A stretch of DNA of 31,785 nt from IMG/VR virus record IMGVR_UViG_3300045988_173362, positions 1 through 31,785 of that record. The stretch is one strand, 5' to 3'. Positions 1 through 31,785 of the stretch are shown here, piece by piece. Made by a program: the position numbers and the translations under genes. Under the pieces are notes generated by a model. The model saw nothing but the letters and a program-made list of their open reading frames with translations. It made no database searches and was not told the DNA's origin. The stretch comes from a virus. The number at the start of each line of letters is the position of its first letter. Positions within the stretch are counted from its first letter, which is position 1.

Positions 1-55
1 ACGAAAAACCCCACTGTTTAGTAGGATTTTTACATTTTTGGTGGAGATAAGCGGG
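1..55. repeat. Left copy of 55-bp terminal direct repeat (attL-like core)
   Basis: acgaaaaaccccactgtttagtaggatttttacatttttggtggagataagcggg is identical to 31731-31785. Read on the minus strand, 39-55 looks like a tRNA 3' end (CCGCT-TATCTCC-A-CCA). Positions 4-25 form a hairpin plus U-tract downstream of it. Confidence 0.8.
4..25 (-). terminator. Hairpin + U5 inside the att core (terminator of the tRNA-like 3' end)
   Basis: Minus strand reads CCTACT-aaac-AGTGGG followed by GTTTTT. It lies 14 nt downstream of the ...CTCCACCA end. Confidence 0.4.
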
Positions 56-64
56 CTTTTTATA

Positions 65-80
65 ATACAATATATTGTAT
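65..80. repeat. 16-bp perfect AT-rich palindrome next to the att core
   Basis: ATACAATATATTGTAT is its own reverse complement. It sits in the non-coding arm between the core and the last late gene. Confidence 0.7.
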
Positions 81-141
81 ATATTTTGCTTAATAAATAT
101 ACCATATAAGGTGTGTGATAATATTTTGATAGCATTTAATA

Positions 142-179
142 TGAAAAAAGACCGCCCACAACAACGTGCGAACGGTCTT
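142..179 (-). terminator. Intrinsic terminator ending the late operon
   Basis: Minus strand reads AAGACCGTTCGCAC-gttgtt-GTGGGCGGTCTT followed by TTTTTT. It lies just after the stop of the 201-1238 gene. Confidence 0.7.
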
Positions 180-200
180 AATTTTAATGATTTTTGGATG

Positions 201-1238
201 TTATTTTACAGCCATAAAACGCGCCATTATTTGAGAATCTTCGGTGTTATAAACTACCGTCGGCACATTCGGTACAGGCGGCTCGGCAATTTGTTTTTTA
301 TTTGCGGATTCCTCTGCTTCTTCTTTTGCCACACGCGCACGGATTTTTTCGACGATTATATCTTGCGGTATTTCGATTTCAAATCGCTTGGATTCCGAAA
401 CATCGGTCAAATTCACGCGTTCGTTGAATTGCGAGAAAATGCGCAACTTCTTTTTGACTGTTGCCCTGCGGCGTTCCATAATCGTGTAGCCGAACGACAC
501 ACCGCTATACACGGCGATGAGCAACGACACCAGTTTGAACACCAAAGGCAAAATCATCTCTTTTGTGAACCCTTGAAATGAAAATGCGAAATCAAACGCG
601 ATAGCCGAAAACGCGATTATAGATAATGCTTTGAAGCCGAGTTTGCGCGCCGTATAACGCCCCTTGTGGACAAGCAAGTCATATTCGTCGTCTTTGCTCG
701 CAACGTCACTCTCGCCCGCTACAAGTTGATTGAACGTAACCTTGTGATATTTCACTCGGATAGGGCTATCCCAAACCTCTTGCGGTGAAAGCAACAACAT
801 TCTTTCGAGTTTGCGTATACGCTTTTGGTGCTTCGCCCGGGTGCGGTTGAGTTTACGCTTTATAGCCGTAACATACGCATTATACTTGTTGCGCTTGTTT
901 ATTTGCTCTATAAACGTTTCAAGTTCAACGGTGTGGTTCTTCGACATCAACTCGACGTATTGCTCATCCAAAGCGTGAACACGGTCTATAAAATCCTTGT
1001 CGTGTTTCTTGCGAGATTCTTCGGTTATGTTGGACATAGAAAGCATTAAAAGGAATGTAGAAACACCCATAAACACTTTTTGCGCCCAGTATTCGAGCGA
1101 GTTGCGGAAAGTCGCATTGTATTTATCAATGACGAATATACCGATAAGCATAACCACCAACGCAACGCCGAGCGAAATGAACGAGTTGAGCGTTATCTTT
1201 ATCCCCGAATATACTTTCCTTTTTTCATCGTTTGCCAT
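201..1238 (-). CDS. Membrane protein of unknown function (two N-terminal and two C-terminal hydrophobic segments around a basic coiled-coil region)
   Basis: 345-aa ORF, the last gene of the late operon. Its start overlaps the upstream stop (TAATG). Hydrophobic stretches include LGVALVVMLIGIFVI, GVSTFLLMLSM, ALSIIAFSAIAFDFAF and LVSLLIAVYSGVSFG. Confidence 0.6.
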   Translation of the reverse strand: MANDEKRKVYSGIKITLNSFISLGVALVVMLIGIFVIDKYNATFRNSLEYWAQKVFMGVSTFLLMLSMSNITEESRKKHDKDFIDRVHALDEQYVELMSKNHTVELETFIEQINKRNKYNAYVTAIKRKLNRTRAKHQKRIRKLERMLLLSPQEVWDSPIRVKYHKVTFNQLVAGESDVASKDDEYDLLVHKGRYTARKLGFKALSIIAFSAIAFDFAFSFQGFTKEMILPLVFKLVSLLIAVYSGVSFGYTIMERRRATVKKKLRIFSQFNERVNLTDVSESKRFEIEIPQDIIVEKIRARVAKEEAEESANKKQIAEPPVPNVPTVVYNTEDSQIMARFMAVK

Positions 1239-1747
1239 TATTCATCACCGTCCTTTTCTATCTTTTTGAGCATATCGTGTTCTTCCACAAATATCGTGAG
1301 CAGATGCAGACTGATTTTCCCGATAAGAGAACCTGCTACCACGCTCAACAATATAAGCAACTGCTCTATGGCTTGTTGAAACGCTCCTATAACGCTCATA
1401 AGAATGAGAACGGGAAAAAGTGCGACAACGTAGTCGAGGTTGTCAATAATCTTTTTCTTGTGCGCCACACGCTTTATGAGCAATTCGTTCGTCGGGTTCG
1501 TTTCGAGGTCTGTCTTTTGCTGAACGTAGCCTTGTACATAGCGGTCGTACTTTTTGCGGAAAATCCCGAAAAGCACGCTTGCCAAAATTGCCACAGCGAC
1601 GAGCGACCAAAAACTCCCTTTGCTCGTTGCGGTCATCGTGTACTGCAGTGTATCTTGATAGCAATAAGCCGCATACCCTGCCGTTGGGGCGATGAGTACG
1701 GAATATTCCGAGACAAGCAATATCAAGGACTTTACATTGTGTTTCAT
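1238..1747 (-). CDS. Small polytopic membrane protein (holin-like?)
   Basis: The ATG at 1747 is preceded by AAGGCGG at 8 nt, so the longer 1756 start was rejected. Several hydrophobic helices are present. The gene is translationally coupled to the next gene. Confidence 0.55.
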   Translation of the reverse strand: MKHNVKSLILLVSEYSVLIAPTAGYAAYCYQDTLQYTMTATSKGSFWSLVAVAILASVLFGIFRKKYDRYVQGYVQQKTDLETNPTNELLIKRVAHKKKIIDNLDYVVALFPVLILMSVIGAFQQAIEQLLILLSVVAGSLIGKISLHLLTIFVEEHDMLKKIEKDGDE

Positions 1748-1760
1748 ACTCATCACCGCC

Positions 1761-2282
1761 TTAATACATTAGTTTTTGCGGCTCTTCAGTAACAACGGGT
1801 TGCTCTTCTTTTTGTTCTCCCTTTTGCGACACAACGAGTTTTGCCTGTTCGAGCAACGGGATAATCGGCAGTTTTTTCAACTCGTCTGCCAAAACGGCAT
1901 TGAGTGTTTCCCTCGATGCCAACGACGGGGTTTTGAACTCGGAAAGGACTTGCCCCTCTGCTACCAAAATCGCCGAGAGTTTGTTCATCTGCGTTGCAAT
2001 GTTGTTGAATTGTTCCTCAATCGCCGTCAAACGCTTGTTCGTAGCCTTGTCAATCATCGCTTCGGCTTCGATGTTCACTCCGCCCGAAATCGCCGCAAGA
2101 ACGCTCTTTGCCGCACTTTCCGCAATCTCTGCCTTGTCGGATTCGTTCAATTTGCTGACTTTCTTCGTCTTGTACGTGCAAATTGCATTTACAATAGCCT
2201 TGACGATAACCGTAATGACGGTTGCGCCAACACCGCTTGATAGGAACGCTACAACGTAGGTCATAATTTGTTCAGTTGACAT
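1761..2282 (-). CDS. Putative holin-like protein (single N-terminal TM helix and a long helical tail)
   Basis: RBS AGAGGAG lies upstream. The N-terminus VVAFLSSGVGATVITVIVKAIV is followed by a K-rich stretch. The layout resembles LL-H-type holins from memory; not verified. Confidence 0.35.
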   Translation of the reverse strand: MSTEQIMTYVVAFLSSGVGATVITVIVKAIVNAICTYKTKKVSKLNESDKAEIAESAAKSVLAAISGGVNIEAEAMIDKATNKRLTAIEEQFNNIATQMNKLSAILVAEGQVLSEFKTPSLASRETLNAVLADELKKLPIIPLLEQAKLVVSQKGEQKEEQPVVTEEPQKLMY

Positions 2283-2303
2283 AATATACTCCTCTGCTCG
2301 TGC

Positions 2304-2336
2304 CTGTACGCCGACGTGAGCGTGTAGATTTTTTTT
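2304..2336 (+). terminator. Plus-strand-specific hairpin + T8
   Basis: CTGTACGC-cgacgtga-GCGTGTAG followed by A then TTTTTTTT. Two G-U pairs on the plus strand become A-C mismatches on the minus strand. Confidence 0.45.
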
Positions 2337-2357
2337 AGCGTGCGTACCCGCTTTGGT

Positions 2358-2825
2358 TTAGTTGTCTTCCAACGCGCGTTGCAAATCTGCGACCTCTTGT
2401 GCGGTACGGTCTGCAAGTGCTTTGGTTGCGTTGAGTTGCTCTTTCAACGTTTGGATTTCCGCGTCCTGCGCTTCGATGTGTTGAAGCAACAAGTCAAATT
2501 CGGGGTGTCCTACTAACGAGGCTTCTTTGCTGTAAAGCACTATTGGCTCAACGACGAACGTTTTGACGATTCGACCGCAAGTGCAGAAGTTGACCTCGCA
2601 ATCGAGCCTGCCGTGTTTAACGACCTCTCTCGGCACGATGAACGGATTTTCGGCAACGCGATATTGTTTGACCGTGTCGCCGTTTTTGAAGTTGATAAGC
2701 ACGTTTGAAAGTGCCAAAGTTGAAACGAGGTTCATCCTCAAATCTTCGTTTTCGCCCAACAAAAAAGGCTCTCGCGTTGAGAGCCTGCCGTGTGTTTTGT
2801 CGAGCGTTATAGTTACGTCTACCAT
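2358..2825 (-). CDS. Tail-fibre-region protein with a C-terminal coiled coil (unknown function)
   Basis: The ATG at 2825 follows TAGGGGGTG. The beta-rich N-terminal half loosely resembles the N-terminus of the fibre protein. The C-terminus (AEIQTLKEQLNATKALADRTAQEVADLQRALE) is heptad-like. Confidence 0.45.
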   Translation of the reverse strand: MVDVTITLDKTHGRLSTREPFLLGENEDLRMNLVSTLALSNVLINFKNGDTVKQYRVAENPFIVPREVVKHGRLDCEVNFCTCGRIVKTFVVEPIVLYSKEASLVGHPEFDLLLQHIEAQDAEIQTLKEQLNATKALADRTAQEVADLQRALEDN

Positions 2826-2834
2826 ATGCACCCC

Positions 2835-3095
2835 CTAATCTTTGTTCGCTTCGATACCGCTGACCATCGTCAAAAGGTCGTTAAACCTCTGTGAATGATT
2901 GCGCTCGTCGGCGATGATTTCCTCATAGTTTGAGACAATCGTGTCGATTTGTTCTTCGGTCAACCCTGCCGTTTCCGCAAGTGTAAGGATTTCAGCAAGG
3001 TCGTTGAAATAATCCTTGTTTGTGTTTGCCTCACCCTCTGCGCCGTGCGATAAGATTGCCGAAATACGCAACGTTGCGTTTACTTGTTCGTCCAT
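2835..3095 (-). CDS. Hypothetical acidic protein
   Basis: 86-aa ORF with RBS AAGGGGG 7 nt upstream, packed between neighbouring genes. Confidence 0.5.
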   Translation of the reverse strand: MDEQVNATLRISAILSHGAEGEANTNKDYFNDLAEILTLAETAGLTEEQIDTIVSNYEEIIADERNHSQRFNDLLTMVSGIEANKD

Positions 3096-3097
3096 AG

Positions 3098-3523
3098 TTA
3101 TACCCCCTTAATGTTTAATTCGGTCTTTGCCTCGGCTTTGCACAATTCGCAAAACGCGTTATACTCGGCAAATTCTTCGGGCTTGGTTTCACGTTGTCGC
3201 AAAATGGCAAGTTCTGCACTCACGCTATATCGAGTGCGGATTTTGTTTTCGACAAGTTGCGGATAGTCAATCGTGACTTTGATTTCGGCAAGTTCTGCCG
3301 TTTTATCTCTTTCGACGAGTGCGCCGTTTGCGATTGCATAGTTTGCAATGCCGTTCTCGTCATACACTTGATAGCGTTGCGCGCCGTGTCTTTCGGTGTT
3401 TGTTTCGTCAATGCAAATGTCGTTTTCTGCGGGCGTTTTGAACGCCTCGCTGAATATGTCAACGACAATGCCGCTCTCGTCGACGTGTGCATAGATTTTG
3501 TTGTATTCGATATATTCGTCCAT
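3098..3523 (-). CDS. Tail-fibre accessory protein (XkdW-like?)
   Basis: RBS AAGAGGTGA. The gene lies immediately downstream of the fibre gene. The C-terminal pattern YSVSAELAILRQRETKPEEFAEYNAF recalls accessory proteins found after fibre genes. Confidence 0.35.
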   Translation of the reverse strand: MDEYIEYNKIYAHVDESGIVVDIFSEAFKTPAENDICIDETNTERHGAQRYQVYDENGIANYAIANGALVERDKTAELAEIKVTIDYPQLVENKIRTRYSVSAELAILRQRETKPEEFAEYNAFCELCKAEAKTELNIKGV

Positions 3524-3533
3524 AGTTCACCTC

Positions 3534-5264
3534 TTATATTTCCGCGTCGAATGCCAATATGCCTATATTATTGTTTCCCGAATTTACCAATCTCGCTGCG
3601 CAACCATTGCCAGCAGTAGCACCAGTTACGTTATAGCGTAACGTCACGGCATTATTATTTGTGCCGAGCAGTGTGACTGCCGTCGGTGTATAACTATTGT
3701 TATCGCCTAAAAGCGTGAGCCTTGATAAATCGCCTAATATTAGTGTCGGTGCTATTCTTAATGTTGTCGGAATCGGGACAGTAATATATGCGAGTGTAGT
3801 ATTGTAAAAAACGCCAGAGCCGATTAAATATGACCCTAAACCATTTCTTCCGACATCAAGATAATACCTTTGGCATTTAACCAACTCCTCTGCAATATTC
3901 GGTGGTGAAAACTCTGTTACAACCGAGCCGACTTCCAACTTCCACCAAGATATTATAGTATCATTTGGATTCGCAATAGTTAACGTTACTTGCAAAATGC
4001 TATCATCTGCTGTTGACGGCTTATACTTTGTAAGTTGTATATTGCAATTTATTACTCCTACTGTAAAATCCTTGTTTAAGAATACGCTTGTCGAATCCTC
4101 ACTAGGTATAAGTACAGGAATCACAATTCCGCCAACTACTCCGTTTATGCAACAAGAAAATGTAAGTCGCTTCCCCACGAGTGCAGTTGCGTATTCTACG
4201 ATCTGTTGAATATATGGATTGCTTTGACCGCTCAACACGTTTAATTTTATGCCACCGCCTTGAAGTGGTGTAATAACCGACCTATTAGAGTATGTTCTAT
4301 CGACTGTGTATATTTTTGAATTGCAAGTGTATTCACTCCGCCCTCTTTGATTGATTACAAAGTTCGGGTTTATGAGCAAGTTGGGATTTTGGACGATACC
4401 ATTTACGGTATTTTGAGTATAACCGTCTGTTTCGCTCGTGCCGGGCGTGTTAGACAATTTCGCGTCGCCTATACCCGAATCGCCCTTTTGTCCTTTGATA
4501 TTTGAAAACTTGAAGTTGAACACGGGATTTTCTTTCGTGCCGCTCTTTTCCACTTCAACCGACGGCGTGCCAACAGTATTGTTGACTTCCGCAACCGCTG
4601 AAACATCGGGCGTTTTGCCGACTTCGCCTTGTGTACCTTGTATACCTTGCGGAATTCCGAAGGTGAAGTTCGTCGGATAGTTACCCTTGCTATCGGGCGT
4701 TGTGGATTGTTCAACCGCAACACTTGCTTGTTGATTTGCGACAAGTGTGTTCGTCTTCACCGTTCCAACAACAAACGGTTGCTTTGCGGCAAGGCTTGCG
4801 TTCTGCGCGTAATACTGGTCAAGCAAATCCAAAAGTTGTCCGAGTTCGTCCTCTGTTGCCGTCGTAGGCGGAATCGGCAATGCGGAATACTCAACAAGAA
4901 ACGATGACGTGTACGTCGTTTGGTTGATTGTTTCTTGCGCTTGACCGCTCGTTCCGTCGTTAAGCAAGACATTGAACGATACGCCGACTTGTCCCTCTAC
5001 TTCCGTTACGTTATACGGCACGGCAAGTTTCCAACGGTGGACTTGCTTTTGGTTGCTCTCGTCAACGCTGTACGCACCCACATACGACATAGGCAGATAG
5101 GCAGTCGTCAATCCGTTCGGCAACGTGAACGCGACTTGTATCGCCGCTTGCGCAGGTGAAATCAGCGTAAACAACTCAACGTTTGCTACTTTGTTCTGTC
5201 CTTGATAGACGTGGTCGGTATCAGAGCGTGTGACCGTGCCGTCCAAGTTCAAAAAGAAAAGCAT
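3534..5264 (-). CDS. Tail fibre / receptor-binding protein
   Basis: 576 aa with RBS AAGGAGA. Short collagen-like G-x-y runs are present (GIPQGIQGTQGEVG, KGQKGDSG). The beta-rich C-terminal domain begins NLLINPNFVINQRG, a start typical of fibre tips. Confidence 0.65.
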   Translation of the reverse strand: MLFFLNLDGTVTRSDTDHVYQGQNKVANVELFTLISPAQAAIQVAFTLPNGLTTAYLPMSYVGAYSVDESNQKQVHRWKLAVPYNVTEVEGQVGVSFNVLLNDGTSGQAQETINQTTYTSSFLVEYSALPIPPTTATEDELGQLLDLLDQYYAQNASLAAKQPFVVGTVKTNTLVANQQASVAVEQSTTPDSKGNYPTNFTFGIPQGIQGTQGEVGKTPDVSAVAEVNNTVGTPSVEVEKSGTKENPVFNFKFSNIKGQKGDSGIGDAKLSNTPGTSETDGYTQNTVNGIVQNPNLLINPNFVINQRGRSEYTCNSKIYTVDRTYSNRSVITPLQGGGIKLNVLSGQSNPYIQQIVEYATALVGKRLTFSCCINGVVGGIVIPVLIPSEDSTSVFLNKDFTVGVINCNIQLTKYKPSTADDSILQVTLTIANPNDTIISWWKLEVGSVVTEFSPPNIAEELVKCQRYYLDVGRNGLGSYLIGSGVFYNTTLAYITVPIPTTLRIAPTLILGDLSRLTLLGDNNSYTPTAVTLLGTNNNAVTLRYNVTGATAGNGCAARLVNSGNNNIGILAFDAEI

Positions 5265-5295
5265 AATTTTTGTCTCCTTATAATTTATTTTTTGT

Positions 5296-5327
5296 ATAAA
5301 AAGACCCCCGCTCTGAAACGAGGGTCT
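5296..5327 (-). terminator. Intrinsic terminator between the large tail gene and the fibre gene
   Basis: Minus strand reads AGACCCTCG-tttcagag-CGGGGGTCT followed by TTTTAT. The stem is 9 bp with one G-U pair. Confidence 0.65.
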
Positions 5328-5338
5328 GTCATACTTTT

Positions 5339-8300
5339 TTAAGTTTTCGGCACAAGGTCGCTTGTCTTAACGTATCCGTCAACGACATCGTACGCTTGTC
5401 GGGTCGCAACTCTGTATTGCGCTGTTATTTCCTGCGTTCCAGCTGGAACTGCAAGCAGGGATATAACCTGATTGCCCGATATGTCGTAACTCTCACCCTC
5501 TTGAAGAACAATGCCGTCAGCCATAAGTGTTAATGTATTGTCCATAGCAAGATATTTGAGGGTGATTGTCGTAGGCTTATCGGCATAAGAGAACGTTTCG
5601 TTGAACAAACACGAATAGCGATTGATTTGAGCCGAATAAATGAACGAGTATTCAGCGTCGAGAGGTATAACGCCCGAAGCGAGCCTCAATTTGCCGACGG
5701 GATTGCCGCCTGCGTTCGTAGCGTACACGTTGGTATTTGCGGGCGCAATCATCAACACGTAATCGTTAGCCTCACTCGGAACCGGCGAAAAATACAGCGC
5801 GTCGGTGGAATCACCGTAAGCAAGCGTGACGTTTTGCCCGAACAGCATTTCATACCGTCCGTTGCCTTTCCACTTGCACACCGCATAAGCCTTTGCTCCG
5901 TCACGGCGCGGACACGTTCTGCTATCCCACCTAAACACACCGTCAACAATCGTGAAAGGTTGGCTATCGGTCAGCAAACCTATGCGCTCAAAATAGCCTA
6001 CATCGGTATTAATGCTACCTAAATGGAGACTGTCGTTTATGTATTGATTCAAGCCGTTGATAGTATGGTCAAACCAAACCACGTATACCGCCGCTTTCGC
6101 AAGTGTTGGCTCTGTGTCGGTCACGAGTTTGCAGAAGTCCGCAAGACCCGTTCCGACAACTATGTCGTCGCTCTTGGCAATATAGTGGACTTGATACGTC
6201 ACGTCGATTTTTTCTCGACTGTCTTTGTTGATTTCAAGCGCGCCGTCGGTTAGAAGATAACTTACGAGGTACGAATCTACAAGTGCTTTGCTGTGGTCGC
6301 CGCTATACCAGTTGAACTCGTTATCTTGCGGATAGAGTTTTGCATATCCGCCGTCGGCTTGTGCGGCAAGATTCGGTGTCCACCCCTCGTTGTACATCGC
6401 GAAGTGAATGTGACTTACCTCACCGTATACGTCGGTGTACGGCACTAAACGTTGCGCCGCCTTGTTTTTTTCATTCTCGTAATCGTCAGAACTTTGATAG
6501 CCTGCGCCGTAGTTGTCGTAGAACGAGAAGTTGAAGCATATCGACGTGCCAAAGGGGAACGCCACGACGGGCAATATCACCGCTCTGTCTTGCAACGCGT
6601 TTCCTGCCGAGAACGGCAATATCCTCACGAGTTGCGCTTTCTTAATCTCTTCATCGCCGGTCTTGCTGTGGTTGATAGTGTTAATCAGCACGTTAGGTAC
6701 GTTCTGCAAAAGCGTGAGCTTTGAACCTGTCGTCGGGGTCTTGCCGATAAATATCTTGTCGGCGTAATGTATGTGACGTTCAACGCTCTGCTTTTCCGAG
6801 ATGTCGTACAAGCGATAGTTCGAGTTCAAGCCGACGAATTGCGACAACTGATTGAAGTTTTTTGCAAGCGTAACCGTGATTCTTATACGCGTTATGTCGT
6901 ATTCAGCGTCTATCGTCGCAATGTATTTGCCGTCAAGGATCTGCCCGACCTTTGGCATTTGCGAATAGGTTTTGATGTCGTAAGTGCGTTGTTCAACGTC
7001 TTGTCCGAGTCTTGCGATTGCGCCGCGCATTTTCTCGCCGTAGAACGACGTTTCGGCAACGTTTGCGCCCTGATTGTACACAAGCGCGTTATTCGTCTCG
7101 CCGCCGTCCGTAAGCACGGGTTTGACCGCCTCAACGCGCGCCGTCGCTATCGGCACATATGTCACCTTAAACGCAAGCCTGCGATACCATTCGCCGTCGT
7201 TCTTTTCGGCAGACTTCAAAGAAAGTCCTGCCTTTGCATTTATAATGTTGATGATTGCGGTGTTTTGGAATGCGTCGCCAATAGATGTGACGTTTTTTTG
7301 TCGCCAAGTCAAGCCGTCTATCGTCGTGCCGCCTTGCTTCCAACGCAATGCCCACGCTTTTGAATACGGATATGCCGTTCCCCAATAAGACGAAAGCACG
7401 CTGTATTCCGCGTCTTCGTATGCGTATGCGGTGATGTCGCCGACAGGCGTGGTTCTGCCGTCAAAGTTGGCGTCGTGGTCGGGAATGAATCCACATTCGA
7501 GTTTTATGAGCTGTTGAATCGGCAAAGATGTGCGTATAAGCACGTTGTCGCCGTTTATCTCGATATTGCCGTCCTCGGTGCGCACCGTTATATAGTCGTT
7601 GCCGAGTTCAGTTATCGTACCGCCCTCGTCCGTCGTGTTGCAAAGATTCTGCGCGGGCGAGGTTATCTTTCCACACCACTCATTGCTGTCAATCGTGCTG
7701 TCTTGGTATATCATCGGCGGCATAGTCGGTGCTTGCTCGCTTCCGCCGAGTTTGTCAAACGTTACCTTGTAATGCGTATCGTCCGTTGTAGACAACGGCA
7801 CAAGGCGCGGTATTGCGTGGATATATCCGCCCACTTGCGCCAACGCTTCGAACAGCGTGCAGTTGGTGAACGAAAATTCGGGCGCGAGTACGTTCTTGTA
7901 TTCTTCCGCAAAATTCTCGTCAAGCACATATTCCTGCGACGAGAATCCACCGCGCCGTGTTATGCCCGACGACAACAGTCTTTGACACACCGACGTGATT
8001 GTGGGTCGGGTCTTGGTGGCAATCTGCGAAAACAAACTCACTTTATACGTTATTTTTAATGTGTCAGATACATAGTCGGTAGACAGCACTGGTGCGCTTT
8101 CATATTTGGTTTCATATGTAATAGTTAATCGCTCACCCTCGTTGGGAATGGTTAATGTTTCAGTATCAAATCGAGCCAATGAATGACTTTTGGTATATAT
8201 AACGCGACCGTCAACATCAATAGTGACAGTACACGGATACACGCCGAATCGAAATACTCTGCCATAATGAGAATCACTATCGAACACATAAAGACCTTGC

Positions 8301-8833
8301 TCGTCAAGTTCAGGATAGTATTGGACACACGGAATATCGATACTGTCGCCGTGTTGATATGGTTGCATTATTTTATTCTTTTCAACGAGTACGACATTGA
8401 GGTCAACGCCGCCGCCGGGATAATCGGTTTCTTTACTAACGAGTGCTGCCGCATATTTTTCGTTATAGTCCGTATGTAAATACTTTGTACTTGTCAACGT
8501 GCCGATAAAGCGGCGTTCCATAGCCTTTGTGATTTCGATAGTGTTTATCGTCCAATCGTATTTCGCGCCGACAGACGGTGCAAACGTGCGCCGCGTACGC
8601 TTCGTCGATGAAACGAGGCGGTATATTCTATCCACTTCAACACCGTTTTCGGATATGATGATACGAATCGGCGTAAACGGTTTTATGGCGTTATATCGCG
8701 ATGAAAGCGACAGATTGATACACCCTGCGTCGAGAACGTCGTTGAGTGCCGTTCCGTCCGTAAAAGGGCGCGACCACGGTGACAATGCTTGCCATTGATT
8801 GTTTTCAAATATTTGAGGTTGGTAACTAAACAT
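5339..8833 (-). CDS. Large (1164-aa) tail / host-interaction structural protein
   Basis: The start was moved to the ATG at 8833 (MFSYQPQ...), which is preceded by AAAAAGGAG. Composition is beta-rich (Y/T/G/D), not tape-measure-like. It sits between neck/tail genes and the fibre gene. Confidence 0.55.
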   Translation of the reverse strand: MFSYQPQIFENNQWQALSPWSRPFTDGTALNDVLDAGCINLSLSSRYNAIKPFTPIRIIISENGVEVDRIYRLVSSTKRTRRTFAPSVGAKYDWTINTIEITKAMERRFIGTLTSTKYLHTDYNEKYAAALVSKETDYPGGGVDLNVVLVEKNKIMQPYQHGDSIDIPCVQYYPELDEQGLYVFDSDSHYGRVFRFGVYPCTVTIDVDGRVIYTKSHSLARFDTETLTIPNEGERLTITYETKYESAPVLSTDYVSDTLKITYKVSLFSQIATKTRPTITSVCQRLLSSGITRRGGFSSQEYVLDENFAEEYKNVLAPEFSFTNCTLFEALAQVGGYIHAIPRLVPLSTTDDTHYKVTFDKLGGSEQAPTMPPMIYQDSTIDSNEWCGKITSPAQNLCNTTDEGGTITELGNDYITVRTEDGNIEINGDNVLIRTSLPIQQLIKLECGFIPDHDANFDGRTTPVGDITAYAYEDAEYSVLSSYWGTAYPYSKAWALRWKQGGTTIDGLTWRQKNVTSIGDAFQNTAIINIINAKAGLSLKSAEKNDGEWYRRLAFKVTYVPIATARVEAVKPVLTDGGETNNALVYNQGANVAETSFYGEKMRGAIARLGQDVEQRTYDIKTYSQMPKVGQILDGKYIATIDAEYDITRIRITVTLAKNFNQLSQFVGLNSNYRLYDISEKQSVERHIHYADKIFIGKTPTTGSKLTLLQNVPNVLINTINHSKTGDEEIKKAQLVRILPFSAGNALQDRAVILPVVAFPFGTSICFNFSFYDNYGAGYQSSDDYENEKNKAAQRLVPYTDVYGEVSHIHFAMYNEGWTPNLAAQADGGYAKLYPQDNEFNWYSGDHSKALVDSYLVSYLLTDGALEINKDSREKIDVTYQVHYIAKSDDIVVGTGLADFCKLVTDTEPTLAKAAVYVVWFDHTINGLNQYINDSLHLGSINTDVGYFERIGLLTDSQPFTIVDGVFRWDSRTCPRRDGAKAYAVCKWKGNGRYEMLFGQNVTLAYGDSTDALYFSPVPSEANDYVLMIAPANTNVYATNAGGNPVGKLRLASGVIPLDAEYSFIYSAQINRYSCLFNETFSYADKPTTITLKYLAMDNTLTLMADGIVLQEGESYDISGNQVISLLAVPAGTQEITAQYRVATRQAYDVVDGYVKTSDLVPKT

Positions 8834-8861
8834 TGACACTTGCTCCTTTTTGACATAAAAT
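8833..8861 (+). promoter_or_regulatory. Near-consensus sigma70-type promoter for the plus-strand moron
   Basis: TTGACA (8833-8838), a 17-nt spacer, then TAAAAT (8856-8861). The -35 box overlaps the start codon of the divergent tail gene. Confidence 0.55.
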
Positions 8862-8888
8862 AAAAGCACACTAATAGGGGGTGTGCTT

Positions 8889-9488
8889 ATGCGCGAACGC
8901 ATTGGTTATTCAAATTTTGTTGATATGTACGGAAAAATTATTTTTCCGGTTTTAATACTTTTTTTGTATTTAGGTTTTGTTTCGCCGATGGTGTTTTTCA
9001 ATGGTTTTGCAAGAGATTCAATGCACTATTGCTTCTACGTATTTATTCCAAACGCAATTACAATTCCATTGAATTTACAAAATCTTTGGAAAGCCTACTC
9101 GCCCGACAAAAGTTATAATGAATTTTTATCAATTTATGGACAGTATATCGGAACATATATCGCGTTATCCATACTTGCTATTGTCATAATCTGTTGCACA
9201 ATAGCCTTTTTCGTCTTGTACTTCGCAAAGCATAAAACCAACAAGGGGTTGCTCATTGCAATTCCGTCACTCTATATCATAATGGCAATAGTTTTGTGTG
9301 CCGTAACAAAAGGAATCCCCTTTGTCGGCTTCTACACAACGCTGATATTCTTAATCCTTGCAATCTTGTACTGTGCAAATGCGCAGTTGATACCGAAGCC
9401 GCGCCAACACAAGTCGACCAAATCCGAGCGAATCGCCGAGTTGGAAAAGCAAGTTGCCGAACTGACAAAGGAAAAGGACACACATTGA
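8889..9488 (+). CDS. Moron-encoded polytopic membrane protein with a C-terminal coiled coil
   Basis: The ATG at 8889 lies 8 nt after GGGGG. The 199-aa product has 4-5 hydrophobic helices and the tail SERIAELEKQVAELTKEKD. It is the only plus-strand gene in the structural region and is visibly AT-rich (18 G+C in line 8941-9000). Confidence 0.7.
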   Translation: MRERIGYSNFVDMYGKIIFPVLILFLYLGFVSPMVFFNGFARDSMHYCFYVFIPNAITIPLNLQNLWKAYSPDKSYNEFLSIYGQYIGTYIALSILAIVIICCTIAFFVLYFAKHKTNKGLLIAIPSLYIIMAIVLCAVTKGIPFVGFYTTLIFLILAILYCANAQLIPKPRQHKSTKSERIAELEKQVAELTKEKDTH

Positions 9489-9496
9489 GTGTCCTT
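9474..9496. terminator. Bidirectional hairpin between convergent genes
   Basis: AAGGACAC-acattga-GTGTCCTT, with T-rich tracts after it on both strands. Confidence 0.6.
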
Positions 9497-9499
9497 TCT

Positions 9500-9997
9500 T
9501 TATCCCTCTGTCCTCGAACGATTGAACGAAGCACCCGCTCGCTCTCGTCCGATAGCGTTTCCGATGTTTTCCCATTTGCGTTGGTAAGTGTTTTCTTCCG
9601 CTTCTCTTGCATAGCCAAACAGCGTCCCTATCGTCATAAGTCCGCCTGCAACGTAATTGCCCGTTGCGAACGCCAAAGCGATACCGCCGACTTGTCCTGC
9701 AATCTTCATTGAGGCATTTGCAACATCTTGCGCTTGCTGTGAGCCTTTATATCTGCCGATGAGTGACACTTGCCAATCAAAACCCGACTTGACTATCTGC
9801 GCCGCGGGAATGACGTTTGCGAGTGCTTGAATCCCTTGCACCGTCTGATTAAAAGGACTGTCACCGCCGTTTATGTCGTTGATTCCCTCTTTTATGCTGT
9901 CCGCCCATTCCGAGAATACGGACTGATAGCCTTTCTCTTTTTTAGAGCCGCCACCGCCCGAACCCTTAAAATCGACCGTGATTTTATATTCTGCCAT
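9500..9997 (-). CDS. Virion/tail-associated protein with a GSGGGGS linker and a Gly/Ala-rich hydrophobic segment
   Basis: 165 aa with RBS GAGGTGA. The segment AGQVGGIALAFATGNYVAGGLMTIGTLFGY resembles hydrophobic segments of tape-measure or ejection proteins, but the protein is far too short to be a tape measure. Confidence 0.3.
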   Translation of the reverse strand: MAEYKITVDFKGSGGGGSKKEKGYQSVFSEWADSIKEGINDINGGDSPFNQTVQGIQALANVIPAAQIVKSGFDWQVSLIGRYKGSQQAQDVANASMKIAGQVGGIALAFATGNYVAGGLMTIGTLFGYAREAEENTYQRKWENIGNAIGRERAGASFNRSRTEG

Positions 9998-10001
9998 AAT
10001 A

Positions 10002-10883
10002 TCACCTCGCGATTTCCAAAGTCGCCGAAACTGTGATACCCTTACCCGAAGTCAAAGACGCGGTTATTTCGCGCGCAACAACGTCCCACGACGCGCTGAC
10101 ACCTTGCGCGGTATCTCCGTCACCGTCGGCGTATGAAAGCTCATATACGCGTTGTAGTGCGCCTGTGAGCATATCTTTGAACAGCATTGCCGACACGTCG
10201 CCGCGCTTGTAAGGCATTATGACTTTGATAGTCAAGCCTTGTTGCGTAACTTCGGTTTTCATTTCCTCGCTTCCGTCCACATTTGACGAATCGCCCGTGC
10301 GCGTTCGAACGATAGCACCGTCCATAAGCACAACGACGGTAGGATTCGCCGCCGAGCCTTTCGCTTTCATCTTCATCGTGACGTTGTTTGCAAGCACACC
10401 GTCTTTGATGAGTTGCCACGACACTTGAAGCGTTGCCGGCACTGCTTTCCCGATTTGTCCGAAATAGTTTTCAGTACCTACAAAAGGTGTAGAAACGCTC
10501 AATATGTACGCATATGAATTGCCGCCCTCATCGGTTATAATGCCCGCATTTCCAGCTACGTCCGCTACAAATGCGTTTATAGCTTGAAGCGCATAATCGG
10601 CGCGCCCCGTAACTTTGTTCTCGTCGCAGGGGATTATTACTTGAAGCGACTGCATAAGCAATACGCTGTCCAGTCCTTTAAGTGGTATCGGCGTGCTTGA
10701 TTGTTCGAGTAAAACTCCGTTTATGAGAATTGTCGGAAGTTTTTTTTGCGTGCCTTTTATAGCGTTCTCAAACTCGCCCTCGTTGCTATGGACATAAAAC
10801 TGATAGTTTCGCCCACCCACCGTTCCTGCAAATGCGTTCAACCTTTCGGTAAGTTTTTCGACAAGTTGGTTGTTTGTTATCAT
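10002..10883 (-). CDS. Putative major tail / tail-tube-like structural protein
   Basis: 293 aa with RBS AGGAG. It follows the neck genes. The assignment rests on position only. Confidence 0.3.
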   Translation of the reverse strand: MITNNQLVEKLTERLNAFAGTVGGRNYQFYVHSNEGEFENAIKGTQKKLPTILINGVLLEQSSTPIPLKGLDSVLLMQSLQVIIPCDENKVTGRADYALQAINAFVADVAGNAGIITDEGGNSYAYILSVSTPFVGTENYFGQIGKAVPATLQVSWQLIKDGVLANNVTMKMKAKGSAANPTVVVLMDGAIVRTRTGDSSNVDGSEEMKTEVTQQGLTIKVIMPYKRGDVSAMLFKDMLTGALQRVYELSYADGDGDTAQGVSASWDVVAREITASLTSGKGITVSATLEIAR

Positions 10884-10892
10884 ATCTCGCTC

Positions 10893-11198
10893 CTATTGTT
10901 TAGACAGTGTTCCCTGCAACTCTTGCGCAAGCAGTATTGCAATCATGTCGCAGGCATCGTCAAACCAATGTTCGTTTGGGTTCTGTCTCCCGTTCCACTT
11001 CGGCGATACCCACGGCTCGTTGGTGTATGGCATATACGGTGCAACCGACTGGTCGATTTCTATCACCCATACGCCGTCACCCTTGTAATTCAATTTGACA
11101 GCATTGTTTTTTAAGTTGCCCGTATCGATAGGCACTACCGATTTGAATGCCGTCATCACGTTCTGCATGATTGCAAGTTGCCGTGTATAATCAATCAT
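10893..11198 (-). CDS. HK97 gp10-like neck / tail-completion protein
   Basis: 101 aa. The motif PIDTGNLKNNA matches the remembered (V/I)DTGNL signature of the family. RBS AAGGTGGA; the start overlaps the upstream stop. Confidence 0.5.
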   Translation of the reverse strand: MIDYTRQLAIMQNVMTAFKSVVPIDTGNLKNNAVKLNYKGDGVWVIEIDQSVAPYMPYTNEPWVSPKWNGRQNPNEHWFDDACDMIAILLAQELQGTLSKQ

Positions 11199-11553
11199 TT
11201 TTTTCCACCTTGATTATTTTGAGCCTCACACGCTTTGCCGCATATTTTACACGAGAAAGTCCAAGCGATTTCTCACCGTTCCTCGTATCAAATTCCTTGC
11301 TTATTTCCGTTATGAGCCACCACGATTCCGCAAAAAACAATTTGTCGTCTTTCGCAAATGGATAGGCATACGCGGTTTCAACCTCGCTTTCCTCTCGAGT
11401 ACTCATTAGGTTTTGGACAGGTTGCTCTCGAAGCTCACGCCAGTCGGTGTAGAATTTTACTTTGATGATTTTTCCCTGTTCCATTGCGCCGTCTTTAGGA
11501 AACCACTTCGCAACAATTAAGTCCTTTTCTTTTGGCATAAGTGCGTTTATCAT
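11191..11553 (-). CDS. Head-closure / adaptor-like small structural protein
   Basis: The start was moved to the ATG at 11553 (RBS GAGAGGA, 2 nt after the upstream stop). 120 aa, located in the neck module. Confidence 0.3.
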   Translation of the reverse strand: MINALMPKEKDLIVAKWFPKDGAMEQGKIIKVKFYTDWRELREQPVQNLMSTREESEVETAYAYPFAKDDKLFFAESWWLITEISKEFDTRNGEKSLGLSRVKYAAKRVRLKIIKVEKND

Positions 11554-11554
11554 C

Positions 11555-12022
11555 TCAATAGTCCTCTCTGTAAGCGAATTTAGGCACGGTGTAATGTCCT
11601 TGATACACAAGGCACACACCGTTTGGCAAAGTCTCCGTAAGCCTCATTGCCGTTGTGGGCGAAACCCATTTTCTGAATCCCGTTTCCACATCAACACTGT
11701 TGAAAAAGTCGCCGTTGCGCAGTTGGTAGTACACCTCATCCACAAGACAGTCCTTGATAATGTCACGGCAAGGCGGATATTTCGCAAGCAAGAACTCGAT
11801 ATAGTCTTTGTTGCGACCGTGTGCATAAATGTAGCGATATAGAAAGTCCGAGACACGCCTCAATATGCGTTGCGGAAGCGTTGACGGATTTGCATCGCCC
11901 GTCGTGTCCAAATATTCCGCCATATTCACGCCGAGAGTTTCAAGCACATATCGTTCATTCAATATGTATTGATGTTTTTTGTAGTCGTATATCATTGCAT
12001 CGTCATTAAATGGATAGTTCAT
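11555..12022 (-). CDS. Head-tail connector-like protein
   Basis: The start was moved to the ATG at 12022 (RBS AGGAG). 155 aa, the first gene after the capsid gene. Confidence 0.35.
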   Translation of the reverse strand: MNYPFNDDAMIYDYKKHQYILNERYVLETLGVNMAEYLDTTGDANPSTLPQRILRRVSDFLYRYIYAHGRNKDYIEFLLAKYPPCRDIIKDCLVDEVYYQLRNGDFFNSVDVETGFRKWVSPTTAMRLTETLPNGVCLVYQGHYTVPKFAYREDY

Positions 12023-12083
12023 GTTGCACGCTCCTATATTTTGTCCGTTTGCCGAGTTGCACGGCGTTACTCTTACGAACATA

Positions 12084-12113
12084 AAGGACGGTTTTCACCG
12101 CCCTTGTTTTTTT
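12084..12113. terminator. Hairpin immediately downstream of the capsid gene
   Basis: AAGGACGG-ttttca-CCGCCCTT. The stem has one G-U pair on the minus strand and one A-C mismatch on the plus strand. T7 follows on the plus strand; only TTATGTT follows on the minus strand. Confidence 0.4.
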
Positions 12114-12115
12114 GA

Positions 12116-13201
12116 TTACGGTCTCGAACCCGGGGCAACAACCGTGAATTGCTGACCTTTGGTTCCGATTGTGGTGTATCCGTTCGCCACGATAGGTACA
12201 ATGGAGTACTCGTCCCAGCATTCTGCACCGAAACGATATTTCGGTTGAATTCTGATGCCTTGTCCGTTCGGCGAGGGAATGGTTTTGACGGATTCGTTGA
12301 ACGCCAATGCACGTCCTGTGCCGATTGAGCAGACAGCAAGACCGAGAATCTTGTTGAGCGTGCCGGCTGTCAAACCGAGATACTTCTCTGCGAGTTTCCA
12401 AACCGGATCGGAAACGACATAGCACGGCGTGTTGTCAACGTCGCCGACATAGCCGATGACGGATTCAAGCGTGGTCTTTTCGTCCAATGCACCGGTACGA
12501 ACCATGATTTGACCGTAGTTCGATCCGCCGATGATGACACCTTGTTTTTTGAGGCTGGTGTTGAGTTTTGAGCGAAGCAAGAAACAACGATTGTCTCTCG
12601 GATAGGTATCAATGCCTTGTGATTCGTTGCCGTCGTCAAGGAAGCCGTTTGCGTCGAGCAAATAGCCGAGATACGCGTTGTCGCCGGGTGTTGCGTCCAC
12701 AACGACCTTGTTGCCTGTAGCGGCATCACCGACTGCCGATGTTCCTGCCGCTTGGCAAGTGAGCCATTTGGCAAGTTGTGCCGCGATTGTTACCGCGTTG
12801 ACGTTTTGTGCGACTTTGCCGGTAAGGTTGCGAAGCTCGCCCTCTGCCGCATCGACGTTGATCATGTCTTGCATGTTGGTCGGAATGTCAATGTTGTAGT
12901 CGATCGTGCTGAGGATTTTGATGCCGTATGCTTCCGTCGCGGAAGTATAAGCGTCATCGCTATTGAAATAGCCGCCGTTCTTGTCTGCACCGATGTCACG
13001 CGCTTGTCCTGCGTTAGGTTTGAGACGGATGATTTGGATTTCCGGCGCGTCTGTGTCGGTGGAGTATTTCTCCGTACATGCTTCCTCAGGTCTCGTTACG
13101 ATGCCTTGAAAGATGTTGTCTTTGCCCCTCGTTGCCATGATACGTTTGAGGGTTACTGCGTTTACAAAAGGTGTGTTGATTGCTGAAAAAATTGCTCCCA
13201 T
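12116..13201 (-). CDS. Major capsid protein
   Basis: 361 aa with RBS AAGGAGA. It lies directly after the acidic scaffold gene and is flanked by hairpins. No diagnostic motif was recognised, so the call rests on position and size. Confidence 0.6.
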   Translation of the reverse strand: MGAIFSAINTPFVNAVTLKRIMATRGKDNIFQGIVTRPEEACTEKYSTDTDAPEIQIIRLKPNAGQARDIGADKNGGYFNSDDAYTSATEAYGIKILSTIDYNIDIPTNMQDMINVDAAEGELRNLTGKVAQNVNAVTIAAQLAKWLTCQAAGTSAVGDAATGNKVVVDATPGDNAYLGYLLDANGFLDDGNESQGIDTYPRDNRCFLLRSKLNTSLKKQGVIIGGSNYGQIMVRTGALDEKTTLESVIGYVGDVDNTPCYVVSDPVWKLAEKYLGLTAGTLNKILGLAVCSIGTGRALAFNESVKTIPSPNGQGIRIQPKYRFGAECWDEYSIVPIVANGYTTIGTKGQQFTVVAPGSRP

Positions 13202-13219
13202 GATGTTTCTCCTTTATTG

Positions 13220-13243
13220 AAAAAACACCCCAAACATGGAGTG
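13220..13243 (-). terminator. Hairpin + U6 between the scaffold and capsid genes
   Basis: Minus strand reads CACTCCA-tgtt-TGGGGTG followed by TTTTTTC. Confidence 0.5.
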
Positions 13244-13279
13244 CCTTTCAATGATGTTTTTTGTGTTTTTTTGTTTTTG

Positions 13280-13867
13280 TTATCCGCGATAAGCGCGGTT
13301 GTACGAACGCATGACTTGTCCGTCGGTTGTTATTTCCCTCTCGTCGTTGCTATCGCCTTTCGGTTGCACGCCAAAGGGTTGGTTGTCCATTGCATCAAGC
13401 ACGTGCGACAGCCTTTCGGAAAGTTCTGCAAACTGTTCTTCCAACGCCGTGATTCTTGCCGCCTGCGCCTCGGTTATTTCGAGCAGGTTCTTTTTGTCTT
13501 CTGCCTCGTCATTGTCTTGCGGTGCGGGGGTGTCATCGTCGCTTTTGTCGTTTTGCGTGTCATCAGCATTATCCGCCTTGTCTTCATCGAGTGCTTTTTC
13601 CTCGCCCTCGCTTTCGTCTACGCGGTCTTTTGCATCTTGTGAATCTTCGTCGTCGTCAAGATGTTCCTGTTCGCCGACGCTTTCATCAATGCGGTCTTTT
13701 TCGGATTGACTGTCTTCGCCTTTGTCCTCGACATCCTGTTTCGCTTCTTCCACTTGTTCGCCGGTGGTTTTAGCGAGAACTTTCTTTTTGTCCTCATCGC
13801 TCAATGCGTTGAGTGCGGCAATGAGTTCATCAACGGTCAAATCCTTTTTCTTTCCAAAAATTGCCAT
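13280..13867 (-). CDS. Scaffolding protein
   Basis: 195 aa, highly acidic (long D/E runs) and helical, with RBS AAGGAGA. It lies between MuF and the capsid gene and contains an internal ~23-aa duplication. Confidence 0.6.
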   Translation of the reverse strand: MAIFGKKKDLTVDELIAALNALSDEDKKKVLAKTTGEQVEEAKQDVEDKGEDSQSEKDRIDESVGEQEHLDDDEDSQDAKDRVDESEGEEKALDEDKADNADDTQNDKSDDDTPAPQDNDEAEDKKNLLEITEAQAARITALEEQFAELSERLSHVLDAMDNQPFGVQPKGDSNDEREITTDGQVMRSYNRAYRG

Positions 13868-14021
13868 AGTTGTTGTTCTCCTTGTTTTTATTTTCTATCG
13901 ATAGACGATTAAACGCAATCCTGCCACATTAAGCGATGCCCCTACGCAAACTGTGTTTGCCCCAAGCATACATGACCACCCCATGCGCCTAATCTATATG
14001 AATGCGCTTTCACGCACTCTT

Positions 14022-15029
14022 TCAAGTTTTTACGCGGTCAGGATAATATGCCCTGCCGTTCTCTTGCGAAAACTTGCGATACCTCGCATACGCTTCGCTT
14101 GCTTTTTTTTGAGCGTGCAAATATTCCGCGGTGTTCCCTGCGCCCTTGTTTAATTCTTCACGCATACGCCACTCGCGCACCGTCTTTTCCATCGCTCGCT
14201 GTTTGGTGTTTATCTTGTTCTCTTTGCGCTGTTCGGCTCTGCTCACTTTTGGTATTCCCATCCCCGGAACGTACTCATACAACTTGTGGCGGCAATTAAA
14301 GCCGAGCAAACCGTTCTTGTAGGTCTTGCCTGCTTTCGTTGTGTAGTAGATGTCCGTTGCCGTTTCCAACGGCACATAACTGCGTCCGTCTTCTGTTTTA
14401 CCGCTCGTTCCGTCAAGGCTGTATACTTTGCCTTGCCACGGGAAACATCTGTCCGAGCAGTCCGCATGTGTGCTACAAACCACAAGTTTTGTTCCCGCGT
14501 CCTTAAACGACTGTATCTCGTTTTGATGATACTCATATCGAACTTCCATCTCGGCGCGGTTGCGCAACGAGTTTCGACCGCTTATGTCGTCAGGGTCAGG
14601 CGCATCGTTCTTTGCCAATCGCGTGTAAACGTCGTTCACCTTTTGCATATAGTCTTTTGCATATATGCCGTTTGGAATGCCGTAACGCTGTGCTATCAAG
14701 GGCATATCCATACCCTTATACACTCGTTCACCGCTTGCTATCGTTTGTGCAACTTGTATGCGCTCATACGTTTGTTTGCCGTTTAAGCCAAATGTGGTGA
14801 ACAGTAACAAGAGTGTTTGCTTGTAAAGATTCCACATCGACTTTGGCATTAACTCTTGCAATTCTTTGTTTGAGAGCCTTACGCCGTATTTTTTGATAAC
14901 CTTGCGCACTTCGTTCTCTATGAATGCTTGCGGTCGCCCTTGTAAATACAGTCGATTGACAAGTGCCTTAATCTCGGACTGGCAATCCGTTATTGCTTTC
15001 GCCTGTGGGTTGAGTTTCCGTGTCAACAT
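14022..15029 (-). CDS. Head morphogenesis protein, SPP1 gp7 / Mu F family
   Basis: 335 aa directly after the portal gene. The motifs HADCSDRCFPWQGKVYSLDG and GFNCRHKLYEY resemble the conserved MuF core. Confidence 0.7.
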   Translation of the reverse strand: MLTRKLNPQAKAITDCQSEIKALVNRLYLQGRPQAFIENEVRKVIKKYGVRLSNKELQELMPKSMWNLYKQTLLLLFTTFGLNGKQTYERIQVAQTIASGERVYKGMDMPLIAQRYGIPNGIYAKDYMQKVNDVYTRLAKNDAPDPDDISGRNSLRNRAEMEVRYEYHQNEIQSFKDAGTKLVVCSTHADCSDRCFPWQGKVYSLDGTSGKTEDGRSYVPLETATDIYYTTKAGKTYKNGLLGFNCRHKLYEYVPGMGIPKVSRAEQRKENKINTKQRAMEKTVREWRMREELNKGAGNTAEYLHAQKKASEAYARYRKFSQENGRAYYPDRVKT

Positions 15030-16644
15030 TTATATCACCGCCGTTTCCGAAATAGTCGCCGCTGTCTGTATCGTCATAACCTTGCGGCTCTTCTGCTTTT
15101 ATGCGGTCATACTCTTCCTGCACTTGTATGTCGTCATCATCGCTGTTGAACATCTGCACCGCCTTATACTGTGAAATGTAACCGCCTTGTCTTGCGAGGT
15201 TGAGCGTTTCAGCCGTCGTGTATTTGTTCTGCAAGGAAGCATTAGACCAACGAATTACAACTTTATCCGCAAGTCCCTTCGCGAGCCTTACGCGGTCAAT
15301 GATTCGATTGAGCGGAGCTTCTATGACTGCGCGCATATCGTCGACAAAACATGCCGTTTCGTTTTCTTCCGTTGAGATTTCCCTCGCCGTCTTTGCGGAG
15401 TTGTCGTTCAGGAATGACGCAATCGTCGTGCTTGATAAGCCTGTGTTGATAGCGATGTTCTCGATGATTGTGTTTCGGATTACCTGCCATTCCGCCGCCC
15501 TAAGCTCAAATTGTATCGAGATAGGTTGTTGCTCATCGGGATTCGTGTGCGGTATTTGGTCGTACAGTGTTTCATCAAGTCCGTTGTATGCGCTTGAGTT
15601 TGAACCCGTGCCGCTTATGCCTTTGGGAAGCAACACCTTGCCTCGCCCGAGGTACATGTCCGTACACATTGCCGAGTGATAATAGTCATACTCTTGCAAA
15701 TGCGGAATGATGTTTGCCAACAAGCTCTCGCCAAACGGCAAGTCCGGATAGTTCCCCACACAATCCGCCGATGTCACAAGTTCGCACCCCAAATCCGTAA
15801 AAGGCAAGAGAAACGGCTTGTCGATAATAACGCCGTAATTGTCGCGTATAACCTTGCGCACCTGCGACGGAACGCTTTTCCAATTTACGCGTCCGATATA
15901 CTCGCTTGACGATGATACTCCATTGTTTACAGGCTTTGTGTACTCGTGAACCTGATATTCACATAAGGGCGCATCGTGAATCTCCGTTTTTCCGTCCGCT
16001 TTTGTGTAACATCCGTAATAACGATGTTCCTCGAGCGTATACACACTGTTTTGTTTGCTCTTATCTTCGGATGCAAGGGGAATGTTTGCAAGCAAGTATA
16101 CCGTCACTTCTTGCAACTTGCCCGAGTTGTCTACGCAAGGCAAAAAACGGTCAAAGCGCACAGCTTCAGTCGTAAACTGTCCTTTTGAGTCTCTGTTTAT
16201 CTTCACGAGAGCCGTGCCTGCCGCAAGTGCAAAGCGTGTCGCCATTTTTACAGTACGCGTAAAGTTTGTATCGTCTGCCCATTGAGCAATGGCTTTCAGT
16301 GAAGGGTTGACTTCTGTCCCCTTTTCACTGCCACGCTCTTTGAACGCGTTTTTGAACATAATGCGCGAACCCGACACTTTCTTTGCGGTGCGGTCAACAA
16401 TCGCCTTTGCAAGCCCCGTACTCATAATGCCGCGCTCTGCGTCGTGGAAATACGGAACCCAACCGTCATACCACCAAAGCCAGTTTTGCACGCATTTGTT
16501 CATAAACGGCTTAAACACGCCTCGGATTTTTGCGAAGAACGAGGAGTTGCTTACAAACGAATATGTCCAGTACGCATTGAACGCCGCACCCTTTTGCCAC
16601 GGCGCAAATTCGTTGTTATTGAATTGACTTTTTTCAATGTCCAT
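14968..16644 (-). CDS. Portal protein
   Basis: 558 aa with RBS GAGAGGTAA. It starts 4 nt after terL and precedes MuF. The C-terminus is acidic. Confidence 0.7.
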   Translation of the reverse strand: MDIEKSQFNNNEFAPWQKGAAFNAYWTYSFVSNSSFFAKIRGVFKPFMNKCVQNWLWWYDGWVPYFHDAERGIMSTGLAKAIVDRTAKKVSGSRIMFKNAFKERGSEKGTEVNPSLKAIAQWADDTNFTRTVKMATRFALAAGTALVKINRDSKGQFTTEAVRFDRFLPCVDNSGKLQEVTVYLLANIPLASEDKSKQNSVYTLEEHRYYGCYTKADGKTEIHDAPLCEYQVHEYTKPVNNGVSSSSEYIGRVNWKSVPSQVRKVIRDNYGVIIDKPFLLPFTDLGCELVTSADCVGNYPDLPFGESLLANIIPHLQEYDYYHSAMCTDMYLGRGKVLLPKGISGTGSNSSAYNGLDETLYDQIPHTNPDEQQPISIQFELRAAEWQVIRNTIIENIAINTGLSSTTIASFLNDNSAKTAREISTEENETACFVDDMRAVIEAPLNRIIDRVRLAKGLADKVVIRWSNASLQNKYTTAETLNLARQGGYISQYKAVQMFNSDDDDIQVQEEYDRIKAEEPQGYDDTDSGDYFGNGGDINVDTETQPTGESNNGLPVRD

Positions 16645-16647
16645 TTT

Positions 16648-18003
16648 TTACCTCTCGTAAGGGATGTCGCACGCTGGCGTTTCCCACAAATTCAATGGAT
16701 TGTTATAGTAAGTGTTGACGGCGTATCGGAACGCGTCAGCCGCGTCGTTTGGAATCTTGCCGTCGTATGTCTTGCGCACTACGTCGCTGTTATCGTCGTT
16801 CCATATCATCGTTTCCAACTCGACCACAAGCGGTTGAATGCCTGCCATTTCACGCTTTTGCACCCAGTTGTACCACCCACCACTATCGATGATTGTGATT
16901 GCCTCACGCGAAAATGCGTTGTTCACAACGTCGGTCGTACGCTGTATATCTTTCCTTGTAAAAGAAATCGGGTTGTATTGCGGAAAGTGATACCGCATAG
17001 TCTGAACGAGGTCGGCGGCGGCACAGTCAATCGGCATGCAGTGTTGCACGCCTGTTTCGTACAGCCGATACTTGTGATTCATGTAATTGAGATAATCTCT
17101 CAAAAACGGCACAAGTTGCTCGTTGGACATTTGCCCGTTTACTTTCGGGTCGTGATAAAAACTTTCGAGGACAACAGCTCTGCCGTCTGCCAATATTGCA
17201 AGCGGTACGATTGCCGTCGCATCGTTGGTTGTCGCACCGTCACCGCCCCATATCACATAGCGGATTGACGTTGTCTTTCCCGGATTGCGCCGCGCATACT
17301 CTTCAAGCGTTAGGAAGTTCCGTTCGCGCCTGAACAACGGAAAAACCAATCCCTCGGTGCGCACCCACTTTCCGAGAATCCATCGGTCAAAGTAAATCGT
17401 GCCGCGGTATTCGTCCTCGAGCCTTTGCACATAGTCTTTCGGCAAAAACTCGTTGTCATAAATCGTAAAGTGTATGCAGTTGCCGTTCTTGGCGAACGCA
17501 GGACTGTCCAAAAACTGTTTGAGGTAGTGGCTCGGGCTGTCGGGGTTGCACGTTCCGTCGCACTCGCTATTTGGCAATGATAGACGTGACTGCAACATAC
17601 GGAAGAAGTTTTCGGGATAAAGCGTCATCTCGTCGCAGTAAGCATAACCGTACTCCGCGCCGTGTATCTTCGAGATTGCTCGCTCATCGTTTGCTCCAAC
17701 ACAGTCAACCTCTTTGCCCCACAACGTCACATACCGTCCGCCGTCTGCCCTGCCTTTTATATCGCCGACATCATAACCGCCAAATATCGTCCTTAACGGA
17801 CGTAAAACGTTTCTTTCGACCGTCGCAAGGGTTTTCCCGACAATCAAGCAAGGCTCGCTGTAATGCGCTCCTATGCGCTGTGGGACGAGAAACATTGTGC
17901 CGTATGACTTGCCCGAACGAACAGCACCGGTGAATATGTTCCACGTCTTATGAGGCAACGTGAGCATTTGCTTTTGCTTTGCCGTAAATGCTATTGCGTT
18001 CAT
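16648..18003 (-). CDS. terL: Terminase large subunit
   Basis: 451 aa with the Walker A-like motif GAVRSGKS near the N-terminus. The C-terminal nuclease-like region includes WGGDGATTNDATAIVPL. An ATGA overlap links it to terS. Confidence 0.9.
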   Translation of the reverse strand: MNAIAFTAKQKQMLTLPHKTWNIFTGAVRSGKSYGTMFLVPQRIGAHYSEPCLIVGKTLATVERNVLRPLRTIFGGYDVGDIKGRADGGRYVTLWGKEVDCVGANDERAISKIHGAEYGYAYCDEMTLYPENFFRMLQSRLSLPNSECDGTCNPDSPSHYLKQFLDSPAFAKNGNCIHFTIYDNEFLPKDYVQRLEDEYRGTIYFDRWILGKWVRTEGLVFPLFRRERNFLTLEEYARRNPGKTTSIRYVIWGGDGATTNDATAIVPLAILADGRAVVLESFYHDPKVNGQMSNEQLVPFLRDYLNYMNHKYRLYETGVQHCMPIDCAAADLVQTMRYHFPQYNPISFTRKDIQRTTDVVNNAFSREAITIIDSGGWYNWVQKREMAGIQPLVVELETMIWNDDNSDVVRKTYDGKIPNDAADAFRYAVNTYYNNPLNLWETPACDIPYER

Positions 18004-18458
18004 TGCTCACTCGCCCCTTTTATTGCCTCTATAACCTCAGTAAGTCTGCTCTTTGCATCGTCGGTGTTTCCTTTGTCATAGTTGAGCAGCCCTCTTTCAA
18101 TCTCGTTTATTCGATACAATGCCGACGCTATGGCGTTGACTTCTTTTGCCGACTTTGCCGTTCCTAAAAGTTTTAATGCCTTTTCTCGCACAAGCGATGT
18201 TGCTTCCAGCGTTTTGTTTTGTCTTGCCGTTGCGTCGCGTAAAGCTTCTTCCACACGTTTTTGTTCGTGCTTCTTTACAGTTTTTTTGTAAATTTGTTCA
18301 AGATGTTCGTTTTTGTCTTTTGTCCACCTTTCAAGACTTGCCATCTTTCGGAATGTGCTATTGTACTCAATGCCCTTCGCCTCGGCAAACTCTTTAATTG
18401 TACGGTAGTCGCCTGTGATGAACTCGGCTTTCAAGGCTTCCCTTTCCGCTTTGGTCAT
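18000..18458 (-). CDS. terS: Terminase small subunit
   Basis: The ATG at 18458 follows AAGGAGGTG. The 152-aa product has an HTH-like N-terminus (YRTIKEFAEAKGIEYNSTFRK). The gene is coupled to terL. Confidence 0.6.
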   Translation of the reverse strand: MTKAEREALKAEFITGDYRTIKEFAEAKGIEYNSTFRKMASLERWTKDKNEHLEQIYKKTVKKHEQKRVEEALRDATARQNKTLEATSLVREKALKLLGTAKSAKEVNAIASALYRINEIERGLLNYDKGNTDDAKSRLTEVIEAIKGASEQ

Positions 18459-18485
18459 TGCGACCACCTCCTTGATTTTTGGTAT

Positions 18486-18514
18486 AAAAAAAGCACACCG
18501 TTGTGATGTGCTTT
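18486..18514 (-). terminator. Strong intrinsic terminator immediately upstream of terS
   Basis: Minus strand reads AAAGCACA-tcacaacgg-TGTGCTTT followed by TTTTAT, an 8-bp perfect stem and a U7 run. Only about 25 nt separate it from the terS start, which leaves no room for a promoter. Confidence 0.7.
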
Positions 18515-18544
18515 AATTTGATTGTAATTTGCTGTAAGTTGTTA

Positions 18545-18952
18545 TTATTTGCCTATTTCGATATTAGATTGCAATCTTTTCTTTTCTTGAATCTTCGCTT
18601 TTATCACGTCAAGGTTGTCTATGCCCTTTGTGTCAATTCCGAGTTGTTTTGCCTCGTCAAAGACACGTTGAGCCTCACCGCCGTGCACGTTCGAGTAATC
18701 TCTCTTGGATTTCGCTTTTTCTTTTCTATCTGCAAAGAAGTCCGCCCAATACGGATTTTCTTTATCAAATATCTCAACTTCTTCGGGTGTCATTGCCCAC
18801 GGATAATCCCGAAACAAATTATAAATTTTCTTTTTATCGAAAGAAAACTCGTATTCTCCAATAGGGGGATGTTCTCCAATATAATCTACCCAGTAAATAC
18901 GGTCTGTGCTTTCTTCTTTACGAAAAACAGTAGTATAGTCGTTATTTTTCAT
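18545..18952 (-). CDS. Hypothetical protein (second gene of the AT-rich cassette)
   Basis: 135 aa whose start overlaps the upstream stop by 11 nt. It contains KRDYSNV, a motif shared with the upstream protein. Confidence 0.6.
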   Translation of the reverse strand: MKNNDYTTVFRKEESTDRIYWVDYIGEHPPIGEYEFSFDKKKIYNLFRDYPWAMTPEEVEIFDKENPYWADFFADRKEKAKSKRDYSNVHGGEAQRVFDEAKQLGIDTKGIDNLDVIKAKIQEKKRLQSNIEIGK

Positions 18953-19877
18953 ATCCGTTAATTCCTTTTTGTTGTTTATCGATAGGTGTGTTTATGTACC
19001 CCATTATAGACGAGAACTCTTTTAACGCCTTAAAATTATCAAGGTCAATTAATTGTGAAGACGTTTTGTATGCGTACCCATATGTTGAATGGTTTTTTTG
19101 GCACCTGAATCTGTCTTTCAAGACTTTCATTGTTAATTGCTTGAAGCCGTTTTCACGAGCCGATTGCAACTCTAAGTACTGCAAACCTTGTCCTTCTTGT
19201 TTCCTAACTACTGAGCAATGCTTGCCTGTTATTAGTAGATATTCCCTATCAGAAACTATATGCTCAACCAATCTTTTTACGGCATTATAATCGTTCGTAT
19301 CTTTTTCCTCGATTGTTTTTAATTCGGGGATAGCCGCGATTTCATCCCACTTATGCGAAAAGTAAACTCTACTTTCCCCACCTCTGAAATCTAATGCGTC
19401 AAATCCCTCTTTGTTCGCAATGTAACATAATGCGGCTGAAACACACGAGCCACCCGTTAAATCGCCGCCTGCGACTTTGGTTACAATTTCATCAGAAGTT
19501 AAATTTTTATTTAACCTTTTAACTTCGTGGTAATCTATCTTCAAGTTTTTCAAACTCTCAAAGACTCTGCCTACCTCTTTCGTATATTCCGAATTGTTTG
19601 TATTCTCACTGTCATCTTTTTTTCGGCTCTCTTGGTTGTACTGGTCTTTTCCTTTTTCTGTCCACGGTGGATAAATACCACGCCCGGCAAGAAGATTCCA
19701 AGCGTCGCGCGGTGTAGCACCTTGTGGAACATTAATGCCGTATTTTTTACAAAGACCAAACGGCAAACCGGTATTACCACCCGCTGTTTCTTGGCTTTCA
19801 CCTTGATTGTCTTCCATTGTATCATCAACTTGTACGTTTGAATAGTCTCTTTTTGTAGTTTTCCAGTTTATAGCCAT
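18942..19877 (-). CDS. Hypothetical protein with a possible Cys/His (papain-like?) core
   Basis: 311 aa with RBS AAGGA. Candidate catalytic contexts are GGSCVSAALCY and ITGKHCSVV. The N-terminal region is low-complexity and acidic. The gene is AT-rich (20 G+C in line 19021-19080). Confidence 0.55.
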   Translation of the reverse strand: MAINWKTTKRDYSNVQVDDTMEDNQGESQETAGGNTGLPFGLCKKYGINVPQGATPRDAWNLLAGRGIYPPWTEKGKDQYNQESRKKDDSENTNNSEYTKEVGRVFESLKNLKIDYHEVKRLNKNLTSDEIVTKVAGGDLTGGSCVSAALCYIANKEGFDALDFRGGESRVYFSHKWDEIAAIPELKTIEEKDTNDYNAVKRLVEHIVSDREYLLITGKHCSVVRKQEGQGLQYLELQSARENGFKQLTMKVLKDRFRCQKNHSTYGYAYKTSSQLIDLDNFKALKEFSSIMGYINTPIDKQQKGINGYEK

Positions 19878-19893
19878 ATGCCGTCCTTATAGC

Positions 19894-19921
19894 AAAAACC
19901 TCGCAAGATGTACCTGCGAGG
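19894..19921 (-). terminator. Intrinsic terminator 16 nt upstream of the first late-region gene
   Basis: Minus strand reads CCTCGCA-ggtacatct-TGCGAGG followed by TTTTTG. Confidence 0.7.
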
Positions 19922-20017
19922 CTCTGCCGATTAGTGAGAGAAATGATGGAGTGGATAGGCGGGATTTTGAACGTTCCCTACCATTTCCACACTATCATTT
20001 TATAAAATCACATAGGT

Positions 20018-20044
20018 ACTCGGGTGTACACTTGGGTGTTTTTT
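20018..20044 (+). terminator. Plus-strand-specific hairpin + T6 at the early/late boundary
   Basis: ACTCGGGT-gtac-ACTTGGGT followed by G then TTTTTT. Three G-U pairs on the plus strand become A-C mismatches on the minus strand. Confidence 0.35.
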
Positions 20045-20059
20045 ACAAAATTTGTTTCT

Positions 20060-20176
20060 CTACATCGACGTTGCACGCTCCTGCCCGAACGCTTGATACG
20101 CTTCGCACACGTCGTGATATGCGCCACAGCCTTTCTTCGGGCAGTTCTTGCAAGGGAAGTGGTTTTTGATTGTCAT
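20060..20176 (-). CDS. 38-aa Cys-rich small protein (CxxC-x4-C-x6-C)
   Basis: This ORF is below the track cut-off. It reads MTIKNHFPCKNCPKKGCGAYHDVCEAYQAFGQERATSM. GAGGAG lies 7 nt upstream of the ATG. It is the last ORF of the early operon. Confidence 0.45.
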   Translation of the reverse strand: MTIKNHFPCKNCPKKGCGAYHDVCEAYQAFGQERATSM

Positions 20177-20180
20177 TCTT

Positions 20181-20741
20181 CTACTCCTCAACATATTGCC
20201 AACTTTGTGGCGCACGAGTTAAATTGTTTGTACAAACTCCTCCGTAATCGTTATCGGCAAGGCAATCACAACTCAAACAATCGCCTTTTTCTTTGGTCGG
20301 ACAGGGCGTATAAAACTCGCCCAACTCTTTCGGCTTGTCGTATATCTTCAAGTCGCTGATGTGCAATCCGTAAAGCGGTTTACCATTGCCGTAATCCCAT
20401 AAATCGTCGTATGTTAAGCAAGTTTTTTCAAGGTCGTCAACAAAAAGCATATACGAGGCTCGCCAAATCGGGAAACTTTCCAATATTTCAAGTCGGTTTT
20501 TGCATTCCCATTTATAAACCCTATCGCATACAAACTCACCGACAACTTGTCCTCTGCCTTTGTATATAAAGTGACCGTCCTCGTCCACCCACGGCGTTTC
20601 CGTTTCACCTTTCGTTTCATAGATATAGCACTTGAACGGCACTTCGCATTTGGGTGCGGTCTTGCGCACTTCTATCGTCTTTTCTCCGTTTGCTATTTTC
20701 TCAACCCATTTCGGTTGAATGCTGATTAAAACCGATTTCAT
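20181..20741 (-). CDS. ASCH-domain-like protein with a Cys-rich C-terminus
   Basis: The N-terminus ISIQPKWVEKIANGEKTIEVRK matches the remembered ASCH signature. RBS GGAGATGA; an ATGA overlap links it to the upstream gene. Confidence 0.55.
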   Translation of the reverse strand: MKSVLISIQPKWVEKIANGEKTIEVRKTAPKCEVPFKCYIYETKGETETPWVDEDGHFIYKGRGQVVGEFVCDRVYKWECKNRLEILESFPIWRASYMLFVDDLEKTCLTYDDLWDYGNGKPLYGLHISDLKIYDKPKELGEFYTPCPTKEKGDCLSCDCLADNDYGGVCTNNLTRAPQSWQYVEE

Positions 20742-21166
20742 TTCTTGTCATCTCCATAAATTCCGTCGTATGTGTTGCCGACGATGATTTCCATACTCGC
20801 CGTTAGGCTGTTCAAGTCGTCCATATAGTCATATCTCGGATTTTTAAGTTTGAAACAGCCTTCCGAGGCTATATATACAACCACCGAGCGTTCTTCTTCG
20901 GGGATTTCCGCTCCGTCAAACTCCAAGATGTCGCCCTCGTAAATCTCGTTGCCGTTCTTGTCGTACACTCCCGTGAATTGCCCGACGGTTTCGGGAATAA
21001 CTTTTCGAACCGCTGTACCGTGTATATCCCCATTGCGTTCAAAGTATATATCTCCTATGCGTATTTCCTTTTCTCGTCCGTCATATATAAGGTTTTTAAT
21101 CAAATCACCGTACATCCACTCGCCGTTATCTATACGCTTGCCCCTAAAAAGTATCTTTCTGTTCAC
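20738..21166 (-). CDS. YopX-family protein
   Basis: The GTG at 21166 follows AAAGGAGAAAGGAAA. The motifs KILFRGKRIDNGEWMYGDL and TVGQFTGVYDKNGNEIYEGDIL are typical of YopX. Confidence 0.7.
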   Translation of the reverse strand: MNRKILFRGKRIDNGEWMYGDLIKNLIYDGREKEIRIGDIYFERNGDIHGTAVRKVIPETVGQFTGVYDKNGNEIYEGDILEFDGAEIPEEERSVVVYIASEGCFKLKNPRYDYMDDLNSLTASMEIIVGNTYDGIYGDDKK

Positions 21167-21443
21167 TTTCCTTTCTCCTTTTAATCTCGTTGAGCAGTGC
21201 AGTCTTGACAAATTCTTCGTCAATCAAGTACACCGTGCCGATGTTGTGTTTTATTGCAAAATCGGCAACTTCCTTGAATATTTGTTCTTCCGTGCGCTTG
21301 TCTTGCTCTCTTACCCAATCGACAACCGTGTTAATTGTGTAACTAAACACATCACTTGCATCATCGTTTTTGTGTTTTGGTAGCAACATCGAAGTGTCTA
21401 TCCGCCACACAGGCACTTTTGCTTTCTCTCGTCCATAAATCAT
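21144..21443 (-). CDS. Hypothetical protein
   Basis: 99-aa ORF with RBS GGGAGTGA, in an operon context. Confidence 0.5.
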   Translation of the reverse strand: MIYGREKAKVPVWRIDTSMLLPKHKNDDASDVFSYTINTVVDWVREQDKRTEEQIFKEVADFAIKHNIGTVYLIDEEFVKTALLNEIKRRKESEQKDTF

Positions 21444-21446
21444 AAA

Positions 21447-21719
21447 TCACTCCCTATAAGCGTCATAGATTTCAATTTCTGGTTCATCATCGGTTAATAT
21501 TATAATTTCTTTACCGCACATCTTACCAAGTTTTATAAGTTCTTCGAGTGTTGCAATCTCTATAAAACATTCCTCATGAGTAAATGTGAAAGAACCATAT
21601 AGAGTTTCTTCCGTTGTTGTTAGTTGCTCCGTTTTTACTTTATCTTTCAAAAATGGGTAGCGTTCAATCATCCTGCCCTTTTTGCCCCCACACAAGGTCG
21701 CTGTTATTCTAAATTTCAT
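21447..21719 (-). CDS. Hypothetical protein
   Basis: 90-aa ORF with RBS AAGGAGA. Confidence 0.5.
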   Translation of the reverse strand: MKFRITATLCGGKKGRMIERYPFLKDKVKTEQLTTTEETLYGSFTFTHEECFIEIATLEELIKLGKMCGKEIIILTDDEPEIEIYDAYRE

Positions 21720-22078
21720 AATTGTTCTCCTTTTACCGCCATATCGTTAATGGCGTTTTCAATCCCGTCTAGTGTTATTACAAAAGTAAATTTGCCACTT
21801 TCATAACGTACCTCTATGGCGTTTTTACATACGCTGTTAAACAACGTAGTGGATCTATCCGAGTTTGCTTCTACTTTTTTGGATGAAACGGATTTGCAAA
21901 CATACTTTCTAATGTCTTTTTGTGTGCAATCGACAAAATATGCTAGGCTCTTAATTTTGCTATTCAAGCGTATGTGTTCATTCCGGTGTGCCGTCAATAT
22001 AGATTCAAAAAACTCTCTTTGTTTATCCAAGCATTTGCGTATATCCGAAATTTCAAATTTGATTTTATCTTTGTCCAT
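21716..22078 (-). CDS. Hypothetical protein
   Basis: The start was moved to the ATG at 22078, which is 6 nt after AAAGGAGA and just after the upstream stop. 120 aa. Confidence 0.5.
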   Translation of the reverse strand: MDKDKIKFEISDIRKCLDKQREFFESILTAHRNEHIRLNSKIKSLAYFVDCTQKDIRKYVCKSVSSKKVEANSDRSTTLFNSVCKNAIEVRYESGKFTFVITLDGIENAINDMAVKGEQL

Positions 22079-22080
22079 AA

Positions 22081-22293
22081 TCATTCTCCTTTTTCAAGTT
22101 CGCTCGCCTTGTACAATGCCCACCGCAATGCGTTGTGAGCTGCAAGGTGTTGTAAGTTGTCTATCTTTGCATATTCTCGCTCTCGGTCGGTTTTTGCCGT
22201 GGAATATCGGTCGAGAGCCTGCTGTGCAAGAAAAATGTGTTCCCTGCACGCATCGTATAGTTGCTGTTTGTACTCTTGAATTGTCATTGTCAC
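22081..22293 (-). CDS. Hypothetical helical protein
   Basis: 70-aa ORF. The start is ambiguous (GTG at 22293 or ATG at 22287). Confidence 0.45.
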   Translation of the reverse strand: MTMTIQEYKQQLYDACREHIFLAQQALDRYSTAKTDREREYAKIDNLQHLAAHNALRWALYKASELEKGE

Positions 22294-22315
22294 CGCCTAT
22301 CCACCACTTACGGTG

Positions 22316-22630
22316 TCATTCTTCCCTCGGCTGTTCTTTTTCTTCAAGAAATGCTCCAAGTTGATCGGTGAACTTTTGCAGTTTGTATGCGTTGTAAAAC
22401 CAACCAACGGCTGGGTGTTTTTCACAAAACTCGTCCATTTCCTTGAGTATTGTCGTAAAAAGCTTAGCAATATCTCGCGGCAACACGCCGTTTATGCCGA
22501 ATACAATCCTTGCGCCGTCGCTGTCGGGACGTTGGAAACCCAGCATAAATGCCTCACTTTCAGCATACACAACTTCACATCCAACCTCGTCGTCTTTGTT
22601 TGTTCTTTCAATGATGTTGATTTCAAACAT
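22316..22630 (-). CDS. Hypothetical protein
   Basis: 104-aa ORF with RBS AGAGAGGAAA. Confidence 0.5.
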   Translation of the reverse strand: MFEINIIERTNKDDEVGCEVVYAESEAFMLGFQRPDSDGARIVFGINGVLPRDIAKLFTTILKEMDEFCEKHPAVGWFYNAYKLQKFTDQLGAFLEEKEQPREE

Positions 22631-22650
22631 TTTATTTTCCTCTCTGTCGT

Positions 22651-23097
22651 TTATAGTTCCGCGTATTTGAGCAACGCGTGGTGCTTGATTTTCTTGATAC
22701 CGTCAATGCTGTAATTCATAGCGGCGGCGATTTGCAATAGCGTTCGTGCCTCTATGTAGTACTTGAAAAGCACGGTTTGTTCTCGTTCGGTCAGTTTACC
22801 GAGTTTGTATTCAATCATCAGCAGTTCTTGTTCGTTTTGGTGGATTAGGTCGTCAATCTTCTTTTCAAGGTCTGCCCACTGCACTGCTGTGTCAACCATA
22901 GCGTTGAACGGTGCGCCGCCCTGAACTCGCAACTTGCTGTAATCGATACATCGGATTGCCGCATAGTTTGTCTCTATCTCTCGCCGACGGTCTTTCAATC
23001 GCATTATCTGCGCAACCCTCGCGCGGTATCCGTTCAACTCGTTTTCCGCTTTAAGCGACTGCTCGTTTCGGCTCGGTTTTCGTCTTTGATATTCCAT
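22651..23097 (-). CDS. Sigma-70 region-4-like HTH protein (ArpU/RinA-type putative late-gene regulator)
   Basis: 148 aa. The C-terminus LTEREQTVLFKYYIEARTLLQIAAAMNYSIDGIKKIKHHALLKY is a sigma-r4/LuxR-like HTH. RBS AAGGGGG. Confidence 0.5.
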   Translation of the reverse strand: MEYQRRKPSRNEQSLKAENELNGYRARVAQIMRLKDRRREIETNYAAIRCIDYSKLRVQGGAPFNAMVDTAVQWADLEKKIDDLIHQNEQELLMIEYKLGKLTEREQTVLFKYYIEARTLLQIAAAMNYSIDGIKKIKHHALLKYAEL

Positions 23098-23108
23098 CTC
23101 GTACCCCC

Positions 23109-23309
23109 TTACTCATCGTCCATCTTTTCAAGTGCTATTAAAAGTGTTGTTATCAACATCACGTCGCCGCCTATAAATGCGAGGAACGGTATCCATATCT
23201 TGTCTTTCGGAATGATTCCGATGATTGCAAGCACCCCGCTCACCACAACGCCGATAAGCAAGATTGCGGCGAATGCCAGTAATATAGTTGCTTTCACGTT
23301 GTTTTTCAT
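23109..23309 (-). CDS. Small two-TM membrane protein
   Basis: The start was moved to the ATG at 23309 (RBS GAGGTGA, after the upstream stop at 23318). 66 aa with two hydrophobic helices. Confidence 0.5.
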   Translation of the reverse strand: MKNNVKATILLAFAAILLIGVVVSGVLAIIGIIPKDKIWIPFLAFIGGDVMLITTLLIALEKMDDE

Positions 23310-23317
23310 ATTCACCT

Positions 23318-23956
23318 CTATCGCATAAAGCGATTCACTATTATGCCGAGAATGTAGTAGCGACGGTCTTTTATTGTTTCCTTGCAAGCCATCACGGCAT
23401 TTGCTGTTTCAACAAGCATATTCCCGTCAAATCCGTGCGGCTTTGTTATGAGCCGCTCAAAATCTTCTCTACAAACCGTCAGGTCGCCAAAGTTCAAAGT
23501 TTCTATCTCGCTTCCTGCATATACAAGGGATTCAAGCACTTCATCGGTAATTTCTGAAAACCGAGGATTGTTTTTGCACATCTCGCATACGCTCGCGATT
23601 GAATCTCTATTTTTTAATATCTTTAACAAACTAATAACATTTACATTTTCATTTTCATTAGGTTTCGCTTCGGTTTCCGTTTGGTTTTGTTTCGGTTTTG
23701 TTTCGGTTTCTTCCTTTCGTGGTCTGCCACCTTTGCAACCGTTTTCATAACGTGTTCGGTTCGCTACGAGTTGAGGCTTTATGAGCGAAAATACCGCATA
23801 TTCAACGCCATCAAGTTCTACCTCAATATTCTCAAAAGCGAATTTGAAAATTGCGTCGTATATATGTGCTTGATTCTCGGCGGGAAGTGCGCTTATTGCT
23901 TCATAAAACGAGCCATAAAACACGAAACTGTTGCAAGTAAACGTTTTCCTTTCCAT
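23318..23956 (-). CDS. Putative replication initiator / replisome-organiser-like protein
   Basis: 212 aa. The N-terminus FYGSFYEAISALP...YDAIFKFAF...NGCKGGRPRK resembles N-termini of phage replication proteins from memory. A low-complexity linker overlies DNA iterons. Confidence 0.35.
   Translation of the reverse strand: MERKTFTCNSFVFYGSFYEAISALPAENQAHIYDAIFKFAFENIEVELDGVEYAVFSLIKPQLVANRTRYENGCKGGRPRKEETETKPKQNQTETEAKPNENENVNVISLLKILKNRDSIASVCEMCKNNPRFSEITDEVLESLVYAGSEIETLNFGDLTVCREDFERLITKPHGFDGNMLVETANAVMACKETIKDRRYYILGIIVNRFMR
23658..23712. repeat. Five phased 11-bp iterons (candidate origin) inside the initiator gene
   Basis: The five units are TTaGGTTTcgc, TTCGGTTTccg, TTtGGTTTtgt, TTCGGTTTtgt and TTCGGTTTctt. 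The 11-bp period is not a multiple of 3. An AT-rich tract lies at about 23608-23657. Confidence 0.5.
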
Positions 23957-24303
23957 TATCTATTTGCTCCTTTTTTCTGTGCCTTTTCGCAGAAACGGAT
24001 TAGCGGTTGCATACGTCTTTCGAGTTCGTTTTGTCTTGACGATAATTCCACCCAAGTCTGCCGCGCCCCCTCAACATCACTCATTTTTCGAGCGAGTTTA
24101 TAACCGCTCTGCGCACTATTGGTGATTACCGGATAGTACAGCGCAACGTATGCTATCACATCACGCACTGTGCGCTCGTTTGAACACCCGATGACAGCCT
24201 GCAATTCTTCCTTTTCGACAAAGCGTTCGTTGGCTTTAAGATAGTCCACAACCGCCCTTGCCTTTTGCTTCATGTTTTCCGTCAATGGTTTCTTATAGTC
24301 CAT
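23956..24303 (-). CDS. Hypothetical protein, possible winged-helix DNA-binding protein
   Basis: 115 aa with RBS GGGGTGA. A TAATG overlap links it to the next gene. Confidence 0.45.
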   Translation of the reverse strand: MDYKKPLTENMKQKARAVVDYLKANERFVEKEELQAVIGCSNERTVRDVIAYVALYYPVITNSAQSGYKLARKMSDVEGARQTWVELSSRQNELERRMQPLIRFCEKAQKKGANR

Positions 24304-24314
24304 AATTCACCCCG

Positions 24315-24773
24315 TTAGATTGCCGATAATATCTCGATTATCCTTTGCGCCGTTTTGTCTTTTGTGATAAATTCAAAGCGCACTCCGTAGCGTTCCGACA
24401 TAGTCGCCATTGCCTTTTTAAGCACCGAGCCTTTCACCATTGTGAGTGGCTTTCCGCTCTTGGTTTTCGGCGAATGCCAGTTGTCCAAATCACCCTTTGG
24501 CGGCACTTCTTCGATAAGCACAATCAGTTGAATCCCGCACTTTCTCGCAAGCTCACATTCTGCTCTGAAACGCTCGTGTTGTCCGCCGCATATATTGCCC
24601 GAAATTTCGACGATGTCTTTCTTTGTGTCAATGCTCACGGTTTGGTTGTCTAACCGCGCGTAATCGCCTACAATCAACTTTGAGCGCACGCTCGGTTGGT
24701 TTATCGACTGAAAGTGTTTCTCGATGTTTTTGTGCTTTGTGGTTTGTTGCCGTGTGTCTTCAACGATTATCAT
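24315..24773 (-). CDS. ERCC4/Mus81-like nuclease (putative junction resolvase)
   Basis: 152 aa. The pattern IVEDTRQQ ... VGDYA ... SIDTKKDIVE resembles the remembered GDx(n)ERKx3D layout of ERCC4-type nucleases, in degenerate form. Confidence 0.4.
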   Translation of the reverse strand: MIIVEDTRQQTTKHKNIEKHFQSINQPSVRSKLIVGDYARLDNQTVSIDTKKDIVEISGNICGGQHERFRAECELARKCGIQLIVLIEEVPPKGDLDNWHSPKTKSGKPLTMVKGSVLKKAMATMSERYGVRFEFITKDKTAQRIIEILSAI

Positions 24774-25299
24774 TGCTTTCCTTTTGCCCCCAAAGTGATA
24801 AGAGTTCTTGCAGTTGTTCGGGCGTTCTCGTTTCTATGCCGAGTTGTTGCGCCTCTTGGACAGTTCCCTCGATGAGCCTTGACATCTCTTTCGTGTCGAG
24901 CGTGTGCGTTGGCTTGAATATGTACCAGTCGTTGCACGGCTCTTTCGTGCCTTTGCTCTCACCGATAAGCCTTGAATACTTATAGATGTCGTCGAGATTT
25001 GCGCTTGCCGGGATTCTCGCTATAAACGCGACCGTTCCGTAATCACACACAAGTTGCCGCTTTACGTCGTCAATGCTCTGATAGTCCACTTCGGCAATCT
25101 TGCTGACAAGGACGTGGAAGTATGCGTTTGCGTCAAGCGAGCGTTGTTCCCGATACTGTTTTATCTCAAGGCTCAACGGCTTTGTTCTGTCCTGCGTTTT
25201 GAGTTGCAAGACGGCGTTCTTGTCGTACGTCGTGAACGTCACTTCGTGCGCTCCAAACTCGCCCTGCAATGCTCTTGTAAATGTTGCTTTGATTTTCAT
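24760..25299 (-). CDS. NinB/Orf-like recombination mediator
   Basis: 179 aa. YREQRSLDANAYFHVLVSKIA parallels lambda NinB ERNRSLDQNRKLWACLGDVS. RBS GAGGTGA. The gene is adjacent to the annealase. Confidence 0.5.
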   Translation of the reverse strand: MKIKATFTRALQGEFGAHEVTFTTYDKNAVLQLKTQDRTKPLSLEIKQYREQRSLDANAYFHVLVSKIAEVDYQSIDDVKRQLVCDYGTVAFIARIPASANLDDIYKYSRLIGESKGTKEPCNDWYIFKPTHTLDTKEMSRLIEGTVQEAQQLGIETRTPEQLQELLSLWGQKESNDNR

Positions 25300-25307
25300 C
25301 GTTCACC

Positions 25308-26069
25308 TCAATTCCACGGAACGTCATCATCTCCGAGCGGCATTAAATCTTCCGATGTTCGCCTGTCTTCCAATATCATCTTTGCCGCCTTTACGCTACT
25401 TTCAACCTTTGAATGTTCGATGATGTATTCAAGGTTTTCGTCTTTTAGTGCGCCGTATGCCGTTCCTTTTGCCGTTTTCATCTCGTAGGCTTGCATTAGC
25501 GTCATCTCGTTATTGTTGCCGTAAGATTGCTCGTTTTTCGGCTGACGTTCGTTATTTTGTGTTTGAGAGCCTCGTTTGCCGTATGTAAATATCGGTTGTC
25601 CGTCGCCCAAAATGACGAGTTGCGTTATCTTGCCGTCTTCGTACTCGATTTCGCCGACTTCCATACGCTTGAATGTCGGTACGAGATTGCCCTTTGAGTT
25701 CTTTTCGGTGTTGCCTTTGATGTAAATAAACGGTGCCGTATAGAGTTCTCTGCCGATACCCCAGTTGAAGCACGCACGCTTGAAACTATCAGAAGCCTCG
25801 CCTTTCTCTTTCTCGGTGTTGCTTTCAACGCCGCAATCCCATTTGGTAATCCATTGCTTTTTGCTCTCGTCCCAAATCGACACGCCGCAAAACAGATTGC
25901 CTTTGACTTCCTTATGGTCTCTTTGCCAGTTTTCTTTGCCCACAGTTTCGTCAAGGACGTTTTGGTCGCACCGTGCGTCTTTGTACAAAAGCAGTGAAAA
26001 GCCTTTATCGTTGCAAGTTCCTACGCGGCAATCCAACTCGTCCGCTCTTAAAGTTCTAAATTTGTTCAT
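25308..26069 (-). CDS. Rad52/Sak-like single-strand annealing protein
   Basis: The start was moved to the ATG at 26069 (RBS GGTGAGGAAAG). The motifs ARCDQNVLDETVGKENWQRD and EKGEASDSFKRACFNWGIGRELY are typical of phage Rad52-like annealases. Confidence 0.65.
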   Translation of the reverse strand: MNKFRTLRADELDCRVGTCNDKGFSLLLYKDARCDQNVLDETVGKENWQRDHKEVKGNLFCGVSIWDESKKQWITKWDCGVESNTEKEKGEASDSFKRACFNWGIGRELYTAPFIYIKGNTEKNSKGNLVPTFKRMEVGEIEYEDGKITQLVILGDGQPIFTYGKRGSQTQNNERQPKNEQSYGNNNEMTLMQAYEMKTAKGTAYGALKDENLEYIIEHSKVESSVKAAKMILEDRRTSEDLMPLGDDDVPWN

Positions 26070-26079
26070 TTCTCTTTCC

Positions 26080-26445
26080 TCACCTATCTGCCGAGCCTGT
26101 TCTTTCATCAAGCCTCGACGTTATTTTTCCAACGCCCCACGGTTCGAGTATGCTGTCCGATTCTGCCGTGTAACGATGTACAACTCTTTTTGGCGGTTCT
26201 TTCGGGTGTTTTGCCTGTTCGGCTTCCCTTTCCGCTAACCGCATATCGTCGATTTGTTCTTCACAAAGTTTTTTATTTAACCAGTTTTCGGCTTCTTCCT
26301 TATGCCAAAAATCAGTTGTTATTTGTACCCAATCCATCAAGTGGAAACCGTTTTTCAAAAACGTATACTTTTCGACGACATACACTTTGCGAAGGAACTC
26401 GCCGCGCCAACACAAATCCTTTTCAACAATTCGATATTTGTTCAT
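26080..26445 (-). CDS. Hypothetical protein
   Basis: The start was moved to the ATG at 26445 (RBS AAAGGA, ATGA overlap with the upstream stop). 121 aa. Confidence 0.45.
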   Translation of the reverse strand: MNKYRIVEKDLCWRGEFLRKVYVVEKYTFLKNGFHLMDWVQITTDFWHKEEAENWLNKKLCEEQIDDMRLAEREAEQAKHPKEPPKRVVHRYTAESDSILEPWGVGKITSRLDERTGSADR

Positions 26446-26615
26446 TTTGCAAGTCCTTTCGTGAACGGCGCGAGTGCTTGTGCCATACTCGGATGTAAAT
26501 TGCTTTTTCTTTCTTGCTCTGCGCTCTTTTTGGCGATGACGGTCATCACCTTGCAAGTGTCGCCGTGTTCAAAAATCATCTTTGAAAGTTCGTTCATACA
26601 TTTGTCGATTCTCAT
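26442..26615 (-). CDS. Hypothetical small protein
   Basis: The start was moved to the ATG at 26615 (RBS GAGGCGGTGA, TAATG overlap with the pentapeptide gene stop). 57 aa. Confidence 0.45.
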   Translation of the reverse strand: MRIDKCMNELSKMIFEHGDTCKVMTVIAKKSAEQERKSNLHPSMAQALAPFTKGLAK

Positions 26616-27337
26616 TAGTAATTCACCGCCTCTTGTCTGTTTATAAAAAAGTGAATGCCAGTCGAACACTCGTTCCAACGGTTTTCGTCAAAGTCGTCAA
26701 CTGTGACTATTTCACCCACCTTATAGATGAACTTTGAATCTCTATCGCTTGCAACGCTCGTCTTAACGCTCGGTGTGCCGTCTATGTTTTGAATTGACAA
26801 CACTTTTGCTTTGTCGCACCGACACTTTCTGCCCGTTGCCGATACACGTTTTGCGTCGCTCAATATTTCGAGTTCCACAATCAAGCCTCGTGCTTTTTTG
26901 TAACCTATGAACGAGCCGAAGTCCGGGCAAGCGTAAGGTACAAACGGAATGTTTTTCGCACGCGACAAGTCCGCACACGACAAGTTCGCCCACGACAAGT
27001 CCGCCCACGACAAGTCCGCACGCGACAAGTTCGCACGCGACAAGTTCGCACGCGACAAGTCCGCCCCCGACAAGTCCGCACGCGACAAGTTCGCACGCGA
27101 CAAGTCCGCACGCGACAAGTCCGCACGCGACAAGTCCGCACGCGACAAGTTCGCCCACGACAAGTTCGCACACGACAAGTTCGCCCACGACAAGTCCGCA
27201 CACGACAAGTCCGCACCCGACAAGTCCGCACACGACAAGTCCGCACGCTCTGCGTCTTGTTGGTCGCTATCTTCCAACCAAAGTTTGTGTTTTCTCAAAA
27301 TCTCTTTAAGTTCTTGTTCTGTAAATGTTTTCATCAT
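26615..27337 (-). CDS. Pentapeptide-repeat protein (19 x A[D/N]LS[C/G/W/R]) with a ~114-aa C-terminal globular domain
   Basis: The repeats can be read directly in the translation. The C-terminal domain ([16 protein letters not shown] ... [14 protein letters not shown]) recalls a domain seen on other phage pentapeptide proteins. The ATG at 27334 may be the true start. Confidence 0.85.
26960..27244. repeat. 19 tandem 15-bp units encoding the pentapeptide repeats
   Basis: The plus-strand unit is CGACAAGT[C/T]CGC[A/C]C[A/C/G]. The Ala, Leu and Ser codons are identical in all copies. Confidence 0.95.
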
Positions 27338-27346
27338 ATCCCTCGC

Positions 27347-27562
27347 TCAAAATCTTGCTATCTTGTAAAATTCGCAGTAGTCCTGCGTGTGCAGTTTCCC
27401 TCGCTGGTCGATACGCGGCTTACCGCCTCGTTTCTCGATAACGTATTTGATGTCGGTGATGATACGACTTGCTTGCGATGCATTGCACCCTTGCAGTTTC
27501 TGAATATCCGCACCCGTCATAACGTCTTTGCTCATAATTTCTTCGCGTTCTGTGTACGTCAT
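27347..27562 (-). CDS. Small DNA-binding protein, excisionase-like (Tn916 Xis-type HTH?)
   Basis: 71 aa with RBS AGGAGTGA. MTGADIQKLQGCNASQASRIITDIK plus a C-terminal beta-like tail resembles Xis-type HTH proteins from memory. Confidence 0.3.
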   Translation of the reverse strand: MTYTEREEIMSKDVMTGADIQKLQGCNASQASRIITDIKYVIEKRGGKPRIDQRGKLHTQDYCEFYKIARF

Positions 27563-27565
27563 TTC

Positions 27566-27760
27566 TCACTCCTGCTCAAAACTTGCAACGAGCTTGCTTA
27601 TCGATACTCCCAACGCTTTGGCAATTCTTCCGAGTTTTGCCGTGTTCGGTCTACACTCGCCGCAACACCACGCCGATACTGCCGATTGTGAAACATCCAC
27701 AGCTCGTGCAAGTTCTTCTTGTGTGATACCTTTGTGTTTTAGAAGTTTCTTAAAAGTCAT
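27566..27760 (-). CDS. XRE-family HTH regulator
   Basis: 64 aa with RBS GAGGAGGGG. GITQEELARAVDVSQSAVSAW is a classical XRE HTH. Confidence 0.75.
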   Translation of the reverse strand: MTFKKLLKHKGITQEELARAVDVSQSAVSAWCCGECRPNTAKLGRIAKALGVSISKLVASFEQE

Positions 27761-27963
27761 AACCCCTCCTCTATTGTCAATTTGTAACCAAGTGCGGCAA
27801 GCACTATGATTGCGTTTTCAAGCGACATTTGTGCGCCGCAATAAACCCATTTTTCGATTGTCGATTGCCTCACGCCGCTGACTTTTGCAAGTTCGCGACA
27901 CGATAGTTTCGACTGCTTCAAAATGCTCAAAAAGTCATCTTTGCAAACAATTTGTTTTTCCAC
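27757..27963 (-). CDS. Cro-like XRE HTH regulator
   Basis: The GTG at 27963 lies 8 nt after AAGGAG (68 aa). The longer GTG start at 28026 has no RBS. The HTH is LSCRELAKVSGVRQSTIEKW. It is the first regulator of the lytic transcript, divergent from the repressor. Confidence 0.65.
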   Translation of the reverse strand: MEKQIVCKDDFLSILKQSKLSCRELAKVSGVRQSTIEKWVYCGAQMSLENAIIVLAALGYKLTIEEGL

Positions 27964-28022
27964 TTGATTTGCTCCTTTGTGTTGAAACCACTCGCAAAAC
28001 AAAGTTTTTCTCGCTGGACTGC

Positions 28023-28124
28023 TCACGAGGGGATAATCCCGTGATTCATAAGAAGTGCTACTACCGAAAGCACAACACCGATAATCGATAAGACGATTGC
28101 TCCAATTTTGAAAAAATCTTCCAT
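28023..28124 (-). CDS. 33-aa hydrophobic peptide, first ORF of the lytic transcript
   Basis: This ORF is below the track cut-off. It reads MEDFFKIGAIVLSIIGVVLSVVALLMNHGIIPS. AAGGAGAGG lies 8 nt upstream of the ATG. It sits directly downstream of the lytic promoter. Confidence 0.5.
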   Translation of the reverse strand: MEDFFKIGAIVLSIIGVVLSVVALLMNHGIIPS

Positions 28125-28146
28125 ATTCACTACCTCTCCTTGATTG

Positions 28147-28163
28147 TACAAGTTTTCCTTGTA
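28147..28163. promoter_or_regulatory. Operator site A (TACAAG-N5-CTTGTA)
   Basis: Inverted repeat with perfect 6-bp arms. It lies just downstream of the lytic -10 box. Confidence 0.6.
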
Positions 28164-28170
28164 TGGATAC

Positions 28171-28199
28171 ATATTATACCGATTTTACCGATATGTCAA
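28171..28199 (-). promoter_or_regulatory. Early-lytic promoter
   Basis: Minus strand reads TTGACA (28199-28194), then TATAAT at 15-nt spacing or TAATAT at 17-nt spacing. Confidence 0.6.
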
Positions 28200-28206
28200 T
28201 ACTTTT

Positions 28207-28223
28207 TACAAATTTAGTTGGTA
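28207..28223. promoter_or_regulatory. Degenerate operator-like site (TACAAA-N5-TTGGTA)
   Basis: It has the same N5 geometry as the other sites and shares its right half-site with site B. It lies just upstream of the lytic -35 box. Confidence 0.35.
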
Positions 28224-28242
28224 TTTTTTTTCGTGTGATAGA

Positions 28243-28290
28243 TTGCAAAAATACAAGTTGCGTTGGTATACTAAAAATACAAGGTATACT
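28243..28290 (+). promoter_or_regulatory. Candidate repressor (maintenance) promoter(s)
   Basis: Two candidates: TTGCAA-18 nt-TATACT (28243-28272) and TTGGTA-16 nt-TATACT (28263-28290). Both overlap operator sites B and C. Confidence 0.35.
28251..28269. promoter_or_regulatory. Operator site B (ATACAAG-N5-TTGGTAT)
   Basis: Imperfect inverted repeat, with its centre 26 bp from the centre of site C. Confidence 0.5.
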
Positions 28291-28295
28291 TGTAT
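28277..28295. promoter_or_regulatory. Operator site C (ATACAAG-N5-CTTGTAT)
   Basis: Inverted repeat with perfect 7-bp arms. It overlaps a TATACT -10-like box 20 nt upstream of the repressor start. Confidence 0.6.
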
Positions 28296-28314
28296 GTTTT
28301 TTAGGAGAGAGCAA

Positions 28315-28953
28315 ATGAATAGAATAAAAGAATTACGAAAGGCAAAAAAGCTGACACAAACTCAACTTGCCCGATTATTTAATATCTCGCAACAAACACT
28401 TTCGGGATGGGAAAACGGGTTGTTTGAACCTGACCAAAAAACGATTTTTAAGATTGCCGATTATTTCGGCGTATCCGTTGACTATCTTCTCGGGCGTGAC
28501 GCGAGCGCACACTCGTGTACAATAGACAACGCGTATGTGCCTGACGCTATCGTTCCGTTCCGAGTGATTGGCACAATCAAGGCTGGGTATGACGGCGCGG
28601 TCGAAGAATTAAGCACAGGCGACCTTATCTCCATACCGCTTGAAATGCTTTGCGGTCGTCCTGCAAGCGATTATTTCGTGCTTCAAGTGCGGGGCAACTC
28701 TATGTATCCCAAAATACTTGACGGTGACCGCGTGCTTGTTCTACGCACCGACAGCGTAGACAGCGGAACGACGGCGATTGTTCTGTACAACGGCGACGAA
28801 GCAACGATAAAAAAGGTTGTGTATTCCGTCGGCGAAAACTGGGTTGACCTTGTTCCAAACAACCCAGAATATGACACGAAGCGAATCTTTGCCAACGAAT
28901 TTGACCAGTTCCGCATACTCGGCAAGGCAGTAAAACTGATACGAGATATTTGA
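28315..28953 (+). CDS. LexA/cI-type phage repressor (XRE HTH + S24 peptidase domain)
   Basis: The start was moved to the ATG at 28315 (RBS AGGAGAG). The HTH is LTQTQLARLFNISQQTLSGWENG. The S24 signatures are GNSMYP (Ser) and ATIKKV (Lys). Confidence 0.9.
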   Translation: MNRIKELRKAKKLTQTQLARLFNISQQTLSGWENGLFEPDQKTIFKIADYFGVSVDYLLGRDASAHSCTIDNAYVPDAIVPFRVIGTIKAGYDGAVEELSTGDLISIPLEMLCGRPASDYFVLQVRGNSMYPKILDGDRVLVLRTDSVDSGTTAIVLYNGDEATIKKVVYSVGENWVDLVPNNPEYDTKRIFANEFDQFRILGKAVKLIRDI

Positions 28954-29008
28954 TTTTGTATAAGGTATATTATTTTTAGATATTATCTTATTTTTTTGGA
29001 GGATTACT

Positions 29009-30532
29009 ATGGGAAAATGCACTATTTGTGGAAAGAAAGGATTATTTGTCAAAGTAAACGATAAAGGCGTTTGCAAAGACTGTGAGGCTGTTGCAAAAAG
29101 AAAGGCTACATTGGATTCGATTGAAAAGCGTTTGGCTGATAAAGAGGCTTTAATGCGTCAAGTTCAAGCCGAGGCTCTTGATAAAATTGACCGCCAAATT
29201 GATGATAAGAACAAAAAGCTCACAAGAATTAACACCGAAATTATTAACAAGACCGAAGAATTGTCAAATACTAACGATTCTTTGCAAAAGGCAATAAAGG
29301 ACTGGGAAACCGCCAGTAAAAAAGTCGCAAAAATTAAACCTTTGTATAAGAGTTTTATGAATCAGTTTGAATCCGAGGACTTTTATTACAAAGTTTGTAC
29401 AAACCCCGAAAGTGCTCGAAGAGAATTTGCGAGCAAGTTTTCTATCATAGAGGACGATGCTCTATATTCCCCGTCCGTCATATTGCATACACACAGTATG
29501 GATATGAAAGATCTGAGAAAAAAACTTAAAGACAACCGAGCAGCAATTGACGCCGTTACGCAAAAATATCTTGCGAAATACACCACAAAAGCAAATAAAG
29601 CCATTTACATTTTGATGACTATGGCATTAGAGGCGGAACTTCAAAACATTATTTTCTCAATGAACGGGAACAAACTTGACGTGTCCTTAAAATCCGTTGA
29701 CAATGTAATTCAAAAGTATTTGAAAATCGCCTCGGACGGAAACCAAACGATTGTAAACACCCTTGTTCACTTCATCGGCGAAATTGAAACGCTATATAAA
29801 AATGTCGTACAAATCGAATTTGAGTATTACACAATCCGTGAACGTGTCAAAGAAGAACAACGAGCATTGCGTGAACAAATGCGTCAAGAAGCGGAAGAAC
29901 GTAAATTGCTTGAACAACAACGTAAAAAGGTTGAGGAAGAAGAACGCAAGTATCGCAATGAAATCCTTAATCTTCAAGAGCAGCTGCAAGATGCAGACGA
30001 AGAAAAGCAGACTCAAATCAACGACCGCATCAACGAAATCAATTCACAACTTGAACAAGTTGAGAGCAAGAAAGAAGATATTATCAATCTTCAAAATGGT
30101 AAAGCAGGATATGTATATATAATCAGCAATCTTGGCTCTTTTGGTGATAATGTTTTCAAAATCGGTATGACGAGAAGATTGAATCCCCAAGAACGCGTAG
30201 ATGAACTTGGAAGTGCATCTGTTCCTTTCCCGTTTGATATTCACGGTATGATATTCTCTGATGATGCTGTGTCATTAGAAAACAAGATGCATAAGATACT
30301 AACAAATCAACGCGTAAACAAAGTAAATTTCAGAAAAGAATTCTTTGCCATATCGATAGACGAACTGCAAAATCTCGTTCAAGAACTCGCACCAACAGCC
30401 GAGTTTAAGACGACTATGCTTGCTGAACAGTATAGGCAATCTCTGTCTATCGGAAATGGCGAAATGAGTAGTTTGAGCGATGAAATTAACCTTGATGAAG
30501 TAGCATCTGACACAGAAGATATTGACGATTAA
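29009..30532 (+). CDS. Zinc-ribbon / coiled-coil / DUF4041-like / T5orf172 (GIY-YIG-superfamily) protein
   Basis: 507 aa with RBS GGAGG. The N-terminus carries CxxC-x14-CxxC. A long heptad-rich middle follows. The C-terminus GYVYIISNLGSFGDNVFKIGMTRRLNPQERVDELGSASVPFPFDIH matches the remembered T5orf172/MUG113 signature. Confidence 0.75.
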   Translation: MGKCTICGKKGLFVKVNDKGVCKDCEAVAKRKATLDSIEKRLADKEALMRQVQAEALDKIDRQIDDKNKKLTRINTEIINKTEELSNTNDSLQKAIKDWETASKKVAKIKPLYKSFMNQFESEDFYYKVCTNPESARREFASKFSIIEDDALYSPSVILHTHSMDMKDLRKKLKDNRAAIDAVTQKYLAKYTTKANKAIYILMTMALEAELQNIIFSMNGNKLDVSLKSVDNVIQKYLKIASDGNQTIVNTLVHFIGEIETLYKNVVQIEFEYYTIRERVKEEQRALREQMRQEAEERKLLEQQRKKVEEEERKYRNEILNLQEQLQDADEEKQTQINDRINEINSQLEQVESKKEDIINLQNGKAGYVYIISNLGSFGDNVFKIGMTRRLNPQERVDELGSASVPFPFDIHGMIFSDDAVSLENKMHKILTNQRVNKVNFRKEFFAISIDELQNLVQELAPTAEFKTTMLAEQYRQSLSIGNGEMSSLSDEINLDEVASDTEDIDD

Positions 30533-30535
30533 ACT

Positions 30536-31645
30536 ATGCCAAACACATTTAAGTACAACATTCAAGAACGCGAAACCAAGAAGAACGGAACGCTTTACGA
30601 CCTCTATTTTTATATACAAACTCCCGACGGTCGCAAACAAAAACTTCTGCGCGGCTTCAAGACAAAGAAACTCGCCAAACAGGCTTATGAGCAATTTATG
30701 GAAAAACACCTTGTTGCTCCCCAAAAATACGACGGAAAAAACATCGTCCGATATGAGCTTGCCAGACGTGAATATCTCGGATTCGCTCGAAACACCGTAA
30801 AAGAGAGTTCGCTGTATGATTTTATCCACACTGCCAAAAAGCATTATGACGATTTCTTTGCCGGACGAGATATGCAAACCGTCACAAAACAAGACATAAT
30901 CGAATGGCAAGACCAGCTTTGGGCAAAAACCTACCGCGGAAAACTCTACACGCAAAAAACATTGAAAAAAATATATGGGCAGTTTTCCGTCTTTTATTCG
31001 TGGTGCGTTGAACACTACGGCTTTGACAACGCGCTGAAAGGCGTAAAAATGCCGAAACGAAAGGATAATAAAGAACCTCGCCAAATATGGACGGAAGCCG
31101 AATTTGAGCGTTTCATAGCCTCAGTTGACGATTTGCGATACCGCGCAATCTTCACCGCTCTTTTTTATTGCGGTTGCCGCGTCGGCGAACTGCAAGCTCT
31201 GCGCTCAACCGACTACGACGGACAACAGTTTTACATACACGGAACCCTCACGCGAAAAACGATGGACGGCTCGCCATATCGTATTACGGAAACCAAAAAC
31301 TATAAGTCACGCTTTGTTCCGCTTCCCGACAAGGCAAAAAGAGTCATCGACTTGTGGATTGCTCAAAAAACACAAACCGCAATCCCGTCAACCTATCTGT
31401 TCGGCGGTTCTGCCCCCATATCCCTAAACGCCATACAAAACGCTATGACGCGCGGCATTGAAAAGTCTGCCGTAAAAAAAATACGGATACACGACTTGCG
31501 CCACTCATATGTTTCATTGTTGATGTCAAAAGGAGCGAACTTTGGAGTTATTGCCGCCCTCATCGGCGACACTCTCGAACAAGTGGTAAAAACATACGCA
31601 CATCACACAGAGGAAGATAAGACAAACATAATCTCTCTTTTATGA
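30536..31645 (+). CDS. int: Tyrosine integrase
   Basis: 369 aa. The N-terminal arm-binding-type domain is LYDLYFYIQTPDGRKQKLLRGFKTKKLAKQAY. The catalytic region is RIHDLRHSYVSLL ... VVKTYAHH. The gene is adjacent to the att repeat. Confidence 0.92.
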   Translation: MPNTFKYNIQERETKKNGTLYDLYFYIQTPDGRKQKLLRGFKTKKLAKQAYEQFMEKHLVAPQKYDGKNIVRYELARREYLGFARNTVKESSLYDFIHTAKKHYDDFFAGRDMQTVTKQDIIEWQDQLWAKTYRGKLYTQKTLKKIYGQFSVFYSWCVEHYGFDNALKGVKMPKRKDNKEPRQIWTEAEFERFIASVDDLRYRAIFTALFYCGCRVGELQALRSTDYDGQQFYIHGTLTRKTMDGSPYRITETKNYKSRFVPLPDKAKRVIDLWIAQKTQTAIPSTYLFGGSAPISLNAIQNAMTRGIEKSAVKKIRIHDLRHSYVSLLMSKGANFGVIAALIGDTLEQVVKTYAHHTEEDKTNIISLL

Positions 31646-31680
31646 TTTTTTGATAATATTTGTGATAATAAAACAAGCGA

Positions 31681-31710
31681 AATTCCACGCAATTCCACGC
31701 AATTCCACGC
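31681..31710. repeat. Three perfect tandem 10-bp repeats (AATTCCACGC), candidate integrase arm-type sites
   Basis: Read directly from the sequence. The repeats lie 36 nt after the int stop and 20 nt before the att core. Confidence 0.8.
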
Positions 31711-31730
31711 ATAAAAATACTGTATAAAAA

Positions 31731-31785
31731 ACGAAAAACCCCACTGTTTAGTAGGATTTTTACATTTTTGGTGGAGATAAGCGGG
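31731..31785. repeat. Right copy of 55-bp terminal direct repeat (attR-like core)
   Basis: Identical to 1-55. Confidence 0.8.

Follow-up and report, generated by a model that had tools for sequence, protein, structure and literature searches.

The window, by which we mean the whole 31,785-nt stretch of IMG/VR virus record IMGVR_UViG_3300045988_173362, belongs to a gut prophage. The gene of interest encodes a pentapeptide-repeat protein (PRP) with a C-terminal DUF5758 domain and lies in a leftward early operon, beside a divergent repressor gene. The features of this region are as follows:

28315..28953 (+): divergent repressor of the cI/LexA type with helix-turn-helix (HTH) and peptidase S24 domains (Pfam; 212 aa in the source record)
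28171..28199 (−): promoter-like site TTGACA-17-TAATAT heading the leftward early operon (identified solely by consensus scan, 10/12)
27347..28172 (−): four small ORFs that precede the PRP gene in the operon, of 33-49 aa, 68-89 aa (HTH), 64 aa (Cro/XRE-type HTH) and 71 aa (Pfam HTH_3, gene calls)
26615..27337 (−): PRP-DUF5758 gene, 240 aa from ATGATG or 239 aa from the second Met, stop codon at 26615-26617 (ORF list, translation)
27245..27337 (−): N-terminal cap, aa 1-31, with a helix at aa 6-21 (AlphaFold2 model)
26960..27244 (−): array of 19 pentapeptide units, aa 32-126 (unit table, Tandem Repeats Finder, model, Foldseek)
26618..26959 (−): linker, with lower pLDDT, and beta-rich DUF5758 domain, aa 127-240 (Pfam, model)
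26442..26615 (−): downstream ORF of 57 aa, its ATG sharing bases with the PRP stop codon (TAATG; sequence, gene calls in relatives)

The S24 repressor marks an immunity switch adjoining the early operon. A first-pass annotation had placed the PRP gene fifth on an early transcript, and it is indeed the fifth called gene of the leftward operon, which is headed by the promoter-like site beside the repressor; the consensus scan detected no terminator-like site on the minus strand from the promoter-like site at 28171..28199 down to position 23800. The TAATG overlap suggests that the PRP gene and the 57-aa ORF may be translationally coupled. Gene calls in relatives and neighbor clustering showed that this small ORF is conserved solely in the close phage lineage, and outside that lineage no conserved partner gene was found across 93 loci. 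No DNA-level relatives were recovered among cultured phages by megablast. The same phage carries PD-Lambda-1 as defense cargo (PADLOC), and neither the full-length PRP-DUF5758 protein nor its C-terminal domain matched any defense model in PADLOC-DB 2.0.

The source record calls a protein identical to the product of 26615-27337 (−). Read from the N-terminus, its three parts are a cap helix, a pentapeptide-repeat solenoid, and a basic, Cys/His-containing DUF5758 domain on a flexible linker. Assignment to the pentapeptide repeat family rests on a Pfam match to PF00805 (E = 2.7e-31; 107.1 bits against a gathering threshold of 20.2), and that of the C-terminal domain on a match to PF19062, i.e., DUF5758 (E = 4.3e-37; 126.7 bits against 26.9), which spans profile positions 3-105 of 105 and residues 135-237 of the protein. 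The cap carries the motif HKLWL, of which H16 and W19 are invariant in the alignment of relatives. The C-terminal part (aa 127-240) is 114 aa long with a pI of 8.4, and the conserved residues of its DUF5758 domain are C137, R164, C172, R173, C174, Y205, G208, R220, C224, G227, I228, H229, F230, and F231. Three PHROG families are matched by the protein (7713, 9562, and 923), all annotated as function unknown.

At the nucleotide level, the array is composed of 19 uninterrupted, in-phase 15-bp units of the form GCG-[G/A]AC-TTG-TCG-[C/T/G]G[T/G], encoding A[D/N]LS[R/C/W/G], exactly as the first-pass annotation had described them for residues 32-126. Its statement that the Ala, Leu, and Ser codons are identical throughout was borne out by codon counts (GCG, TTG, and TCG, 19/19 each); from the phage's own codon usage (GCG 36%, TTG 30%, TCG 30%), the chance of drawing 57 identical codons out of 57 is ∼10^-28.5. 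Codon 2 is GAC in 12 units and AAC in seven, and codon 5 is CGT in nine, TGT in four, TGG in four, and GGT and GGG in one each, with G as the middle base throughout. The further statement that all variation is non-synonymous holds nearly, the exception being unit 2 (GGT) and unit 12 (GGG), which both encode Gly. The units comprise eight distinct 15-mers rather than one, and Tandem Repeats Finder describes the array with a period of 15, 19.5 copies, 91% matches, and a score of 430.

The window contig ends in an exact terminal overlap of 55 bp, which suggests a circular assembly made with k = 55. Exact repeats within the array reach at most 44 bp, shorter than this apparent k, so the assembled path through the array is self-consistent. 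Nineteen units is nonetheless best read as a likely minimum, and a longer true array may have collapsed in assembly. A second contig of 31785 bp encoding an identical protein, with the gene near one end, was considered as independent support for the unit number and set aside as probably a rotated copy of the same record.

The first-pass annotation had proposed a pentapeptide-repeat beta-helix, and structure prediction agrees with the Pfam assignment on this point. The AlphaFold2 model of the full-length protein has a pLDDT of 91.5, with values of 95-98 in the array and a low-confidence linker, and its solenoid superposes on solved Rfr-type and designed solenoids at an rmsd of 0.4-0.9 Å over 94-98 columns (Foldseek). 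The array is thus predicted to form a right-handed quadrilateral beta-helix of ∼4.75 coils. In the PRP fold, positions 2, 4, and 5 of each unit point outward, and it is to these positions that variation is confined, in line with the earlier suggestion that only outward-facing residues change. The DUF5758 domain was modeled with a pLDDT of 89.8 and a pTM of 0.83. It had matches in BFVD, a library of predicted viral structures, and no relative among solved structures was found (best Foldseek E-value against the PDB, 1.5); a profile search of PDB sequences likewise matched the PRP part only and not DUF5758. A four-Cys zinc site was considered as a universal feature of the domain and rejected on the basis of mycobacteriophage homologs, which lack C137 and C174. 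Only C172, C224, and H229 are general across the DUF5758 homologs compared, and the four-Cys site is a possible, clade-level candidate.

Comparison with relatives revealed how the array changes over time. Among 19 unit types from different lineages, every array is homogenized on its own fixed Ala and Leu codons, which points to concerted evolution or recent amplification, as had been proposed for the window array. Buried and synonymous positions are identical inside each array, and variation in the 19 lineages falls almost exclusively on codons 2, 4, and 5, at their first or second base. Within-array heterozygosity is ∼0 at unit nucleotides 1-3, 5-9, 12, and 15, and reaches 0.43 at nucleotide 4, 0.40 at nucleotide 10, 0.12 at nucleotide 11, 0.26 at nucleotide 13, and 0.23 at nucleotide 14. 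Counted as distinct variants, five were synonymous and 93 non-synonymous, against an expected synonymous share of 28% (p = 1e-8; the 19 lineages tested are not fully independent). The window and relative L119, which are 96.6% identical across 1.5 kb downstream of the array, differ at variable bases in 14 of 19 units and show no difference in the 228 fixed array bases; the C-domain, for comparison, carries 8-13 synonymous differences from close relatives.

Unit number varies as well. Protein lengths step by 5 aa among the closest relatives, and unit numbers among relatives range from 3 to 30. Even phages that are nearly identical differ in their assembled arrays (23/9/3 units at 99.9% flank identity, 21/16 units at 99.6%), although assembly collapse could explain part of this variation. 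Thus L064 and L002, 99.9% identical over 11 kb, have 23 and 9 units, respectively, and the array of L043 retains the first unit and the last two units of L064. L037 and L001 (99.6% identical; 21 vs. 16 units) each have unit junctions absent from the other, so their length difference is not a simple collapse. Unit repertoires also differ among relatives, being W/R-rich in some and C/G/Y-rich in others. A 15-bp indel in orf232, an analogous PRP gene of the early left operon, has been published for phages L and ST64T, isolates that are >99.9% identical. It is a precedent for the length-variable alleles anticipated from the window sequence, which the relatives of the window phage also appear to carry, perhaps in part through short-read collapse. 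The term "contingency-like" applies to in-frame variation in length and sequence and not to on/off switching, because a 15-bp unit always keeps the frame and copy-number change cannot turn the gene on or off. Two constraints that a defined binding geometry might impose were looked for. A molecular ruler or fixed register is unsupported, unit number modulo 4 being uniform (p = 0.39) with no preference for whole coils, and a face-specific binding surface is equally unsupported, since the variable residues show no excess identity at lag 4 or 8. As judged from sequence comparison, these data show an array evolving by concerted evolution through what would be in-frame slippage or unequal recombination, with the exposed positions 2, 4, and 5 and the unit number apparently changing far faster than the flanking genome. 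This evolutionary pattern of homogenized codons and exposed-site variation is what is new here; the domain architecture itself had already been annotated.

The explanation we favor, tentatively and at somewhat less than even probability, is that the protein is an early-expressed adaptor with a fast-evolving solenoid surface, shaped by concerted evolution and diversifying selection, and not a mimic of the Qnr/MfpA type. The excess of non-synonymous variation would stem from diversifying selection acting at the surface of the solenoid. In early lytic growth the protein would serve as an adaptor, DUF5758 giving a constant activity or anchor and the solenoid a fast-changing interaction surface in phage-host conflict, be it host takeover, counter-defense, or escape from a host sensor; a role as an anti-defense factor, as first proposed, is possible in this framework. 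Consistent with the adaptor model, the DUF5758 C-domain occurs in 4167 clusters at 50% identity, and in the best 150 matches listed it lies at or near the C-terminus, preceded by N-terminal regions of varying length. Against the model, the lack of face periodicity and the modulo-4 freedom are not what one would expect of a specific binding surface with a defined geometry, neither a conserved partner gene (93 loci) nor a defense-model match emerged, and short-read assembly collapse may account for some of the variation in unit number. The degenerate arrays of mycobacteriophage cluster E homologs, of fixed length in the three phages examined, moreover indicate that the family can perform its basic function without a rapidly evolving array. 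In a broader and more doubtful version, PRP arrays joined to DUF5758 would constitute a widespread, reverse transcriptase-independent diversity module, in which recombination or slippage of 15-bp units reshuffles positions 2, 4, and 5 and unit number, the resulting surface variants are selected in phage-host conflicts, and DUF5758 serves as the constant effector; its combinatorial surface variants could be likened to TAL or variable-lymphocyte-receptor repeats.

Other explanations account for parts of these observations. One alternative, which we consider unlikely, treats the array as an unstable and mostly neutral spacer under relaxed constraint at exposed sites, with lengths that are mostly assembly artifacts and with DUF5758 as the only functional part. 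That reading draws on the 285-bp length of the array, which exceeds typical short reads in an assembly apparently made at k = 55, on the resemblance of the L043 and L002 arrays to shortcut paths through that of L064, on the joint absence of face periodicity and register constraint, and on the cluster E homologs, which work with degenerate fixed arrays. Relaxed constraint, however, cannot account for a within-array variability of synonymous sites that is 20-40 times lower than that of exposed non-synonymous ones. Simple collapse does not explain the L001 unit junctions missing from L037 despite 99.6% identical flanks, nor can collapse create the contrast between W/R-rich and C/G/Y-rich repertoires; the 15-bp indel in the Sanger-era isolate pair is real. 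The selection signature would fit equally well with an exclusion or defense sensor or decoy, in which hypervariable repeats recognize proteins of competing phages and DUF5758 is the effector, by analogy with repeat sensors in NLR-like systems. Diversifying selection on repeat domains is typical of immune sensors, pentapeptide repeats are known in some defense proteins (e.g., a Hailong-like system), and PD-Lambda-1 is carried as cargo by the same phage. We nevertheless regard a sensor as quite improbable, given that the gene follows Cro-type regulators in the early lytic operon and does not occupy the lysogeny-expressed cargo slot between repressor and integrase, that PADLOC returned no match, and that no toxic-effector-like domain was recognized by Pfam or by Foldseek against the PDB.

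The DNA-mimic reading of the first-pass annotation, in which the solenoid imitates B-DNA as in Qnr and MfpA and binds and blocks host gyrase or DNA-sensing restriction or defense proteins, fared worse and is in our judgment very unlikely. The fold class is shared with Qnr, MfpA, and AlbG (Foldseek E-values of 3e-4 to 1e-2), the array is mildly acidic (pI 4.5, with arrays of some relatives down to −24), and positional analogs in P22-like phages adjoin the anti-host genes ral and abc. However, the array has a net charge of only −3, and the median over 120 relatives is also −3 (range −24 to +4; a charge count, not a surface calculation), so that charge is not conserved, some arrays being positive. 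Scores against the NCBIfam models fall far below their cut-offs (33.5 bits vs. 240 for Qnr NF033086; 17.2 vs. 360 for MfpA NF000349), and the best structural neighbors are cyanobacterial and designed PRPs rather than Qnr or MfpA. The model lacks Qnr-type loops and continues after the solenoid into a linker and beta-rich domain, with no dimerization helix. At the coil rise of a pentapeptide solenoid, 4.8 Å, the ∼4.75 coils would extend roughly 23 Å, compared with about 100 Å for the MfpA dimer. Unit number varies from 3 to 30 without register constraint, and conservation in the family lies in DUF5758 rather than in the solenoid. Least probable by far is a role of the 15-bp repeats at the DNA level, for instance as origin iterons or as protein-binding sites, or their use as the target of a diversity-generating retroelement. 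The regular tandem arrangement close to recombination and replication genes might invite the former reading, and the array, with its hypervariable sites set in a constant scaffold, bears a superficial likeness to the variable regions of the latter. Iterons or another DNA-level element were rejected: the peptide pattern A[D/N]LXX persists across lineages that use different codons, which places selection at the protein level, and the 15-bp period is not in helical phase. The retroelement was rejected because the circular genome holds no second array copy as template repeat, because a scan of the ten proteins around the array and of the ten largest ORFs located upstream of 24 kb revealed no reverse transcriptase, and because variation is not adenine-specific, the second A of AAC never varying, unlike in adenine-directed mutagenesis.

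The lack of support for the DNA-mimic label should prevent mis-annotation of these proteins as gyrase inhibitors or quinolone-resistance proteins. PRP-DUF5758 proteins are abundant, with the 4167 C-domain clusters noted above and representatives in ∼150 cultured mycobacteriophages, yet their conserved domain has no solved structural relative, and no functional study of either DUF5758 or phage proteins with this architecture turned up in the literature searched. In phages of gut Clostridia, concerted evolution and exposed-residue variation mark the solenoid as a likely arms-race interface.

Among known systems, the mycobacteriophages of cluster E (Kostyavirus) offer a close parallel. Their proteins, such as gp59 of phage 244, also combine PF00805 with DUF5758, the C-domain being 48% identical to that of the window protein, and the architecture is annotated in about 150 mycobacteriophages. 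Gene 59 of phage 244 is the third gene of an operon divergent from the repressor, an early placement as in the window, and the annotation "pentapeptide repeat protein" comes without a function. Unlike the window protein, the cluster E homologs have degenerate, mixed-codon arrays within a fixed length of 282 aa (three phages examined), a longer N-terminal region, and neither C137 nor C174. Orf-232 of the P22-like Salmonella phages ST64T/L resembles the window protein in other respects: the gene belongs to the early left operon (in the PL operon of ST64T it is flanked by ral and gene 17), has 14.7 near-identical 15-bp units (89%), and encodes a cap, LSKILEEHKVWI, that resembles the window cap helix. 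Its C-terminal domain, however, is unrelated, with no DUF5758 match and no tblastn match to the C-domain.

The topoisomerase-protecting proteins Qnr, MfpA, AlbG, and McbG share the right-handed quadrilateral beta-helix and A(D/N)LXX repeats with the window protein, which differs from them in its much shorter solenoid, its variable near-neutral charge, and its C-terminal DUF5758. Closest among solved structures are the cyanobacterial Np275/Np276, Rfr32, and Alr5209 and the designed beta1 solenoids (Foldseek E-values of about 1e-8; profile E-value, 1e-58). They have regular, uninterrupted repeats like those of the window array; in contrast to it, they are of cellular or synthetic origin, have neither DUF5758 nor a phage context, and are mostly of unknown function. 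A solenoid module placed beside a separate functional domain is also found in the type III effectors NleL/SopA and PipB2, in which that domain is a HECT-like E3 ligase or a kinesin-binding region and the arrays are not homogenized. By way of analogy, TAL-effector repeats combine near-identical nucleotide sequences with variation in a few exposed residues per unit and in copy number. They differ from the window array in being 34-aa helical repeats with another target logic, whereas the window array shows no code-like or positional pattern. Finally, DUF5758-like domains of giant viruses (Klosneuvirinae, Mimivirus) match the C-domain fold with TM-scores of 0.7-0.8 and E-values down to 1e-8 at 14-37% identity. 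These viruses have eukaryotic hosts, unlike the window phage, and their DUF5758-like domains are fused to repeat modules, mostly MORN, HEAT, or RING and also pentapeptide; the MORN, HEAT, and RING fusions suggest that a repeat scaffold joined to DUF5758 is a design common to bacterial and eukaryotic viruses.

The pentapeptide-repeat protein (PRP) gene, at 26615–27337 on the minus strand, encodes 240 aa (239 aa if started at the second Met). A scripted split bore out the first-pass annotation of 19 in-phase pentapeptides at aa 32–126, encoded by 27244–26960, with Ala (GCG), Leu (TTG), and Ser (TCG) codons each identical in 19 of 19 units. Codon 2 is GAC in 12 units and AAC in seven, and codon 5 is CGT in nine, TGT in four, TGG in four, and GGT and GGG in one each; the claim that all variation is non-synonymous holds for nearly all of it, the GGT/GGG pair being synonymous. 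Tandem Repeats Finder returned a period of 15 with 19.5 copies and 91% matches. Based on the phage's own codon usage (GCG 36%, TTG 30%, TCG 30%), the chance of 57 identical codons is ∼10^-28.5. Alternative-frame and antisense ORFs of 113–156 aa across the array (26763–27233 and 26905–27246, minus strand; 26949–27368, plus strand; e.g., RTCRV... or DKSAH... repeats) were rejected as genes and regarded as by-products of a repeat without stops.

An exact 55-bp direct repeat at both ends of the window (1–55 and 31731–31785) suggests that the contig is a complete circle of ∼31,730 bp, assembled with k = 55. This overlap matters for the reliability of the array: because the longest exact repeat inside the array is 44 bp, the assembled 19 units are self-consistent, yet a longer array may have been collapsed, making 19 a lower bound. 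As a whole, the window is a complete temperate phage, with structural genes (terminase, SPP1-type portal, minor capsid protein) and lysogeny genes (integrase and S24 repressor); a 1187-aa ORF matched by no Pfam family may be the tape-measure protein. Metagenome-assembled genomes of Christensenella and other gut Clostridia contain related prophages. Around the array, the relevant features are:

28199–28171, minus strand: promoter-like site (TTGACA-17-TAATAT), pointing away from the S24 repressor
25308–26111, minus strand: weak Rad52/Rad22-like match (E 1e-3), downstream of two small ORFs
24760–25299, minus strand: NinB-like match, shortly downstream of the array

No minus-strand terminator-like site was found between the promoter-like site and 23800. 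The PRP gene was correctly counted as fifth in its operon, since the source record calls four genes ahead of it (33, 68, 64, and 71 aa), the 64-aa one being a Cro/XRE-type HTH. Two small ORFs follow; the start codon of the first shares bases with the PRP stop codon (TAATG). Speculatively, a phage single-strand annealing protein near the array could in principle promote short-repeat exchange.

Elsewhere in the window, a 507-aa T5orf172/MUG113-domain protein (29009–30532, plus strand) aligned along its entire length with the PADLOC model of PD-Lambda-1, an anti-phage system (E 2.4e-84). Its gene sits between repressor and integrase, a slot that holds an Abi_2 gene in related locus L119 and no such cargo gene in related locus L120; because its content differs among the three, the slot resembles a hotspot for prophage defence cargo. 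Short tandem repeats lie just upstream of the DUF6291 gene (11 bp x4.5, GGTTTCGTTTC, 23661–23710), at 18500–18552 (21 bp x2.6), and past the integrase gene near the contig end (perfect 10 bp x3.1, 31681–31711), and could be iterons or attachment-site-related.

Across 120 close homologues the flanks, including AKNIPF[IV]PYA, are nearly constant while arrays hold between 3 and 30 units, and protein length among the closest relatives changes in steps of 5 aa. DNA was recovered for 113 related loci, in which many lineages have arrays homogenised on their own codons, for example:

GCT-[AG]AC-CTT-TCG-[GCT]GG x16
GCC-[GAT]AC-CTG-[AT]CC-[GAT]GG x26
GCA-[GAT]AC-CTC-[CG]GT-G[GA]C x23

Within-array heterozygosity, computed by unit position for 19 independent unit types, was distributed as follows:

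Unit nt 1–3, 5–9, 12, and 15: about 0
Unit nt 4: 0.43
Unit nt 10: 0.40
Unit nt 11: 0.12
Unit nt 13: 0.26
Unit nt 14: 0.23

Distinct variants in these unit types comprised 93 non-synonymous and five synonymous changes, against an expectation of 28% synonymous (p = 1e-8). Because synonymous sites are identical while exposed residues vary, these data point to concerted evolution together with diversifying or balancing selection on the solenoid surface; relaxed constraint alone is disfavoured, since synonymous sites would then be at least as variable. The arrays turn over fast relative to their flanks, and the C-terminal domain shows 8–13 synonymous differences from close relatives. Comparisons of related loci (L handles) were:

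Window vs. L119: 96.6% identity (1.5 kb downstream); 19 vs. 19 units, 14 of 19 differing at variable bases, 0 differences in 228 fixed bases
L064 vs. L002: 99.9% identity over 11 kb outside the array; 23 vs. 9 units
L064 vs. L043: 99.9% identity outside the array; 23 vs. 3 units
L037 vs. L001: 99.6% identity over 7.5 kb outside the array; 21 vs. 16 units, junctions unique to each

The protein matches pentapeptide repeats (PF00805, E 2.7e-31) and DUF5758 (PF19062, aa 135–237, E 4.3e-37) in Pfam; the PHROG families it hits all lack an assigned function. Its AlphaFold2 model (56 homologues, pLDDT 91.5) contains:

aa 6–21: cap helix
following the cap helix: regular solenoid
∼aa 127–140: lower-confidence linker
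after the linker: beta-rich C-domain with a short helix at its end

The modelled solenoid superposes at 0.4–0.9 Å on solved Rfr-type and designed solenoids, with Qnr, MfpA, and AlbG as weaker structural matches. Modelled alone (pLDDT 89.8, pTM 0.83), the C-domain had no significant neighbour among PDB structures (best E 1.5), and a profile search of PDB sequences matched the PRP part only. It did match 37 proteins in BFVD, a library of predicted viral structures, at E<1e-3 and TM 0.7–0.8. Most are giant-virus proteins, including those of Klosneuvirinae and Mimivirus, in which the DUF5758-like fold is placed after MORN, HEAT, RING, or pentapeptide modules; Acidovorax phage ACP17 supplied four separate matches. 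The C-domain family is large (4167 clusters at 50% identity). In the 150 best hits listed, N-terminal regions that vary in length precede the domain, which sits at or close to the C-terminus. Among its conserved residues are C137, R164, C172, R173, C174, Y205, G208, R220, C224, and G227-I-H-F-F. DUF5758, not the solenoid, is the conserved element of the family.

The DNA-mimic claim that prompted this analysis is unsupported, and a Qnr/MfpA-like mechanism is very unlikely. Array net charge is −3, and since charge among relatives spans −24 to +4 (median −3), an acidic surface is not conserved. Family models scored 33.5 bits for Qnr (cut-off 240) and 17.2 for MfpA (cut-off 360), neither Qnr loops nor a dimerisation helix after the solenoid was found in the AlphaFold2 model, and variable residues showed no lag-4 (face) periodicity. 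Unit number is evenly distributed modulo 4, so there is no constraint on register or on length; the family's conservation in DUF5758 also argues against mimicry. That the protein serves as a sensor in exclusion or defence, or as a decoy, is quite unlikely given the gene's place in a lytic operon and the lack of a PADLOC match for its product.

A neutral, unstable spacer compounded by assembly artefacts is unlikely. Short array alleles could be assembly shortcuts, but this cannot account for the junction differences or the distinct unit repertoires (W/R-rich vs. C/G/Y-rich), and the way synonymous sites differ from non-synonymous ones opposes neutrality. A DNA-level element or diversity-generating retroelement target is scarcely conceivable: selection acts at the protein level, the array has no template copy, and no reverse transcriptase was present among the proteins scanned. 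The best-supported reading, which we hold tentatively at somewhat below an even chance, is an adaptor made early in phage growth, in which a conserved, basic, Cys/His-containing DUF5758 is coupled to a solenoid whose length and exposed residues diversify rapidly via in-frame slippage or unequal exchange, probably under selection. Phage-host conflict would be the simplest cause of such diversification.

Existing annotations already cover this family and architecture under the name "pentapeptide repeat protein"; in the literature we found no functional study of the family and no account of homogenised, hypervariable arrays. The evolutionary pattern, directly observed like the architecture, and the orphan fold shared with giant viruses are worth following up. 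Among known phages, mycobacteriophage 244 gp59 shares the architecture of the window protein and is the third gene of an operon divergent from its repressor. Unlike the homogenised array of the window, those of cluster-E mycobacteriophages are degenerate, and all three phages examined have a 282-aa product. Mycobacteriophage homologues also lack C137 and C174, both present in the window protein, which rules out a four-Cys metal site as a universal feature of the domain. Orf-232 of Salmonella phage ST64T (11086–11784, minus strand) is also a PRP; its array holds 14.7 near-identical 15-bp units and its N-terminal cap helix is similar, but its C-terminal domain is unrelated. Phages L and ST64T are >99.9% identical, and a published comparison of the two reported a 15-bp deletion in orf232, equal to one pentapeptide repeat. 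The orf232 gene sits in the PL operon, with ral on one side and gene 17 on the other, a location that echoes the placement of the window gene, as does that of gp59. Because Orf-232 combines a cap and homogenised array with another C-domain, it suggests a broader class of early phage genes made up of a cap helix, a homogenised PRP, and a variable C-domain.

Follow-up and report, generated by a model that had tools for sequence, protein, structure and literature searches.

The 31,785 nt of the virus recorded in IMG/VR as IMGVR_UViG_3300045988_173362, referred to here at their full length as the window, include a reading frame for a 507-aa protein wedged between the repressor and integrase genes, which raises the question of what such a protein does for a lysogen and by which mechanism. 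The closest point of comparison is PD-lambda-1 of E. coli, renamed SNIPE, a nuclease that cuts phage DNA during injection (Vassallo et al., 2022, PMC9519451; Saxton et al., Nature 2026, PMC13190303). A sequence-only reading of the locus had proposed a single-gene nuclease defence carried as cargo of the lysogeny module, a proposal that gains support from strong homology to PD-lambda-1/SNIPE, shown by experiment to protect both E. coli and Streptococcus thermophilus. In our best reading, the gene probably encodes a SNIPE-like single-protein anti-phage nuclease that is carried as lysogeny-module cargo, is expressed in the lysogen and excludes incoming phages.

The defence gene (29009-30532, + strand, ATG start) follows on the same strand a gene for a 212-aa CI/LexA-type repressor (28315-28953, + strand; Pfam Peptidase_S24 3.3e-21, HTH_3 1.9e-19), whose stop codon (28951-28953) lies 55 nt before the defence-gene ATG. 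The AT-rich spacer between them (28954-29008, + strand) contains a GGAGG ribosome-binding site at 28998-29002, 6 nt 5' of the ATG, and a consensus scan finds in it no + strand promoter and no terminator; its 50 alignable nt are 98% identical to those of a related prophage (L004), and it is thereby better conserved than the repressor. After the defence-gene stop codon (TAA, 30530-30532) come the letters ACT and the ATG, at 30536, of a 369-aa tyrosine integrase (30536-31645, + strand; Pfam Phage_integrase 2e-17, Phage_int_SAM_3, Arm-DNA-bind_4), before which no Shine-Dalgarno sequence is visible. The layout first reported for the locus is thus reproduced down to the 3-nt spacing, and the description of the gap as free of strong promoters and terminators agrees with the scan of the + strand. 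Two overlapping sigma-70-like promoter candidates just 5' of the repressor (28243-28290, + strand; TTGCAA-18-TATACT with TG, and TTGGTA-16-TATACT), which are consensus matches only, could drive the lysogeny operon. Given the shared strand, the signal-free 55-nt gap, the strong ribosome-binding site of the defence gene and the integrase start 3 nt further on, co-expression in the lysogen as a repressor-cargo-integrase operon is a plausible prediction.

Downstream of the integrase, a hairpin between T and A runs (31734-31761) is reported by the scan on the - strand, and a TTTTT run comes after the same hairpin on the + strand; it could serve as a bidirectional terminator. The contig end TGGTGGAGATAAGCGGG (31769-31785, - strand) resembles the reverse complement of a tRNA 3' end, and the equivalent place in L004 holds a tRNA-Val(gac) on the - strand (ARAGORN); the 17 nt visible here are the probable edge of an attachment site. 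The defence gene runs opposite to all lytic genes of the phage. The carrier is best explained as a tailed, temperate phage that infects a gut Clostridiales bacterium; it is itself undescribed, and a megablast search of window positions 8000-31785 against 50,697 phage records yields no match.

The gene also stands out from the phage core in its base composition, as had been noticed from the G+C counts of lines 29221-29280 (19) and 12421-12480 (33), both exact on recount. Its overall G+C of 0.376, against 0.453 for the contig, is the lowest in the contig, equally low values being found in just 0.8% of 1524-nt windows, and its GC3 of 0.362 compares with 0.488 and 0.486 in the two neighbour genes. 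Comparison with a 98%-identical copy in a Clostridiales MAG yields a dN/dS of 0.041, which shows strong purifying selection across the full length and speaks for a functional gene.

It is the C-terminal half of the protein that reveals its affiliation. Residues 363-468 (30095-30412, + strand) correspond to a T5orf172/MUG113 nuclease domain, the branch of the GIY-YIG superfamily that had been suspected from the letters, and both Pfam profiles match residues 367-459 (MUG113, 2.6e-17, 63.6 bits over a gathering cut-off of 22.3; T5orf172, 2.1e-15, 57.5 bits over a cut-off of 20). The AF2 model places strands at 367-373, 382-388 and 410-417, with helices between them. Conserved residues of the domain include G367, Y370, K384, G386, R389, R390, R396, the catalytic E424 and N437; the GIY-YIG core residues, E424 among them, are invariant in 46/46 relatives, and E424 aligns with the catalytic E414 of SNIPE. 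Mutation of that residue to alanine (E414A) abolishes both defence and toxicity in SNIPE, which also needs its middle domain (PMC13190303). A BFVD fold search matches T5orf172 proteins with E-values down to 4e-5; Foldseek against the PDB returns nothing at E<=0.001, with the GIY-YIG nuclease Slx1 at E ~1 only, and the family profile finds no sequence match in the PDB. The C-terminal helices and acidic tail that close the protein (residues 469-507, net charge -10; 30413-30532 including the stop codon, + strand) are modelled by AF2, and residues 469-485 are still alignable to SNIPE.

PADLOC PD-Lambda-1 models match the window protein with E-values of 2.4e-84 and 3.8e-76, the former (PDLC03976) placing residues 37-487 on profile positions 29-478 of 491. 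SNIPE itself scores 658 bits, the homologue of Clostridium phage CDMH1 526 bits and the window protein 282 bits, a score that derives from its C-terminal half. In BLASTP, residues 287-485 are 45% identical to E. coli PD-lambda-1 (E 6e-55), and the E. coli sequence used has every one of the nine residues that the SNIPE paper names; hhalign places residues 269-491 of the subfamily profile on SNIPE 258-477 (E 3.4e-50) and matches the same profile to six canonical homologues at E 5.3e-72. On this sequence homology, the gene product is a relative of SNIPE (PD-lambda-1), a kind of single-protein anti-phage nuclease that has already been described and tested.

The region preceding the nuclease had been described as about 300 aa of heptad-rich helix, and long helices are indeed modelled at 45-131 and 249-362, but AF2 places a folded three-helix domain (166-243) between them. 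The N-terminal stalk (residues 26-143; 29084-29437, + strand) contains an 87-residue helix at 45-131 (AF2, pLDDT 82-95) and leads through a low-confidence linker (residues 144-165; 29438-29503, + strand; pLDDT <50 at 145-162) to the middle domain (residues 166-248; 29504-29752, + strand), which has a net charge of +6 and helices at 166-190, 194-217 and 223-243 (pLDDT 83-92). The pre-nuclease stalk (residues 249-362; 29753-30094, + strand) is homologous to the 'downstream alpha-helix' of SNIPE: residues 269-362 align with SNIPE 258-355 within the hhalign match noted above, and the AF2 helices at 249-328 and 331-362 have counterparts at 246-317 and 321-355. Matches of the 26-143 stalk to JetC, spectrin and RNase Y were rejected as coiled-coil composition, and the same applies to an SMC or Wadjet-like identity (PADLOC JetC, ZorA and PbeC, E 7e-5 to 0.2) and to the sub-threshold NCBIfam matches to TrlF, RNase Y and SMC-like proteins.

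The middle domain sits where SNIPE has its DUF4041, and no sequence similarity between the two is detectable. The label 'DUF4041-like' initially given to the protein finds no support in Pfam, PADLOC, hhalign or phmmer. Pfam DUF4041 (PF13250) does not match the window protein at E<=0.1, nor any of 46 relatives at E<=5, nor the 10 most distant relatives at E<=0.01, and it is present in all of the best 120 relatives of SNIPE and in none of the best 120 of the window protein. Likewise, the N-terminal 274 aa alone give no match to the PADLOC PD-Lambda-1 models. When the isolated middle region was compared by hhalign with those of 6, 37 and 125 canonical sequences, E-values of 0.03-0.22 fell inside the range of column-shuffled controls, and an exhaustive phmmer search for sequences bridging the middle domain and DUF4041 found nothing significant. 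Most hhalign runs return the same weak register (window residue 200 on SNIPE 196), in which the three helices are superposed; in the AF2 models these correspond in co-linear order to SNIPE 143-165, 185-212 and 219-236, with the SNIPE beta-hairpin at 173-184 missing from the window protein. Only this predicted order of helices suggests an equivalence of this domain with DUF4041.

At the N-terminus, the expected CxxC-x14-CxxC pattern is found as C4, C7, C22 and C25 of a zinc ribbon spanning residues 1-25 (29009-29083, + strand), for which AF2 predicts beta strands at a pLDDT of about 81. The ribbon holds a basic-hydrophobic loop, KKGLFVK; among 46 relatives, each of the four cysteines is conserved in at least 90% and F13 is invariant. 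Pfam matches are weak, with A2L_zn_ribbon at 0.012 and DUF4428 (PF14471) at 0.018, the latter reaching 15.3 bits, below the gathering threshold of 27.8, and recurring weakly in 8/46 relatives (best E 0.0041). Zinc ribbons commonly bind nucleic acids or proteins, not lipids. The source annotation of the gene as 'transcription initiation factor TFIIB' reflects this ribbon only and was rejected. No transmembrane (TM) segment is found in the whole protein, where the highest 19-residue Kyte-Doolittle mean, 1.34, falls within the middle domain; the corresponding value for E. coli SNIPE is 3.37, at residues 6-24, and an N-terminal TM anchor occurs in 66% of published SNIPE/PD-lambda-1 homologues. Among 54 full-length representatives with the same middle domain, 33 have an N-terminal TM segment and 8 have only a zinc ribbon, and two proteins (P0110 and P0116) start with two TM helices followed by a zinc ribbon. 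The homologue of Roseburia hominis, 52% identical and with an adjoining integrase, also has a TM segment. Sister proteins sharing the middle domain mostly carry TM helices, one or two in number, and a few combine TM helices with a zinc ribbon.

The sequence-only reading had called for a survey of the interval between integrase and repressor as a hotspot, and relatives do recur there. Of the nine subfamily relatives sampled, eight have the gene inside the lysogeny module, where a repressor-type gene and a recombinase of the tyrosine or serine type share its strand, the Roseburia locus having been checked for its integrase only; one relative sits at the lysis end of another prophage. DUF4041-type homologues in phages Javan523 and CDMH1 occupy the same location between lysogeny genes. 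The neighbours vary by locus, encompassing S24 or ImmA-type repressors, tyrosine or serine recombinases, KilA-N and an endolysin, and no partner gene is conserved across the sampled loci, in agreement with the single-gene character of the SNIPE family. Clustered at 50% identity, the sister group to which the gene belongs falls into 155 clusters, and its members abound in gut metagenomes.

Under the SNIPE-like reading, the nuclease would be produced in the lysogen alongside the repressor and the integrase, as an elongated protein in which the model arrays zinc ribbon, 87-residue helix, basic three-helix domain, second stalk, nuclease and acidic tail. The N-terminal module would position it at the site of phage DNA entry, its ribbon loop (KKGLFxK) perhaps binding the membrane on its cytoplasmic side or a protein associated with entry; the middle domain would contact the tape-measure complex or the DNA as it enters and, by homology with SNIPE, the nuclease would cut during injection. 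Binding of DNA or tape measure by the middle domain is an extrapolation, since this domain has no significant similarity to DUF4041. Prophage and chromosome would be spared because intracellular DNA is not presented to the enzyme, as shown for SNIPE, which leaves an induced resident prophage unaffected (PMC13190303). SNIPE without its TM segment, on the other hand, is toxic, localizes to the nucleoid and cuts host DNA (PMC13190303), and, as the window protein has no TM segment either, a membrane-based sparing of host DNA is conjectural here. A more speculative possibility, to which we give limited credence, is that the zinc-ribbon, DUF4041-negative subfamily distinguishes incoming from host DNA without any membrane anchor; the ribbon might, for example, dock directly on a component that the phage injects or on an entry receptor of the Gram-positive host, or might restrain the nuclease until a DNA end crosses the membrane.

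The same facts can be accommodated by a soluble, auto-inhibited cytoplasmic nuclease that is triggered once the phage has entered, when its ribbon or middle domain recognizes a phage protein or a DNA end, and that, once released, degrades phage DNA and possibly host DNA in the style of abortive infection; its effector would be that of SNIPE, with a different discrimination between self and non-self. The window protein offers no TM or other hydrophobic segment, its middle domain has no sequence relation to DUF4041, and auto-inhibition has already been described for membrane-localized SNIPE (PMC13190303); moreover, since TM-less SNIPE goes to the nucleoid and cuts host DNA (PMC13190303), a naturally TM-less protein needs another form of control. 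Yet most proteins with the same middle domain and nuclease have TM anchors, some together with a ribbon, which argues that the N-terminus lies near the membrane across the family, and the ribbon itself carries an invariant basic-hydrophobic loop. We regard this soluble alternative as rather unlikely.

Roles outside defence fare worse. T5orf172 domains are widespread among lytic phages and large DNA viruses, where they occur in contexts unrelated to defence (BFVD matches), and the gene stands directly before the integrase, to whose translation its own may be coupled, so that a part in the phage life cycle, as a GIY-YIG homing-type endonuclease, as an integration or excision factor or in lytic degradation of host DNA, deserves consideration. 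The gene, however, belongs to the lysogeny module, oriented opposite to all lytic genes, and in different prophages it is found with recombinases of the tyrosine or the serine class and with repressors of S24 or ImmA type, and hence is not tied to one recombination system; one relative even resides at the lysis end of its prophage. Defence has been proven for homologues that have the same effector, and the protein has a 360-residue helical stalk, which is atypical of homing endonucleases. A homing-endonuclease or excision-factor role was rejected on this context, and we consider a life-cycle function of any sort very improbable. That the product is an inactive remnant, or a nuclease-inactive DNA-binding protein, as the Pfam description of T5orf172 as a DNA-binding domain might suggest, is hardly credible in view of a GIY-YIG core and catalytic glutamate invariant in 46/46 relatives and of the dN/dS of 0.041.

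The architecture was at first thought to have no assigned function, a view contradicted by the PADLOC PD-Lambda-1 match, by the published mechanism of SNIPE and by TM-less DUF4428 homologues that had already been shown (PMC13190303). Like SNIPE, the window gene is a single, prophage-borne gene for about 500 aa, and AF2 models of both proteins present the same order of modules, with an N-terminal adapter, a long helix, a middle helical domain, a second long helix, the T5orf172/GIY-YIG nuclease and a C-terminal helix; the last 200 aa are 45% identical, with the catalytic glutamate kept (PADLOC E 2e-84). The two differ in that a zinc ribbon takes the place of the TM segment, in that the middle domain lacks both the Pfam DUF4041 signature and the beta-hairpin, and in their hosts, the window phage infecting a Gram-positive Clostridiales without the ManYZ or LamB entry route. 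For the N-terminus, the closest parallel lies in SNIPE homologues that have no TM segment and carry DUF4428 at their N-terminus (Extended Data Fig. 10d of Saxton et al., 2026, PMC13190303), in which a small globular domain likewise replaces the TM segment on a SNIPE-like body; this class is known from prediction only (PMC13190303), and the window ribbon is likened to it by a weak match (E 0.018). In a Gram-positive host, the protection conferred by PD-Lambda-1 EU01 of Streptococcus thermophilus exceeds 3 logs for siphoviruses of several genera (PMC12322248); EU01 shares with the window protein the PD-Lambda-1 model call, and the comparison is one of model call, not of architecture, the streptococcal phage homologue inspected here (Javan523) having DUF4041. 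Ltp, the type of superinfection exclusion protein known from temperate phages of Firmicutes such as TP-J34, is by contrast a small, non-homologous surface lipoprotein with no nuclease that acts outside the membrane by blocking entry (PMC3952083). Stand-alone T5orf172/MUG113 proteins and the PADLOC candidate PDC-S57 (2.2e-18) have the nuclease fold and motifs in common with the window protein, without helical stalks, middle domain or N-terminal adapter.

The relationship described here would add temperate phages that infect uncultured Clostridiales of the gut to the carriers of SNIPE/PD-lambda-1 defence, through a sizeable sister group that retains nuclease and stalk while exchanging the other two modules. 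Loss of the membrane anchor makes SNIPE lethal to E. coli, which turns a natural anchor-free form into a handy test of whether host DNA is protected by membrane position, by auto-inhibition or by a ribbon-bound partner. Were anchor-free discrimination true, the SNIPE kind would comprise two mechanistically distinct solutions, and the N-terminal and middle modules would be interchangeable specificity cassettes on a constant nuclease. For annotation purposes, such genes are best named PD-lambda-1/SNIPE-like defence genes. Related homologues in phage records are currently labelled 'helicase' or 'chromosome segregation ATPase'.

The open reading frame that the sequence-only reading placed between the repressor and integrase genes of the prophage is real: it spans 29009-30532 on the + strand, encodes 507 aa from an ATG start, and carries a GGAGG 6 nt 5' of that ATG. 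Upstream lies the repressor gene (28315-28953, +; HTH_3 and Peptidase_S24 in Pfam), directly preceded by candidate promoters (28243-28290, +; consensus scan), and downstream a tyrosine integrase gene (30536-31645, +; Pfam). As that reading had observed, the consensus scan calls no promoter or terminator on the + strand of the 55-nt gap following the repressor stop, and only 3 nt separate the stop of the defence gene from the integrase ATG, before which sequence inspection reveals no Shine-Dalgarno sequence. Its counts of 19 and 33 G+C, for a line within the AT-rich gene and one elsewhere, are exact. The gene has a G+C content of 0.376, against 0.453 for the contig (0.8th percentile among equal-sized windows of the contig), and since its third codon positions also differ (GC3 of 0.362, against 0.488 and 0.486 in its neighbours), the low G+C is not merely the product of a protein rich in Lys, Glu and Asn. 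The phage of the window is temperate and tailed: genes for terminase, portal and tail fibre as well as Erf-like and cro-like genes all lie on the - strand, and the right end holds the lysogeny genes, on the + strand. In the tail region, a 1187-aa ORF of tape-measure size (5339-8902, -) has no PHROG match at 1e-5.

The identification of this gene as a candidate nuclease-type prophage defence was correct and well reasoned, but the accompanying belief that its architecture had no assigned function does not hold, as the system is already known. [quoted passage not shown] The Pfam and PADLOC searches that had been proposed recover both the nuclease domain and the overlap with PD-Lambda-1. Residues 367-459 match MUG113 (2.6e-17) and T5orf172 (2.1e-15), the branch originally suggested, and both PD-Lambda-1 models of the PADLOC library match the window protein (E 2.4e-84 and 3.8e-76), existing tools already calling such genes PD-Lambda-1; a match to PHROG 1847 (3.7e-96) is to a family of unknown function. 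The E. coli PD-lambda-1 gene used as reference was supplied by phage PhiR26_1, where all nine residues named in PMC13190303 are found at their stated positions. Residues 287-485 of the window protein share 45% identity with the reference (E 6e-55), and E424 aligns opposite the catalytic E414 of SNIPE, which is inactivated by E414A or by loss of DUF4041 (PMC13190303). In an alignment of 46 relatives (47-75% identity), E424, G367, Y370, K384, G386, R389, R390, R396 and N437 are invariant.

The departures from SNIPE concern the membrane anchor and the middle domain. The window protein has no membrane anchor, its best 19-residue hydropathy (1.34) falling inside the middle domain (residues 166-248), against a SNIPE peak of 3.37 at residues 6-24. 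Pfam DUF4041 matches the SNIPE, Streptococcus phage Javan523 and Clostridium phage CDMH1 homologues (1e-16 to 1e-20); even a threshold of E<=5 yields no match in the window protein or in any of the 46 relatives. Likewise, PF13250 occurs in 120/120 of the closest SNIPE relatives versus 0/120 of the closest window relatives. The PADLOC score of the window protein (282 bits, versus 658 for SNIPE and 526 for CDMH1) stems from stalk and nuclease, since its N-terminal 274 residues alone match neither PD-Lambda-1 model. Profile-profile comparisons restricted to the middle regions yield E values of 0.007-0.22, and their scores fall within the range of column-shuffled controls; with 108 versus 125 sequences, 3/40 shuffles reach the observed score. 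The label "DUF4041-like" thus finds no significant support in Pfam, in PADLOC on the N-terminal half or in profile-profile comparison. Used as a phmmer query in an exhaustive search of 1.84 billion representatives, residues 150-274 retrieve only 155 clusters at 50% identity, and among the ten most distant of these middle-domain relatives eight keep T5orf172 and none has DUF4041.

Despite this sequence divergence, the predicted structures of the window protein (pLDDT 78.9) and E. coli SNIPE (pLDDT 76.2) are co-linear. In these models the zinc ribbon (1-25) stands in the place of the SNIPE TM helix (6-47), followed by a first long helix (45-131 versus 54-133), a disordered linker (144-165 versus 134-142), the middle domain (helices 166-190, 194-217 and 223-243 versus helix 143-165, beta-hairpin 173-184 and helices 185-212 and 219-236), a second stalk (helices 249-328 and 331-362 versus 246-317 and 321-355) and the nuclease (367-468 versus 359-459). 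A weak hhalign register (window 200 to SNIPE 196), seen again in most runs, overlays helices two and three of the middle domain and pairs invariant K194, A206 and E210 with conserved SNIPE K190, A202 and E206. The net charge of the window middle domain, +6, resembles the DNA-binding face described for SNIPE DUF4041, and we take this domain to be a probable counterpart of DUF4041 that has either diverged very far or been replaced.

In what is a membrane-associated family, the N-terminal module behaves as an exchangeable adapter, in agreement with the conclusion that the SNIPE N-terminus is a variable adapter (PMC13190303). The noted CxxC-x14-CxxC consists of C4, C7, C22 and C25, all at least 90% conserved among the 46 relatives. 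A ribbon alone is present in 115/120 of the closest relatives; two (P0110 and P0116) place two TM helices before it, and three have neither. Across 54 full-length representatives sharing the middle domain, 33 bear an N-terminal TM (some resembling lipoprotein signals with long extensions), 8 the ribbon alone and 13 neither, many of the latter opening with an amphipathic sequence of the MGLF or MGIF type. A Roseburia hominis homologue (52% identity over residues 60-480) has the same middle domain, a TM replacing the ribbon, and an integrase next downstream. Homologues that lack a TM and begin with a DUF4428 domain have already been depicted (PMC13190303), and the window ribbon matches DUF4428 weakly (Pfam, E 0.018). 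Its loop, KKGLFVK, is basic and hydrophobic (G11 at least 90% conserved, F13 invariant in the 46 relatives) and would mediate binding to the membrane periphery or to a partner. Five family members of 650-780 aa (P0255, P0256, P0259, P0272 and P0306) combine a lipoprotein-like start (e.g., LLLLGCSTT) with long N-terminal extensions, a part that may lie outside the cytoplasm. Seven proteins with neither TM nor ribbon (P0253, P0261, P0273, P0302, P0375, P0107 and P0112) often start with MGLF, MGIF or MSIF and an amphipathic stretch, presumably akin to the membrane-binding N-terminal helix of PspA-type proteins.

Homologues (X) recur in lysogeny modules, although the sampled loci, selected for the length of their contigs, are few and hence indicative, not statistical. 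Gene orders include S24 repressor, X, small ORF, tyrosine integrase (P0002); HTH, ORF, X, tyrosine integrase with a 2-nt gap (P0005); HTH, ImmA, X, three small ORFs, serine recombinase (P0007); X, S24 repressor, tyrosine integrase (P0009); HTH, ImmA, X, KilA-N, serine recombinase (P0017); HTH, X, tyrosine integrase (P0110); endolysin, then X (P0025); and repressor, X, integrase in the canonical Javan523 and CDMH1. In three of these loci the preceding gene on the same strand ends only 12-31 nt away, which supports co-transcription. The lysogeny region of another prophage also contains an Abi_alpha gene (L009 and L010 2771-3541), located 1.5 kb 5' of the homologue, and defence genes therefore cluster there. 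A 98%-identical protein occurs in the same arrangement in the human-gut Clostridiales MAG UMGS1042. Between the window and the related prophage of that MAG (L004), the defence gene is the best conserved of the three lysogeny genes (94.8% nt identity, dS 0.26, dN/dS 0.041, versus 90.3%, 0.37 and 0.107 for the repressor and 80.9%, 1.17 and 0.077 for the integrase), and its upstream spacer, at 98% nt identity, also exceeds the repressor and the integrase. These values are consistent with a mosaic cargo gene under selection and suggest that gene and spacer (28954-30532) were exchanged as a unit.

Given a nuclease, stalk, single-gene organisation and operational HMM call shared with SNIPE, its closest functional counterpart, and the lack of a TM and of the DUF4041 signature, the window protein is assigned to a sister group within the PD-lambda-1/SNIPE kind, as a divergent member rather than a canonical SNIPE. 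The best-supported reading is that it is likely a nuclease of the SNIPE type, expressed in the lysogen, which would destroy the DNA of incoming phages. In favour of this stand the homology of effector and stalk, the conservation of the catalytic residues, purifying selection, the position within the lysogeny module and the predominance of membrane anchors across the family. That it is a defence nuclease of this kind is highly probable; that cleavage takes place during injection, at the membrane, is favoured only slightly. The gene would be expressed from the repressor promoter, the ribbon would act as adapter, the middle domain would bind DNA or the tape measure, and phage DNA would be cleaved at entry. 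Ltp-type superinfection exclusion genes, which stop injection and neighbour the integrase within lysogeny modules, offer a parallel in position and targeted step, although their products are lipoproteins unrelated to the window protein (PMC3952083).

SNIPE leaves an induced resident prophage unharmed, and without its TM it is toxic and bound to the nucleoid (PMC13190303), raising the question of how a SNIPE-like nuclease without a membrane anchor spares the host chromosome. That toxicity and the missing TM would be accommodated by a soluble nuclease activated by a sensor, but the family is rich in TM and some members join TM helices to the ribbon, making this alternative rather unlikely. That the protein serves the life cycle of its own phage appears very improbable, and an inactive or purely DNA-binding protein more improbable still.

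Elsewhere in the window, beside the cro-like gene of the early region, repetitive DNA (26615-27337, -) encodes a 240-aa pentapeptide-repeat protein (ADLSxANLSx...) with an additional C-terminal domain, whose PHROG matches are all to families of unknown function. The last 17 nt of the window (31769-31785) resemble the reverse complement of a tRNA 3' end (TGGTGGAG...), and a tRNA-Val(gac) abuts the end of the related prophage (L004 8770-8846). Since these end sequences differ and the integrases are only 85% identical, the two prophages, though related, appear to differ in the tRNA that serves as their attachment site. Past the integrase stop and before the end of the contig, three direct 10-mers (AAATTCCACG CAATTCCACG CAATTCCACG; 31680-31709), two of which are retained in L004, may be integrase arm-type binding sites.
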